Shown here: piece after piece, positions 1-64,000 of the stretch | How the letters are laid out: the number at the start of each line of letters is the position of its first letter | Numbering within the stretch: the stretch's first letter is position 1 | Source: Thermofilaceae archaeon | Lineage (GTDB): Archaea > Thermoproteota > Thermoprotei > Thermofilales > Thermofilaceae | Assembly: GCA_038861545.1 (NCBI GenBank) | Contig: JAWCCZ010000001.1 | Location: forward strand, 32,001 to 96,000 | DNA: 64,000 bases | Direction of reading: 5' to 3' | Notes under the pieces: generated by a model | What the model was told of the DNA's origin: nothing | Database searches by the model: none | The model's input: only the letters and a program-made list of their open reading frames with translations | Program-made: the position numbers and the translations under genes

Positions 1-432
1 AATTTTTATGAAAATTTATTGAAGAAAGATCTCTACCTGAGGATCCTTAGAAGAATATAAGGTCACCGTAAGGGGATACTTTTACTGTTATTATGGAGTT
101 TGAGAATGCTTTTAGGGGTGCGGTAGCTAATTCTTCAGAGATTATGTCATGGCTTTAATCCTGGCCCATGTGTATGGTGCATGCTGAAGTCTTATACTCT
201 TAAAAATAATTGTGAAACAGGAAGAGTGTTGCGATCCTGATAACGGAGCGCGAGAAACACCTTACATTCCAACTTGCCCTAGAGAGGGTGAAGTCTAGCA
301 AGCTAGGAACGGAGTGTAATGTACAAGGTGTTGGACCCTGTTTGTCATGTCTATAATGTACCAGAGCTAAGCTTAATGCTAGTATACTCCAGGTTTCATA
401 AGGCTTAAAAACACGACATGACACAGTGCTTG

Positions 433-1029
433 ATGTCTGAGTCTGAACTGAAAACATTAAGCGGGGAAAAAATCCTGATATTTGGGAAATGGGATTTAAG
501 CGAAGTAAAAGTTAGAGATAGGAGCCTTGAACCGTATATTTGCTTAAGGCCGACGCTCGCACCTCATAGCGAAGGGAGACATGAGAAGGCTAGGTTCATG
601 AAAGCTAAAGTGTGTATAGTAGAGCGTTTAATAAACCAAGTTATGCGACCTGGAAGAAATGCAGGCAAAAAAATGCTTGCTACCAACATTGTTAAGCGAA
701 CATTACAGATTATAGAATTAAAAACAGATCAAAACCCTGTTCAAGTTCTAGTTTGGGCTATAGAGAACGCATCACCTAGAGAAGAGACGACCAGGGTAGT
801 TTATGGAGGGATTCTCTACCATATATCAGTAGATGTTTCACCTCAAAGAAGAGTAGACTTAGCACTCAGATTTATATGTGAGGGAGCGAGGAATACATCT
901 TTTAACAATCCAAAACCAATAGAAGAATGCCTTGCGGACGAGATCATAGCCACTGCTTACGGAGATCCTTCGAGTTACGCTATACGGAGAAAAGAGGAAA
1001 TCGAAAGAATAGCTCTAGCCGCTAGGTAG
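433..1029 (+). CDS. rps7: 30S ribosomal protein S7
   Basis: Archaeal uS7 motifs ([46 protein letters not shown]). ORF track starts at 418; ATG 433 preferred because a TATA-like element lies at ~404-411. Confidence 0.97.
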
Positions 1030-1040
1030 ACTTAAGTAAA

Positions 1041-2486
1041 CTATCCTTTGACGACAGAGATAGGAATTAACCTTACAATTCTCTTAGCGATTCCAGTCCT
1101 ATCCGCTATTTCGGCAACTCTATCCACATCCTTATAAGCTCCAGGAGCTTCTTCTGCAACAACCGCCAAGCTGGCCGCTCGCACAACTATTCCCCTTCTT
1201 TCCAGAGTTTCTGCTATACTGCTTCCCCTATACTCCCTTTTAGCGGCTTCGCGGCTCAGTACTCTTCCTGCTCCATGCGGAGCAGAACCAAAAGTTAACT
1301 CCATAGATTTAGTCGTCCCAACAAGTATATAAGATGCAGTTCCCATGGAGCCAGGAATAAGCACTGGTTGCCCAATACTTCTGTATTTCTGTGTTACTAA
1401 CGCGTGTCCTGGTGGAAAAGCCCGTGTTGCACCTTTCCTGTGAACATATACAAGTTTTCGAATCCCCTCCACTATATGCTCTTCAAGTTTTGCAATATTA
1501 TGCGCTACATCATAAATGATATGCATGCCTAGGCTATCTGCAGACCTGCCGAGAACTTTCGAGAAAACTTCACGAGTCCAATGTGTTATTATCTGCCTAT
1601 TAGCCCAAGCAAAGTTAGCCGCGGCTTTCATTGCTGCAAAATAGTCTTCGGCTTCTCTACTTTTAGCTGGTACAGAAACCAATTCCCTATCGGGAAGGGG
1701 CATATTATATTTCCTTGAAGCCACCTCCATTACCTTAAGGTAATCGCTGCAGACTTGGTGGCCAAGTCCCCTTGAACCTGTGTGCACCATAACCGTGACT
1801 TGCCCTATATGAGTTATTCCGAGTGTTTCAGCAACCTTGGGATCATATATCTTATCTACAACTTGTATTTCTAGGAAATGGTTACCGCTACCAAGGGTTC
1901 CTAATTGTCCCCTGCCACGGTCTTTCGCTACTCCTGATACTTTCATTGGATCAGCCCCCTCCATTGACCCTCTCTCCTCAGTGTATTCAGGGTCTTCATT
2001 CCACCCGTAGCCTCTTTCAACAGCCCATTCAGCCCCCTCAGCCAACACCCTATCAAGCTCTGGCATGCTAAGACTAAACTTACCTTTGGATCCAAGCCCT
2101 GAAGGTATATGTTTAAACAAGTATTCCGCAAGATCCTTTAAATGAGGTTTTATTTCCTCATAGGTTAGCTCAGTTCTAAGTATCCGAACGCCGCAGTTAA
2201 TATCATAGCCAACTCCACCTGGACTAAGAACACCCTCTTCACAGTCAAATGCTGCTACCCCACCTATAGGAAACCCATAGCCCTGATGCCCATCAGGAAG
2301 CACTATTGAATACTTGTAGATTCCAGGTAGCATGGCAACATTGGCAGCTTGTTCCAAAGTAAGATCGCTTTGCATTTTCTGTAGCAGGAGTTCGTCAGCA
2401 AATACTCGTGCAGGAACTCTCATTCCTCTTTTATAGTTTTGCGGGATTTCCCAGACAACATCCTCAAGTCTCTTGAGGACTACCAT
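1041..2486 (-). CDS. rtcB: tRNA-splicing/RNA repair ligase RtcB
   Basis: PDGHQGYGFPIGGV, VGYDINCG, LGTLGSGNHFLE, HTGSRG, HRKGAT, PGSMG and HGAGR motifs; no intein. Confidence 0.97.
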   Translation of the reverse strand: MVVLKRLEDVVWEIPQNYKRGMRVPARVFADELLLQKMQSDLTLEQAANVAMLPGIYKYSIVLPDGHQGYGFPIGGVAAFDCEEGVLSPGGVGYDINCGVRILRTELTYEEIKPHLKDLAEYLFKHIPSGLGSKGKFSLSMPELDRVLAEGAEWAVERGYGWNEDPEYTEERGSMEGADPMKVSGVAKDRGRGQLGTLGSGNHFLEIQVVDKIYDPKVAETLGITHIGQVTVMVHTGSRGLGHQVCSDYLKVMEVASRKYNMPLPDRELVSVPAKSREAEDYFAAMKAAANFAWANRQIITHWTREVFSKVLGRSADSLGMHIIYDVAHNIAKLEEHIVEGIRKLVYVHRKGATRAFPPGHALVTQKYRSIGQPVLIPGSMGTASYILVGTTKSMELTFGSAPHGAGRVLSREAAKREYRGSSIAETLERRGIVVRAASLAVVAEEAPGAYKDVDRVAEIADRTGIAKRIVRLIPISVVKG

Positions 2487-2551
2487 AAGTATCGTTTTTT
2501 AGAAGTTCTATTATTTAAAAACATTTTTATTGTGAAAAAATAAAAATTCTT

Positions 2552-2938
2552 ATGCAAGCATTTTTAAAAAGAAGGGTGACTAGGGAGGAGCTTCTAATGA
2601 TAGATAAAGATCTTGGAATAGAGTTTGAAGAGGCGAGACCAAAGGATCTAGTAGCCGTTTATGAGGAAGAAGGTGAATGCACTTATACAATAGTGGAGGA
2701 AGTACCCTTAAACATTTTAAGAAAGATATTAAGTCCAGGGATTATCGAGCTACTTGAAGTGCTCAAAACTTATAAGAATGTGAATCTAAGTGATACGGCT
2801 AGATTACTTAATAGATCGCCGTCAAATGTTTACGTGGATCTTAAGCTACTCGCGATGCATCGTATAATTCACCTCGAAAAACTTGGAAAACAAGTTATAC
2901 CATATTTACTGCTCGATGAAATAAAAGTAATACCATGA
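2552..2938 (+). CDS. Winged HTH protein (HVO_A0114/ArsR-like)
   Basis: C-terminal wHTH (ILSPGIIELL..NLSDTARLLNRSPSNVYVDLKLL..G KQVIP). Confidence 0.6.
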   Translation: MQAFLKRRVTREELLMIDKDLGIEFEEARPKDLVAVYEEEGECTYTIVEEVPLNILRKILSPGIIELLEVLKTYKNVNLSDTARLLNRSPSNVYVDLKLLAMHRIIHLEKLGKQVIPYLLLDEIKVIP

Positions 2939-2975
2939 AGAGCTTCTCGCAGAATTTACTCGGTACATTAATAAA

Positions 2976-3032
2976 AGGGTCCGTTGAGGTGCATTTCCTC
3001 ATCAATCAGTGCAGGTCAATATCTTCATTCAA
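2976..3032 (-). ncRNA. Box C/D 2'-O-methylation guide sRNA (16S helix 34)
   Basis: Minus strand: C ATGAAGA, guide TATTGACCTGC, D' CTGA, C' TGATGA, guide ATGCACCTC, D CGGA. Guides complement 16S 16430-16440 and 16275-16283. Confidence 0.85.
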
Positions 3033-3050
3033 GTACTGTAATTGACAGCT

Positions 3051-3066
3051 GACTTTATACTTTTCG
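3051..3066 (-). promoter_or_regulatory. BRE-TATA promoter of the C/D sRNA
   Basis: Minus strand CGAAAAGTATAAAG about 25 nt upstream of the C box. Confidence 0.55.
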
Positions 3067-3098
3067 ATACATTAGCGAAGATGAAGTTGAACAACTAA

Positions 3099-3193
3099 TG
3101 GGCCCGCCGGGATTTGAACCCGGGACCTCCCGCGCACTGAGCAGGATTGGCCTACTCGTCAGGCGGGCATCCTAGCCGCTAGACTACGGGCCC
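3099..3193 (-). tRNA. tRNA-Val(GAC) with 22-nt intron at 37/38 (intron 3135-3156)
   Basis: Cloverleaf GGGCCCG/CGGGCCC, anticodon stem CCCGC/GCGGG, loop CTGACG^C, T-loop TTCAAAT. Perfect bulge-helix-bulge (CTGA:TCAG helix, 3-nt bulges). CCA not encoded. Confidence 0.95.
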
Positions 3194-3258
3194 TTTACAC
3201 ACACCGGTATTCTTTGAGGGTTATATTGTTTACCTGCAGTATTGATATAATTTATTGG

Positions 3259-3690
3259 CTATATATCTACTACAAACCTTACAACAACTTTACTATTTTT
3301 TGAAGAAATCTCCATTAAGTGATAAGTTACTGCTTTAACTAGAGTTCTGGACTCATGCTTCTCACCACTGTACTGCTCGCCTGCTGCAATACCATATAGC
3401 TTGAAGATCTCTTCTTTCTTCTCTATTTTTTCAACTTTAAATTTAGAGAAAAGAATTTGCTCTGTATCGAATAGTATTAATAATTTTTCGATCCAGTTGT
3501 ACAGTAAAGATTCAAGGTCACCCCCCTCTACTTCGATCCGTTTTTCTTCTTCCGGCTTGACAAGCGACGTATTTGTCATTACCTCGAAAACTCCTAAAGC
3601 AGCATACTCAAAAGCTTCCTCTATACTATCACCCCAAGCTTCTATCAGTACATCTGCAGTGTGTGAAAGGTGTTTAAACCCCCCCGTCAT
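3259..3690 (-). CDS. Archease (RtcB activator)
   Basis: HTADV..EAWG..EEAF N-terminus and VKAVTYH...VVDI C-terminus. Confidence 0.95.
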   Translation of the reverse strand: MTGGFKHLSHTADVLIEAWGDSIEEAFEYAALGVFEVMTNTSLVKPEEEKRIEVEGGDLESLLYNWIEKLLILFDTEQILFSKFKVEKIEKKEEIFKLYGIAAGEQYSGEKHESRTLVKAVTYHLMEISSKNSKVVVRFVVDI

Positions 3691-3759
3691 AGCTCAACAT
3701 ATTTCCTTACAAGTCATTATCTTTAAAACCATGTCACAACTTCCCATGATGAGATTTCG

Positions 3760-4872
3760 ATGGACGTGAGCGGAATCTTTGATCTAATAACGTTTCTTGT
3801 AGTGTTGACCTTCTTCTCATACATATCGAGAGAACTTGAAATCCGCCGTATAATTAATGAAGTGGAGTTTTACCTGACCTTATTTAAAGCAGCTAGAGAT
3901 CGTGCTACTCAGTCCGTTACTAGAAAGTTCAATGAAGTAATAGCTAGAGCGCAACGCCGTGTTAACCTGAATATAGTTGAAGAGAAAGTTAGAGATCTGT
4001 TAGAAACTTTTGCTATAGAACCGGAAGCTTTAGATCCTTTTGGAGTGGTCAAGAAAGTGAAGTTGATGTTAAGAACAGAAGAGGCTGCTATTAAGAATGA
4101 AATTTCCCGCGTTGCCCCTAATGCCGATAAAAGTGAAGTAGAAGTTTTGACTGGCATGGTGGAAGTTTCAAGAGGACTTAATCTACTGTATAAAACTATC
4201 AACCATCTCTACATTCAAGCAAAGAAATTTAAAAGTTACTGGATGCTATTGCAATTGGATGCGCTCTTACCTTATATTGCTGATGAGGTTAAAGCATACG
4301 AGAGTGCAATCTATGCTTTAACAAGTCGAGTTCCAATCGGCGACTCTGTGGGACCATTGCTAGTAGCGCTGCTTTCAAAAGAGTTAAAAGCGATTCCTAT
4401 CCAGGTAGACGTTAACGATACAACCATATACTTAACTGATTTCGAAGGTCGTCAAGTATTGTTGGTAAAAGCTGAAGGGCCTGGAAGCAGTGTGGGCAGA
4501 TATGATGAAGCATTAAAAAGGTTATTGACAACATGGGGGGCAGCAGTTACTTTAGTTATAACTGTGGATGCAGCTCTAAAGCTTGAAGGGGAAATAAGTG
4601 GTGGGTTAGCTGAAGGCTATGGTGTAGCGATTGGAGGCACCGGCGTGGAGAAGTATGGAATTGAAGAAGTATTAGCGGAATATGGCCTGCGGCCTTATGC
4701 ACTTATCATAAAAATGGCATCCGAGGAGGCATTATCTCCACTTTCTAAAGATTTGTATGATGCATGTATGAAAGCTAAAGAGAGAGTAAAAGCCATGATC
4801 CTAGAAGCTACCAAGTATGGCGAAGCAGTAATTGTAATAGGAGTTGGGAATACTTTGGGTGTTGGTAACTAA
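3760..4872 (+). CDS. DUF1512 family protein
   Basis: N-terminal TM helix; PIGDSVGPL, VKAEGPGS.VG, ITVDAALKLEGE and IGVGNTLGVG motifs. Confidence 0.8.
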   Translation: MDVSGIFDLITFLVVLTFFSYISRELEIRRIINEVEFYLTLFKAARDRATQSVTRKFNEVIARAQRRVNLNIVEEKVRDLLETFAIEPEALDPFGVVKKVKLMLRTEEAAIKNEISRVAPNADKSEVEVLTGMVEVSRGLNLLYKTINHLYIQAKKFKSYWMLLQLDALLPYIADEVKAYESAIYALTSRVPIGDSVGPLLVALLSKELKAIPIQVDVNDTTIYLTDFEGRQVLLVKAEGPGSSVGRYDEALKRLLTTWGAAVTLVITVDAALKLEGEISGGLAEGYGVAIGGTGVEKYGIEEVLAEYGLRPYALIIKMASEEALSPLSKDLYDACMKAKERVKAMILEATKYGEAVIVIGVGNTLGVGN

Positions 4873-4899
4873 TTTCAACTTAAATTTACGGTGTAGCAA

Positions 4900-5832
4900 T
4901 CACTGTTTAAATAGTTCTAGAACATTTGTAGTATTTAAAACTCCTTTCTGGGTTAGAACTAAGGTATCTTCAAACTGAGCTACTATTCCATTTCCTGCTT
5001 CTCTCAATACAGGGTAAAATTGAATCCTTCGCTTTGAGACAAGCTTCCTAAGCGCGTCTATACCACTTTCACCCCATTCCCTGTAAACCCATCTTTCTGA
5101 GAACGGTAGTCCCCTGTATCGACGCCAGAGTTCTCTAAGCAAGAAGTCAAGATAATCGTCACCCGTAACCTTCAAAGCTAACACCCTGTATATAGTACCT
5201 TCTTCTTCCTCTATTACATAACCCCTTCCATTTGTCACAAATGGTTCAACTGCGTATACTTCGCCGGTATTCGCTTTACCGCACACCCCAGAACGTACGT
5301 TTGGTACGCACTTACCCGAGTGGAGTAAGTATCTCGACATGGAGTGTCCACTTAGGTTTTTTATGGGTTTGAACCCCGCCGTAGTAACCGCTATTTCAAT
5401 TCTTTTACCAACCTCGCCCAGGTCTACTCCGGGTCTTAAGACTTGTTCTGCCTCTCGAAGAGCCTTCTTTGCGGTTTCAACTAATGGAGTGTGAGATAAG
5501 CCCAATGTAATAGTAATTGCCGCATCGGCAATGAAGCCATCTATACTAGCTCCTAGGTCGATTTTTACTACAGCGGGAAGCTGTAAAATGACCTGGTCTT
5601 TAACCTTGGGTGAGTAGTGCGCGGCAATATCGTTCACTGAAATATTTACTGGGAATGCCGGTTCAGCTCCAAGTTGTCTAACATAGTTCTCCAAGTCCTC
5701 TGCGAGATGAAGCAATAAGGATCCTTCATCAATTATATCTATAGCCTTTCCTAAAGCTTTATGGGCCACCTCTCCTGCTGCTACCCATTTTTCTAGTTCC
5801 TCACTCACGAGGTTACTTATAAGGGGAAGCAA
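4900..5832 (-). CDS. map: Methionine aminopeptidase type II
   Basis: AFPVNIS.N..AAHY, KIDLG..IDGFIADAA, NLSGH, AVEPF and AQFEDT motifs; true start may be GTG 5808. Confidence 0.95.
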   Translation of the reverse strand: MLPLISNLVSEELEKWVAAGEVAHKALGKAIDIIDEGSLLLHLAEDLENYVRQLGAEPAFPVNISVNDIAAHYSPKVKDQVILQLPAVVKIDLGASIDGFIADAAITITLGLSHTPLVETAKKALREAEQVLRPGVDLGEVGKRIEIAVTTAGFKPIKNLSGHSMSRYLLHSGKCVPNVRSGVCGKANTGEVYAVEPFVTNGRGYVIEEEEGTIYRVLALKVTGDDYLDFLLRELWRRYRGLPFSERWVYREWGESGIDALRKLVSKRRIQFYPVLREAGNGIVAQFEDTLVLTQKGVLNTTNVLELFKQ

Positions 5833-5861
5833 AATATATTCCTCATCTAGCGAGAAACCGT

Positions 5862-6503
5862 ATGGGATTGGAGGAATCGATTGAAGAAGTGCGCAAATTA
5901 CTTGAAAACGAGGATGAAGTAAGAGAAAGGATTCTTTCTTTAACTAGGGAAATTATTAGAGGAGCTAGGCGAATAGTGTTTAAAGTTCATGGAGGAGATA
6001 TAGTATCTGCCGAAAAGGAACTTACGGAAACTGAGAAGTATGTGAGTGAGCTAGAGAAGTATAAGTTTCTCCATCCCCGACTTTTCTATACCGGGTCCGT
6101 TAGTGCCGCATTGGTCGAGTATGTGGAGGCACGTTTAATACTTGAGTATGAGAAAACGGATAAGCTTCCTAGTTTTGAGGAGCTTAAGGTAGAGCCGGTG
6201 CACTATTTGCTAGGTCTTGCAGACTTTGGAGGGGAGCTAAGACGACTAATGGTCAGGTGTCTTAGCACAGGCGATTATTCGGGAGCCGTGCGGGCGCTGA
6301 AGATAATGGAAAAAGTCTACAAGGGATTAATCACTCTAGCGCTTCCGGATGCATTAGTACCGGGATTGCGTAGAAAGGTCGATATTCTTCGAGGAGTTTT
6401 TGAAAGCTCAATGCGAGATCTATTATACTACAGTATTAGCAATGATGTAGAAAATTCTATAAGAGATCTCATAAAAATTCTTAAAAATGAAAGAGAGATT
6501 TAA
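5862..6503 (+). CDS. Translin/Trax family RNA-binding protein
   Basis: DEVRE...TREII, EYVEA, YLLGLADFGGELRR, LRRKVD motifs. Confidence 0.9.
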   Translation: MGLEESIEEVRKLLENEDEVRERILSLTREIIRGARRIVFKVHGGDIVSAEKELTETEKYVSELEKYKFLHPRLFYTGSVSAALVEYVEARLILEYEKTDKLPSFEELKVEPVHYLLGLADFGGELRRLMVRCLSTGDYSGAVRALKIMEKVYKGLITLALPDALVPGLRRKVDILRGVFESSMRDLLYYSISNDVENSIRDLIKILKNEREI

Positions 6504-7167
6504 CCGAAGTTTCATCAACATAAATAGACTTAGGACAGCTCAAAAAATAATATCGGAAAAAGTCATCGAAGTAGACGTCTTGCCACCACATATTGAGTTA
6601 GTCTGTGGCGTAGATATAGCTTACACAGGTAACCTAGCGGTTTCGGCAGCAGTGACTGTAGATACTCATAGGCTTACTCCAGTAAGCAAAGCAACAGCCA
6701 TCCTAGAGGTAAAGTTCCCGTATATACCAACCCTTTTAGCTTTCAGGGAAGCTGGTCCGATGATAGTAGCTATCCGCAGACTTAAAACTCACCCACAAGT
6801 CATTATAGTTGACGGCAACGGCAGGCTTCATCCATTCGGAGCTGGTGTGGCATCTCAGGTCGGCCTAGCCCTGAACTTACCAACAATTGGAGTTGCGAAG
6901 AAACTCTTATGTGGAAACATTAGTGAATGGGAAGGTGAAATTGCACCGATTTTACTCGAAGGGAGAACTGTTGGCGTTGCACTTAAAATGTCTAGCAACA
7001 GTAAACCAATATACGTTAGTGTAGGCCATATGATATCTCTCACTACAGCAGTAAAACTTGTCAAGCAGTTAACCCGAGCTGGTTTTCGATTACCTGAGCC
7101 ATTGAGGCTTGCCCATATAGAAGCTACAAACCTGGCTCGTTGTTTAAAAGCAGTTTCACAATGTTAG
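6487..7167 (+). CDS. nfi: Endonuclease V
   Basis: GVDIAY, FPYIPTLLAFRE, VDGNGRLHP, PTIGVAKK, PIYVSVGH and PEPLRLAH motifs. Confidence 0.95.
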   Translation: MKERFNRSFININRLRTAQKIISEKVIEVDVLPPHIELVCGVDIAYTGNLAVSAAVTVDTHRLTPVSKATAILEVKFPYIPTLLAFREAGPMIVAIRRLKTHPQVIIVDGNGRLHPFGAGVASQVGLALNLPTIGVAKKLLCGNISEWEGEIAPILLEGRTVGVALKMSSNSKPIYVSVGHMISLTTAVKLVKQLTRAGFRLPEPLRLAHIEATNLARCLKAVSQC

Positions 7168-7810
7168 AGCTAGAAGTAAGTCCATCTTGAATTCGTTCAT
7201 GAATTTTAACTATTTTTATAGGAATTCTTAAGTTTTCAATAGATTTTTTAACCATTTCTTCAATCACTGCTTGATCCGGACCTAGGAGTATTATGTCTGG
7301 CTTTAAGCTTTGGAGAGTGCCCTCAATATCTAGTGGTTCACTACCTAAATACGCTTCATCAACATATCTGATGCTTCTAATAACTTCGAGTCTTTGCTTC
7401 TCCGGAATCATCGGTTTACGCCCTTTAAGTCTGATTATGGTGGAATCACGAGCTACAATAACTACTACTGTACCAAGCTCCCTTGCTTTTCTTAGTAAGT
7501 ATAGATGACCAGGATGCACTATTTCGAAAGTGCCGCCCACCAATACCCTCGGCGGTTTATGAGCTGGCCACTGCACCTTTATAAAACCTAGGATGGATAA
7601 AGCATCTAATAAACCTTCAGCATAAGATGAGCAGGCTATACTTGTCACCGGATCTCTCCGTTCAAGGTAAAACTCAGCATCTCTTAGATACCTACTAGCT
7701 TCTTCAATCACACACCTCACATTATCAACGTTAACATTTTCAAGATTATGAAGTGCCACCTTAAGGTTTTCAATATAATTCTTAGCTTTTTCTACAGCTG
7801 TTAAGTCCAT
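7124..7810 (-). CDS. ribL: DUF357 domain fused to FAD synthetase (RibL-type cytidylyltransferase)
   Basis: N-terminal DUF357 (ASRYLRDAEFYL...SYAEGLLDAL) plus GGTFEIVHPGH, VARDS, PDIILLGPDQ and SSS motifs. Confidence 0.8.
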   Translation of the reverse strand: MDLTAVEKAKNYIENLKVALHNLENVNVDNVRCVIEEASRYLRDAEFYLERRDPVTSIACSSYAEGLLDALSILGFIKVQWPAHKPPRVLVGGTFEIVHPGHLYLLRKARELGTVVVIVARDSTIIRLKGRKPMIPEKQRLEVIRSIRYVDEAYLGSEPLDIEGTLQSLKPDIILLGPDQAVIEEMVKKSIENLRIPIKIVKIHERIQDGLTSSSNIVKLLLNNEPGL

Positions 7811-7860
7811 ACAATTCTCAGTATAATAAGGGGGTTATTGTACTAACGCATAAATAGTGT

Positions 7861-8739
7861 TTAGAAAGTTTCATCGATATCTAAACCTTTATCACCATTA
7901 GTCAATCCATTATATGAAGTATTTGTATACATTAGCGAAACAACACGTTTATTCCAATCAACAAGTAGAGCTTCAGACACGCTTGTAAGAGCCTGTAGGA
8001 TCTCCATTTCAACGGGGTTAAGGCGTCCAGGCACCACTAGTGAATGAGGCGGTGGTCCTAGATCAATTAATTCGCCCAATTTCATTACTTTTACAGATTC
8101 GTCTGGACTAGTAGCTCTAGCCACCGCTATAAAAGGCGTTCTCTCGTCTATTATGCCAAGTTTCTCTTTTTCCTCAAGTAATCGCAGAATTTCAATGGCT
8201 TCACAGGCTGTCATAGCATACCCTTTTTCAACATCTAAGTCTAGCAAAAATAACGTGTGAAGTCCTCTGATCAAATTCTCGTAAAAGACGTGGTAGGGCG
8301 TAGATGGGAAATAGCTTGGAGTAGGCTTTATAATGGTGACCGGTCTACCCATTTTATAGATATGTAAGCCGGTTGAGGCAAGTACAGCATTAATCACCGA
8401 AGGGGCTGGTAAAGCTACAACCTTTACACCTTGTTTAATTGCTGTTAGTCGTATAACGTTATGAGTAGTTGCTACAAATGGATCACCTGGAACCAGCAAA
8501 ACAATATCTTCGTGTTTAGCATCATACACAATTTGGTTGAGCTGATCCCCCTCTAACTGGCTTCGTCTTAACACCTGTATATTTTTACCTATAATTTTTT
8601 CAAGTTCTTCAAGCTTAAAGTCAGGCATCAAACTTGTGTAAAATTCTATAAAGACTTTGCTTGATCTACACAACATTTCAAGTGTACCCATGCTTATATC
8701 TCTCAAATTGTATAAGCCTAAACCTGCTATAACTAACAC
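7861..8739 (-). CDS. dph5: Diphthine synthase
   Basis: GLGL, EFYTS, GDPFVATTH, GLHIYKMG, GLHTLFLLD, GPPPHSLVVPG motifs. Confidence 0.95.
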   Translation of the reverse strand: MLVIAGLGLYNLRDISMGTLEMLCRSSKVFIEFYTSLMPDFKLEELEKIIGKNIQVLRRSQLEGDQLNQIVYDAKHEDIVLLVPGDPFVATTHNVIRLTAIKQGVKVVALPAPSVINAVLASTGLHIYKMGRPVTIIKPTPSYFPSTPYHVFYENLIRGLHTLFLLDLDVEKGYAMTACEAIEILRLLEEKEKLGIIDERTPFIAVARATSPDESVKVMKLGELIDLGPPPHSLVVPGRLNPVEMEILQALTSVSEALLVDWNKRVVSLMYTNTSYNGLTNGDKGLDIDETF

Positions 8740-8798
8740 AATTATTCGTTTTTTCTTTAAGAAAAATTTTTACGCTTCCTTAACGTCCGTTCCATAGC

Positions 8799-8923
8799 GC
8801 GGGGGTGCCCGAGCTAGGTCAAAGGGGGCGGTCCAGCAACGGCTGGGCCCAAACTCAGGATCTAGTTAGGGATGAGATCTCCGCTGGCGGAGGCCTGCCC
8901 GGGTTCGAATCCCGGCCCCCGCA
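8799..8923 (+). tRNA. tRNA-Leu(CAG) with two introns (8832-8852 at 30/31; 8860-8878 at 37/38)
   Basis: GCGGGGG/CCCCCGC acceptor, long variable arm, TTCGAAT T-loop. Removing both inserts gives GCGGA-CTCAGGC-TCCGC. Both junctions fold as BHB-type motifs. Confidence 0.9.
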
Positions 8924-9222
8924 TACTTCCTGTCACACTACGTTACCGTACTGAAAATAGTTGTTATAGAAGAAAAAGGTCTGTAGTCTTAATATTAAAC
9001 CATAGTATCAGAAAATAACTTTTAAGATTTTCACTTCTGTAAGGGAAATCCTTATCAGCGTTTAGTAAAGAAATCGTCTACTGATTTTTTATCTCTAATA
9101 CCAAGGTAGTTTCAAAATACATTTCAAAAATTATAATTGAACACTATAGCACCTATTTCACAGCAGAGTCTAGCTGAATTATCAGAAAAAAATAAAACTA
9201 TTCTAAGCTTGCGGTACTAGTC

Positions 9223-9483
9223 ATGAGAAGGGAGGTTAAAATTTACAGTGTTAGCGGGCAAATATTCTTGCACAGACTAAGCGAGTGGCGTAAGTTTACG
9301 GTTGAAGTATTAGCAATAAAGCCTGAACACGCGGTAGAGCGTGTTTTAAGTGAGTTAGGGTCTAGACACAAGTTGAAAAGAAAACACATTAAAATTATCA
9401 AAGTAGAGGAAGTGAATGCGGAGAGGGTGAAAAATATCACCATTAAAGATCTCACCAACCTAAATAGAATACTTGCAGGTTAG
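9223..9483 (+). CDS. rpl18a: 50S ribosomal protein L18Ae (LX, eL20)
   Basis: KF..EV.A.KPEHAVERVLSELGSRHKLKRKHIKI motif. Confidence 0.93.
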   Translation: MRREVKIYSVSGQIFLHRLSEWRKFTVEVLAIKPEHAVERVLSELGSRHKLKRKHIKIIKVEEVNAERVKNITIKDLTNLNRILAG

Positions 9484-9493
9484 GTGAAAATTT

Positions 9494-9901
9494 GTGGCAT
9501 CCGATAGTAAGGAGGAGCTTGTTGCTGAATATGCTACATTAGGGCAATTAGCAGAGGAACTCAGACGAAGGATAGATTTGCTCAATGTCTCGTTGAATGA
9601 ACTCACAGCAGCTAAAAGTGCCGTGGATGAATTAGTTAATGTCAAAGAAGGAGAGGAAGTATTAGTGCCTGTAGGCGCCGGCATCTATGTCAAAGCAAAC
9701 ATTTCAAATACGAAAATTGTTCTTGTATCGATTGGAGCTAACATAATTGTTGAAAGGTCCTTAGAAGAAGCAAAGAAATATCTTGATGATCGGGAACAGA
9801 GAGTAAGAGACGCTCTGCAAAAAACACTAGGTGATTATCAAGCGGTGGTTTCACGAATGAGAGAGCTTGAACGAGGAATAAGAACAACCTCAAGTAAGTG
9901 A
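9494..9901 (+). CDS. pfdA: Prefoldin alpha subunit
   Basis: Coiled coils flanking EVLVPVGAGIYVKA...VLVSIGANIIVE; usual position after rpl18a. Confidence 0.93.
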   Translation: MASDSKEELVAEYATLGQLAEELRRRIDLLNVSLNELTAAKSAVDELVNVKEGEEVLVPVGAGIYVKANISNTKIVLVSIGANIIVERSLEEAKKYLDDREQRVRDALQKTLGDYQAVVSRMRELERGIRTTSSK

Positions 9902-9925
9902 TAATTCCCTATTGTTTTCAATGGT

Positions 9926-10855
9926 TTGCAGGTCATAGAAAGGTGCTGTGTAGTGCTTGAGGGTCTCAAAAGAACCTTAAGCAGGATAGCCGAGATGTTA
10001 GCCAGAGCTGACTTCTCCATAGAAGACATGGAGATGATTGAGAGGGAAACTATCATAATGCTTGTTGAGTGTGATGTGGCCTTTGAAGCCGCTGAAGCTA
10101 TAGCTAAGTTAGTTAAAGAAAAAGCGTTAGAGCGACAAATAAGTGTAAAAAACAAGCAGATAGTTGAACAGCAACTGTTGAAGGAGACTTTGATAAAACT
10201 GTTTGCAAAGGCTAAGTGGTTTGATCTAGAAGAAACTATAATTAAAGTTAAGCAAGATGAAGAGCCGGTAAAGCTTCTATTTGTCGGACCTAACGGGCAT
10301 GGCAAAACCACAACTATTGCAAAGCTCGGTTACAGGCTTAAGGGGAGAGGCCTTAGCGTGGTATTTGCAGCCGCAGATACTTGGCGCGCCGGTGCTTTTG
10401 AGCAGTTAAGGCTTCATGCCAGTAACATAGGGGCTGATATTGTAAGCCATGGCTACGGAGCAGATCCAGCAGCAGTGGCCTTTGACGCTGTAGCTTATGC
10501 CCGCAAGCGTAGCAAAGACGTTGTGCTGATAGATACGGCAGGCCGTCTTCAAACAGATGTAGATCTAATGAATGAGCTTAGAAAAATAGCTAAGGTTGTG
10601 AAACCGGATTTCAAAATATTTGTTGGTGACGCGTTAACGGGTAATGATGCACTATACCAGGCAGTTACTTTTAACCAGTACATAGGCATCGATGGAGGTA
10701 TACTTACAAAGTTTGATGCCGATGCGAAAGGAGGCTCGGCTATAAGCTTCGTATACGCGATAGAGAAACCGATACTTTATATAGGAACTGGGCAGGGGTA
10801 CGAGGATTTGCAGCCATTTAGCATAGAGTGGTTCCTGACTCGGGTATTTGAGTAA
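9926..10855 (+). CDS. ftsY: SRP receptor FtsY
   Basis: GPNGHGKTTTIAKL, DTWRAGA, DPAAVAFDA, DTAGR, TKFDADAKGG, GTGQ motifs; start may be GTG 9953. Confidence 0.95.
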   Translation: MQVIERCCVVLEGLKRTLSRIAEMLARADFSIEDMEMIERETIIMLVECDVAFEAAEAIAKLVKEKALERQISVKNKQIVEQQLLKETLIKLFAKAKWFDLEETIIKVKQDEEPVKLLFVGPNGHGKTTTIAKLGYRLKGRGLSVVFAAADTWRAGAFEQLRLHASNIGADIVSHGYGADPAAVAFDAVAYARKRSKDVVLIDTAGRLQTDVDLMNELRKIAKVVKPDFKIFVGDALTGNDALYQAVTFNQYIGIDGGILTKFDADAKGGSAISFVYAIEKPILYIGTGQGYEDLQPFSIEWFLTRVFE

Positions 10856-10897
10856 AAGCGAATAGAACATATATCGATGATCTGAATAGGAATAAAC

Positions 10898-11845
10898 GTG
10901 GAGGAAGCAAAACACTTGCTAGATGTTTACCAATTAACTAGCAAAGAATTAGTAGAGCTACTAGAAACCGCTATAATGTATAAGAAACTAAGGAAAAAAG
11001 GTATTAGATGTACTCGTGAATTACGAGGCAGGAGTGTTGCGATGATCTTCGAGAAGCCATCAACCAGGACCAGGGCATCCTTCGCTGTAGCAGTTTATGA
11101 AATGGGTGGGCTGCCCGTGGCGTATAACCGTGAGGAGTTGCAACTAGCGCGTGGCGAGCCTGTAAAAGACTTAGTTAGGGTTCTAAGTCGATACCATGAT
11201 GCAATAGCAGCTAGGGTCTACCATCAAGAAAACTTGGAGGAAATGGCTAAGTATTCTTCAGTTCCGGTGATAAACCTATTGAGCGATAAGTTTCATCCTC
11301 TACAAGCACTCGCTGACTGCATGACTATCATAGAGATTTTCGGAAAGCTTAAGGGCATAAAGCTAGCCTTTGTAGGCGACGGTCAAGACAACGTGTTTAA
11401 TTCCTTAGCTATCGCCGGATTAAAGTTGGGTATGGAGATAAGAATTGCTTGTCCACCGGAGTATGGGCCGAAAGTAAGCTGGCTTAAAAAGCTTGCTGGT
11501 GAGATAGAAGGTACTTTAGAGGTTTATGATGAACCTTTAAACGCCGTCAAAGATGTAGATGTAGTTTACACAGATGTATTCGTTAGCATGGGACAGGAAA
11601 AAGAGAAGGATGAGAGGTTAAGAAGCTTTTTACCGCGTTATAGAGTTTCCTTGGAATTGATGAAGCATGCTGGTACAGGTGCAGTTTTCATGCACTGTTT
11701 ACCGGCGCATAGGGGAGAAGAAGTAGATGAAACAGTAATTGAAAGTGAGCGATCAGTGATCTTCGAGCAAGCTGAAAATCGATTGCATACCGCTAAGGCT
11801 GTATTAAAAAAGTTACTTTGCCAAGAATCTCCGATCAGTTTTTAA
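10898..11845 (+). CDS. argF: Ornithine carbamoyltransferase
   Basis: FEKPSTRT, HPLQALAD, DVFVSMG, HCLPAHRGEEV and QAENRLH motifs. Confidence 0.95.
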   Translation: MEEAKHLLDVYQLTSKELVELLETAIMYKKLRKKGIRCTRELRGRSVAMIFEKPSTRTRASFAVAVYEMGGLPVAYNREELQLARGEPVKDLVRVLSRYHDAIAARVYHQENLEEMAKYSSVPVINLLSDKFHPLQALADCMTIIEIFGKLKGIKLAFVGDGQDNVFNSLAIAGLKLGMEIRIACPPEYGPKVSWLKKLAGEIEGTLEVYDEPLNAVKDVDVVYTDVFVSMGQEKEKDERLRSFLPRYRVSLELMKHAGTGAVFMHCLPAHRGEEVDETVIESERSVIFEQAENRLHTAKAVLKKLLCQESPISF

Positions 11846-11866
11846 GCACCTCTTAATTAGAGTAGC

Positions 11867-12127
11867 GTGGGCTTCATAAATGATGTTATCCGGACTCTGA
11901 GAGCTACTAAGAAGGCTGATCCGAAAACATACAAAGTTTCCTTAAAAGTTGTGGGGCTAGGTTTTGTGCTACTTGGCTCATTAGGTTACTTGTTTCAGTT
12001 GATTGGAGCTGGATTACGAATGGTGAAGCTTGCTACCGTGTCGAGCGACGTGATTACAATGGCATTGGCGGCAGTGGCTGCAATTACATTAGCTGCTGTT
12101 TTGTATCTAAGAAGAAAAGCCTCATAA
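11867..12127 (+). CDS. secE: Protein translocase SecE (Sec61-gamma) with extra C-terminal TM helix
   Basis: Amphipathic helix RTLRATKKAD..TY, TM VVGLGFVLLGSLGYLF; immediately upstream of spt5. Confidence 0.75.
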   Translation: MGFINDVIRTLRATKKADPKTYKVSLKVVGLGFVLLGSLGYLFQLIGAGLRMVKLATVSSDVITMALAAVAAITLAAVLYLRRKAS

Positions 12128-12181
12128 ATGATGTCAATGTAATCTATATTCCGAGAAGCTATGTTAAAGGTGGTATAATTT

Positions 12182-12661
12182 ATGGCTATCAGGAAGGCTC
12201 GGTTCTATGGAATTAGAGTTACCCAAGGTCAGGAGGTAACAATGGCATTACTAATGGAGGAGCGGATAAAGGCTGGAACAATGCCAATTTATTCGTTAGC
12301 TATACTGCCTAGCTTAAAAGGGGTTATATTGGCTGAGTCAGATGTGCCACACGCTGTACAGAGAGTCTCAATGAATCTTAAACATGTAAGAGGTTTAATG
12401 AAAGGAGGTATGGATTTCTCAGAGATCGAGAAATTTGTAGCTCCGAAGCCAATCATAGAAACCATCAAAATAAATGATGTAGTTGAAATAACTAGTGGAC
12501 CGTTTATCGGTATGAGGGGGCGTGTACTAGAGATCGATAAAGTTAAGGGTGAGGTTAAAGTCGAAATAACTGAAGCAGCATATCCACTGCCAGTGACTAT
12601 AAGCGCTGATTACGTAAGGATTGTTAGGATTTCAGAGGAGGCAGCTGAGGGTTCGAGATGA
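12182..12661 (+). CDS. spt5: Transcription elongation factor Spt5 (NusG)
   Basis: NGN domain (RVTQGQE, LKGVILAE) plus KOW (DVVEITSGPFIGMRGRV). Confidence 0.95.
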   Translation: MAIRKARFYGIRVTQGQEVTMALLMEERIKAGTMPIYSLAILPSLKGVILAESDVPHAVQRVSMNLKHVRGLMKGGMDFSEIEKFVAPKPIIETIKINDVVEITSGPFIGMRGRVLEIDKVKGEVKVEITEAAYPLPVTISADYVRIVRISEEAAEGSR

Positions 12662-13971
12662 ATATGCAATGTGGTCTAAGAGACTTCCTAGAGCAGCTCA
12701 ACGAGGAAAAACTATTAGAGAGAATAAGTAAACCGGTCTCCGTTGACTACGAAGCGGCCTATTGGTTAAAAACTTATGATGGCATGAAAGCTGTGTTGAT
12801 GGAGAAACCGATAGGCTATAGTATTCCAATTGTGGGAAATATACTTTGCTCTCGCCATTTTTTATATAAAGCTTTAAAAGTTGAAAATGATTCTGAAGCT
12901 TTCTCAAAACTATTGAAGGCGATAAATGAGCCGAAAGAGGTGAAAATAGAGGGCAATCCAGGATGTTTTAAAAGTTTGAAGGGTATAGACTGCTTACCGG
13001 TTCTTAGAAGTTATCAGGGAGAGGCAGGTAGGTACCTTACCGCTTCGATACTTATTGCACGGGAACCTGGGGGTGAAGTATGCAATGCAAGTATTCATAG
13101 GATGCTAGTTCTCGATAATAAACACTTGGCAGTTCGCTTAGTTCCTCGTCATTTATACATGATGTATATGGAAGCCAAGAAAAGGGGTGAACACTTACCA
13201 GCAGCTGCAGTAATTGGAACTTCGCCTGAATTTTACATAGCAGCAGCTGCATCACCACCATATGGTGTTTTTGAGCTTGAAGTGGCTAATACACTAGCTG
13301 AAGGAAAAATCAAAGCCTTCGACGCGGGAAATGGATTGCCAGTGCCCTTAGACTCAGAGATAGTGCTGTTAGGCAGGTTACGTACAGATATTGAAACTCC
13401 AGAGGGACCATTTGTCGATATTTTAGGCACATTAGATACTGTTAGGAATCAACCTGTATTGGAAGTAGATGAAGTGCTGATAAGGGAGGGTGTTTCTTAC
13501 TATACAATCCTGCAAGGTGGGCGCGAACATATATTACTAATGGGTTTCCCTCGCGAGGCAGCAATATGGGATTCTATTAGAAAGGTTGTACCCAGAGTGA
13601 AATCGGTTCGACTGCTTGAGAGTGGTGGAGGTTGGCTAATAGCAGTAATTTCTATAACTAAGAACGCTGACGGTGATGCAAAAAATGCCTTACTAGCCGC
13701 GTTCGCCGCACACCCCTCTCTTAAGATAGCTGTAACTGTCGACGAGGATTTAGATATAGATAACCCTTCAGATCTACTGTGGGCTTTAGCAACCAGAATG
13801 CAGCCGGATGAGGATCTCATCATCTTAAAGGGTTGCAGAGGGTCTAGTTTAGACCCTTCTGCTGATCAGTCTACTCTAACAACATCTAAACTGGGTATCG
13901 ATGCGACTATACCTTTAACGAAGCAGAGGGAGTTATTCCATCGTGCTAAAATACCTTGGAACTTTTCTTAG
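12658..13971 (+). CDS. UbiD family prFMN-dependent decarboxylase
   Basis: SIHRM, RHL, EGPF.D, EH..L, VDEDLDI, WALATR.QPDED, SLDPS, KLGIDAT motifs. Confidence 0.92.
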   Translation: MNMQCGLRDFLEQLNEEKLLERISKPVSVDYEAAYWLKTYDGMKAVLMEKPIGYSIPIVGNILCSRHFLYKALKVENDSEAFSKLLKAINEPKEVKIEGNPGCFKSLKGIDCLPVLRSYQGEAGRYLTASILIAREPGGEVCNASIHRMLVLDNKHLAVRLVPRHLYMMYMEAKKRGEHLPAAAVIGTSPEFYIAAAASPPYGVFELEVANTLAEGKIKAFDAGNGLPVPLDSEIVLLGRLRTDIETPEGPFVDILGTLDTVRNQPVLEVDEVLIREGVSYYTILQGGREHILLMGFPREAAIWDSIRKVVPRVKSVRLLESGGGWLIAVISITKNADGDAKNALLAAFAAHPSLKIAVTVDEDLDIDNPSDLLWALATRMQPDEDLIILKGCRGSSLDPSADQSTLTTSKLGIDATIPLTKQRELFHRAKIPWNFS

Positions 13972-13989
13972 CTTGAATGACAGACAGTT

Positions 13990-14334
13990 CTAGGTTCTCT
14001 TAGTTATTAGCCCTGTAATCAAGCATTCTACGATGAAGTCTGGGTCCACTCTACCTATCCCACTGATCCTTTTAGCCGTGACCATAGTACCCGAATCAAG
14101 TTGAGTAAATGTAAGAACATAACTATCGCTCCAGCGTTTTCCAAGCCTAGATTTATAAATAACCCTTATAAGCGCCTCAAGCCTTTCGCCAGTTTTCTTC
14201 ACATATTCGACCCTGATCACCTTAGAATCTTCACTCCCCTCCGATAACGCGTTAGAGTATTTAGAATTAAGGCTCCATAATGCCTCAGCTATAGCAGAAA
14301 AGCTCCAGGAGGAGCCTAAAAAATAACACCTCAT
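13990..14334 (-). CDS. Hypothetical protein
   Basis: 114-aa ORF filling the gap between genes; no motif recognised. Confidence 0.55.
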   Translation of the reverse strand: MRCYFLGSSWSFSAIAEALWSLNSKYSNALSEGSEDSKVIRVEYVKKTGERLEALIRVIYKSRLGKRWSDSYVLTFTQLDSGTMVTAKRISGIGRVDPDFIVECLITGLITKRT

Positions 14335-14360
14335 AGAGATCCTACTATAAAGGGGGATAT

Positions 14361-15041
14361 ATGCACTGTGCTAAATGTGGTAAGCGAGCTGAGCATATTG
14401 ATCCAGCTACAGGAGATACATTATGTATTAATTGTCTGCAAACTACTGTAAAAAGACGTTTCCTGAAGGGATTAAGACGAGCAAATCCGCGCAGAGACGA
14501 TAAAGTAATAATAGCTTGCAGAGCGGACACTCAATCCCTCTTTACACTTAAAACAATGATAGAAGTAGAGAAAAATTATCCTGTAAGTCTCGAGGTTATA
14601 GAACTGGCTAAAATACCATTTTGCTTAGATTTTTGTAAAAAAACAAATATCAACTACAAGTTTATCGAAGCTGACTATAAGACTTACACGGGTTTCAGAC
14701 TAGCCTTAACCGATAAAATAAATCAACAACGCAATGATGTTCTTATAGTCATGCCAGATGTTCTCGAAGATATAGCAGCCTATTTTTTAGGAGAAGTATT
14801 ACTAGGTGATATAAGAGGTTTAAGCTTAGATGCAAGCTTTAGAGTAGCCTATCCCTCGGCCTTCTTGAGCTATAGAACCTTAGCTTTCCTCGAGCCAGAG
14901 CTCATAGGTAGTTTATCAAGCCTCTACTTAAACTCCGGCGCTAAGGTATTACTAGAAGAGTTTGCTAGATACCATTCAACACTAGTTTTCTCAAGTGTAA
15001 AAATGTTCTACAAATTAGTTAATATCTTAAGAGAGGCGTAA
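14361..15041 (+). CDS. TtuA/NcsA-like protein with degenerate PP-loop
   Basis: N-terminal CxxC...LCxxC zinc finger typical of TtuA/Ncs6; SGGKDS replaced by CRADTQS; HNLDD-equivalent reads DVLED. Confidence 0.65.
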   Translation: MHCAKCGKRAEHIDPATGDTLCINCLQTTVKRRFLKGLRRANPRRDDKVIIACRADTQSLFTLKTMIEVEKNYPVSLEVIELAKIPFCLDFCKKTNINYKFIEADYKTYTGFRLALTDKINQQRNDVLIVMPDVLEDIAAYFLGEVLLGDIRGLSLDASFRVAYPSAFLSYRTLAFLEPELIGSLSSLYLNSGAKVLLEEFARYHSTLVFSSVKMFYKLVNILREA

Positions 15042-15052
15042 GATATATAAGC
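15041..15052 (+). promoter_or_regulatory. rRNA operon promoter (TATA)
   Basis: AGATATATAAGC just before the GC-rich, structured 5' leader. Confidence 0.55.
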
Positions 15053-15267
15053 CCAGAATGCAAATACCTCCTGCGCCGTGATCTACGGCGGCTCACCCAG
15101 ATAACGGGGAGGCGAGCCCTCCACCAATGAAGAGGTGGCCTCCGGTCGCGGCGACAAGGTGCGGGCCCAAGCAAACTAAACCCCTTTGGCGAGAGAGGGT
15201 TTAGACGCTTGGGTCTAAGAGAAGTTCGGCGCGGCGCTCAGGAGTTAAACTCCTCCGCCAAGCCGTG

Positions 15268-16768
<1,501 letters not shown>

Positions 16769-16932
16769 TCCCAGTTCCTAGTTTCTTGAGCGCCGCGCCG
16801 AACTATTTTTATTAGATGCAACCCGAAAGGTTAAACCTTTCGGGTGAAGGGCTGAGCGATCCAGCTATAGCTGGATCGCTGTGAGTGCCGCGCATAGGTT
16901 AGCGGTCACGTAGATCGGGCTTGCATCGGCAA

Positions 16933-20004
<3,072 letters not shown>

Positions 20005-20117
20005 GAGTCGATGTAAGCTCGAGCGTAACGGTTGCTAACCTATGTGCGGTACCTCTATATCTTTTGATTTCATATAACTTAGTTAAGGTTATATTTTAGT
20101 AAAGGTCGTAAATATAC

Positions 20118-22403
20118 ATGCTAAGTTCCAAGTTGCTAAGGAGGTATAAGGTGTTAAAGCTCTACTCGTTGCTACTCTTACACGTGAGGTTATTAATATT
20201 CGTTCTCCTTCTCTCAAGTCTCGGCATTATTCTAGGCGTATTACCTCCGCTTGCAACTAGGGCAATAATTGATGATGGCATTGGTAAAAGAAACATTAAC
20301 GCACTTATCTTTAATTCACTACTTCTAGTAGTACTTAACACTGCGTCGACGATCATCGGAGCTTTAGGAGGATATTACCGAACGATTCTAAGCGGTAAGA
20401 TAGCTCTTGAATTGAGAACCAAGGTCTTTAAGAAAACTCTAGAGTTAGGTGTAGAACTTTACGAGGCGGCAGCGGTCGGCGATGTAGCTACTAGGATCTA
20501 CGGCTATGTTGATAGGATACAACGCTTCATAGTTGATAGTTTTGAAAACGTGGTTATAAACTCCTTAAGGCTTATCTTCATGCTAGCAATAATATTCGCA
20601 CTTAATGTTAAATTATCGCTAGCGCTTCTAGCGCCCCTCCCTCTATACATATGGGGTCTAGTATGGTATCAACCACGGGTTAGGATATTATTCACTAAAA
20701 GGTGGTCAAGGGTTTCAAGAATGTCAGCGTACATAACATCAACTCTTAACTCCGTTTTATTAGTTAAACTAACCGGAAAGGAGAAAGTTGAAAGTAAACG
20801 TTTTGAAGATTTAGCAAACGATGTTTTTAAGACAGAAATTGAAACTGCGAAATATGGTTTATTAGTTTTCCCTTGGTTAAACTTACTGTTAGCTTTAGCT
20901 TCTGTTGGTGTGATGTACTTTGGCGGCTTAATGGTACTGTATGGAGAATTAAGCACAGGAACTTTAATGGCTTTTTTAGCTTACATCTGGCAAGTATACG
21001 CGCCAATCCAAGCTCTCACAGGCATTATACCTCAATTAGCTGAAGCAGAAGCCGCTCATGAAAAACTCAGCGAGCTTCTGGAAGCATCACCTAGGGTGAC
21101 TGAGGAACCCGATTCAGTAGAATTGAAAATAAAGGGTAAAGTTGATGTTATGAATCTATGGTTTGGGTATTCAGCAGAAAGACCAATACTCAAGGGAGTA
21201 AATCTTTCGATAAAGCCTGGAGACGTTGTAGGCGTCGTGGGCCCTAATGGAGCTGGCAAGACAACATTAGTTCGTATGCTGGCTAGGCTCTACGATCCAA
21301 TTAAAGGAGCTGTTATGCTTGATGAAGTCGAAATGCGGAGGATTAAACTAGGCTGTTTAAGGCGTAACGTTATGTTAGTGCCTCAAGAGCCTATGTTACT
21401 TTCAGGCAGTGTAGCTTATAACATATCTTATGGTGTTGAAAATCCAGATCCCTTAACGATTCTTTATGCTGCATGGTTATGTGGGGCGCATCGCTTCATA
21501 GTAGAGCTCCCCCTAGCTTACGACAGCGATGTTGGAGAGCAGGGTAGAGCTCTTTCAGGCGGGCAACGCCAACTTATCTGCTTAGCTAGAGCGCTTCTCC
21601 TTAAGCCTAAAGTGTTGCTTCTTGATGAAGCCACGAGTAACGTACATGTAGAGCTGGAGGAAGTAATAATGATGCGCTTGCTAGGTTATCTGAGGGATAC
21701 GACAATTATAGCAATTTCCCATAGACCTACGCTTAATAAGTTCATGAATAGAGTTGTAATGATGAGCGATGGTAAGGTATTAAATGAAATCAAAGGGGGT
21801 CTCGACAGTAGGCCTCCAATGCCACCGATACCCAGAATAATTGATGCAAATGATCTGAATATAATAGATCGCGGAGCTTGGCTTGAAGCCCATGTTAAGG
21901 AACACGTATTAGACGAACTTCGTGCAAGATTACCTTTCCCCTTAACTTACCCGCGGCTTCTTGTGCTTTATAGAGATCCAGATGACATGTTGGTAGTCGA
22001 TGACTGGACAAAGCTTAATTTAGAGTCTAAGAGAGCTGTGCTTAAACATGTTTTGCGAGAGCATGGATTAATGCTGGCTAGGCTTCACGAAATTATACCG
22101 CTTAGTGGTAGAGGTAGGGCACTCTCCTTAAATGTAGTGCTTGAAAACGAAGAAGGTAAAATAGAAATTTCGTTATCACCTGGCGGCCTCCTGTTACTTA
22201 ACAAAAACCTAGTGATCGTAACTCCAACTAAAGTGTACATAGTGGATTCAGAGGCATCTAATGGTAGAGCGATTAATAGTGCCTACGCGCTTGCAGCCGA
22301 GCCACCCAGCCCCTTTAGGTACTACGACTTCACGTTGCTGGTAAAGGAAATTAAGGAGAACTCCCAAGACTTTCGGGATGCCATTAGGGCCGCTGGAAGT
22401 TGA
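20118..22403 (+). CDS. ABC exporter-fold half transporter (TMD+NBD) with C-terminal DUF1854-like domain
   Basis: Six-TM domain, GPNGAGKT, LSGGQRQ, LLLDEATS, SHR. C-terminal extension (RLPFPLTYP..LVLY...LVVDDWTKL...SKRAV) resembles the 57240 protein. Confidence 0.85.
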   Translation: MLSSKLLRRYKVLKLYSLLLLHVRLLIFVLLLSSLGIILGVLPPLATRAIIDDGIGKRNINALIFNSLLLVVLNTASTIIGALGGYYRTILSGKIALELRTKVFKKTLELGVELYEAAAVGDVATRIYGYVDRIQRFIVDSFENVVINSLRLIFMLAIIFALNVKLSLALLAPLPLYIWGLVWYQPRVRILFTKRWSRVSRMSAYITSTLNSVLLVKLTGKEKVESKRFEDLANDVFKTEIETAKYGLLVFPWLNLLLALASVGVMYFGGLMVLYGELSTGTLMAFLAYIWQVYAPIQALTGIIPQLAEAEAAHEKLSELLEASPRVTEEPDSVELKIKGKVDVMNLWFGYSAERPILKGVNLSIKPGDVVGVVGPNGAGKTTLVRMLARLYDPIKGAVMLDEVEMRRIKLGCLRRNVMLVPQEPMLLSGSVAYNISYGVENPDPLTILYAAWLCGAHRFIVELPLAYDSDVGEQGRALSGGQRQLICLARALLLKPKVLLLDEATSNVHVELEEVIMMRLLGYLRDTTIIAISHRPTLNKFMNRVVMMSDGKVLNEIKGGLDSRPPMPPIPRIIDANDLNIIDRGAWLEAHVKEHVLDELRARLPFPLTYPRLLVLYRDPDDMLVVDDWTKLNLESKRAVLKHVLREHGLMLARLHEIIPLSGRGRALSLNVVLENEEGKIEISLSPGGLLLLNKNLVIVTPTKVYIVDSEASNGRAINSAYALAAEPPSPFRYYDFTLLVKEIKENSQDFRDAIRAAGS

Positions 22404-23739
22404 AATAAGAAGCCGTGAGGGTAAATATTTGAGTGCAAAGAACTTTGACCTTTATGTTTCTAAAAACATAGCTGAACTTGAAAGAGAGTTCGGGGTAGTC
22501 TATGACCCTGTTCAGCTTTTTCCAGAGGATCCTTCATTCGCACGAGCGGTTTTCGAGGCTGGTTTTAAGCTACTTCTAGATACAGGAGTCTACGTTATAG
22601 AGCAGGAGAGAATCGTTAAGTTCAGCGAGGAGGAGTTGAAAGAAGCTTTAAGAAATTGTAAACCAGTGTTAACCATAGGCGAAGGAAAAGAATCAAAGCA
22701 GCTTCAATTTCGAGACGTGGGGTCAAAGACTCCTCCGCTTGTATTTGGAGGATATGCAGGAACGCCAGTTTCAGAGGAAGATTATGAACCTAGTGCGCTT
22801 TCCTACGCCCTTGAACCGCTTGTAGATGCTATTGATCACGGCAGCATCTCGATGGTGCACGGCATTAATTCAGTCAACGGAGCTCCAAGTGAAGTTGAAG
22901 CCACTGCTACAGAGGTCAAGCTACTTCGCAAAGCGTTGTTAGAGGCTGGGAGACCAGGTATGCATATACTAGCATGCGAGAGCAGCGTTAGCGCTAACGG
23001 AAACTTAGCTGCTATGTCCATGGGTCTTTTGAAACAGAGTGACGCGCATCTTATTCCAATTCTTAACGAATTAAAGGTGAATTATTCCCAGTTAGTGAAA
23101 TCAGAGGCTGGATTACTTTGCGGAGTTTACAACGCGGCTCTTGTGGATCCAATTATCGGGGGTTTTGCGCGTGGAGCAGCTGGCACAGCGATATGTGCCG
23201 TAGCAGAAGTATTAGCTTCTATAGTAATATACAGTGCAGCGTACGTTTTAATCCATCCTTATCACATTAGATTTAAGGCCACAAGTGCTAAAGAGTGCCT
23301 CTGGGTTGAATGCGCGGTAGGGCAAGCTGGTCATTACATTAGTCTGCCACTTATAGGTGATGTATGGCCAGCAAACGGTGGCGGAGTTATCGAAATGTTA
23401 TACGAGATTGCGGCCAACTCTGTAGTGGCTACAACAAGCGGCTTGAATCTTCTAGGTCCTGCACCGGCTAACGGTGAAAAACCCAATGGATGCGGGCTTG
23501 AGGCTAGGCTAATGGCTCAGGTGGGTCGAGCGGTTACTGGCTTAAAACCAATAGAAGTGGTGGATGTTGTTAAGGAACTTGTGAAGAAATACGACGCGAC
23601 TCTATTAAACCCTAATCCGGGCTTACCTTTCCGCGAGCTCTATAATATCTATGAGCGTAAACCGGCAGGCCACTGGTATGAAAAATACACTGGTGTGAAG
23701 CGAGAGCTCGAAGATCTTGGTGTACAGTTATCCGAGTAA
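22378..23739 (+). CDS. mtmB: Monomethylamine:corrinoid methyltransferase MtmB homolog, non-pyrrolysine
   Basis: FEAGFKLLLDTGVY, ERIVKFSEEE, AGRPGM, NELKVNY, IIGGFARG and G.PF.ELY match MtmB; no in-frame TAG. Confidence 0.88.
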   Translation: MPLGPLEVEIRSREGKYLSAKNFDLYVSKNIAELEREFGVVYDPVQLFPEDPSFARAVFEAGFKLLLDTGVYVIEQERIVKFSEEELKEALRNCKPVLTIGEGKESKQLQFRDVGSKTPPLVFGGYAGTPVSEEDYEPSALSYALEPLVDAIDHGSISMVHGINSVNGAPSEVEATATEVKLLRKALLEAGRPGMHILACESSVSANGNLAAMSMGLLKQSDAHLIPILNELKVNYSQLVKSEAGLLCGVYNAALVDPIIGGFARGAAGTAICAVAEVLASIVIYSAAYVLIHPYHIRFKATSAKECLWVECAVGQAGHYISLPLIGDVWPANGGGVIEMLYEIAANSVVATTSGLNLLGPAPANGEKPNGCGLEARLMAQVGRAVTGLKPIEVVDVVKELVKKYDATLLNPNPGLPFRELYNIYERKPAGHWYEKYTGVKRELEDLGVQLSE

Positions 23740-23770
23740 ACGTTTTTGAGTAAGGATAATTATTTTCACT

Positions 23771-24364
23771 GTGAGTCTACCCAAGCTTATCTACAAAGCA
23801 CGCCAAGGGGATAATGTAGGTACTGCATTGGGAGATCTCGAAGAAAATTTGGAATACCCTATTTTCGAGGAGGGCAAGGGGATTACCGGTACCATTAGGG
23901 TTATCACACCAGTGTTGAAGTGGCATAAAGTGGCTCTAGAAGAAGTTTACGAAGATGAGAAGGTAATAAAATTTGGTTATCCTATAGGCATCGCTGTAAC
24001 TCAGATTGTACCTGGTACAATTGTTCACATAACGAACATTATACTGGATTCACGCTTCGACTTCAAATCCCTTGTGAGGAAGGGTTTCGTACTAGGAGAG
24101 GCGACAGCAAAAATAGAAAAAGGAGGAATTTTAAGAATATCTAGAAATTTTCGGCCACTGCATCCAGACCTTAAAGATGAACCGGTTCGAAGTAAGGTGG
24201 GTATAGCAGCCACGTCTATAGCAGAGGGTGCAGCTGTTAGGCTAGGCAATATTATAGATTTAAACCCTGAGCGGTGGCATAATGAAAGGTATAAGCGGTT
24301 AATCAGGGATTTTTACCGTTTGCTGAAGGCTGGTTTAATCGATTTTACGAGGGTTCAGGTGTGA
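23771..24364 (+). CDS. SAF-domain protein (UxaA/SuyA small subunit-like, tandem SAF)
   Basis: DNVGTALGDL, HKVAL..V...EKVIKFGYPIG.A...I.PG..VH..N, followed by a second G.A...I..G repeat. Confidence 0.8.
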   Translation: MSLPKLIYKARQGDNVGTALGDLEENLEYPIFEEGKGITGTIRVITPVLKWHKVALEEVYEDEKVIKFGYPIGIAVTQIVPGTIVHITNIILDSRFDFKSLVRKGFVLGEATAKIEKGGILRISRNFRPLHPDLKDEPVRSKVGIAATSIAEGAAVRLGNIIDLNPERWHNERYKRLIRDFYRLLKAGLIDFTRVQV

Positions 24365-24367
24365 TAG

Positions 24368-25651
24368 ATGGATAGTGTCAAAGCATACCATAGGGAGCAA
24401 AGAAAGATGTATGGAATACGAAACCACATACTTATACTTCCAACAACATTATGCGTAAATAGAGTGGCCGAATGTATCAAAGAGGAATTTAGGAACGAAC
24501 AATGGGGTGAGAGTGGCGAGAACAGGGTTGTTCTAATACGGCATAATAGTGGTTGTTGTCACATAGGTTTCGATAAAAATATGGCTTTTAAAGTACTCAT
24601 GGGGATAGCGTCTCATCCTAATGTACATGGTGTACTTCTAGTTAGTCTTGGGTGCGGCCAATTTTGCAAAAAACCATTAATGCCAGGGGAGAGCAGGAAG
24701 ATTAACTTAGAGGCTTTCAAACTTTATGATAGATTGGTGAAAAGGGGGGTTAAGGTTTTTTGGGTTAACGTTCAAGAAAAAGTTTTACTTCGAGAATATT
24801 CGGATTCTCTCGACCAGGCAATAAACTTAGGCATGAAATTTATCAAAAAGTTAGTTGAAGAGGCAGTAAATGCTAAACGAGTAGAGACGAGACTAAATCG
24901 ATTTGTTATTGGCGTAGGGAATGGGGCATCCGATCCAACATCAGGAATTTTCGCTAATCCGGCACTCGGCTATCTTGTAGATCACTTGGTGAAAGGCGGT
25001 TCCAGTGTTGTCTTCTCGCAGACGATGGAGGTGCTCGGAGCTGAAGATTACCTTTTCGCCAAGTCAGAAAACGAAAAAGTGACGCATAAGTTAAAAAGAT
25101 TGTTGGAAGTAGCTTCAGCTTTTAAGGAAGCATTGCAAGAATACGCTGAGGAATCTGATCCTACTCCCGGCAACATAGCTAGTGGTATATCCACGCTGAC
25201 TGAAAAATCGCTTGGCAGCGTGCTTAAAATTGGTCATGATGCCAATGTTAAATTATCCGATGTTATTCCTTACGCTAACCAGGTACCTAGAGGCGGCGGC
25301 CTCTACTTTATGGATACCCCTGGTGAGGATGCTTTATCAATAACCGGTATGGTAGCGGGTGGAGCCCACGCCGTTATTTTTACAACTGGACTTGGCACAC
25401 CGGTTGGATCCCCAGTCAGTCCTGTTATAAAGGTAACAGCAAATAGGGAAACGTATAAAAAACTTAGGAGTTTGATTGATATCTGTCTTCCTATAGAGGA
25501 AATATTCTATGAGAGTAGGAATCTCCAAGAAATTGCTCTAAAGCATTTGCATCCTTTACTCCTAGATATAATGTCAGGTGAAAAGCTTGCTTGTAATGAA
25601 AAGCTAGGTTTCACGGATTTTGATATTAGAAGCTACTGGATGAGGGCTTAA
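24368..25651 (+). CDS. UxaA/GarD/SuyB family hydro-lyase large subunit
   Basis: GIRNH, H..GC, HPNV.G.L.VSLGC, SD..SG..ANPALG, PTPGN..SG.STL.EKSLG and FTTGLGTP.G motifs. Confidence 0.88.
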   Translation: MDSVKAYHREQRKMYGIRNHILILPTTLCVNRVAECIKEEFRNEQWGESGENRVVLIRHNSGCCHIGFDKNMAFKVLMGIASHPNVHGVLLVSLGCGQFCKKPLMPGESRKINLEAFKLYDRLVKRGVKVFWVNVQEKVLLREYSDSLDQAINLGMKFIKKLVEEAVNAKRVETRLNRFVIGVGNGASDPTSGIFANPALGYLVDHLVKGGSSVVFSQTMEVLGAEDYLFAKSENEKVTHKLKRLLEVASAFKEALQEYAEESDPTPGNIASGISTLTEKSLGSVLKIGHDANVKLSDVIPYANQVPRGGGLYFMDTPGEDALSITGMVAGGAHAVIFTTGLGTPVGSPVSPVIKVTANRETYKKLRSLIDICLPIEEIFYESRNLQEIALKHLHPLLLDIMSGEKLACNEKLGFTDFDIRSYWMRA

Positions 25652-25663
25652 CTAACCATGCGA

Positions 25664-26482
25664 TCAAGGATGAGCAATTCCTTTCAAAGATATTATCGGA
25701 GGTGGCTGGCGTTTATGAATGGTGGCTTTTACCCTTTTCAACACTTTTTCTACAAGTTCAGATGGAAGACCAGTAACTTCAGATATCCGAGATGGTTCAA
25801 TGTTTAGGTCAAAGACTGCGTATAATATTTGGTCAATATCCTCATACTTAAAACCTAACTCATTTTCAGCTTTTTGTCCAGGCCATAATCTAGGACTACT
25901 GGGTTTAGATGCGATTTTATCGGGCAGGCCTAAATACTTTGCCAGTTCTCTAATTTGAGTCTTGTAAAGATCGCCTATCGGCAGCAAGTCTGCTCCACCA
26001 TCTCCGTGTTTAGTAAAATAGCCTAGAAGCAACTCGCTTCGATCACCCGTACCGAGAACCAGTCCGTTAAACCTGTTAGCTGTGTAATACAAGATGGTCA
26101 TTCTAACCCTGGCTTTAACGTTACCAAGCGCGACGTGGTCAAGGGGGTCAAAAAAAGGAATTGAAGTGCTTACGGCTTCGACAGCTTTATCAATTGGTAC
26201 TATGCTTGATTTAAGATCCAGTTTTTCAGCAAGGTACAAGGCATCCTCTACATCATCCTTTGGTGTAGAAGAGGAGTCTGGCATGATAAGTGCTATGACT
26301 TTCTCTCCTCCAACAGCTTCAGCTGCCAGCGTAGCCACAACAGATGAATCAACACCGCCGCTTAAACCTATAACGTAAAGATTTGCTTTACTTTCGATTA
26401 AGTAGTTTTCCAAATATTTTTTTATCTTATTCCTAATTATTTCGTAGTCTAGGCCCCTGAGTTTTTCAAGTAGCAAAGGCAT
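25664..26482 (-). CDS. nadE: NH3-dependent NAD+ synthetase
   Basis: GLSGGVDS, GNVKARVRM, GTGDRSE..LGYFTKHGDG, PIGDLYKT motifs. Confidence 0.96.
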   Translation of the reverse strand: MPLLLEKLRGLDYEIIRNKIKKYLENYLIESKANLYVIGLSGGVDSSVVATLAAEAVGGEKVIALIMPDSSSTPKDDVEDALYLAEKLDLKSSIVPIDKAVEAVSTSIPFFDPLDHVALGNVKARVRMTILYYTANRFNGLVLGTGDRSELLLGYFTKHGDGGADLLPIGDLYKTQIRELAKYLGLPDKIASKPSSPRLWPGQKAENELGFKYEDIDQILYAVFDLNIEPSRISEVTGLPSELVEKVLKRVKATIHKRQPPPIISLKGIAHP

Positions 26483-26495
26483 CCCCTAAGCCCAG

Positions 26496-26897
26496 CTAGC
26501 TTTTAATTAAAGTTTTTTTCGACTTCACGTATACTATTGTTGGTATTTTCATCGTCGTAGCCTTACGTTTCAGGCGAATATCCGCGGTTGCAATGCAAGC
26601 ATTCAGGTCTTTTGCAAGGTGTAGGAGAATCATATCAGTTTGATTACTGATAGCAGTTTCTACGAGCCTACCAATACCTTGAGACAAAATATAGTCAATT
26701 TCATTCATAGCGATTTTAGCTAATATTCCTCTCCTTCCTTTACTTATGGTCAAACCTTTAAGCTCATTTACAACTGCGCTCGGTATAATCACTTCGAATG
26801 ATTCGTCAATTATCTCTTCTAACAGCTGGTGTAAATGTTTATGCGCTTGAGAAGAACAGAGTAACAAGCTCGTATCGACTACTACTTTTACCGTCAC
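26496..26897 (-). CDS. PIN-domain ribonuclease (Fcf1/Utp24-like)
   Basis: VVVDTS, VVNEL, TDMIL and ATAD..LK..A acidic tetrad. Confidence 0.8.
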   Translation of the reverse strand: MTVKVVVDTSLLLCSSQAHKHLHQLLEEIIDESFEVIIPSAVVNELKGLTISKGRRGILAKIAMNEIDYILSQGIGRLVETAISNQTDMILLHLAKDLNACIATADIRLKRKATTMKIPTIVYVKSKKTLIKS

Positions 26898-27087
26898 GTA
26901 ACTTCCTTGACTAACATTTGTTAAAGTATTTGCCTTGCTATAGACATATATAAGGCACAGGAATATTCGCCTAGATTTAAAAAATCTTAACTAAAAGTAT
27001 GAATAAATTAAAAATATTTATGTAAGCAACTTATTAAAGGAATTTTTCCTAAATAGCCAAGGTTAAAGATATCTACTAAATAGACCC

Positions 27088-28449
27088 ATGGTGCCGCAGT
27101 TGACAACGCCATGCCGAAGAAGGAAGAGAGTCCTGATAATGGGCGCCGGCGGGCGTGATTTCCATAACTTTAATGTTTGTTTCAGGGATAATGATGAATA
27201 CGAAGTTGTGGCTTTTACCGCTTCTCAAATACCTTTCATTGAAAATAGAGTATACCCACCGGAGCTGGGCGGCACTCTATACCCTAACGGCATTCCAATA
27301 TTCTCAGAATCAAAGCTTGAAGAAATTATCAAAAAATATGGGGTAGATGAAGTTGTTTTATCCTATAGCGATCTTGTTTGCGAAGATGTGTTATTCAAGA
27401 TGAGCAGAGCTTTGGCAGCTGGTGCTAGTTTCAGAGTCTTAGGAGTCAGAGAAACCATGCTACACGCTCAAATCCCCGTTATTGCAGTTTCAGCGATAAG
27501 AACAGGTGCAGGTAAAAGTAGTGTTGCACGTAAAGTGGTTAAAGTATTGAGAGAGAGGGGTCTAAAGCCAGTTATAGTCAGGCACCCGATGGCCTACGGC
27601 AATTTGCGGGAAATGAAAGTTCAAAGAATAAGTTGCCTTGAGGATTTAGACAAGTACACATACACAATAGAGGAGCGTGAAGAGTTTGAATGGCATATTC
27701 AAGAGGGAACAGTGGTTTATGCTGGTGTAGACTACGAGGCAGTTTTGAATGAGTTAGATAAAGAGAAATTCAATGTTATAGTGTGGGACGGAGGTAATAA
27801 TGATTGGCCCTTTATAAAGCCGGATCTTCACATAACAGTTATTGATCCTATGAGACCTGGCCATGAGATCAGATCGTTTCCAGGTCTCGTCAACTTGATA
27901 ATGGCAGATGTTGCATTAATAAACAAGGCTAATTTAGTAGATAAAAACGTAATAGGACAAACCTTAGAGAGGATAAAAACGATTAATCCAAAAGCTCACA
28001 TAGTTATCGCATCATCGGAGGTCACTGTAGATAACCCGGAGTTAGTACGCGGCTATCGAGTACTAGTTGTTGAAGATGGCCCCTCTGTAACTCATGGTCA
28101 CTTGAGCTTTGGTGCAGGATATACAGCAGCCCTTAAGTATCATGCAGCGGAGATAATTGATCCTAGACCATATGCTGTAGGCAGTTTAAAAAGTGTCTAT
28201 GAAGAATACCCACATATAGGTCCAGTTCTACCGGCGATGGGATACGGACCTCAACAGATTAAGGATCTCGAAGAAACTATTAATAGAGCAGTAGCTGATG
28301 CTGTCATACTTGGTACCCCTACGGATTTATCAAGATATACTAGGATTAATAAACCGGTTGTCAAAGTTAAGTATGAAATACACGAACTTGAGGGTTCGCT
28401 ATCCAAAATAATCAATGATTTCCTAGATAAGGTAGATAATAGTGTCTAA
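27088..28449 (+). CDS. COG2403 P-loop ligase (cDPG-synthetase family), arginine synthetase ArcE-like
   Basis: IMGAGGRDFHNFN, AFTASQIP.I..R.YPPEL, RTGAGKS, RHPMAYG, TIEEREE, WDGGNND, EDGP..THG, LPAMGY motifs. Confidence 0.8.
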   Translation: MVPQLTTPCRRRKRVLIMGAGGRDFHNFNVCFRDNDEYEVVAFTASQIPFIENRVYPPELGGTLYPNGIPIFSESKLEEIIKKYGVDEVVLSYSDLVCEDVLFKMSRALAAGASFRVLGVRETMLHAQIPVIAVSAIRTGAGKSSVARKVVKVLRERGLKPVIVRHPMAYGNLREMKVQRISCLEDLDKYTYTIEEREEFEWHIQEGTVVYAGVDYEAVLNELDKEKFNVIVWDGGNNDWPFIKPDLHITVIDPMRPGHEIRSFPGLVNLIMADVALINKANLVDKNVIGQTLERIKTINPKAHIVIASSEVTVDNPELVRGYRVLVVEDGPSVTHGHLSFGAGYTAALKYHAAEIIDPRPYAVGSLKSVYEEYPHIGPVLPAMGYGPQQIKDLEETINRAVADAVILGTPTDLSRYTRINKPVVKVKYEIHELEGSLSKIINDFLDKVDNSV

Positions 28450-29314
28450 ACACAACGATTTTTATCTAACGGTACATTATCCAACTTTCCTAGGCTTCCC
28501 AGCGAATTGGGTTTCCTCTAAAGCTGTCATAATTGGAATTCCATTTGATGCAGGATCCACCTGGAAACCTGGGTGTAGATTAGCCCCGCTGAAAATCAGG
28601 GAGGTTTCTCAGAATATAGAAACATATGACCCTATAGGGAAAAGGGATGCTGCTACGTTACCGGTAGCTGATGCTGGTGACGTGATTGAGTGTATACTAC
28701 CGAATAGGATGATCAGCGTTGTGGAGAAAGTTGTTTCAGTATTTTATTCTGAAAATAAGCTTGTCGCAAGTTTAGGTGGAGATCATACAGTAACATTAGG
28801 TGTTCTAAAAGGACTGAGTGAGCGAAAGACTTTAGTTATGTTTGATGCTCATCTAGACTATAGGAATGAGTACCCAGTAGGGGAAAGAATAACTCACGCT
28901 ACGGTGCTAAGGCGAGCCTGCGAATGGGATTTAATAGAGTACGCACTATTAATAGGTGTAAGAGGTGTTTCGAGAGAGGAGGTTGAAACTTTAGAGAAGG
29001 AAGGGCGAGCAAAAATTATGTATGCGTGGGCTACCGAAGAAGAGTTAAAAGATGCGTTTAGCACCCTTAACAGGAGAATTTACATTAGTGTAGATATAGA
29101 TGTGCTAGATCCCTCTATAGCTCCTGGGGTCACTTGTCCTGAACCTGGAGGGCTCACCTATACGCAGTTATGTAAAGCTCTCTCTGCTCTATCAAGCTTC
29201 AAGGTACTAGGGTTAGATATAGTAGAAGTAAACCCTTTATTAGATATCAATGATTTAACTAGCTATGTCACTGCTAAACTTTTATCTAAGCTGTTAATTA
29301 ACTTAGTAAGCTAA
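28442..29314 (+). CDS. speB: Agmatinase (ureohydrolase family)
   Basis: GIPFD, PG.RLAP, GGDHTVT, FDAHLD, DIDVLDP..APG...PEPGG, DIVEVNP motifs. Confidence 0.9.
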   Translation: MSKHNDFYLTVHYPTFLGFPANWVSSKAVIIGIPFDAGSTWKPGCRLAPLKIREVSQNIETYDPIGKRDAATLPVADAGDVIECILPNRMISVVEKVVSVFYSENKLVASLGGDHTVTLGVLKGLSERKTLVMFDAHLDYRNEYPVGERITHATVLRRACEWDLIEYALLIGVRGVSREEVETLEKEGRAKIMYAWATEEELKDAFSTLNRRIYISVDIDVLDPSIAPGVTCPEPGGLTYTQLCKALSALSSFKVLGLDIVEVNPLLDINDLTSYVTAKLLSKLLINLVS

Positions 29315-29469
29315 AATGCAAGAACTTTCTTTACAGTAGGAGCTCTCAACTTAACAACTATACGCCAGCCACAGTGGGGACATTTAACTCCTGGTAGAAT
29401 TTCCATCTCAGTTTTAGAGAATTCCTTACCGCATTTCGGACATTTATACATTCTGTCTTCAGAACCCAT
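29311..29469 (-). CDS. rpoP: DNA-directed RNA polymerase subunit P (Rpo12)
   Basis: Manually translated 52 aa: MGSEDRMYKCPKCGKEF...GVKCPHCGWRIVVKLRAPTVKKVLAF; below the ORF-track size cutoff. Confidence 0.92.
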   Translation of the reverse strand: MGSEDRMYKCPKCGKEFSKTEMEILPGVKCPHCGWRIVVKLRAPTVKKVLAF

Positions 29470-29492
29470 ATTCAGTGAAGGTTGAGGGGTCT

Positions 29493-29936
29493 TTATAAAC
29501 CTAAAGGTACTAATTCGACGAGGCTTATAACCCGATTTTCGGGACAGGCAACCTTTCCATGAACTGCCACCACTTTAACTTGTTCTCCTTCGATGAAATA
29601 AGTATTGTTACATAGTAAGTATCTGAGGCACGATTCGCGTTCACAACGGGGAATCTTATATCTGAATGTTAGCCCTTCAACAGCTAACTTGCTTTCAACA
29701 GTTGAAAGCGCCGGCATTTCCTCTACCTCGATAACCACCATTCGTTCGTTTAAAAGCGGGCACGTATGGGCCTTTCGTCTAATAGCTTTCACCTTGTATC
29801 TCCCGCCGGATCTCAATGTTCCTGCACAGACTTTGTAAAAGGGACATTTAATACACTTTGGATTAACCATAGCTTTAAACACTGTACCAACTTTAGCTTG
29901 AGCTTCTGTTACCATAGTTATTTTTGTCGTATACAT
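29493..29936 (-). CDS. UPF0179 family protein
   Basis: ITMV...AKVG..F, C..C....VC...L..G..Y.V..IR...H.CP motif. Confidence 0.8.
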
Positions 29937-30002
29937 TATCTCTTCATTGATGTTTTTCTAGGACAAATTTTTAAAGATCTACTTCTCAATCTCAAGGGAA
30001 TT

Positions 30003-30650
30003 ATGCAAAACCTTTCTAATGGTATAGCGGTAAAGCCGCTTAAGGGTACTACCACTGTTGGAGTGGCATACCGGGATTTCGTAGTGCTTGCTGCAGATAG
30101 GCGTGCTACAAGTGGTTCCTTTATAGCCCATAAAAAAGCAGAAAAAATTCAAAGAGTAGACGATCATGCTGTAGTCACGATAGCTGGGTATGTAGGGGAT
30201 GCTCAATGGCTGGTAGAGCGTTTACGCGTTGAAGCTCGGCTTTATAAACTGGAAAATGCTGAGCCTATACCTCTAGAGACTCTTGCCTCGTTGGCTTCCA
30301 TTATACTTTTTCAGAGTAGGCCCTTCATAATTGTGCAGATGCTCATCGGCGGTGTTGACAGTTATGGTGCTAACCTATTCTGCTTGGATTGGCTAGGGAC
30401 AGTAACAAAAGAGAAATATACGGCAACGGGATCCGGAACCCCATACGCGATAAGCCTTATAGAAAGCGAGTACCGGGAAGATCTTACACCAGAAGAGGCG
30501 CTTAAGTTAGCCGTTAAAGCTGTTAAAGCTGCCACTATGAGAGACCCTGGAAGTGGGGAGGGTATTGACCTAGCATTAGTTAGCAAGGAAGGTATGCGTC
30601 TTTTTAAGGGAGAGGAAATCCTGTCCTCAAGTGTTTTGGGTGTGAGTTAA
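30003..30650 (+). CDS. psmB: Proteasome beta subunit
   Basis: Short propeptide then KG/TTTVG, AADRRAT, ATGSG, RDPGSG; ATG 30003 preferred over ORF-track start 29766. Confidence 0.95.
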
Positions 30651-30653
30651 AAT

Positions 30654-32564
30654 ATGGAGTTCTTAACAAGCTCGATAGCTGATTTAAGAAGGAAGATACT
30701 TGAGTATCTTCCTCCTGAATGTGAAGTAACACGAATAGAATTTGAAGGACCAAAGGTGGCTATTTATACAAAGAACGTTTCAATATTCGTTAAGGATGGA
30801 GAAAAACTTGTTAAAGAAATAGTAAAAAACTTAAAAAAAAGGATAATAGTACGAAGTGAAGAGAGTATCAGACAACAACCAGAGAGAGCTGAGCAAATGA
30901 TAAAAACATTGGTACCTCCTGAGGCATGTATTCAAAGAATATTCTTCAATGAAGCTTTAGGGGAAGTCGAGATAGAAGCCGAGAAACCTGGATACGTTAT
31001 AGGTAAAGGCGGCGAGACGAGGAGAGCAATCTTCGAGTTAACAGGTTGGTATCCCAAGATACTGAGAACGCCTGCATTACACTCAAATACCATGGTAGAA
31101 GTTCGTGAGCTATTAAGGGCCAGAAGTGAGGAGAAGGCTAGGTTACTAAAAGCTACTGGTAATAGAATTTTTAGAGCAAAACTTTTCGAAAATGATTACA
31201 TCAGGATAATTGGCCTGGGGTCTTTTCAAGAAGTTGGCCGAAGTGCTATACTTATTCAGACTCCAGAAAGCCAAGTGCTTCTTGATGCTGGTATTAAACC
31301 GACATCTAATGGGGATGAGTATCCCATGCTAGAAGCCCCTGAGTTCGACATCGATAAATTAGATGCCGTTATTATAACCCATTCACATTTAGACCACTGC
31401 GGGGCTCTCCCATATCTTTTCAAGTACGGGTATAGAGGACCTGTCTACATGACTGAACCTACGCTTTACTTAGCTAAATTAGTACAAGAGGACTATCTTA
31501 AGGTAGCTGAGCGGGAAGGACGTCCTCTTCCGTATAGTCTTAAGGATGTAGCGACGTCTGTACTACACACCTACACTTTGAGTTATGGTGAAGTGACAGA
31601 TATAGCTCCTGACATGAAGCTAACTTTTTACAAATCTGGGCATATATTGGGTGGGGCAATTGCTCATTTACATATAGGTGAAGGTCTAGTGAACATAGTC
31701 TATACCGGTGACTTTAAGTTTGAACACACACTATTATTCGAACCAGCGGAAAACAGGTTTCCGAGGCTTGAAGTGCTGATAATGGAGGCAACTTACAGTG
31801 GAGTTAATGATGTGCTTCCGGGCAGGGATGAGGCCTTTAAACAGCTCGCGGACATCGTGAGGGAGACGCTGAACAGGAATGGGAACGTATTGATACCCGT
31901 TCTAGCGGTCGGCAGAGCCCAGGAGGTGTTGCTAGCTTTAAAGTTGGCGATGGAGAATGGGTTAATACCACAGGTACCAATATTCATTGAAGGCATGATA
32001 GACGATGTGAATGCAATCCATACGGCTTTTCCCGAATATTTAGAGCAAAAAGTCGGTGAGATGATACTACACAAAGAAAATCCATTTGCAGCTCCAAATA
32101 TACATATCATGAAGGGCGACGACAGAGAAGAGGTGTTAACTGCAAGGCCGTGTATAGTAATTGCAACATCTGGCATGCTAACAGGAGGTCCCGTGATGGA
32201 ATATCTGAAGTTGTTAGCCGAGGATGAAAGTAGTTCGCTGGTATTCGTCAGCTACCAGGTTGAAGGTACTCTTGGACGGAAGATCATAGAGGGAATGAGA
32301 AAACTTACATTCACTGACCCCAAAGGAAGAATGGAGGTCAGGGAGCTAAAGATATCTGTACACAGGGTTGAGGGCTTTTCGGGGCACAGTGATAGGAGAC
32401 AATTGCTAGCATACCTCAGGAGGGTTCAACCTCAACCTAAAAAAGTGATTCTGAACCACGGAGAGCGGGGCAAAATACGGGAGTTCGCTAGGTTTATAGC
32501 TCAAAGATCTACTGGAGTTGAAGTCTATGTGCCTGAGAACCTAGAAGGAATCAGAGCTATTTAG
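30654..32564 (+). CDS. fttA: Beta-CASP ribonuclease aCPSF1 / termination factor FttA
   Basis: N-terminal KH domains (EFEGP, KPGYVIGKGG), EVGRS, THSHLDH, GHILG, GFSGHSD and LNHGE motifs; follows psmB. Confidence 0.95.
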   Translation: MEFLTSSIADLRRKILEYLPPECEVTRIEFEGPKVAIYTKNVSIFVKDGEKLVKEIVKNLKKRIIVRSEESIRQQPERAEQMIKTLVPPEACIQRIFFNEALGEVEIEAEKPGYVIGKGGETRRAIFELTGWYPKILRTPALHSNTMVEVRELLRARSEEKARLLKATGNRIFRAKLFENDYIRIIGLGSFQEVGRSAILIQTPESQVLLDAGIKPTSNGDEYPMLEAPEFDIDKLDAVIITHSHLDHCGALPYLFKYGYRGPVYMTEPTLYLAKLVQEDYLKVAEREGRPLPYSLKDVATSVLHTYTLSYGEVTDIAPDMKLTFYKSGHILGGAIAHLHIGEGLVNIVYTGDFKFEHTLLFEPAENRFPRLEVLIMEATYSGVNDVLPGRDEAFKQLADIVRETLNRNGNVLIPVLAVGRAQEVLLALKLAMENGLIPQVPIFIEGMIDDVNAIHTAFPEYLEQKVGEMILHKENPFAAPNIHIMKGDDREEVLTARPCIVIATSGMLTGGPVMEYLKLLAEDESSSLVFVSYQVEGTLGRKIIEGMRKLTFTDPKGRMEVRELKISVHRVEGFSGHSDRRQLLAYLRRVQPQPKKVILNHGERGKIREFARFIAQRSTGVEVYVPENLEGIRAI

Positions 32565-32671
32565 GTTACGCTGTGCCCTATTATTACATAATGATTTTTC
32601 ACATTTTTTATAGAGTATGCTCATAAAATCGACAGAAAATTTAAATATCTCTTTACGAAGGATTAGCCGAA

Positions 32672-33106
32672 ATGAGCTCAATAGTTGATGAAAAAGATTT
32701 AGAGATTATAAAGTTGCTTGAAGAAAATGCTCGAATGCCTTTAACTAGAATAGCGGAGAAAATCGGTATGAGTGATGTAGCGATAAGGAAAAGACTGAAA
32801 AGACTTGAAGATGATGGGATCATAAGAGCCTATAGGTTAAGATTAGACCATGCGAAGCTAGGCTATAGGGCTAGAGCAATCATTGGTTTTAATGTAGAAG
32901 CTGGACGGTTATTAGAAGTGGTTAGGTCATTATCTGGTAATCCCAACACGAAGTTTCTAGCGATAACATCAGGTGACCATATGGTAATAGTAGATTATTG
33001 GGCTAAGGATAACGCCGAACTAGAGAAATTTGTGAATGAGCTTAAAGAAAAGTATAATGTGAAAGATGTAATGCCTTCATTGGTTTTAGAAATAGTCAAA
33101 GAGTAG
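32672..33106 (+). CDS. Lrp/AsnC family regulator (LrpA-like)
   Basis: DEKDLEII..L.ENAR....IA..IG.S..AIRKRLKRLE..GII; RAM domain with TSGDHM. Confidence 0.92.
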   Translation: MSSIVDEKDLEIIKLLEENARMPLTRIAEKIGMSDVAIRKRLKRLEDDGIIRAYRLRLDHAKLGYRARAIIGFNVEAGRLLEVVRSLSGNPNTKFLAITSGDHMVIVDYWAKDNAELEKFVNELKEKYNVKDVMPSLVLEIVKE

Positions 33107-33224
33107 ACAAATCACCGTTAAATGAGTCTAAAAATAACATGGATAGACGTAGTCTATTCTTTACAACTAAATTATGATAAAAAGTTTAAAGTTTATTAAG
33201 CTATATTGGTCATAAAGTTTTGCT

Positions 33225-33716
33225 ATGTCGGACGAGCTTGATAAAGCTCTATTGAAAGAGCTTATGGTTAATGCCCGTGTACCGCTTACAGAAGTTGCCA
33301 AGAAATTAAATGTAGCTAGGACAACACTATCTGAGAGACTTGAGAAACTGGAAGAAAGTGGAGTAATCAAAGGTTATAGACTGGATCTCGATCCTCGAAA
33401 GCTTGGCTATAAATACACGGCTTTTGTGCTTGTGAAAGCTAAAAGAGGTGAATTAAAGGGTGTAAAACCCAGCCAGGAAGTCTTAGCTGAAAAAATAGTA
33501 GAAGATTGTCGTTCGAAGAAAGGCCTACCTTGGATAGAAGAAGTACATATTATAACGGGGGAATACGATCTCCTTCTTAAACTATGGGCACGCGAATGGG
33601 ATGAGCTGACCAATTTCCTTATTCGTTACATGCCCTCTCACGCGGATGTTACTCAAACACATACCATGCTTGTTTTAAAGACAACATATGATGACCCTAG
33701 ACCCTATAACTTATAA
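33225..33716 (+). CDS. Lrp/AsnC family regulator
   Basis: DELDKALL.EL..NAR....EVA HTH; EVHIITGEYDLLLK RAM domain. Confidence 0.92.
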   Translation: MSDELDKALLKELMVNARVPLTEVAKKLNVARTTLSERLEKLEESGVIKGYRLDLDPRKLGYKYTAFVLVKAKRGELKGVKPSQEVLAEKIVEDCRSKKGLPWIEEVHIITGEYDLLLKLWAREWDELTNFLIRYMPSHADVTQTHTMLVLKTTYDDPRPYNL

Positions 33717-33790
33717 CAATCCAAGTATCACTAGAGAGTAAACCTTATTCCTAATTAGCAGAGGCAATTACAAAATAGTTATGGATGTAG

Positions 33791-33864
33791 TGGGGCCGCC
33801 GGGATTTGAACCCGGGACCACGTGGGCCCGAGCCACGCATCCTACCAAGCTGGACTACGGCCCC
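33791..33864 (-). tRNA. tRNA-Pro(CGG), intronless
   Basis: GGGGCCG/CGGCCCC acceptor, anticodon arm CGTGG-CTCGGGC-CCACG, T-loop TTCAAAT. Confidence 0.95.
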
Positions 33865-34262
33865 TTCAAACTTTTCGGTTTATTTTTAAATCCGCCGGTT
33901 TATACACGGTTTTACCTGGGTGTTCCAAAGGGAGGTATTTTAGAGCTTTTAGGCTTTACCGCCCTCGATTAAAGTATAAGTTTCAGAGCTTTATCATGAA
34001 TCTTGTTTTGGTCACGTTTTTCTCTTTAAGGTTAGCTACAGGGGCCCAGCCGTTTTCAAGCCGTTCCTCTACTTCGGAGTATGATCGTATTTTGTAATTG
34101 TCTCATATGATGTCATATATTTCACAGCTATAGTAAACGGTACACGTTCTCTCAATCAATAGAACATACGCGTATTTACATGTATACTCAACTATAATCC
34201 TTCCTTTTCAGCGAACGCGATAAAGATAAAGGGCATCATTAGGTAACTTATATAGAGTATAC

Positions 34263-35048
34263 TTGGTCTGCAATGTTGAGGACTTAGAAGCCAAGGTAAA
34301 GAGAATAAAGGAGGAGAGAAAAGTTAAGGATAGTAGACTTTTCGAGATAGTTGAAGAAGTATTTGACCTTAGAACGCTTATGGCACTATACGAGCTTCTG
34401 AACAAGGGAATTATCAGCAGAATGTACGGGGTAATTGCAGCAGGGAAGGAGGCAAGGATCTATTGGGCGCAAACTCCAAGGGGAGAAGATGTAGCGGTAA
34501 AGATATTCCTGGTTCAATCAGCAGAATTTAGAAAAAATAGACTAATATACATTCAAGGAGATCCGCGTTTTAAAAAAGTTAAGAAAGGACTTAGAAACAT
34601 TATAGATTTATGGTGTACCAAGGAGTTCATTAACTTGAATAGGGCTTATAACTCAGGGGTCAGAGTACCTCGCCCGTATGCGAGGAATTACAATGTTCTA
34701 GTAATGGAGTTTATAGGAAACCCTGAACATAGGGGGAAGCCGGCTCCACTCCTTAAGGAGGTCAATCTGGAGAATCCTGAGGAAACTTTTAACACTATTA
34801 AAGGGTTTATTGAAAGGCTATATTTAGATGCAAAGCTGGTGCACGGTGATTTTTCAGAGTACAATGTTATGGTTAAGGGAAATGAACTTATATTAATCGA
34901 TTTTGGATCAGCTGTTGATATTCGTCATCCTCTGGCAACGAAGTTTTTAAGCAGAGACATTAATAATATCTACACGTTTTTCCGAAAGCTTGGTGTTAAG
35001 ACAGGATCTCCTGAGGAATTCTATTTTAAGTTAACTTCGATGGTTTAG
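34263..35048 (+). CDS. rio1: RIO1 serine/threonine kinase
   Basis: GKEARIY, AVKIF, YIQGDPRF, KEFINL, LVHGDFSEYN, IDFGSAV motifs. Confidence 0.94.
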   Translation: MVCNVEDLEAKVKRIKEERKVKDSRLFEIVEEVFDLRTLMALYELLNKGIISRMYGVIAAGKEARIYWAQTPRGEDVAVKIFLVQSAEFRKNRLIYIQGDPRFKKVKKGLRNIIDLWCTKEFINLNRAYNSGVRVPRPYARNYNVLVMEFIGNPEHRGKPAPLLKEVNLENPEETFNTIKGFIERLYLDAKLVHGDFSEYNVMVKGNELILIDFGSAVDIRHPLATKFLSRDINNIYTFFRKLGVKTGSPEEFYFKLTSMV

Positions 35049-35058
35049 ATCATGCCGA

Positions 35059-35388
35059 TTACTCAGAACCGAGAATTTTCCTTAGGTTCCCGAGAAGTCC
35101 CATTTTTTCAAGCTTGCTTAGTTCTCCGCTGTCATACCTGTGTATAATGTCTCCTTTTTCATTATGCTGGAATTCCCAAGGAGCTACTAGGACTACATCT
35201 CCAACCCTCATCCAGACTCGTTTCTTCATTCTCCCAGGTATCCTGCATAACCTAACATTACCATCTTCACAGAGAACCTTAGCCCTATCATAGCCTAGAA
35301 ACTGTTGTATTACGCCAAGTATGGTTTCTCTGTTATCAGGTAACGGGGTTTCCTCCCTACTCTCATCAGGGGTTTTTCTTTTAGGCAC
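35059..35388 (-). CDS. eif1a: Translation initiation factor aIF-1A
   Basis: C.DGNVRLCRIPGRMKKRVW.R.GDVVLV.PW.F...KGDII.RY motif. Confidence 0.95.
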   Translation of the reverse strand: MPKRKTPDESREETPLPDNRETILGVIQQFLGYDRAKVLCEDGNVRLCRIPGRMKKRVWMRVGDVVLVAPWEFQHNEKGDIIHRYDSGELSKLEKMGLLGNLRKILGSE

Positions 35389-35446
35389 AAATCGAGCAAA
35401 AATCCCATGAATAAGTATCTTCCGCTCCCAGTAAAACTCCTGAATG

Positions 35447-36508
35447 CTAAAGTAAGGGTACTAGCAGGAAATAGTCGTCAATACGGAATAAAACAGCATG
35501 TGAACCTTCTTTAATCCACGGGCTTTTCTTAACGGTGGGTATCGAATAAACCCTGTTATTAGCTAAACTTATTGTTTGCACCTCTTTTTCCCCTATCAAA
35601 AATACGAGTACGATCTCACCTTCCTCTTTCCTACAAATTACTCGGCTTTCCTCTATAAGGGACTTGGAAACCCTAAGGTTTTCTTCCTCCATTTTCTCTA
35701 AAGATATAGTTTTTACTAGCTTATTACTTAATCCAAGCACGTAATAGTCTTTACCGTGGTAATTCACAACATCTCCGATCCTGAACTCCGGAAGCATCAC
35801 CCTGTACGTTACTTTAGCTCTAAGCTTACCACTTGGATCTATACCGGCATTTTTTCTTGTTTCAAGTATAGTTACTGGAAACTCGCGCTCAATGCTTTTA
35901 AGCACAATTTTAGCCGTTGACAAGGAGGAGAAGAGAAAATCAATTGTTCCCTTCGACTCTATAATGTCAAACAAGTCAATACATCCACGCTGAGTGGAGT
36001 TGAGAGCTTTATCAACAACGCTCTTCAGCCTTCTAACCTCATCCGAAGCCAATAATCTCCCTTTAGCACGTATTTGAATTCGTGCTACCTCTTTTTTTGA
36101 TTTAGCATTGATACAAGCATCACACAAGCTCCAGTGGATTCTATATGTAAACTCGTATTTTTCATCGTAGCATTTCATTCCCTGTTCGGCAGAACCTGAG
36201 GCTACAACTAAGGCCATATTCTCTGTGATACACTCAATACGTAATTCCTTTATTAGACCTCTACTTTCAATACAATTGTAAAGGGCTGCTCTCAATGCTT
36301 GGGCAATTGGATTATCCTCTTTTGATAGGATCCATTTTCCTTTAGCCTTGTATGCTCCACAAAGCTTGCAGATAGTTACTTCAACCGGCTCAGGTATCTT
36401 AAGGAGAGGATTAGCTCGCTTATAGCATTCTTCGCATAATCCGTTAAAAAAAGCATCCGCTGGTTTTCCGCAGATAGGGCAGATTCTTGAACCCATTTTT
36501 TTGTCCAT
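35447..36508 (-). CDS. nmd3: NMD3-like ribosome maturation protein
   Basis: CPICG..GLC..C, C..CG, C..C zinc motifs, A.IQIRA, C-terminal eIF5A-like domains. Confidence 0.88.
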   Translation of the reverse strand: MDKKMGSRICPICGKPADAFFNGLCEECYKRANPLLKIPEPVEVTICKLCGAYKAKGKWILSKEDNPIAQALRAALYNCIESRGLIKELRIECITENMALVVASGSAEQGMKCYDEKYEFTYRIHWSLCDACINAKSKKEVARIQIRAKGRLLASDEVRRLKSVVDKALNSTQRGCIDLFDIIESKGTIDFLFSSLSTAKIVLKSIEREFPVTILETRKNAGIDPSGKLRAKVTYRVMLPEFRIGDVVNYHGKDYYVLGLSNKLVKTISLEKMEEENLRVSKSLIEESRVICRKEEGEIVLVFLIGEKEVQTISLANNRVYSIPTVKKSPWIKEGSHAVLFRIDDYFLLVPLL

Positions 36509-36527
36509 GATAGACCTCGAAATTTCT

Positions 36528-36830
36528 TTACTTCAAAATCAGTTGAACATGAAGCTTTCCTTCCAGTTCAACCGCCGCCTCTGTTACTACACTTATTCTT
36601 TCAGCTATCGCTTTTACTACATGGTTACCAATAGCGTTCACTATAGTCGCCTCTTTTAAGTAATCCCAGAGTGTAGAAATAGGTATCCTTTCTCCGCCGT
36701 AAAATTCTTTATCAATCTTTACTTCAAAACCATTAGCGCACAGCGATGAACCTAAGAGTTCTTCATCACAGACAGCTACAACTACATCTTTACCGAACTT
36801 ATGAACCTTTACGTAGCACCAAGCCTCCAT
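36528..36830 (-). CDS. DUF424 family protein
   Basis: VVAVCDEELLG, EFYGG, ATIVN..G motifs. Confidence 0.88.
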   Translation of the reverse strand: MEAWCYVKVHKFGKDVVVAVCDEELLGSSLCANGFEVKIDKEFYGGERIPISTLWDYLKEATIVNAIGNHVVKAIAERISVVTEAAVELEGKLHVQLILK

Positions 36831-36907
36831 TACATAACCTACACTAACTAACTGTTATATCAACCTTACAGTATAGTGTGACTTAAATAACCCATTAAAA
36901 TTTATTC

Positions 36908-36974
36908 CATGCCCCAATGATGATGGCTGGTATAGCTCGACCGAGGATGAGCGACACCAGATTTGAGGGGCATG
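36908..36974 (+). ncRNA. Box C/D guide sRNA (16S helix 18)
   Basis: 8-bp terminal stem CATGCCCC/GGGGCATG, C box ATGATGA, C' GGATGA, D TTGA. Guides GGCTGGTAT and GACACCAGAT complement 16S 15763-15771 and 15740-15749. TATA-like TTAAATA at ~36883. Confidence 0.88.
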
Positions 36975-36999
36975 AATATTCCTAACGGATATTTTGCTC

Positions 37000-37719
37000 C
37001 TATCCTAGTCTTTTTGAAGCGTATACGACTATGCCTTTTCCGGGTATAACATCGAATTGATAAACAGCTGGTTCAGCAGGTCTCCATCGCATTTTTCTAA
37101 CCCATATTGTTCGAACGTTTCGTCCTCCGACGTTTCTGAGACCCAAAACAAATACTCCTGTAGCTAAGAATTCCTCTACGCCGAAACGGCTTAGCTGAGC
37201 AGTACCTGTAGGAATTTCTGATGTGACAAGTGTTGTTGTCTTAAGGTCACGCTCTATAGATACCACTAGGTTTCTAACATACTCTCGCATCTTTACTACA
37301 CTCTCTCCCTCAACAACGAGTGGTGCAATGGGGTCTATAACTAGCCGAGTTGCATGCGTTCGTTTAACTTCATCCCTGAGACTTCCTACTATGGATTCGA
37401 CTATAGTGTCTATCGACTTGCTTCTAACTCTCTCTATAAAATCTGGGAGTATGGTCATTACGCTTAACCTGCCTTGTTCCATGAGAGGGTTTAGATCCCA
37501 ACCGAATGCTAAAGCTCCATCAACAAAACTTTCATATTCTTCATCTACTAGCAGATAAATACCATTTTCTCCTCGACTTGCTCCGTGCAGAATATAGTTT
37601 AAAGCGAACAAAGTCTTGCAAGTGCCTGTCTCTCCCGCTATTAGGTATGTTCGACCTTTAATGAACCCACCGCCGATGAGTGGGTCTAATCCTTCAATAC
37701 CTGTTTCCACCAAATCCAT
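37000..37719 (-). CDS. KaiC-like/RAD55 RecA-superfamily ATPase
   Basis: TGIEGLD.LIGGG, GETGTCKT, RLVIDP, EEFLATGV and RKMR motifs. Confidence 0.9.
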   Translation of the reverse strand: MDLVETGIEGLDPLIGGGFIKGRTYLIAGETGTCKTLFALNYILHGASRGENGIYLLVDEEYESFVDGALAFGWDLNPLMEQGRLSVMTILPDFIERVRSKSIDTIVESIVGSLRDEVKRTHATRLVIDPIAPLVVEGESVVKMREYVRNLVVSIERDLKTTTLVTSEIPTGTAQLSRFGVEEFLATGVFVLGLRNVGGRNVRTIWVRKMRWRPAEPAVYQFDVIPGKGIVVYASKRLG

Positions 37720-38452
37720 GGTTAATTCCTCCTCTTTGTTTTAAGGGATTCCTTTGGCCTTTTGTATTTAAAATATTTTTTGAATAATAATTTTCGTCAA
37801 CTTTAAGCACATTCATAAGTATTTCCCTAACAAATTCATCTGAGGGTACGACGCGCGTAGCGTTAAATTTCATGCTCAACGCGTGTTTTAAGGTTTCTTT
37901 CTCTAACCGGTTTCTAACATCTCCGTTAGCGATTGCTTGAGCAACCCTGAAAGCGATATAGAATCTCTTGAAACCATTTATTTTGTGATCAAGGTTTGGT
38001 AATAACTCTTCCAATCTATTTAACAGCCTAGCAAGGTAATCTTCATTCTTAAATCCGAGAATAGTGGTTGTAGCTGCAAGCCTAGCGATTCTGAATACGA
38101 CGTTTTCATCGGTACTTCCAAGCTCCTTCTCGATGGCCTCAATTCCCTCTCCTCTGCTTAACCTTTCAGCCGCTCTTTCAGCCTTTACTTCTAAGCTAAG
38201 TATATGTCCATACAAATCGGGGTACTCATCGGGACTTAACCCTAACCCGTACTTGGCTATTACGTAGACGGTACACATTTCTTTATCAAAAATATCCACT
38301 TTAGTCCAACCTCTAATTGGCTCGATACCGGAGGAATCGTAAAGTTCTTCGAGCCTTTTAACCGCGCTCTTTCGATCTTCTATGGAGCCCTTAACTATTT
38401 CAGAAATAAGAGTCAAGCTAGCCTCTATTCTCCCCCCATGCAGATACTTCAC
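37694..38452 (-). CDS. DUF2192 family protein
   Basis: I.PIRG....DIFDKEM..VYVIAKYGLGL and R.YIAFRVA..IA.G.VRN...KE..K.A motifs. Confidence 0.75.
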   Translation of the reverse strand: MKYLHGGRIEASLTLISEIVKGSIEDRKSAVKRLEELYDSSGIEPIRGWTKVDIFDKEMCTVYVIAKYGLGLSPDEYPDLYGHILSLEVKAERAAERLSRGEGIEAIEKELGSTDENVVFRIARLAATTTILGFKNEDYLARLLNRLEELLPNLDHKINGFKRFYIAFRVAQAIANGDVRNRLEKETLKHALSMKFNATRVVPSDEFVREILMNVLKVDENYYSKNILNTKGQRNPLKQRGGINHGFGGNRY

Positions 38453-38964
38453 GTAGATATCCCCTTGTTCTCTACAATGATTCTACACCGAAGCGGAATT
38501 TTTGATGAAGCTCTGCGGAGGGCTTCCTTAGCATACTCTAGGTTGTTCTCATTGACTTGGATCTGCATTAATATTTGATTATTTTCAACTCTTGCTGCTC
38601 TTCCTACAGGAGTTCCGAAAGATAGTCTCATACCGTCTTGAAGTCGGTCAGCGCCGGCCATAGCCATCATTTTATTTTCCCTTAAAATATGGTGGGGAAA
38701 TATGCAAATCTTGAGGTAGTAATTCTGTTCACCGAGTTTCGTAGACAGGTATTTGTTGGCGATTTGCCTAGCAGCTTCTATGGCATTTTGCCTCACTTGT
38801 CCTGAACGTAGGGCAATGAGCTTAACCGTGTGAGAAAAATTACCTTTAGGATTACCTAAGTCAAACTTGGGTATAGTTACTGGAGGTATGCTTTTAATAT
38901 ACTCTAACCTAGTGTAAGGCGGCGTGCCGAACCTCCTATAGCAGCGGCCTGGTCTAAGTGGCAT
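38449..38964 (-). CDS. rpl10e: 50S ribosomal protein L10e (uL16)
   Basis: RPGRCYR, YTR.EYI, EAARQ.ANKYL, PHHILRENKM..AGADRLQDGMR.SFG.P.G motifs. Confidence 0.97.
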   Translation of the reverse strand: MPLRPGRCYRRFGTPPYTRLEYIKSIPPVTIPKFDLGNPKGNFSHTVKLIALRSGQVRQNAIEAARQIANKYLSTKLGEQNYYLKICIFPHHILRENKMMAMAGADRLQDGMRLSFGTPVGRAARVENNQILMQIQVNENNLEYAKEALRRASSKIPLRCRIIVENKGIST

Positions 38965-38995
38965 ATTTACACCCAGCTTGTCATTTTTTCTCTAT

Positions 38996-39733
38996 TTATA
39001 TTCGTTGCTCTCCATCTTTCTCGGTTATGTCTCGAATTTTATCATAAGCTTTTCTGATGACTCCTAGGAGCATTCGAACATCAGAGTCTGTGAACGGTGA
39101 TCCTCCTATGAGTCTTCTAATCATTAAACAGGCTCTTTCAGCCCGCTCCTTGCTGCCACCTAGAGTCAATATTAAGTTTCTCCAGTAATGGAGGAGGAGT
39201 TCAACTTCTTCTCGTTTAGGCAGTCTTTGCAGAGAGAGGGTTAGACCAGCCTGTTTGTAAATTTCATAGAATATTATAGCCGATGCATGTGAGACGTTCA
39301 GTATTGGGTACCCCGGGTTCGTCGGTATAAATACCACTATGTCGCAGAGGGATAGTTCACTGTTTGTAAGCCCGATATCCTCTCTTCCCAGAACTATTAG
39401 TACATTTCCAGTTTGTTGAATAACCCTTTTAGCAAATTCAGCAGGTGTTATCCATCGCCTTACATTGCTTAATTCTCTAGCAACAACCCCAGTTGTACCT
39501 GCAATTAAATCATAATTTTCTTTGAGGTTTTCTAAGTTTGAAACCACATGCGCTTTAGACAGCACATCTTGAGCATGAGCAGCGAAGCGGAAGGCTTCAC
39601 TCCCAATTATACATCGGGGTTTTACAAGCACTAGCTTGCTTAAACCGAAGTTTTTCATACATCTGGCAACGTAACCTACATTTATTTCGTAAAGAGGTTC
39701 AACAAAAGCTACTGTTATATCCTCAGGCCTCAT
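38996..39733 (-). CDS. trmJ: SPOUT tRNA (C32) 2'-O-methyltransferase TrmJ
   Basis: VEP....NVG.VAR.MKNFG, GREDIGLTN.EL, IPT...YP.LNVSHA..I..YE motifs. Confidence 0.88.
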   Translation of the reverse strand: MRPEDITVAFVEPLYEINVGYVARCMKNFGLSKLVLVKPRCIIGSEAFRFAAHAQDVLSKAHVVSNLENLKENYDLIAGTTGVVARELSNVRRWITPAEFAKRVIQQTGNVLIVLGREDIGLTNSELSLCDIVVFIPTNPGYPILNVSHASAIIFYEIYKQAGLTLSLQRLPKREEVELLLHYWRNLILTLGGSKERAERACLMIRRLIGGSPFTDSDVRMLLGVIRKAYDKIRDITEKDGEQRI

Positions 39734-39807
39734 ATTCTCACTTGCCTGAAATAGACAGCCAAATTAATAGTGACTCTCCAGTTAGATTGCAATAAAAATT
39801 GGTAACA

Positions 39808-39868
39808 AATATCAGTCGAGACAGGTTCGCTCATCTCTCGCTCCGTCTCTTCTACCTCATCTGTTTTT
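39808..39868 (-). ncRNA. Box C/D guide sRNA (23S domain V)
   Basis: Minus strand: C-like CAGATGA, guide GAAGAGACGG, D'-like GCGA, C' AGATGA, guide ACCTGTCTCG, D CTGA. Guides complement 23S 19581-19590 and 19671-19680. Confidence 0.82.
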
Positions 39869-40109
39869 CATAGATCTATCATAATTTAAAATTTTTACTG
39901 TTAAAAGAAATGCAACTATCCGCAGTGAGGCAGAGTGCGGAGTACTGTAATTTTTAACATATACTTATACGCTATTTGTATGAATAAGTGAATAAACTTG
40001 TGTGGTAATTTGTTTCAATTCTCAAATATAAAAGTCAGGTTAGTTTGACTACTATTGCTACCCGTAGACTTTTTAAGTCCGTAGCTGGGTGAAGGCAGGA
40101 GTATGTATT

Positions 40110-41903
40110 ATGAGTGAGCAAGAGTTTATTCGATCACCTATCTTGGTAGTACTTGGACATGTTGATGTAGGAAAGACAACACTTTTGGATAGGATCAGAG
40201 GCACAGCTGTAGCTAAGCGGGAACCGGGTACGATGACTCAACACATCGGGGCTTCTTTTCTCCCCTGGAGGGCTCTCCAAGAAATGTGCGCACCCCTTAG
40301 CAAGGCAGTTAGAGCTGCTGTTGAAATTCCCGGTTTTCTAGTAATAGATACTCCTGGCCACGAAGCATTCTCTAACCTTAGGAGCCGTGGTGGAAGCATA
40401 GCGGATCTAGCAGTATTAGTCTTGGATGTCAATAGAGGTTTTGAGCAGCAAACTTATGAGGCTCTAGACCTGTTGATGGCCAGGCGGACACCCTTTATCG
40501 TTGCTGCAAACAAAGTAGATAGGATACCAGGCTGGAAGCCTAAACCCGATACTCCATTTATACATAGCATAACGGAACAGGATGCCGATGTTCAAGCTAA
40601 GCTTGAAGAATTTTTATCTTCGATAGTGTTTGAGCTCAATAAAGCAGGGTTTAGAGCGGATCGCTATGATCGGATAAAAGATTTTACTAGGACGGTGGCC
40701 ATAGTCCCGATAAGCGCGCTTACTGGAGAAGGTATACCAGATCTCATGCTGGTTCTCGCAGGCTTAGCCCAGAGGTTTCTTATCGGTAGGTTGAAGGTTA
40801 AAATAGGGCCAGCAAGAGGTGTAGTACTCGAAGTTAAAGAATTAGTGGGATTAGGAACAACAGTTGCAGTAATACTATACGATGGGGTTCTCAAAAAAGG
40901 TGATAGTGTAGTTGTAGGCGGATTAGATAAACCGGTGGTGACCAAGGTAAAAGCTATCTTAATGCCTAAACCGCTAGATGAAATGAGATCACCTGAGGAT
41001 AAATTTATGGCGGTAGATGAAGTAAAAGCCGCTGCAGGCGTGCTTATTGTAGCTCATGGCTTAGAGGAGGCTTTCTCCGGAGCACCATTTTACGTGTTTT
41101 ATAATGAAAGCGAGGCCGAAAATCTTATACACGAGGTGCAGGAGGAGTTAGCCTCTATAAGAGTGTCTAGAGACGTTTGTGGAGTGGTTGTGAAAGCTGA
41201 TACCCTCGGTACACTTGAGGCGCTTGTCAATTATTTGAACAAGATGGGTGTACCCGTTAGATACGCGGATATAGGCCCAGTAGTTAGAAGGGATGTAGTG
41301 GAAGCGACCGTAGTAAAAACATGCGACCGCTTAAGGGCTGTTATCTTAGCCTTTAATGTCAAAGTTACAGACGAAGCGGAATTTGAAGCTAAAGCCAACG
41401 GGGTAAAAATATTTCAAAATAACATCATTTATCGTTTAGTTGAGGAATACGTAAACTGGTACGGGAGTGAAAGACAACAAGAGAGAAGGATGGAAATGAG
41501 TAAAATGATTCTTCCGGGAAAGGTTAAACTTTTGCCTGGATATATTTTTCGAAGAAGCGATCCCGCTATCGTGGGTGTGAAAATGTTAGCTGGAAGGGTA
41601 AAGAAAGGATACCCGCTAATTACTAGAGATGGTAAAAGGGTTGGCGAAGTAATGCAAATACAAGAGCATAAGAAGCCTCTCGATCAGGCGATTACAGGGC
41701 AGGAGGTAGCCGTATCTATAAAGGGAAGTCTCATTATTGGAAGACACGTTAAGGAGGGAGACATCTTATACGTAGATGTACCTCTAGAAGACGCTGAAAA
41801 ATTACTGGAGAAGTATACCGAAGAGTTAAGTGAAGATGAAATAGAAATTTTAAAGAAAATTAGGCTTTTAAAACTAGGCCTAATTGATTCTCTCCCCCTG
41901 TAG
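40110..41903 (+). CDS. infB: Translation initiation factor aIF5B
   Basis: RSPI..VLGHVDVGKTTLLD, TQHIGAS, IDTPGHEAF, NKVD, KADTLGTLEAL motifs; no intein. Confidence 0.97.
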   Translation: MSEQEFIRSPILVVLGHVDVGKTTLLDRIRGTAVAKREPGTMTQHIGASFLPWRALQEMCAPLSKAVRAAVEIPGFLVIDTPGHEAFSNLRSRGGSIADLAVLVLDVNRGFEQQTYEALDLLMARRTPFIVAANKVDRIPGWKPKPDTPFIHSITEQDADVQAKLEEFLSSIVFELNKAGFRADRYDRIKDFTRTVAIVPISALTGEGIPDLMLVLAGLAQRFLIGRLKVKIGPARGVVLEVKELVGLGTTVAVILYDGVLKKGDSVVVGGLDKPVVTKVKAILMPKPLDEMRSPEDKFMAVDEVKAAAGVLIVAHGLEEAFSGAPFYVFYNESEAENLIHEVQEELASIRVSRDVCGVVVKADTLGTLEALVNYLNKMGVPVRYADIGPVVRRDVVEATVVKTCDRLRAVILAFNVKVTDEAEFEAKANGVKIFQNNIIYRLVEEYVNWYGSERQQERRMEMSKMILPGKVKLLPGYIFRRSDPAIVGVKMLAGRVKKGYPLITRDGKRVGEVMQIQEHKKPLDQAITGQEVAVSIKGSLIIGRHVKEGDILYVDVPLEDAEKLLEKYTEELSEDEIEILKKIRLLKLGLIDSLPL

Positions 41904-41981
41904 TTTTCTCTTCCTCAATTAAAAGAGTATCAATGTAGCGGTAAGGTAAAAGGCTTTTATATAGTACTGCAACTTGCTCCT

Positions 41982-42332
41982 GTGCCAGAGTTTAAAGTCG
42001 TGATAGCTGATCCAAAAACTGGAAAGTCAGAGCAAGTAGAAGTGAAAGGCGATAACGCTGCACGCATTATAGGTCGCAGAATAGGTGACATCATTGATGG
42101 CAGCATCTTAGGTAAACCTGGTTTAAAACTTAAAATTACCGGGGGGGCTGGTAAAGCTGGCGAGCCAATGCTGCCTTCTCTCTCCGGTGGGATTAAAAAA
42201 TATCTCTTACTCTCAAGACCTCCTGGCTTCAATCCGCGTGAAAAAGGTGAGCGTAGGAGGAAATTTGTTAGAGGTAATGTAATAACCGATGATATAGTAC
42301 AGATAAACACAGTGACAGTTGAGGGGGTATAG
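41982..42332 (+). CDS. rps6e: 30S ribosomal protein S6e
   Basis: FKVVIADP.TGKS, LKITGG...G.PM, GERRRK.VRGN...DIVQIN motifs. Confidence 0.95.
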   Translation: MPEFKVVIADPKTGKSEQVEVKGDNAARIIGRRIGDIIDGSILGKPGLKLKITGGAGKAGEPMLPSLSGGIKKYLLLSRPPGFNPREKGERRRKFVRGNVITDDIVQINTVTVEGV

Positions 42333-42333
42333 A

Positions 42334-43596
42334 TTGGAAAAACAGAGACTCCTACAACCCCTCGTAAATATAGGAACAGCCGGACATGTTGACCATGGTA
42401 AGACAACCTTGGTCGAAGCCTTAACTGGTGTTTGGACATCTAGGTATTCTGAGGAGCTAAAAAGAGGCATCACCTTAAAGCTAGGTTATGCAGATACGAT
42501 GGTTTTAAAGTGTCAATCTTGTCCTCCACCTCAGGCATATTACACTTTGGCTATAGCTCCTCCTAATGGTAAGTGTAAATACTGTGGTAGCCAGCTGGTT
42601 CCTCAGCGTAAAATATCTTTCGTAGATGTCCCGGGCCACGAGATGCTAATGGCGGTTATGCTAGCTGGAGCGTCAATCATGGATGGAGTGCTCTTCGTAA
42701 TAGACGCTCTACAACCCTGTCCTCGACCACAGACTAGAGAACATTTTATGGCGCTTACAATATCTGGAGTGCGGAAAGTAATTATTGTTCAGAATAAAGT
42801 AGATGTTGTAAATAAGGAGAGGGTAATGGAAAGCTATGAAGAAATAAAGCGCTTTTTAGAAGGAACATGGGCTGAAGATGCGCCAATAATACCTGTTTCT
42901 GCTCTTCATAGAGTTAATGTCGATGCTGTTATATGGGCTATCGAAAAATTTATTCCGATTCAGGATAGAGATCCAAGCAAGGATCCACTGATGCTAGTAG
43001 CGCGAAGTTTCGATGTTAACAAACCTGGACTACCGGTAGAAGAATTGAAAGGAGGAGTTCTAGGTGGGATGATAATTCAAGGGAAATTCGAAGTAGGTGA
43101 TGAAATAGAGATCAGACCAGGTATAAGAATCTCAACTAGACGAGGCGGTTTTAGTTACGAGCCCGTGATAACTGAAATCACAAGCTTGAAGTCCGGTGAG
43201 CAAGAACTAGAAGTAGCCTATCCAGGAGGGCTAGTGGGTGTCGGAACAAAACTAGATCCCAGTTTTACTAAAGGTGATAATATGATGGGTTGTGTCGTAG
43301 GTCATCCCGGAGCTTTGCCACCTATATTGAATGAAGTTAGAATTGAATATTCACTACTTGAGCGGGTTGTAGGGCTGGAAAGCGAAATGCGGGTTGAACC
43401 CCTGAGAAAGGGTGAGAACCTTATGCTCAACGTTGGAACAGCTGTCACGATCGGGGTTGTCCGAGAGGCTAAAAGGAATGAGGCTAGCTTGATGCTAAGA
43501 TCACCTATTTCAGCTAGTACTGGCATGAAGATAGCCATTAGCAGACAGATGGCGGGGAGGTGGCGTCTAATCGGCTACGGATTAATTAAAGATTAA
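42334..43596 (+). CDS. eif2g: Translation initiation factor aIF-2 gamma
   Basis: NIGTAGHVDHGKTT, RGITLKLGY, zinc knuckle, DVPGHE, QNKVD, RWRLIGYG; TTG start after a GAGGGGG Shine-Dalgarno-like site. Confidence 0.96.
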   Translation: MEKQRLLQPLVNIGTAGHVDHGKTTLVEALTGVWTSRYSEELKRGITLKLGYADTMVLKCQSCPPPQAYYTLAIAPPNGKCKYCGSQLVPQRKISFVDVPGHEMLMAVMLAGASIMDGVLFVIDALQPCPRPQTREHFMALTISGVRKVIIVQNKVDVVNKERVMESYEEIKRFLEGTWAEDAPIIPVSALHRVNVDAVIWAIEKFIPIQDRDPSKDPLMLVARSFDVNKPGLPVEELKGGVLGGMIIQGKFEVGDEIEIRPGIRISTRRGGFSYEPVITEITSLKSGEQELEVAYPGGLVGVGTKLDPSFTKGDNMMGCVVGHPGALPPILNEVRIEYSLLERVVGLESEMRVEPLRKGENLMLNVGTAVTIGVVREAKRNEASLMLRSPISASTGMKIAISRQMAGRWRLIGYGLIKD

Positions 43597-43615
43597 CCTA
43601 TTTATCCTTATTGTC

Positions 43616-44380
43616 CTAAAGCATGCCAGCCGCTCTAAATATCAACGCTATAAACCAGGTTAGAAAAGCTCCAACAGTACCACCTAATATAGACTTCCTC
43701 CAGTCAAGTTCTCCTACTACTTTAAACATAATTATTGTAAGAAGTAGACTCCAGAGCCCTCCAAAGTAATCTATTGCATCTAGTAAAAGTTGAATGGGAA
43801 ATCCGAGCAAGTTCCTTGTGTATTGCATCCTGAAAAGGTGAGCTGTTAGTGAATGAAACTTTGGATAAACTCCCTGAATAGATATTAGGATAAGTTGGGG
43901 GGATGAATAAATTGCTACTATATAAGTAGCTAAGGTTATCAAAAAAGTTAAAAACCTGGATGAAAGAGCATAACCGGTAGCCGAAAATACAATGAATCCC
44001 TCAATACGTGCTCCCAAGAGATACATTATAAACCAGAATACAGCGAAGAAAATAAACCATGTAGCTATAAGCGCCGCAATTCTAATTGAAACATAAGGCA
44101 ATAAATTTGAGTAGAAACTACTCATTAAATTAATCGTAATACCTGAAGGTGATCGAGTATATACTCTGGCAAGTAATATGACAGCTATTAATATTTGAAT
44201 AAAGAGGGAGGTTAAAATTAACGCTCCTGAACTGGATGCATCTGGATCCTTTTTAACTTCCTCGAAGAGTTCGATAGGTTTAAGGTACATCTGATATAGT
44301 CTACGAGCAGCTCTTATGGAGACTCTACACATTTTTTTTACAAGGGCTTTCAGAATATTTAAAGCCGAGCTGGCACTCAT
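43616..44380 (-). CDS. Yip1-like multi-pass membrane protein
   Basis: LKP.ELFEE preceding about five hydrophobic helices; SATGYA motif. Confidence 0.55.
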   Translation of the reverse strand: MSASSALNILKALVKKMCRVSIRAARRLYQMYLKPIELFEEVKKDPDASSSGALILTSLFIQILIAVILLARVYTRSPSGITINLMSSFYSNLLPYVSIRIAALIATWFIFFAVFWFIMYLLGARIEGFIVFSATGYALSSRFLTFLITLATYIVAIYSSPQLILISIQGVYPKFHSLTAHLFRMQYTRNLLGFPIQLLLDAIDYFGGLWSLLLTIIMFKVVGELDWRKSILGGTVGAFLTWFIALIFRAAGML

Positions 44381-44382
44381 AA

Positions 44383-44643
44383 TTACACGCCCACTAAGGT
44401 AACTGTGTGTTCGACCCCCTTGATACCTCTAATACTAGTTACTATTCTATCTAACTCGCTAAGCGTATCAACTTCGATCCTAATTACAGCATCCCATATT
44501 CCATACGTAATTAAGACTTCTTTAACTCCACTAATTTTTTTAGCTTCATCTACTACGTCATATTCATGACCGGTTCTTATCGTGGCTAATACGAAAGCTA
44601 CTACCGATCCACTTCTCTTTTCATGAGGCGTATTCCGCTGCAA
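44383..44643 (-). CDS. Stand-alone Lrp/AsnC ligand-binding (RAM) domain
   Basis: AFVL....G.E..V......I.GVKEV..TYG.WD.VI.IE...IR.I.GV..T.TL; no HTH. Confidence 0.88.
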   Translation of the reverse strand: MQRNTPHEKRSGSVVAFVLATIRTGHEYDVVDEAKKISGVKEVLITYGIWDAVIRIEVDTLSELDRIVTSIRGIKGVEHTVTLVGV

Positions 44644-44749
44644 GCTCTCCCATACCCTTTTACCAATCTAGTTTTTAAGCTTCTCTTCTTGTTTACTCGT
44701 TTTCATATAAATCACTTATATAACCCGCTAAATTCTTATCCAGTGAGGG

Positions 44750-45742
44750 TTGTTTATGAGTGGTCAAAATTTAGAGCTTTGGATTGAGAAATACCGGCCA
44801 CGCACGCTTGATGAAATCATAAATCAGAAAGAGATAGTTGACCGACTTAAGGAGTTTGCCAAAGAAAAAAATGTACCACACTTGCTTTTTGTGGGTCCGC
44901 CTGGAACCGGTAAGACCACTGCAGCTCTTTGCTTAGCTTACGAGTTATACGGCGAATTATGGCATGATAACACACTTGAGCTGAATGCATCTGACGAAAG
45001 GGGAATTGATGTAATTAGGTCTAGAATAAAAGAATATGCCAGAACTGTGCCATTAGGTGAAGTGCCTTTTAAGCTGATAATTCTGGACGAAGCTGACAAC
45101 ATGACAGGCGATGCTCAGCAAGCCCTCCGAAGAACGATGGAGCTCTTCTCCAGGACTACCCGCTTTATCTTGATAGCAAACTATGCCTCAAAAATAATTG
45201 AACCTATACAGTCGCGATGTGCAGTTTTCAGGTTCCAGCCAATCCCTAAAGGCGACTTCATAACCAGATTACGTCATATCGCTGAGCGAGAGGGGGTAAA
45301 GATTCTCGACGGCGGCCTCGAAGCCATTTGGGAGGAAAGCATCGGCGACATGAGAAAAGCTATAAACACTCTCCAAGCTGCTGCCGCGCTTAATAGTATA
45401 ATTGATGCCGATGTAGTCTACAAAGCCGTAGGTAAAGTCACTCCTGCGGAGGTCAGGGACATGATTAAGCTAGCTCTTAGCGGTGATTTCATATCAGCAC
45501 GCGAGAAACTGAGGGAAGCGCTTTACTCCTACGGCCTATCCGGCGTAGATATCGTTAAACTGGTATACAGGGAGGTGACTTCGTCAAGAGAAGGCTTCGA
45601 AATTGATGAGAGGAAGAGGCTCGAGATTCTTGAATTAATTGGGGAAATCAACTACAGGTTAGTTGAGGGTGCAGATGATGAGATACAACTTAATGCTCTC
45701 CTCGCCAAGCTAGCGCTGGTTGGAGGGAGGGGTAAAGTGTGA
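44750..45742 (+). CDS. rfcS: Replication factor C small subunit
   Basis: WIEKYRP, GPPGTGKT, ELNASDERGI, LDEAD, AQQALRR and SRC motifs; no intein. Confidence 0.97.
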   Translation: MFMSGQNLELWIEKYRPRTLDEIINQKEIVDRLKEFAKEKNVPHLLFVGPPGTGKTTAALCLAYELYGELWHDNTLELNASDERGIDVIRSRIKEYARTVPLGEVPFKLIILDEADNMTGDAQQALRRTMELFSRTTRFILIANYASKIIEPIQSRCAVFRFQPIPKGDFITRLRHIAEREGVKILDGGLEAIWEESIGDMRKAINTLQAAAALNSIIDADVVYKAVGKVTPAEVRDMIKLALSGDFISAREKLREALYSYGLSGVDIVKLVYREVTSSREGFEIDERKRLEILELIGEINYRLVEGADDEIQLNALLAKLALVGGRGKV

Positions 45743-47022
45743 ACTCTAGGGCCACACAGCCGTGGACAGAGAAATATAGGCCCAAAACAATCGATGAAGT
45801 TATAGGCAACTCCGATACAAAGAAAGTCTTCGTAGCTTGGCTTAATAAATGGCTAGCTGGTCGTCCAGAAAAGAAGGCGGCTCTGCTTTACGGTCCTCCA
45901 GGGTGCGGTAAAACCAGTCTAGTTCACGCAGCAGCATACCAGCTCGGTTTAGAGCTCGTAGAGGCTAATGCAAGTGATGTGCGAACTTCTGATGCACTTA
46001 AAAGGAGGGTTTTTAGAGCTGCGACCGAAGGTGTCCTTCTAAGCACCAGAGGTAAAATAATACTGTTGGATGAAGTCGATGGTGTTAGTCCGCGAGATGC
46101 TGGTGGACTTGAAACTATTCTCGAGATAATTCAAGCCTCAAGGTATCCTGTTGTTTTAACAGCTAATGACCCGTGGGATCCCAGATTACGTGATTTGAGA
46201 AGTATGAGCGAAGTAATAGAATTTAGGAGGTTGGGCATCCGAGAAATTATCAATGCATTATCCGAGATTTGCAGGAAAGAGGGAATAGAATGCGATCCAG
46301 CTGTGATTAGGGAGTTAGCTTCAAACAGCGAAGGTGACCTTAGAGCCGCTATAAATGACCTTCAATCCATTTCGCTGGGGAAGCGCAAGGTTACCTTGGA
46401 AGACCTGGAAATACTAGGATATAGGGCAAAGCAAGAGAATATGTTTGAGATAGTAAGAAGCGTTCTAGCGGCTAAGCGTCCTGAGACAGCCAAGGCTATA
46501 CTTGGTCTTCCCTCTCTCGATTATGAAACGCTAATACAGTGGATTAACGAAAACATTCCACACCAATACTCTCCAAGTCTAGTGGCTATAGCTGACGCAT
46601 ACGACGCATTATCTAAAGCAGACATACTAATTTCACGGATAAAACGGGAACAAGCCTGGACCTTACTTCCATATGCTTTGGATATGATGACAGCAGGTGT
46701 GGCCAGCGCCCGAGAAAGACCCCAGTTTAGGTTTGTAAAATATAGTTTCCCTCAAAAGCTTAGATTACTTTCCATAGGTAAGGAGACTCGTGAGGAGAGG
46801 GTTAGGATCGCCAAAGCTGTAGGAACATTTTGCCACATGTCAACTAGGAGGGCATTACTTGAGGTGTTACCATATATTAAAGTTATTTATGAAAATAACC
46901 CGTTGAAAGGGAGGTTAATCCTAGAAGGATTAGGAGTACCTGAGGAGACCTTTCGCAGAGCCTTCAGGATTGAGATTAGTCCAGAGATTCAGGGCCGCTC
47001 CTATCGGCGGCACCGGAGCTGA
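45739..47022 (+). CDS. rfcL: Replication factor C large subunit
   Basis: PWTEKYRP, GPPGCGKT, EANASD.R, LDEVDG, GDLRAAINDLQ, WINEN motifs. Confidence 0.95.
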   Translation: MNSRATQPWTEKYRPKTIDEVIGNSDTKKVFVAWLNKWLAGRPEKKAALLYGPPGCGKTSLVHAAAYQLGLELVEANASDVRTSDALKRRVFRAATEGVLLSTRGKIILLDEVDGVSPRDAGGLETILEIIQASRYPVVLTANDPWDPRLRDLRSMSEVIEFRRLGIREIINALSEICRKEGIECDPAVIRELASNSEGDLRAAINDLQSISLGKRKVTLEDLEILGYRAKQENMFEIVRSVLAAKRPETAKAILGLPSLDYETLIQWINENIPHQYSPSLVAIADAYDALSKADILISRIKREQAWTLLPYALDMMTAGVASARERPQFRFVKYSFPQKLRLLSIGKETREERVRIAKAVGTFCHMSTRRALLEVLPYIKVIYENNPLKGRLILEGLGVPEETFRRAFRIEISPEIQGRSYRRHRS

Positions 47023-48232
47023 GATCTTCACGAATTAAGAGAAGTAACTCTTTCTCCAAAGTTTTTAGAGGTATAGCGGGTAAGCCTATCAAAGTTGTCC
47101 TACCTTTTTGTCCTTTTCCGGGTTTCCCTGTGGATATTATACCCATCCGACTCATATTCCTAATGCATTCCCATACTGCAGTGTGCCTTTTAGGGGCTAG
47201 GCCATGCTCTTCACAAATGTCATGGTACTCAAGCTCGAGTAATCCCATAGGAACTTTACTGATGAATTTTTTTCTCTGAAGAAGCCTTGCCAGAGCAAGT
47301 AGTAGTAATTTTTCGTCTAGCTTCAAGTTAAGAAGAGCATCCTTTGGGAAGGGCATAACATCACTGTGGGCTCTTCGGATATCCTCCGGAAGAATGCTTT
47401 CCCTATCTTCAGACTCTGCATATTTCCCAGCCCTATAAAGGATTTCAAGTGCTAAACGCGCGTCGCCTGACCCACCTCTATCGTATCCCACAAGCTCTCC
47501 TATCATCTCTATTACTTCATCGCTAATAGCTGATTCGTACAGCGCCCCTTCTTCAACTCTTTTCATGAGAATCTCCTCCAGCTGCTCCGAGGTGTAAGGA
47601 TAAAACCGTATTATGTTATGTTGAAGCGTGCTTTGGACTGAACGGTCCAGCGACATCATGAATGTCAAGTCTCGGAACACAAATACTAATCCGATCCGGT
47701 GGACTTCATCTTCAACTATCTCTGTTAATCTAGTTAGAACATACAAAGCCTCTTCCCCTGAATGGGCTATATAATCTGCTTCATCTATAGCTGCGACTAG
47801 GTATTCGTTAGAGTTCTTCAAGTAGCTCCAAATCATCATCAGCAGCTCTTCACGAGAAAACCCTCTTCGAGGAACATTCAGCCCTAAATCCTTCCCAATT
47901 TTCTGCATTATTGAAAAGAGTGACCTATGTGCATGGCAGTTAACATAAGCAAACCTTGCCGATGCCCCTTTAGCTAGTTTTGCTCCATTGAGATCTTCTC
48001 CGAATCTCCTCACCACCGCAGTTTTACCAGTACCCACAGAGCCTAACAGTAGAACTCGCACAAAGACACTACCAGGCTTCAGTAAGAAAGGTTTGAAATA
48101 CTCTCGAAGCATGTTTAGCTGTTCCTCCCTGAAAGGAAGACATCGAGGAACATAATCCACTTGAAGTTTACCCTCATCTCTGAAAATCTTTGAGGTGGGA
48201 AGCCAAAAGCCACCGCTCATTTTATCGCCCAT
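46976..48232 (-). CDS. cdc6: Orc1/Cdc6 replication initiator
   Basis: IF.DE.KL..DYVP..LPFRE.Q, G.VGTGKT, IDEAD, F.PYT.EQL, GDARLAL, C-terminal wHTH with GRTT; start is ATG 48232 or 48220. Confidence 0.93.
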   Translation of the reverse strand: MGDKMSGGFWLPTSKIFRDEGKLQVDYVPRCLPFREEQLNMLREYFKPFLLKPGSVFVRVLLLGSVGTGKTAVVRRFGEDLNGAKLAKGASARFAYVNCHAHRSLFSIMQKIGKDLGLNVPRRGFSREELLMMIWSYLKNSNEYLVAAIDEADYIAHSGEEALYVLTRLTEIVEDEVHRIGLVFVFRDLTFMMSLDRSVQSTLQHNIIRFYPYTSEQLEEILMKRVEEGALYESAISDEVIEMIGELVGYDRGGSGDARLALEILYRAGKYAESEDRESILPEDIRRAHSDVMPFPKDALLNLKLDEKLLLLALARLLQRKKFISKVPMGLLELEYHDICEEHGLAPKRHTAVWECIRNMSRMGIISTGKPGKGQKGRTTLIGLPAIPLKTLEKELLLLIREDLSSGAADRSGPESLD

Positions 48233-48288
48233 AGTTGATTGCAAATAGTAATTAGGTTCAAATATTAAAGTTGTTCGCTGCACAAGAG

Positions 48289-48783
48289 TTAGTTAGCTAC
48301 CTTTACAGTCAATGCTGCTAGGTCTCCCAAGAATTCAACATGTACTGCTACACCGTTTCTATTCAGAAGACCTTTGCTGCGAAGAACATTTTTCAAACAA
48401 GCCTCGATTTTACGAGCTATTGTACTACCTCTAGACTTGATCTCTACCCTCGAGAATTTAAAGCCTTTAGCTATAGCCTTGGCCGCTATTGCCTCCGCTA
48501 CACGCTCCGTCTCATTTAACTCAACCCATGCGATAACCTTTTTCACTGAAACTATACCTCGAATCGGGAATTTTTTCAATGTGTCACATAAAGTATCTGG
48601 GTCAAGATGACTGTAAACAGCTAATCCTCCCCTTATAATATCAACTTGCAAATCTTTATCTAAAGGATACAATGCATCTAGTAAATCCAACCTGATTCTT
48701 TTCTCACTCCCAGGCTTTACAGATATAACGAGTTTAGGCTCGCATGCGCGCACATCGTTCATTGGGAGAAAGAAGAAACCCAA
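48289..48783 (-). CDS. Hypothetical protein (possible degenerate THUMP domain)
   Basis: Gap-filling ORF; LVIS..PG.E and ..RG....IE pattern weakly THUMP-like. Confidence 0.45.
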   Translation of the reverse strand: MGFFFLPMNDVRACEPKLVISVKPGSEKRIRLDLLDALYPLDKDLQVDIIRGGLAVYSHLDPDTLCDTLKKFPIRGIVSVKKVIAWVELNETERVAEAIAAKAIAKGFKFSRVEIKSRGSTIARKIEACLKNVLRSKGLLNRNGVAVHVEFLGDLAALTVKVAN

Positions 48784-48816
48784 GCTTTAAACCGTACGTT
48801 CATCGTATTTCTGCAG

Positions 48817-49542
48817 TCACCTTTCTCCAATGCGCGATACAGGAGAAGTAAAGCTCCAGAGTTTCTCGAAATAGTTTACCGCAATATTCGCAACTTCCTC
48901 ATCTAACACTATTAATCCACTTAGCCGCCATTGGACGCTGAAAGGTCCAAATGAAAGTATCAACTTTTTTCTATCAGTAATTAACATGTCTAAAGGGAGC
49001 ATCACTTGCGCCGGTTTCCACTCGCCAAACTTGGGAGGCTGGAATTCAGTCCCCAATATTCCCCGAACATTTTTACACCTGGATAATGGTTGCTGCAGCA
49101 CTTTCAGTAATTCTCCACTTGAGATTATAAGCAGAACTTCTTCAGCCTCTACTGTAATTCTCTTTGCAGTTTGTTTCAGTGATTCAAAGCTCCGTATAAT
49201 GTATACGCCAGCTGGAGCCACTAAGCTTCCCATTTTTAATGCTCTCAAAATATCGGTGGCTCTCAACAACTTATCTTCAAGGGAAGCCTTTAACCCGGCT
49301 ATATTATCTTCCGGCTCGCGAGGTGCATAAACTAGAGGCGCGTTCGAGATCCTCACGATCCACCCTCTGTTCTCCAGCTTCTTTAAAACCTCGTAAACTT
49401 TTGTATAAGGGATATTAGCAGAGTCGCTTACCTCTCTAGGAGACATTTCACCCATGGAAAGCAGAGTCGCATAGGCTCTGGCCTCGTAATCCGATAATCC
49501 GAGTTCTCTCAGAGTTTCAACAGCTTGCCTAAACTCCTCCAT
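48817..49542 (-). CDS. TrmB family transcriptional regulator
   Basis: LGLSDYEARAY..LL, S.IPY.KVYEVL..LE.RGW, P..Y; PLD-like effector domain. Confidence 0.92.
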   Translation of the reverse strand: MEEFRQAVETLRELGLSDYEARAYATLLSMGEMSPREVSDSANIPYTKVYEVLKKLENRGWIVRISNAPLVYAPREPEDNIAGLKASLEDKLLRATDILRALKMGSLVAPAGVYIIRSFESLKQTAKRITVEAEEVLLIISSGELLKVLQQPLSRCKNVRGILGTEFQPPKFGEWKPAQVMLPLDMLITDRKKLILSFGPFSVQWRLSGLIVLDEEVANIAVNYFEKLWSFTSPVSRIGER

Positions 49543-49597
49543 ATTAACTGTCTACCGTGAATAAGGTATATAAGGCAATCGCCGAAGATCCTAGGGA

Positions 49598-50518
49598 ATG
49601 AACTTAGCGATTGAGACAGCAAATCTTACTAAAGTCTTTGGAGGCTTTAAGGCAGTTGACAGTGTTACACTTAAGGTCGAGGAAGGCGTGATTTTCGGTT
49701 TGCTTGGCCCTAACGGCGCTGGCAAAACCACCACAATACGCATGATACTTGGTTTAATTAAACCAACTTCCGGCTACATCAAAGTATTCGGAATCGATGT
49801 AACACGTGAAAGGAAGAGAGCTCTTAAGCTGGTAGGCTATATGCCGCAGCAATTTAGTCTGTATGAAGATCTCACCGTTGAAGAAAACTTGTGTCTATAC
49901 GCTTCGCTTTACGGGATTAAAGAATTGGAAGCTAAGAAGCGAATTCAAGAGCTGTTAGACGAATTAATGTTAGCTGAGTATAAAAAAAGACCTGCCGGTA
50001 AGTTGAGTGGAGGAATGAAGCAAAGGCTGGCTCTAGCTGCTGCCCTGGTGAACAGACCGAGGCTTCTTGTCGTAGATGAACCGACTGCAGGTGTTGATCC
50101 ACCTTTGCGAAAGTATTTCTGGAAAAAATTCCGTGAATTGAAGGACGACGCTGTTACCATACTAGTTACAACACACTACATGGACGAAGCTGAAAATTGC
50201 GATATAATTGCATTAATGAGTAGAGGCAGAGTAGCTGCTGAGGGGTCCCCACTTGAGATCAAGCGATTAGCGTATGGAGGAGACTTGCTAGAACTAGAAG
50301 TGATAGGTGATGCACAACCCATTCTCGAGAAATTTGGTCTCAAAATACTCTACTTAGAAACCAAAAGCGATGTAGAAAAGCTAACTTTACTTGTGCCTGA
50401 TGCTTCCTTAGTCCTGGCTTCCTTAACGAGAGCGCTTGAGCGTAGTGGCATTAGGGTCATCAAAGCATATCCTGTTCCAGTTAGCTTAGAGGATGCTTTC
50501 ATTCGTCTTACAGCTTAA
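49598..50518 (+). CDS. ABC-2 type transporter ATP-binding protein
   Basis: GPNGAGKT, LSGGMKQR, VVDEPTAGVDP, TTHYMDEAE, SLEDAF motifs. Confidence 0.93.
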   Translation: MNLAIETANLTKVFGGFKAVDSVTLKVEEGVIFGLLGPNGAGKTTTIRMILGLIKPTSGYIKVFGIDVTRERKRALKLVGYMPQQFSLYEDLTVEENLCLYASLYGIKELEAKKRIQELLDELMLAEYKKRPAGKLSGGMKQRLALAAALVNRPRLLVVDEPTAGVDPPLRKYFWKKFRELKDDAVTILVTTHYMDEAENCDIIALMSRGRVAAEGSPLEIKRLAYGGDLLELEVIGDAQPILEKFGLKILYLETKSDVEKLTLLVPDASLVLASLTRALERSGIRVIKAYPVPVSLEDAFIRLTA

Positions 50519-50532
50519 AGGGGTGAGAACGA

Positions 50533-51636
50533 ATGGGGATCTTAACTGCCTTAATCGTAAAAGACATCAAACAGTTGCTGCGCGATCCACGATCCCTAGT
50601 AATGGTACTTCTGATGCCTATCCTAGTAATGTTCATGTTTGCGGCTGGTTATGGAGAGGAACGAGGAGGCGTTGTACCCGTTGCCGTTGTAAACCTGGAT
50701 GGAGGGGTTGTTTCATGGCAGTTTATTGAAGCTCTTCGTGAAAGTGGTAACTTTCGATTTGTTGGTTTTTCACCCACTAAGGAGGGAGGTGTCGAAATGG
50801 TCAGGAGAGGCGAAGCCTATGCAACTATAATCATACCTCAAGGTTTCAGTAATAGTGTGATCGCAGGCAAGAGTACAAGGCTCGTCATCGTGCTCGACGC
50901 CTCTTACGCTACTGTTTCCGAGATTGTATGGCAAGCAGTGGCGATAGCCGTACAACAGTTCATGAAAGTTGCATCAGAAAAATACTCAACTTTTAACATC
51001 GATGTGATGCGCGAAACAGTATACGGTCCAAAGGTCAGCAACCTGGATACATTTACATCCGTAGTGATGGGAGTTTTGCTGCATTTAGTACCCATGAGTC
51101 TCATTGCGGTTTCCATTAGCAGAGAAAGGGAGCGTAGAACTTTCGAACAGCTTATCATGACTCCAATTACAAGTGCTCATATTGTCATCGGTAAGCTGCT
51201 TGCTTATTCGATAATGACTGTCCTAGATATGCTTATCACACTTAGCTTATCTGTCCTATTACTGGGAGTTAGCGTGCGCGGCCCTCTAATAGACCTCACA
51301 TTAGTTTCACTTTTATTACTGATATGTTCTCTAAGCCTTGGTCTACTTATCTCAGCCGTTTCAAGAAACCAGCTTCAAGCATATCAAGCTTCTATATTCT
51401 TTTTTATACCTTCGATGCTTTTCTCGGGTTTCTTCATGCCGGTCGAACTCCTATCTCCTTTTGCTCAAACGGTTGGAAAGTTTTTACCCATGTATTATTT
51501 TATTCGTGCATTCAAAAGCATCCAACTTAGAGGATGGACCCTCAGAGATGTATCGCAAGATTGCGCAATACTTGCAGGAGAGATGTTTCTCTTTTTAGTG
51601 GCAGCTATCCGAGTATTGAGGTTAAGGGTGGAATAG
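50533..51636 (+). CDS. ABC-2 type permease
   Basis: KD..QLLRD.R, extracellular domain, RERERRTFEQL..TP, SGFFMP.E motifs. Confidence 0.92.
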   Translation: MGILTALIVKDIKQLLRDPRSLVMVLLMPILVMFMFAAGYGEERGGVVPVAVVNLDGGVVSWQFIEALRESGNFRFVGFSPTKEGGVEMVRRGEAYATIIIPQGFSNSVIAGKSTRLVIVLDASYATVSEIVWQAVAIAVQQFMKVASEKYSTFNIDVMRETVYGPKVSNLDTFTSVVMGVLLHLVPMSLIAVSISRERERRTFEQLIMTPITSAHIVIGKLLAYSIMTVLDMLITLSLSVLLLGVSVRGPLIDLTLVSLLLLICSLSLGLLISAVSRNQLQAYQASIFFFIPSMLFSGFFMPVELLSPFAQTVGKFLPMYYFIRAFKSIQLRGWTLRDVSQDCAILAGEMFLFLVAAIRVLRLRVE

Positions 51637-51637
51637 T

Positions 51638-54157
51638 ATGCAACTAAGATGCCTTTTTACCTTTGGAGGATTAGTTACTTTACTGCTCTTAATAGCAATC
51701 TCCATAGCACAGCCCAGTTTCGAGCTGTACGACGCTTACTGGCTCTACCAACCAGTCGCCGGCTCGCATAATACTTTGCTTGTAAGGGTAAGATACCTTG
51801 GCGCAGGATCAACATTAACTGTCAACGCCAGGTTGATAATTCATGGTGTAGCTGGAGTTGACCTTCAAGCAGAGAGCAACTATACGGGTTACATCGCCTC
51901 AGGTGCTGTCGTGGACTTGGAGTTTAACTTTAACATACCTGAAGGTGCTAGAGCGTCCTACTATCCCGCTACACTCGTTCTTGAAGCTGACGGGAGCTCT
52001 AGCAGTGTAGATTTTCAAGTCGGTTTTTATGGAGAGCCTAGCTTTGAAGTATCTACCAGCTCAACCTCTCTAAGGAAAGGAGAAGTAAACGACGTAACTA
52101 TTTCCTTAACTGTTAAAGAGACACCGGCTCGAAGTGTAGAAGTAAGAGTAACGCCGGCGAGCGCTTTTATCACTGTTATCGGAGGTTCTCTGAGTAGAGG
52201 CGGTCTAATTGAGGTTGACGAACGACTTGATTTGCAGTTGAAAGCAATCGTCGATAACTCAGCTGGCGACTCCGTAGGCCTGACAGTAACCATAACCTGT
52301 TACGATTACGCTCAAAGGCCGCTTTCTCAAACCATATCACTCGGCTTTCGTGTTGTAAAGGGCCGAGGCTACCCGTATTTTGCCGGAGTTGCTATACCCT
52401 CGAAAATTTTTTCAGGTCGTCAGTCCACGGTAACCGTGAGGGTAAGTAACATAGGCTCAGCAAATGCCTTCGAGGTAAGAGCAACACTGAGTTCGTTGTC
52501 GCCTGGAGTAGCTATAGTATCGGGATCCACTGCCTCGCTTGGGGATATTCCTCCAGGCATCTCTCGATCCTTTACAGCGATTATGCGTGTAGATAGAACA
52601 GTTACTGGGACGGCATCTATCCAGCTAGTTATAAGTTACACCGATGAGACAGGAAGCAGAGGGGCACAAACCTTGGATTTAGGGCTTGAAGTCGCACGTG
52701 GAGGAAGCCCTCTTTTAGCGGTGTATATCCTAAATGAAAGCCTTCCAATAGGTCTTCAATCCAATCTTGCCTTCAAGATCGTAAATATCGGCGACGTTGC
52801 GGCTGTAGATCCAATGTTGGATTTGGTCTCCAGCACGGAAGTCTATGTACTTAAGTCATCTAAAGTTAAGTTGAGCCGTATTGAACCAGGTAAGACGGTA
52901 AATGCTACCTTTACTGTTCGATTGCTCACACTCAGGGATGCAGTTACACTTACGCTTAGGTTAAGGTATTATGATGACGCCGGCTATGAATATAACGATA
53001 TTATCCAAACTTCGATCAATATCTCTCAACGCAACCCACTTGTGACTATAGCTTCTCTTAACCAAACGTTGAGCCCTAACAGGGTAAGCCGAGTAACTCT
53101 ACAAGTAGAGAACATCGGATCTTCGGTAGCACGTAATGTCTCAATTACGTTAACTTCTCAAAGCCCTGAGTTAGGAGCAGTAATAGGTTCCTCATCAAAG
53201 TATTTAGGCGAGGTCAAAGTTGGAGAGCGTAAACTAGTTGCATATGAAATATTTGTTCAACCTCAAGTTTACGGTGCAGCTCAGTTTATAGCGGCCATTG
53301 AATACAGTGGGGATGATGGACAGACTCGTAGGAATGTGCTTACCTTAGGCTTTGAGATAAAGGGTGAATGGGAACTGAGCGTTGCCTCAGTAGTCACTAT
53401 ACCACAGGCGATATTCCCTGGGGATAAAATGGTGCGGCTTATGATTACTTTAGTTAACTCTGGTGATTACATGGCTAGGGATGTTAGGCTCCACCTGCTT
53501 GGGAGCGAATGGGTGAAACCGAGTTCAGCTACAGGGGCTGAGGCATTAATTCCGTACTTGCCTGTGGGTCAGCCAGTGACCCTAACTTTCCTGGCTGATG
53601 TGAACGAATGGGCCGAGCCCGGTAACCACGAGCTAGTACTCAACGCGTCAGGTCACTACTTGCGATTTACTCTAACTATACTTGAAAAAGCGAGATTCAT
53701 TGTAAGAAACGTATCAAGTGTGGAAGTCGAGCGAGGGGGTAAAGGATATAAGATTGTTTATGAGGTCGAGAACTCAGCTGAGACTAGTGCCGAGGACGTT
53801 CGAGTAGAGCTATTTTCCCCTCTACTTACCGGTTCCACTAGCACCTACCTTGGTACAGTATCCTCTCACGAAAAGAAGATTATAGTGTTTGAGGTTAACG
53901 TGGATCAGAACGCTCCAACTGGTCCCCTTGCTGCAGAGTTAAAGATTAGCTGGACCCAAGAGGCTAGAGGGTTATCACAGTACATAAAGACAATAATTTT
54001 TGTTAAAGAGCCTAAAGGCTTAAACCTAATATTAATAGTTCCGATAGCTGTCGCAGTAGTAGTAAGCGTACTGCTATTTCGCGAGCGCGAAATAGTTAAA
54101 TTTTACATCAATAAAATTATTAAAAAGAACCAGCAAGCTGATAAACCCTCTACTTAA
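51638..54157 (+). CDS. COG1361 S-layer-like protein with Ig/CARDB repeats
   Basis: Signal peptide, repeated N.G...A..V beta-sandwich units, C-terminal TM anchor with basic tail. Confidence 0.8.
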   Translation: MQLRCLFTFGGLVTLLLLIAISIAQPSFELYDAYWLYQPVAGSHNTLLVRVRYLGAGSTLTVNARLIIHGVAGVDLQAESNYTGYIASGAVVDLEFNFNIPEGARASYYPATLVLEADGSSSSVDFQVGFYGEPSFEVSTSSTSLRKGEVNDVTISLTVKETPARSVEVRVTPASAFITVIGGSLSRGGLIEVDERLDLQLKAIVDNSAGDSVGLTVTITCYDYAQRPLSQTISLGFRVVKGRGYPYFAGVAIPSKIFSGRQSTVTVRVSNIGSANAFEVRATLSSLSPGVAIVSGSTASLGDIPPGISRSFTAIMRVDRTVTGTASIQLVISYTDETGSRGAQTLDLGLEVARGGSPLLAVYILNESLPIGLQSNLAFKIVNIGDVAAVDPMLDLVSSTEVYVLKSSKVKLSRIEPGKTVNATFTVRLLTLRDAVTLTLRLRYYDDAGYEYNDIIQTSINISQRNPLVTIASLNQTLSPNRVSRVTLQVENIGSSVARNVSITLTSQSPELGAVIGSSSKYLGEVKVGERKLVAYEIFVQPQVYGAAQFIAAIEYSGDDGQTRRNVLTLGFEIKGEWELSVASVVTIPQAIFPGDKMVRLMITLVNSGDYMARDVRLHLLGSEWVKPSSATGAEALIPYLPVGQPVTLTFLADVNEWAEPGNHELVLNASGHYLRFTLTILEKARFIVRNVSSVEVERGGKGYKIVYEVENSAETSAEDVRVELFSPLLTGSTSTYLGTVSSHEKKIIVFEVNVDQNAPTGPLAAELKISWTQEARGLSQYIKTIIFVKEPKGLNLILIVPIAVAVVVSVLLFREREIVKFYINKIIKKNQQADKPST

Positions 54158-54167
54158 GCTTGTAACT

Positions 54168-54947
54168 GTGAGCGTTCCCATAACTCATAAGCACACATTA
54201 TATTTAATCATTATTGGTCCGGCAGGTAGCGGTAAAAGCACGCTAGTAAGTGTTTTCGGTGAGTGGCTTACAAGGAATCAAGGGATTAGTGTAAGTTATG
54301 TGAATCTTGATCCAGGAGCTGAATATGTTCCATACAAACCGGATATTGATGTACGTTATTTTGTGAGAGTGGAGGATTTGATGAGAAAACGAGGACTTGG
54401 ACCAAATGGAGCTCTCATAGCCAGCATGGAAGATTTACTCTTAAGGAGGATCGAAGTATTCAAAAGAATAGATAAATTAGACTCAGATTTCGTACTCATA
54501 GATACGCCCGGTCAAATGGAACTTTTTCTTCTTCATGAGGTAGGTCCAAGTTTCTCGCAAGAGTTTGCAAAACGAGGTGCTACGTGTACGTTAATGTTGT
54601 TTGATGCCGCTCTTGCTAACAAACCATCTCACGTGGTTATACTGAAAACTATAGGGTTAGCGGCTCAGCTTCGGTTGGGTTTGCCGACCATAATAGCACT
54701 TAATAAAAGTGATCTAAGCTCAGCTTCGCGTGCAAGCGTATGGCTTAAGGAGCCGGAGTATCTTCAGGAGGATCTCCTTGATGAGCCAGGAGTGTTTTCT
54801 GACCTTGCCAGTCACTTAGCTTCTTTACTTGAAAAGTTTAGCTTTGCAAAGAGAATTCCTGCAGTGTCGGCTACTAAGGGTGAGGGACTCGAGATGATTT
54901 ACGATTTAGTCCATGAGATTTGGTGCGCTTGCGGAGACTTAACTTAA
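54168..54947 (+). CDS. GPN-loop GTPase
   Basis: GPAGSGKST, VNLDPG, GLGPNGA, DTPGQME and NKSD motifs. Confidence 0.93.
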   Translation: MSVPITHKHTLYLIIIGPAGSGKSTLVSVFGEWLTRNQGISVSYVNLDPGAEYVPYKPDIDVRYFVRVEDLMRKRGLGPNGALIASMEDLLLRRIEVFKRIDKLDSDFVLIDTPGQMELFLLHEVGPSFSQEFAKRGATCTLMLFDAALANKPSHVVILKTIGLAAQLRLGLPTIIALNKSDLSSASRASVWLKEPEYLQEDLLDEPGVFSDLASHLASLLEKFSFAKRIPAVSATKGEGLEMIYDLVHEIWCACGDLT

Positions 54948-55057
54948 CTTGGTAATTCCCAATTTTGATTTTAGTTACTTTAATTCTTCCTTTTTTAAAA
55001 TTAAATGGTTATATAGGCAAACCTTTTAAAGAGAGGATTTCCGCGTAGAGGGGTTAT

Positions 55058-57268
55058 ATGTCATCTCAAAACGATAACGCTATTACACTATACCCCGTCC
55101 TTGAGGAGCTGCCGTCACTTGTCAAGGAGTTGCTTGAAAACGGCGAGGAGGTAATAGCAATAGCTCGAACAGATCTAATGGGCAGTGATTACGGTGAGGA
55201 ATTGATCGTACTGACTAACAGAAGGGTAATGGCGGTAGCTGAGGGTCGCAAGCCGCGTGCAATACCCTTAGCCAAAGTCACAGCTGCTGCTATAAGGGGT
55301 TACATTAATAGTTGCGTCCTGGTTATTGATACAGACGAAGGGTCTAGTAGCTTCGCCGTCTTCACGAGAGCGCGGCTTGAAGCCTTTGAGAAATTCGTTA
55401 CACTGACTAATAACATGGTTATTGGAGGGGGACAGTATCAATTAATGAGGCAAGTCTTAGATAGAATAAAAAGAGTGAGCGTCAATAGAAGCGGAAGAAC
55501 TGTTCTAGTAAGGTTGCTCGGTTTATTAAGGCCAGTTATGTTACTTCTCATTTCATCTATACTAGTCGCAGTTGTCATACGTTTACTGAACATGGTTCCC
55601 CCCTATCTTATGAAATCCCTTATTGACGAAGTGCTTTTAAATAAACAGTCTAGCCAGTTATTCTACATCATAATAGGTTTGCTAGCCGTCAACTTGATAA
55701 ACACAGGTTTAGGAACAGTTAATGCATATCTCAATACAAAATTTAACGTTGTTATAGCTAATACATTGAGATCTAAGATCTATTCTAAGTTACACGAACT
55801 CTCGCTCTCGCACTACGATCAATTCGGTAGCGGTGGACTCTGGTCGAGAATCATGGATGATGTAGGTCGCGTACAATGGGCGATGCAAGCATCCTTCCGT
55901 GATCTTTTTATTAACGCTGCAACGGTAGCGTTCATTGGCTTTACCCTAGTTACTTTAAACATTCAATTGACTTTAATTGTATTACTGCCAATTCCTGTGT
56001 CAGTGACTGCTACCACAATTTATCGCAGGTTATCTAGCAGATATTATCAACGCATGTGGCGAAGGTGGTCTAGAATAGTCTCTGTTATCTCAGATACGAT
56101 AAATGCCGTGATACTTGTAAGAAGCTACGGCAAGGAGAGCTCCTTTAAGGATTCATTCGAAAGGTACCAGGAAGAGTTCGAGAAAGCTCAGATGGATGTT
56201 TTCAAATTTGAGCAGCAGATATGGCCTGCCTCCGGGCTCGCCTTTACAGCTAGTAGTCTCCTTGTCTGGTGGATAGGAGGTAACCAAGTGCTTCAGGGAG
56301 TTATCAGCTTAGGTACGCTGACGGCGTTCACCAGCTATATGTGGATGTTCTATAGCCCAGTTTTCGGCCTCATAGATAACATAAAGAATCTTCAGATTCT
56401 CAGCATGTCAGCTAGCAGGATCTTTGACATATTAGATCTCGAGCCAGATATAATAGTTGCCCCGGAAGCCAAGGACGTTGAAATAAGAGGAGATGTAGCG
56501 TTCAACAACGTCTGGTTTACGTACGATGGTATTCATTATGCGCTCAGAGGGGTGGATGTCAAGATCAAGCCAGGTGAAAGAGTAGGCTTGGTGGGACCAA
56601 GCGGATCCGGTAAAACAACCCTAGCTAAGCTTCTACTGAGGCTTTATGAGCCACAGCTTGGCTCTATTACGTATGATGGCGTTGACGCTAAAGAAGTTAC
56701 ATTAGATTCGTTAAAGAGGCAAGTAGCTGTTGTTTTACAGAACCCGGTTCTCTTAGATACGACTATAACTGAAAACATATCTTTAGGCAAGAACAGAGTT
56801 GAACCAGAGGAGATAATTTACGCGGCAAAGCTTGCTCGAGCGCACGACTTTATCATGCGTTTTCCTGAAGCCTATGATTTTGAGGTAGGAATGCAAGGGT
56901 CAAGGCTTTCGGGAGGCGAGAGGGCTAGGGTTGCGTTAGCAGCTGCATTGCTAAAGAATCCTAAAGTACTGATACTGGATGAACCAACCGCAGCGCTTGA
57001 TGCATTAACAGAGGATGAAGTTACTGAGGAGCTTGAGAGGCTTACTAGAGGGAAAACCACGATTATCATAGCACACAGGCTGTCTACCTTAAGATTTGTG
57101 GATAGAATTATTGTAATGGATAAAGGAATAATAGTTGAAGAAGGTTCGCATGAAGAGTTGCTTAGGCATGACGGGCTATATAAAAAGTTATGGGAAGCCC
57201 AACTTAAAGGTTTAACTAGGATGAGTCAAGCTGAGGTGAATGAGCTCTATGCTGCACAAAGAGCTTAA
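55058..57268 (+). CDS. ABC exporter-fold half transporter with N-terminal PH-like domain
   Basis: About 140-aa N-terminal domain (TDL...YGE..IVLTNRRV), six-TM domain, GPSGSGKT, LSGGE, ILDEPTAALD, IAHRLST. Confidence 0.88.
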   Translation: MSSQNDNAITLYPVLEELPSLVKELLENGEEVIAIARTDLMGSDYGEELIVLTNRRVMAVAEGRKPRAIPLAKVTAAAIRGYINSCVLVIDTDEGSSSFAVFTRARLEAFEKFVTLTNNMVIGGGQYQLMRQVLDRIKRVSVNRSGRTVLVRLLGLLRPVMLLLISSILVAVVIRLLNMVPPYLMKSLIDEVLLNKQSSQLFYIIIGLLAVNLINTGLGTVNAYLNTKFNVVIANTLRSKIYSKLHELSLSHYDQFGSGGLWSRIMDDVGRVQWAMQASFRDLFINAATVAFIGFTLVTLNIQLTLIVLLPIPVSVTATTIYRRLSSRYYQRMWRRWSRIVSVISDTINAVILVRSYGKESSFKDSFERYQEEFEKAQMDVFKFEQQIWPASGLAFTASSLLVWWIGGNQVLQGVISLGTLTAFTSYMWMFYSPVFGLIDNIKNLQILSMSASRIFDILDLEPDIIVAPEAKDVEIRGDVAFNNVWFTYDGIHYALRGVDVKIKPGERVGLVGPSGSGKTTLAKLLLRLYEPQLGSITYDGVDAKEVTLDSLKRQVAVVLQNPVLLDTTITENISLGKNRVEPEEIIYAAKLARAHDFIMRFPEAYDFEVGMQGSRLSGGERARVALAAALLKNPKVLILDEPTAALDALTEDEVTEELERLTRGKTTIIIAHRLSTLRFVDRIIVMDKGIIVEEGSHEELLRHDGLYKKLWEAQLKGLTRMSQAEVNELYAAQRA

Positions 57269-57731
57269 AGTCCTAGATCCTAAGAATATGCGCGTCATTG
57301 CAGCATACTTAGATGAAGTTAATATAGAGATCAACGGCCAGCTGATACAGGGAGTGAGACCACGTAAACCTTTTCCATATTCACACCCTGAGATCGTAAT
57401 TTTCTATAAAGGTAACGAAGAGATCGGTATTTTGAGAGACTACAGGATGCTAGACGACGAGTCAAAAAGCACGCTGGAGAAGGCTTTAAAGGTAGTGTAC
57501 TTCATGCCAGAGATCAAAAAAGTTCTAAATATACGCTGGGCTCAAGGGAGGTACGAGTGGTGTGTTGTCACCGATAAAGGTGAGGAAAAGTTCGAGACAT
57601 GGAGCAGATGCGTTCGAGTCCTTTTGGATGGCAGGCTAGTCGTAAAGGATATCTATAGCCGAGCATATATTGTCGAGCATCCAGAGAAGCTCGATGCCAA
57701 AAGTAAGGCGCTATTGACGATGATGATCTAA
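57240..57731 (+). CDS. DUF1854 family protein
   Basis: V.P...FP.S.P...I.......EIG.L.D...LD..S...LE..L...YF.PEI, W.V.TD.G...F, D.....Y.......LD..S motifs; overlaps the ABC gene. Confidence 0.82.
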   Translation: MSSMLHKELKVLDPKNMRVIAAYLDEVNIEINGQLIQGVRPRKPFPYSHPEIVIFYKGNEEIGILRDYRMLDDESKSTLEKALKVVYFMPEIKKVLNIRWAQGRYEWCVVTDKGEEKFETWSRCVRVLLDGRLVVKDIYSRAYIVEHPEKLDAKSKALLTMMI

Positions 57732-57746
57732 TGCTCAAGAGAAATT

Positions 57747-58256
57747 TTACATACTTGATATGATTTTCCAAATTTTGTCTCCTGCATAATGTAAGTTGCG
57801 GATAACTCTGCCTTTCTTCATATTTTCCAGTTCCTCGCTGCTCACGAGTGCCTGACCAACAGCGAAAACTCTCTGCTGGTTTACGTCAGCGATGTAAACT
57901 AAGTCATTCTTGCCGAATGCATCATGATCAACTATTCCTGGCGCCATTACATCAGCACCATTTAATATATGTGGAACCGCACCCATATCCACCACGACCA
58001 TAGGCAGCTTAAGAGACAGCTTAATAGCGGCCATTAAAGTGGGGTAAGTAATTTTCTCTGACAGTACAATTGCGGGTACCTTATCGATTATAACCAGCTC
58101 CAAACCTATGTCTCTTAACCGAGCTATTTCAACCGTTGTTGCAGCTTGAAGAAGTTCTGCGCCTGCAGAGAACTGAGATCTGAGAAGCTCAACCAGTCTC
58201 TTTCTTTCACTTTTACTTAACTGGTGGTGCGTGCTAAAGAAGCTATAGTTACTCAT
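57747..58256 (-). CDS. PUA-domain RNA-binding protein (DUF1947, MCT-1/Tma20-like)
   Basis: VVVDMGAVPHILNGADVMAPGI and KG....NLHYAGDKIW motifs. Confidence 0.9.
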   Translation of the reverse strand: MSNYSFFSTHHQLSKSERKRLVELLRSQFSAGAELLQAATTVEIARLRDIGLELVIIDKVPAIVLSEKITYPTLMAAIKLSLKLPMVVVDMGAVPHILNGADVMAPGIVDHDAFGKNDLVYIADVNQQRVFAVGQALVSSEELENMKKGRVIRNLHYAGDKIWKIISSM

Positions 58257-58786
58257 ACTCCCATCACTTTATCGACTTTGTAGTACGATATATTTCCCTC
58301 TTTGTCAACAATCGCAGTTATTAGTTCCCTCCTAGCCTCTAGCGCTCTCCTAATGAAAACTTCAACTTCTTTAAATCCTACTCTCTTCCCCTCTTCCAAG
58401 CAGATTATGAGATAACGCTTTTCACCTTCTTTAGTTTTCTTATCCATAACTATAACTGGCTGCGAACCACTTATGACCTTCGCCTGCAAACCTCTGTTTC
58501 TCAGATCCGAGTACACGAGTAGTTTCATCCAAAAGTCAGGGTCGATTTTAGCCCCGATCGTAACTATTCCTTCAAATGAGATTTTTTCTCCGCTATTATC
58601 AATGATAATCAAATCCCCTCTATCGAGCAAATAAGCAGCCTCACACAAGTTAAGAAGTAAGTTTTCCCCGTCTCTTTCTCCATAACCCTTTCCAGCAAGC
58701 TCTGCGTTATACGGAACCTCTACGTATCTCTCTTTTAAAACCCCTTTAATAGCTTCACGCATCCTCGTTTCCTCTTCTCTTGCCAT
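58253..58786 (-). CDS. endA: tRNA-splicing endonuclease, non-catalytic (beta) subunit
   Basis: GYG....L.L...EAAYL, VYSDLR.RG and AIVD..G.ISYY motifs present; catalytic G.KFG.DF..Y...H segment missing. Confidence 0.8.
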   Translation of the reverse strand: MAREEETRMREAIKGVLKERYVEVPYNAELAGKGYGERDGENLLLNLCEAAYLLDRGDLIIIDNSGEKISFEGIVTIGAKIDPDFWMKLLVYSDLRNRGLQAKVISGSQPVIVMDKKTKEGEKRYLIICLEEGKRVGFKEVEVFIRRALEARRELITAIVDKEGNISYYKVDKVMGV

Positions 58787-58869
58787 ATCTCCCCAGTGGA
58801 AACTGAGCTTTTTAGTTCGCCGGTCCTAGTCAGCATTAAAATAAATATAACAGGGAGTGTGAATTAATT

Positions 58870-59196
58870 GTGGAAACAGTACCGTTTGAAGAATTTCAGA
58901 AATTGGATCTCCGGATCGGTAAAGTTATCAATGCCGAGCGTCTTCAGAGGACTAAGAAACTCCTCCTACTAAAAGTGGATATTGGTAGGGAAACTATAAA
59001 CCTGGTAGCTGGGCTAGCTGAGCATTATAAGCCAGAGGAACTAATCGGAAAACATATAGTGGTAGTGGCTAATCTTGAGCCAAAGTTTATCGCAGGCTTT
59101 AGGTCAGAAGGCATGTTGCTTGCGGCAGTATTGGATAATAGGCCGGTGCTAATAGTACCTGAGCGTGAAGTACCGCCCGGCACGAAAATATCTTAG
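58870..59196 (+). CDS. tRNA-binding protein (Trbp111 / MetRS C-terminal domain)
   Basis: F.KLDLRIGKV, KLL.L.VDIG, VVANLEP....G..SEGMLLA motifs. Confidence 0.9.
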   Translation: METVPFEEFQKLDLRIGKVINAERLQRTKKLLLLKVDIGRETINLVAGLAEHYKPEELIGKHIVVVANLEPKFIAGFRSEGMLLAAVLDNRPVLIVPEREVPPGTKIS

Positions 59197-59300
59197 GCTA
59201 CTGTAGTCTCGGTTTTTATCCCAGGTTTTTTGGTTTTAGTTTTATTTATATTTAAGAAAAAATAGTAATTATTTATGTTTTACACTTATGCATGTAAACA

Positions 59301-59534
59301 CTACTCTTCTAGGGATATAGCACCAGTAGGGCAACCCTCGGCAGCTTCTTTAGCTTCACCTACTAGATTATCCGGGATTTCTCCGGTAGATTCATCTTCC
59401 GAGTCAGTTTTCCGGTAAGGTTCCTTTACCCTGCTCTTATAATTCTCTGGGTCTTCTTCGAATACGGAAGTGGCTAGTGCCCAACAAGCGCCACATCCAA
59501 TGCATAATGTTTTATCTACTCTAACTTTAACCAT
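59301..59534 (-). CDS. Monocluster ferredoxin
   Basis: CIGCGAC...CPTGAI motif. Confidence 0.9.
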   Translation of the reverse strand: MVKVRVDKTLCIGCGACWALATSVFEEDPENYKSRVKEPYRKTDSEDESTGEIPDNLVGEAKEAAEGCPTGAISLEE

Positions 59535-59654
59535 CTTCCCGCCTCCGGCCTCCTTGATTAGTGAAATAAAAAAGTATTTTTCCCGAAATCCTTATCGTAG
59601 AGCTTATCAGTAGGTTGAATAGCGACAGCTACAAATAGCATATAATTTGCAAGG

Positions 59655-61025
59655 GTGTGCGTGAGAAAATATACACAGTTAGCTTACAAAGATGCAAATA
59701 ATATGGTATTCGGAAAGGCCTTACACCCGCTTCGATACGGCCTCGGGTTAAGTGTAGGTGAATGCCGAGTTATTCCTGAACTGAAGTATTGGCCTAACCG
59801 CACTGCGGATGAGTCCGGTAGGCTAGTAGCCGAGTTCGTTTCGATAACGCGCGATGCGTTGGAGAGGGCTATTGATCTAGGTGTTCAGGCGCTACAGCTA
59901 GAGACTGAGCTTAACCATGTAGCTACTCTGAATCCTCGATTGGCAAGGGAGATAGTTGAAGCTCAGAAAGGATTGATGGAAAGCTATCACAAGGAATACG
60001 GCATTGCGCTTGCACTAAGAGTTACAATCGCTGACGTGCGATGGACAAGGGAAGTGAGCAAAGAGGAGGCTTTAACTAGAATGTTAGAAGCATTTGAGGA
60101 GACTGCCGCCGCTGGGGTGGATGTTGTATCAATAGAATCCATTGGAGGTAAGGAAGTCTCAGATTATTCGATAATAAGGAACGATATTAAAGGTATAATC
60201 CTTTCTTTGGGTGTGCTAGCACCTCGTGATGTTGAAAAACTGTGGAAAGAAATCTTCAGCATTACGTCGAAATACGGTGTGCTGGCCGGCGGAGATTCAG
60301 CTTGTGGTTTTTCGAATACTGCAATGAAGCTGGCGGGAGGCTTTAAGCAAAAGATGCTCCCCCATGTTCTAGCGGCTGTGGTGCGGGCGATGAGCGCGGT
60401 AAGAACGCTTAAGGCGTTTGAGGCTGGTGCGCAAGGTCCAGGTAAAGATTGTGCGTACGAGAATGTAATTGTGAAAGCGATTACTGGCTACCCGATGGCA
60501 ATGGAGGGTAAGTCAGCGGCTATAGCCCATTCCAGCTTGGTGGGGAACGTTGCAGCAGCCGCCTGTGATCTATGGAGTAACGAGCAAGTTGAAAACTTGA
60601 AGCTCTTTGGCGGCACAGCCCCTCAGGTTTGCTTAGAGATACTTTACTACGACTGCGAAGTCATGAATGCTGCACTAGAAGCGGGATACGAGGAAAACTA
60701 TAGAGAGCTACTAGTATCCTCGAACGCCTGGCGTGATCCTCAAGCATTAGTTTTAGCGCCGCGATTTGCTTGGGAAATTGCCAAAGCTATTGTAATGGAA
60801 AACGATGACTATAGACGCGTACTGAGTGCTGGGCTCAGGGCAGTGGAGCTGATTAATCGAGAGTGGAAAAGTGGGAAATTAAAGCTAGATAGAAGGGAAG
60901 TAGAATACATACATAAACTTGATCAGGAGTTTAAAAGCTTACCCGATGACGAGGAAACTTTTCTAAGCAATGTTGCTACTCTATACGAAAGCAAAATCAA
61001 AGTTAAACTATCGGATTATCTTTAG
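59655..61025 (+). CDS. mtaB: Methanol:corrinoid methyltransferase MtaB homolog
   Basis: FGKA..P...G.G..VG, LETE, SIES.GGKE, GD..C...NTAM.LAGG, GPGKDC.YE, EGK..A.AHS, DLWSNE, YDC..MN, DPQA motifs. Confidence 0.9.
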   Translation: MCVRKYTQLAYKDANNMVFGKALHPLRYGLGLSVGECRVIPELKYWPNRTADESGRLVAEFVSITRDALERAIDLGVQALQLETELNHVATLNPRLAREIVEAQKGLMESYHKEYGIALALRVTIADVRWTREVSKEEALTRMLEAFEETAAAGVDVVSIESIGGKEVSDYSIIRNDIKGIILSLGVLAPRDVEKLWKEIFSITSKYGVLAGGDSACGFSNTAMKLAGGFKQKMLPHVLAAVVRAMSAVRTLKAFEAGAQGPGKDCAYENVIVKAITGYPMAMEGKSAAIAHSSLVGNVAAAACDLWSNEQVENLKLFGGTAPQVCLEILYYDCEVMNAALEAGYEENYRELLVSSNAWRDPQALVLAPRFAWEIAKAIVMENDDYRRVLSAGLRAVELINREWKSGKLKLDRREVEYIHKLDQEFKSLPDDEETFLSNVATLYESKIKVKLSDYL

Positions 61026-61210
61026 TGCACATGCTAGGGAGCTCAATGGCTCTCCTAATGTCTTCACGTATGATGAGGAAAATAATATTGAGTCTCTTTA
61101 AGAAGCTCTGTGTACAGTATTAAGTTTGAAGAGACTAGCGCCGTGTTTATAAGAAGTTGAACAAAGATTTTTCACCGCAAGCTTGAAAGAGGAGGATTTA
61201 ACAAAAATGT

Positions 61211-61930
61211 GTGGCAAGGCTCCTCTATCAATATGATAGCTACATTCGAGAATTCAAGGCAATCGTCGTGAAAGTCAAAGATAACAAAGTCTTTTTAGAT
61301 CAAACAGCTTTTCATCCAGGTCCCAGTGGTGGTCTAGATACCGATAAGGGTTTCTTAACCTCATTGAGTGGGGAGAAGTTTGATGTGTTACAGGTCTTTG
61401 AGGAGGAGGGTGACTTTGCCCACGTGGTATCGGAGGGAAAGCTACGGATCGGTGAAGAAGTGAAGGGAGTTATTGATTGGGAGAGGCGTTATAGGATGAT
61501 GAAATTACACACTGCTAGCCATGTTCTCCTAGCAATCCTCTATAAAAAGTACAATGCACTCGTTACGGGAGGACACATAACCCCAGATGAGGCTCGAGAT
61601 GACTTTGATATATCCGACGTTAAAGATTGGAAAGAGGCAATCATAACAGCTGTCGATGAGGCTAACAATTTGCTAAGAAAGAGTTTAGAGGTAAAAATCT
61701 ACTGGCTTCCAAGAGAAGAAGCTTTGAGAATTCCGGGTATAGTGAAACTCGCTGAACGTTTACCACCCAATACCCCTGAAGTACGAATAGTTGAGATACC
61801 TGGAGTCGATCTGCAAGCAGACGGTGGACCACATGTAAGGAACACGGGTGAGGTCGGCCAGATAATTGTCCGAAAGATGGAGAGCAAAGGAGCTAGAAGG
61901 AAACGAGTATACTATACAGTTAGACCCTAA
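61211..61930 (+). CDS. alaX: Alanyl-tRNA editing protein AlaX-M
   Basis: LY..DSY..EF.A, LDQTAF, IDWERRY.MM.LHTASH, D.QADGG.HV.NT.E.G motifs. Confidence 0.92.
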   Translation: MARLLYQYDSYIREFKAIVVKVKDNKVFLDQTAFHPGPSGGLDTDKGFLTSLSGEKFDVLQVFEEEGDFAHVVSEGKLRIGEEVKGVIDWERRYRMMKLHTASHVLLAILYKKYNALVTGGHITPDEARDDFDISDVKDWKEAIITAVDEANNLLRKSLEVKIYWLPREEALRIPGIVKLAERLPPNTPEVRIVEIPGVDLQADGGPHVRNTGEVGQIIVRKMESKGARRKRVYYTVRP

Positions 61931-62093
61931 ATTTACGGTAAGGTTTTAAAAGAATTTTAACGCGTTTATTTTCTAATAGATTTCTAAAGTTATCCAAGCT
62001 TTTCAGTAGCTGCCTAGATTAATAGATTAAATTATTTATATAATAAGTTTAAATTAACAAGGAAAATATATTTATCCAAGAATTAGAGAATTT

Positions 62094-63224
62094 TTATCGT
62101 TTAACCGGTATTTTATTCATTATCTTATCTACTGCTTTAAGACCGCTCCCTGTGAGAGGAATATACACCCGCGAACCGGCGTCAACAATTCCTTCAGCTT
62201 TAATGTTTTTTAATGCCGCTAAAGGAGTTGCAGCAGTTGGTTCCACGAAGAGGCCTATTTTAGCTAATCGTGATAGAGCTTCTAATATCATAGAGTCCTC
62301 AACTACAACTGCGTCACCTCCAGAGGTCTGTACAGCTTTGATTATTTGCTTGAGACGAGGTGGATTTGGAATCGCTATCCCGTCTGCAAAGGGCTCGGCA
62401 GGGGGTTCAACTCCGTGTGGACCATGTAATACATCGTAAACTGGCGTGTAACCAGCGGCTTGTACCGCTATGATAGCCGGTACGTTATCGATTAGACCGA
62501 GCTTCTTTAGCTCGCAGAAGCCTCCGTACATGCCAAGAAGTAGCCCACCACTGCCTACTGGAACAACTACTGCGTCTGGGAGCCCAGCTTGTTCGAAGCA
62601 CTCATATGCTAGAGTCTTCAATCCTTCGATAAAGTAGGGATTCCACATATGACTAGCATACACCGCATCACCTAGCTCAGCGAGGGCTTTCTCTCTGACA
62701 AGCGAACGGGCTCCTTCAACCTCCACTAACTCAGCACCATATAGGGAAATCTGTAATTTCTTGGAGCTAGGGGCATTAGCTGGCACGTAAACTTTGCACC
62801 GGATACCAGCTGCAGCTGAATAGGCGGCTACAGCAGCTCCAGCATTGCCTGAAGAGTCGATAACTATACTCTCTACTTCCAGCGCCTTTAAGTTTGAGAG
62901 CATTACGCTAGCTCCGCGGTCCTTAAATGACCCTGTAGGGTTCATGAAATCAAGCTTCAGGATAACCTCGTAACCTTCCATACGTCTAATCAAAACCGGA
63001 GTAAAACCCTCACCAAGCGAAACGAGACATTCGCTTTTAATTAAAGGTAATAAATCTCGGTAGCGCCATATGTTTTTTTCTCTTTCCGTTAATTTGGTGA
63101 AGCACAGTGAAGTTGAACTTAGGTCTTTCACTATATCGAATGGTGCCCCACATATACACTTCCAGGCTAATGAGTCGAAAGCGCATTTCACACCGCAGGA
63201 ACTGCAAGCAAGCCAGAATTGCAT
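62094..63224 (-). CDS. thrC: Threonine synthase-like PLP enzyme
   Basis: N-terminal zinc ribbon, IWRY, SLGEG.TP, NPTGSFKDRG, DSSGNAG, PVGSGG, VEPTAA and LTGSGLK motifs. Confidence 0.8.
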   Translation of the reverse strand: MQFWLACSSCGVKCAFDSLAWKCICGAPFDIVKDLSSTSLCFTKLTEREKNIWRYRDLLPLIKSECLVSLGEGFTPVLIRRMEGYEVILKLDFMNPTGSFKDRGASVMLSNLKALEVESIVIDSSGNAGAAVAAYSAAAGIRCKVYVPANAPSSKKLQISLYGAELVEVEGARSLVREKALAELGDAVYASHMWNPYFIEGLKTLAYECFEQAGLPDAVVVPVGSGGLLLGMYGGFCELKKLGLIDNVPAIIAVQAAGYTPVYDVLHGPHGVEPPAEPFADGIAIPNPPRLKQIIKAVQTSGGDAVVVEDSMILEALSRLAKIGLFVEPTAATPLAALKNIKAEGIVDAGSRVYIPLTGSGLKAVDKIMNKIPVKR

Positions 63225-63275
63225 AAAATTATCAGTTTAGGAATAATCTATAAAGGCTTCTCTTATAGTTCCTTT

Positions 63276-64000
63276 ATGACTGAGACCGTCATACTAGCCC
63301 ATGGCGATACAGATGGGGTTACTGCGGCTGCTATAGTGAAGGCCGCTTTGGGGGAGGGAGAGGTCTACTTCACGCACCCCATTGGTTTGCTCGGAGATTT
63401 CAAAAACTATACTAGAGATGCTGAAATTATAGTTATCTTGGACATATCCTTAGACGAGAGAAGCCTACCTGCACTGCTCTCCGAGTTCAGGAATCATAGG
63501 GGAGTAATTATTTACATAGATCATCATCCCCTCTCCACCAGTTTTCAGTTTGAGTACTCCCAACTTGAGGTTGTGCACGAGGAAAGCTCCTGCACGGCGG
63601 AGCTAGCGTTCCGCCGATTCAGGTTGAACTGGGAAATGAGTCGTGTAGCCCTTTATGGTGCAATAGGCGATTACTCGCTAAACACACAATGGGTGCAGGA
63701 CGCGTTAAGCCGCTGGGATATTAGAACCCTATTTATGGAGGCTGGGATCCTGATACTCGCATTAGACAGGATTGGTCGGAATTATGAAGTTAAGAGAGGA
63801 CTAGTAGATGAGCTTAGCAAGAATAAGCTTCCCAGCTCAATACATGGCATCATAAACCTAGCTTTAGAGCAATCCAAAACCAACGAAGAGATGAGGAAAA
63901 ACCTTCCAGATCTTGTACAAACCGGAGAATACTTAGCTTATGTCATAAACCCTCCAGGAAGTGTTGGGCTAGCGGCTTTTTACGCGGCTGTTATCAAAGA
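63276..64000 (+). CDS. DHH-family phosphoesterase (runs off the window end)
   Basis: Manually translated: MTETVILAHGDTDGVTAAA...ILDI...YIDHHP...CTAEL...GAIGD; no stop before 64000. Confidence 0.88.
   Translation, partial: MTETVILAHGDTDGVTAAAIVKAALGEGEVYFTHPIGLLGDFKNYTRDAEIIVILDISLDERSLPALLSEFRNHRGVIIYIDHHPLSTSFQFEYSQLEVVHEESSCTAELAFRRFRLNWEMSRVALYGAIGDYSLNTQWVQDALSRWDIRTLFMEAGILILALDRIGRNYEVKRGLVDELSKNKLPSSIHGIINLALEQSKTNEEMRKNLPDLVQTGEYLAYVINPPGSVGLAAFYAAVIK

Follow-up and report, generated by a model that had tools for sequence, protein, structure and literature searches.

A lineage-specific cluster in a Thermofilaceae archaeon with genes for a pyrrolysine-free MtmB homolog, a divergent SAF/UxaA lyase, and an ABC-DUF1854 protein

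Four co-oriented genes directly past the rRNA operon of a Thermofilaceae archaeon probably form a lineage-specific cluster made up of three modules, each with its own history, rather than one pathway (Table 1). The genome is that of a hot-spring archaeon, with an assembly that is 92% complete, and the window is the whole 64,000-nucleotide stretch of it that was analyzed. The layout given in the initial annotation was confirmed: four plus-strand ORFs, with a 26-nt overlap between the ABC and mtmB genes and gaps of 31 nt (mtmB/SAF) and 3 nt (SAF/uxaA). The ABC ORF begins 112 nt past the end of the 23S rRNA gene (16932-20005), and a TATA-like element lies ahead of it at about position 20089. A sigma-70 promoter scan, which uses a model unsuited to archaea, gave a chance-level result. 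Judging from gene spacing, mtmB, SAF, and uxaA are probably co-transcribed. The genes, motifs, distributions, and neighborhoods are observations, whereas co-transcription, every substrate, and the methionine sink are inferences.

Table 1. Features of the window (positions numbered from its first letter)
Feature	Position	Strand	Length	Remarks
16S and 23S rRNA genes	15268..20005	+		Context; within conserved syntenic block, same position in relatives
ABC ORF; type IV ABC half-transporter, TMD-NBD, exporter architecture	20118..22403	+	761 aa	ABC_membrane + ABC_tran; C-terminal extension
Degenerate DUF1854-like domain fused to ABC	21918..22247	+		Below Pfam threshold
mtmB ORF; pyrrolysine-free MtmB-family corrinoid methyltransferase, predicted methyl donor to corrinoid protein	22378..23739	+	453 aa	PF05369
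Leu198 codon CTA, pyrrolysine position	22969..22971	+		Aligned to Pyl202 of Methanosarcina MtmB
SAF ORF; extended SAF small subunit	23771..24364	+	197 aa	SAF domain, apparent degenerate second repeat, C-terminal helix
uxaA ORF; UxaA/GarD-superfamily large subunit, long-form clade	24368..25651	+	427 aa	GD_AH_second + GD_AH_C; Cys29, Cys63, Cys96 kept
Asn185 replacing fourth conserved Cys	24920..24922	+		CGGSD motif reads NGASD
NAD synthase	25664..26482	-		Convergent; closes four-gene unit, conserved along with unit
Second ABC half-transporter, then stand-alone DUF1854 gene	55058..57731	+		Closest paralog of 20118 ABC, 34% identity
MtaB, methanol:corrinoid methyltransferase family	59655..61025	+		Proposed second donor for same corrinoid shuttle

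Origin and distribution of the mtmB-SAF-uxaA linkage

The mtmB, SAF, and uxaA genes are contiguous in seven genomes from three sister genera, so the linkage extends beyond this genome. In 7/8 genomes of the clade they remain together, separated by 23-59 nt, and inversion of the ABC gene has not parted them; the conserved block around them also retains the rRNA, nadE, PIN, agmatinase, proteasome beta, and CPSF genes. The UxaA-adjacent MtmBs form one clade in the tree (support 100/100), and the linkage is, by phylogeny and synteny, of single origin within a syntenic housekeeping block. It was lost in a sister genome (G015) that is nested in this clade; there, mtmB is on another contig and the ABC and SAF genes overlap by 4 nt.

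The expectation that uxaA would recur beside non-pyrrolysine MtmB homologs failed outside this one clade: none of the 43 distant MtmB loci spanning at least 6 kb has uxaA. Among family relatives, MtmB occurs in 17/22 and UxaA in 8/22. Eleven relatives have MtmB without UxaA and 4 have this UxaA type without MtmB. Outside the family, UxaA was present in 2 of 37 MtmB genomes against 3.8 expected (Fisher p 0.40), and the two families show no co-occurrence across the phylum. Two points speak against separate modules: the persistence of the mtmB-SAF-uxaA unit in 7/8 genomes of the clade, and the set of residues peculiar to the UxaA-adjacent MtmB clade (Tyr126, Cys200, and Glu367), which could reflect co-adaptation.

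The MtmB homolog and its methyl-transfer partners

The mtmB product matches PF05369 (303 bits, E 3.8e-90, positions 9-449) and is homologous over its full length to Methanosarcina barkeri MtmB (1NTH, E 3e-67). The absence of pyrrolysine stood up to closer analysis: Leu198 occupies the Pyl202 position, as does leucine in 52/52 sequences of the close MtmB group, read-through was ruled out because there is no in-frame stop, and no PylS above the cut-off was found in this genome. Of the three active-site glutamates of Methanosarcina MtmB (205, 229, and 259), the first alone is kept, as Glu201; the second is replaced by Leu225 and the third by a non-acidic residue. The protein thus shares the fold and a Glu205 equivalent with the M. 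barkeri enzyme (PDB 1NTH/1L2Q) but differs in having no pyrrolysine and no accompanying PylS. The gene is family-wide, with pyrrolysine-free homologs in Thermofilum and Infirmifilum at 50-56% identity; the Thermofilum homologs differ in that mtmB adjoins the corrinoid gene, with no match to the UxaA query in those genomes. An MtmB homolog was reportedly described in the T. pendens genome paper, and a pyrrolysine-free MttB homolog in Thermofilum has also been noted (PMC2933860).

Corrinoid-dependent demethylation in a non-methanogen, as initially proposed, agrees with the gene content. Methanogenesis was rejected because mcrA was absent from the 41 genomes searched, and a Wood-Ljungdahl methyl sink was rejected because neither CdhD nor a pterin-binding methyltransferase was found in this genome. 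MtmB and a corrinoid protein are a textbook partner pair, and the single corrinoid protein of the genome (C4:100447) is encoded beside an AcsV/RACo-type activator. A corrinoid gene is present at 34 of the 43 distant loci of 6 kb or more, and mtmB lies at or near one in eight relatives, all without a match to the UxaA query. The corrinoid gene, mtmB, RACo, and a methionine-synthase-like gene form one cluster in the relative G004 and in the metagenomic locus L139. A core methionine-synthase-like protein is also encoded here (C8:19661); it keeps zinc ligands His206, Cys208, a downstream Glu, and Cys295, and had no sequence match in the PDB. A split MetE was rejected, as the MetE N-terminal domain (PF08267) was not found. 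Like the core methionine synthases MesA, MesB, and MesC, it consists of a MetE catalytic domain on its own, with the zinc ligands but lacking the folate-binding half, and it scores only 44-64 bits against NCBIfam cut-offs of 258-406. Those enzymes are known to receive methyl groups from MtrA or the corrinoid Fe-S protein of the Wood-Ljungdahl pathway (PMC7857596, PMC7005905), whereas the donor to C8:19661 would be an MtmC-type protein, given that CdhD was not found.

In the proposed scheme, MtmB would transfer an N-methyl group of a scavenged compound to the corrinoid protein, whose active state the neighboring AcsV/RACo-type protein would maintain, with homocysteine as the most likely sink via the folate-independent methionine-synthase-like protein. 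MtaB and two MttBs, also encoded in the genome, would supply the same shuttle. To our knowledge, methylamine methyltransferase genes in Thermofilum-like non-methanogens have lacked an explanation ever since the first genome; the neighborhoods offer a testable answer, in which methyl groups are scavenged, possibly from methylated purines, to make methionine without folate. If true, this would caution against taking the presence of mtmB as a sign that methylamines are used.

Among the 43 distant loci of 6 kb or more, a BMP binding protein occurs at 20 and its permease at 24, and the 61 distant loci include adenine-deaminase-like (12), xanthine-dehydrogenase-like (5), and adenosine deaminase (3) genes. 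Sister MtmB clades neighbor nucleoside importers and purine deaminases, which points to N-methylpurine substrates, and the nearest purine-linked clade shares His196/Leu198/Glu201/Asp257/His296/Asp328/Trp330 with this MtmB. The search for PurC was negative both here and in 14 relatives from the family. Because the present genome lacks a BMP protein and gave no matches with the adenine deaminase, adenosine deaminase, or xanthine dehydrogenase queries, the case for purines is carried over from relatives at ~40% identity, many of which are closely related to one another. By this analogy, an N-methylated purine base or nucleoside would be the likeliest substrate class, at slightly under an even chance; quaternary amines or choline rank behind it and are doubtful.

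The latter class would apply if MtmB were an MtqB-like demethylase of choline or tetramethylammonium and the lyase were a sugar-acid dehydratase of changed specificity, unrelated to MtmB, which is unlikely as a whole. It draws on MtqB of Methanococcoides methylutens Q3c being the sole non-pyrrolysine MtmB with a demonstrated function (PMC13044021) and on most characterized UxaA/GarD enzymes being aldonate dehydratases (PMC6336799). Both MtqB and the present protein are pyrrolysine-free MtmB homologs with a corrinoid partner in the genome, and MtqB methylates a separate corrinoid protein, MtqC. However, MtqB, compared here by its published description, falls on a separate branch near the pyrrolysine MtmBs and is described with a Met/Cys/aromatic pocket, and the other non-pyrrolysine enzymes have no assigned function (PMC13044021). 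Its system is that of a methanogen, with coenzyme M as acceptor and the cognate corrinoid gene adjacent, whereas this genome has no Mcr and carries its corrinoid gene on another contig. Moreover, the recurring MtmB neighbors include nucleoside-type importers, with no quaternary-amine transporter among those identified.

A divergent SAF/UxaA lyase

SAF and UxaA proteins are a textbook partner pair, and the assignment of a split SAF/UxaA lyase was borne out with a qualification. The subunits are split and the N-terminal half of the SAF ORF can be superposed on 3K3S, the SAF domain of altronate hydrolase (E 2.5e-6), but the ORF is twice the usual length (190-250 aa for small subunits of the clade, against about 100) and has no Pfam match, whole or as an isolated segment. 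Its C-terminal half resembles a second repeat that has degenerated (E 5e-4). Extended SAF proteins fall into about 25 clusters at 50% identity.

SAF and catalytic domains are common to this lyase, the altronate, galactarate (6U7L), D-arabinonate, and L-fuconate dehydratases, and SuyAB, and the subunits are split as in SuyAB and the heteromeric Paraburkholderia L-fuconate dehydratase (PMC6336799). The lyase differs in about 40 extra residues and in keeping three of four Cys, with Asn in place of the fourth iron-site Cys throughout its clade. An ordinary altronate or galactarate dehydratase was rejected on this substitution and on a score of 157.5 bits against galactarate dehydratase TIGR03248 (cut-off 730.85). 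The SuyAB-type assignment was also discarded: despite the like division of subunits, the Cys pattern is opposite to that of SuyB, in which the first three are absent and the fourth is kept (machine-read supplement alignment, PMC6336799). By its sequence, the lyase is a rare, undescribed UxaA/GarD subfamily with an extended SAF subunit and a changed metal site. The two subunits would constitute an iron-dependent α,β-eliminating lyase for a small beta-oxygenated acid.

Genes of the lyase clade repeatedly adjoin thrS or Sua5/TsaC (L095/L202, L201, L103, L203, and G026/G033), with bacterial and archaeal thrS and long and short Sua5 types represented. No such neighbors occur at 32 canonical UxaA loci, where apparent thrS matches were proS cross-matches (checked at L060; the others fall in the same cluster). 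No mention of this link was found in the literature searched. The pattern was chosen after the fact among only 9-10 known contexts, and for thrS alone the family-corrected p is about 0.001 if three cases are independent and 0.21 if two. One clade member sits between zinc dehydrogenase and beta-galactosidase genes, and the nearest canonical relatives belong to four-carbon acid clusters of the PdxA/DUF1537-type kinase/LarA kind. The lyase substrate is about as likely to be related to threonine as to be a C4-C6 sugar acid, each held tentatively. If functional, the threonine/t6A link would represent new chemistry for the UxaA fold and bear on the fate of t6A or its unstable precursor.

Such a link also enters a further reading, which we consider improbable, in which mtmB-SAF-uxaA would serve the anaerobic salvage of modified tRNA nucleosides in a purine auxotroph. 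The purine context of sister MtmBs, the lack of a PurC match, the thrS/Sua5 neighbors, and the persistence of the three-gene unit through inversion of the neighboring ABC gene are consistent with it, but the contexts are few and post hoc, thrS and Sua5 lie far from the lyase genes in this genome, the MtmB-lyase link arose once and was lost in G015, and we know of no UxaA enzyme that acts on carbamoyl-threonine. In this salvage unit, MtmB would carry out B12-dependent demethylation of N-methylpurines from tRNA turnover, the methyl group passing to methionine, and the lyase would eliminate the threonyl group of t6A-type nucleosides or of the oxazolidinone by-product of threonylcarbamoyl-AMP, thereby repairing this dead-end product. 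Threonylcarbamoyl-AMP decays to threonine and an oxazolidinone (PMC7913687).

The ABC-DUF1854 protein and the single-pathway proposal

For the ABC-DUF1854 transporter, the ABC domains were upheld, with Walker A, signature, Walker B, and H-switch motifs all intact, but the DUF1854 portion is degenerate. The isolated tail had no Pfam match to DUF1854 and no usable match in the ESM Atlas, and orthologous tails score weakly on PF08909; pairwise alignment with the true DUF1854 gene at 57240-57731 gave 27% identity over 113 aa (E 3e-7). ABC exporters with DUF1854 adjacent or fused occur at cyanophycin-synthetase-like loci (bioRxiv 10.1101/072470). The present protein resembles that exporter (NF052233) in its TMD-NBD architecture, but has only a degenerate DUF1854-like tail, scores 314 bits against a cut-off of 880 and has no cyanophycin synthetase nearby. 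A role as substrate importer was rejected on the exporter architecture. The ABC gene is inverted in one genus; G007, L121, and L142 show the inversion. In G027 and G029 the ABC gene occurs but mtmB does not.

The least probable reading is the one initially proposed, a single catabolic route in which MtmB demethylates an N-/O-methylated sugar acid, hydroxy acid, or sulfonate, the lyase removes water or the sulfonate group from the product, and the substrate is transported by the ABC protein; tight spacing across three genera, ten UroD/MtaA-family genes in the genome (a sign of broad methylated-substrate range), and the sugar- and four-carbon-acid-type contexts of the lyase and its relatives favor it, but it is not supported because the linkage is of single origin, broken in G015, and without recurrence at distant MtmB loci, MtmB and UxaA are separately distributed, and the ABC protein is an exporter uncoupled or inverted in relatives, and the cluster also has no downstream kinase, aldolase, or dehydrogenase and a Cys pattern opposite to SuyB's. 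As one of three modules with separate histories, the ABC-DUF1854 protein would act as an exporter, with the second ABC/DUF1854 locus of the window as a possible partner.

Conservation of the mtmB-SAF-uxaA linkage

The four ORFs were found as initially annotated, with a 26-nt overlap followed by gaps of 31 and 3 nt, just 3' of the 16S-23S genes in a Thermofilaceae genome of 1.63 Mb and 92% completeness. Gene 1 encodes a TMD-NBD ABC half-transporter with a degenerate DUF1854 tail; DUF1854 is reported to act with ABC exporters (10.1101/072470). The MtmB encoded by gene 2 is full-length and has Leu198 where pyrrolysine would stand, bearing out its description as pyrrolysine-free, and its close named homologs are from Thermofilum, Infirmifilum, and Thermofilaceae. 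Gene 3 encodes an extended SAF protein and gene 4 a UxaA/GarD large subunit. The parts of the cluster are uncharacterised variants of known families.

The initial annotation joined these genes in one candidate catabolic operon, demethylating a methylated sugar acid, hydroxy-acid, or sulfonate and coupling this to elimination. mtmB, SAF, and uxaA are contiguous in the source genome and six relatives (three genera in all), and the three-gene unit keeps its short gaps and stays intact after inversion of the neighbouring ABC gene, which is inverted in one relative (G007) and at two metagenomic loci; this spacing and survival make co-transcription of the three genes likely. However, the lyase-linked MtmBs form one clade and the linkage is therefore one event, and uxaA was found at 0 of 43 more distant MtmB loci. 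The flanking rRNA, nadE, PIN, agmatinase, proteasome, and CPSF genes are equally conserved on both sides of the unit. Outside the family, co-occurrence of the MtmB and UxaA Pfam families was not above chance. A UxaA query gave no match in 10 family members and one other relative with MtmB, several of them complete genomes, and mtmB lies at or near a corrinoid gene in eight of the MtmB-bearing relatives negative in this query. A lyase of the same type is present, and MtmB absent, in G008, G026, G033, and G337, the last giving no match in a phylum-wide MtmB search. In G015, nested in the linked clade, the ABC gene overlaps SAF directly and mtmB is on a different contig; this copy spans a 10-N scaffold gap. 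The ABC gene is unlinked in other families. The ORFs, spacing, and position stand and the interpretation holds only in part; a single pathway drawing on all four genes is very unlikely.

Lyase type and candidate substrates

Characterised dehydratases keep four Cys residues and SuyB only the fourth (PMC6336799), whereas the large-subunit clade of this lyase (409-434 aa) has Asn in place of the fourth; because these patterns differ, the lyase belongs to neither type. Its small subunit (190-250 aa) is represented by only ~25 clusters. From these sequence features, the lyase is a putative new UxaA subfamily. P0172, a 570-aa protein with fused SAF and catalytic domains, keeps the fourth Cys and tentatively branches beside the Asn clade.

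The neighbours of the lyase clade vary between loci. thrS or Sua5/TsaC, of differing types, lie at most two genes away at L095/L202, L201, L103, L203, and G026/G033, and within two genes at 0 of 32 canonical uxaA loci, a signal whose weight hinges on the number of independent cases; several canonical loci carry four-carbon acid catabolic genes alongside. An oxazolidinone is a known decay product of threonylcarbamoyl-AMP, the t6A precursor (PMC7913687). A threonine-like substrate would suit α,β-elimination chemistry and is one inferred candidate; a sugar-acid role is equally likely. The link between this candidate subfamily and threonine/t6A genes offers a testable lead.

Corrinoid genes and the methyl donor of MtmB

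The source genome contains two MttBs, a stand-alone MetE-like catalytic domain with zinc ligands present, and ten UroD/MtaA-family genes at ten loci, with a His-x-Asp-Gly zinc motif in six and His-x-Cys-Gly in two. Searches of this genome for Mcr, CdhD, a pterin-binding methyltransferase, PylS, and the MetE N-terminal domain found none. The MetE-like protein, which resembles core methionine synthases, has homologs across the order; in G004 and at L139 the homolog clusters with mtmB, a corrinoid gene, and the activator. It may constitute a further Mes family. Core methionine synthases (PMC7857596) suggest by analogy that methyl groups from the corrinoid route would pass to homocysteine.

Sister MtmB clades (~40% identity) adjoin BMP-type nucleoside importers and adenine-/adenosine-deaminase-like and xanthine-dehydrogenase-like genes, and the nearest share a conserved residue set with the source-genome MtmB. 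In G024, the pair adjoins two nucleoside phosphorylases. De novo purine synthesis appears to be absent from the family. MtmB is possibly a methylpurine demethylase. Two points count against a purine substrate: searches of the source genome found neither the BMP-type importer nor the deaminases, and the sole tested non-pyrrolysine MtmB uses tetramethylammonium and choline (PMC13044021). A corrinoid-fed methionine synthase, supplied by this possible demethylase, is a second testable lead.

Features of the source genome (G000; C, contig) and of related loci (L)
Feature	Location	Remarks
Sole corrinoid protein and AcsV/RACo-like activator	G000:C4:100447-102905 (L003 9448-11906)	Directly 3' of apparent anaerobic ribonucleotide reductase and activase genes
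Core methionine-synthase-like protein	G000:C8:19661-20653 (L075 895-1887)	Scores under every family cut-off
G004 cluster	L035 5849-12159	Corrinoid protein, SAM methyltransferase, HisC/CobD-like aminotransferase, mtmB, RACo, core methionine-synthase-like gene
MtaB-family gene, intact	Window 59655-61025	No adjoining corrinoid gene; non-methanogen
MttB lacking an in-frame stop	G000:C1:341522-344760	Followed by gene resembling amino-acid permease
Thymidylate synthase fused to C-terminal DUF4346	G000:C3:180083-181483 (L207 1587-2984, minus)	Long N-terminal extension; PF00809 (pterin-binding) search of host genome gave no match
Long-SAF/UxaA pairs adjoining thrS and/or Sua5/TsaC	L201 3465-8236; L202 3118-8230; L103 7367-11772; L203 2148-4888; L089 7034-10761	
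Second ABC half-transporter with N-terminal extension, then true DUF1854 gene	Window 55058-57731	Best paralog of ABC protein at 20118
Cyclic 2,3-diphosphoglycerate synthetase-like gene overlapping arginase/agmatinase-family gene	Window 27088-29314	Kept in syntenic block

Divergent pyrrolysine-free mtmB genes in tandem pairs, accompanied by a corrinoid gene and BMP importer, occur in Methanomethylicaceae-like genomes (L118, L154-L173, family f21), and two genomes also carry a TAG-containing mtmB.
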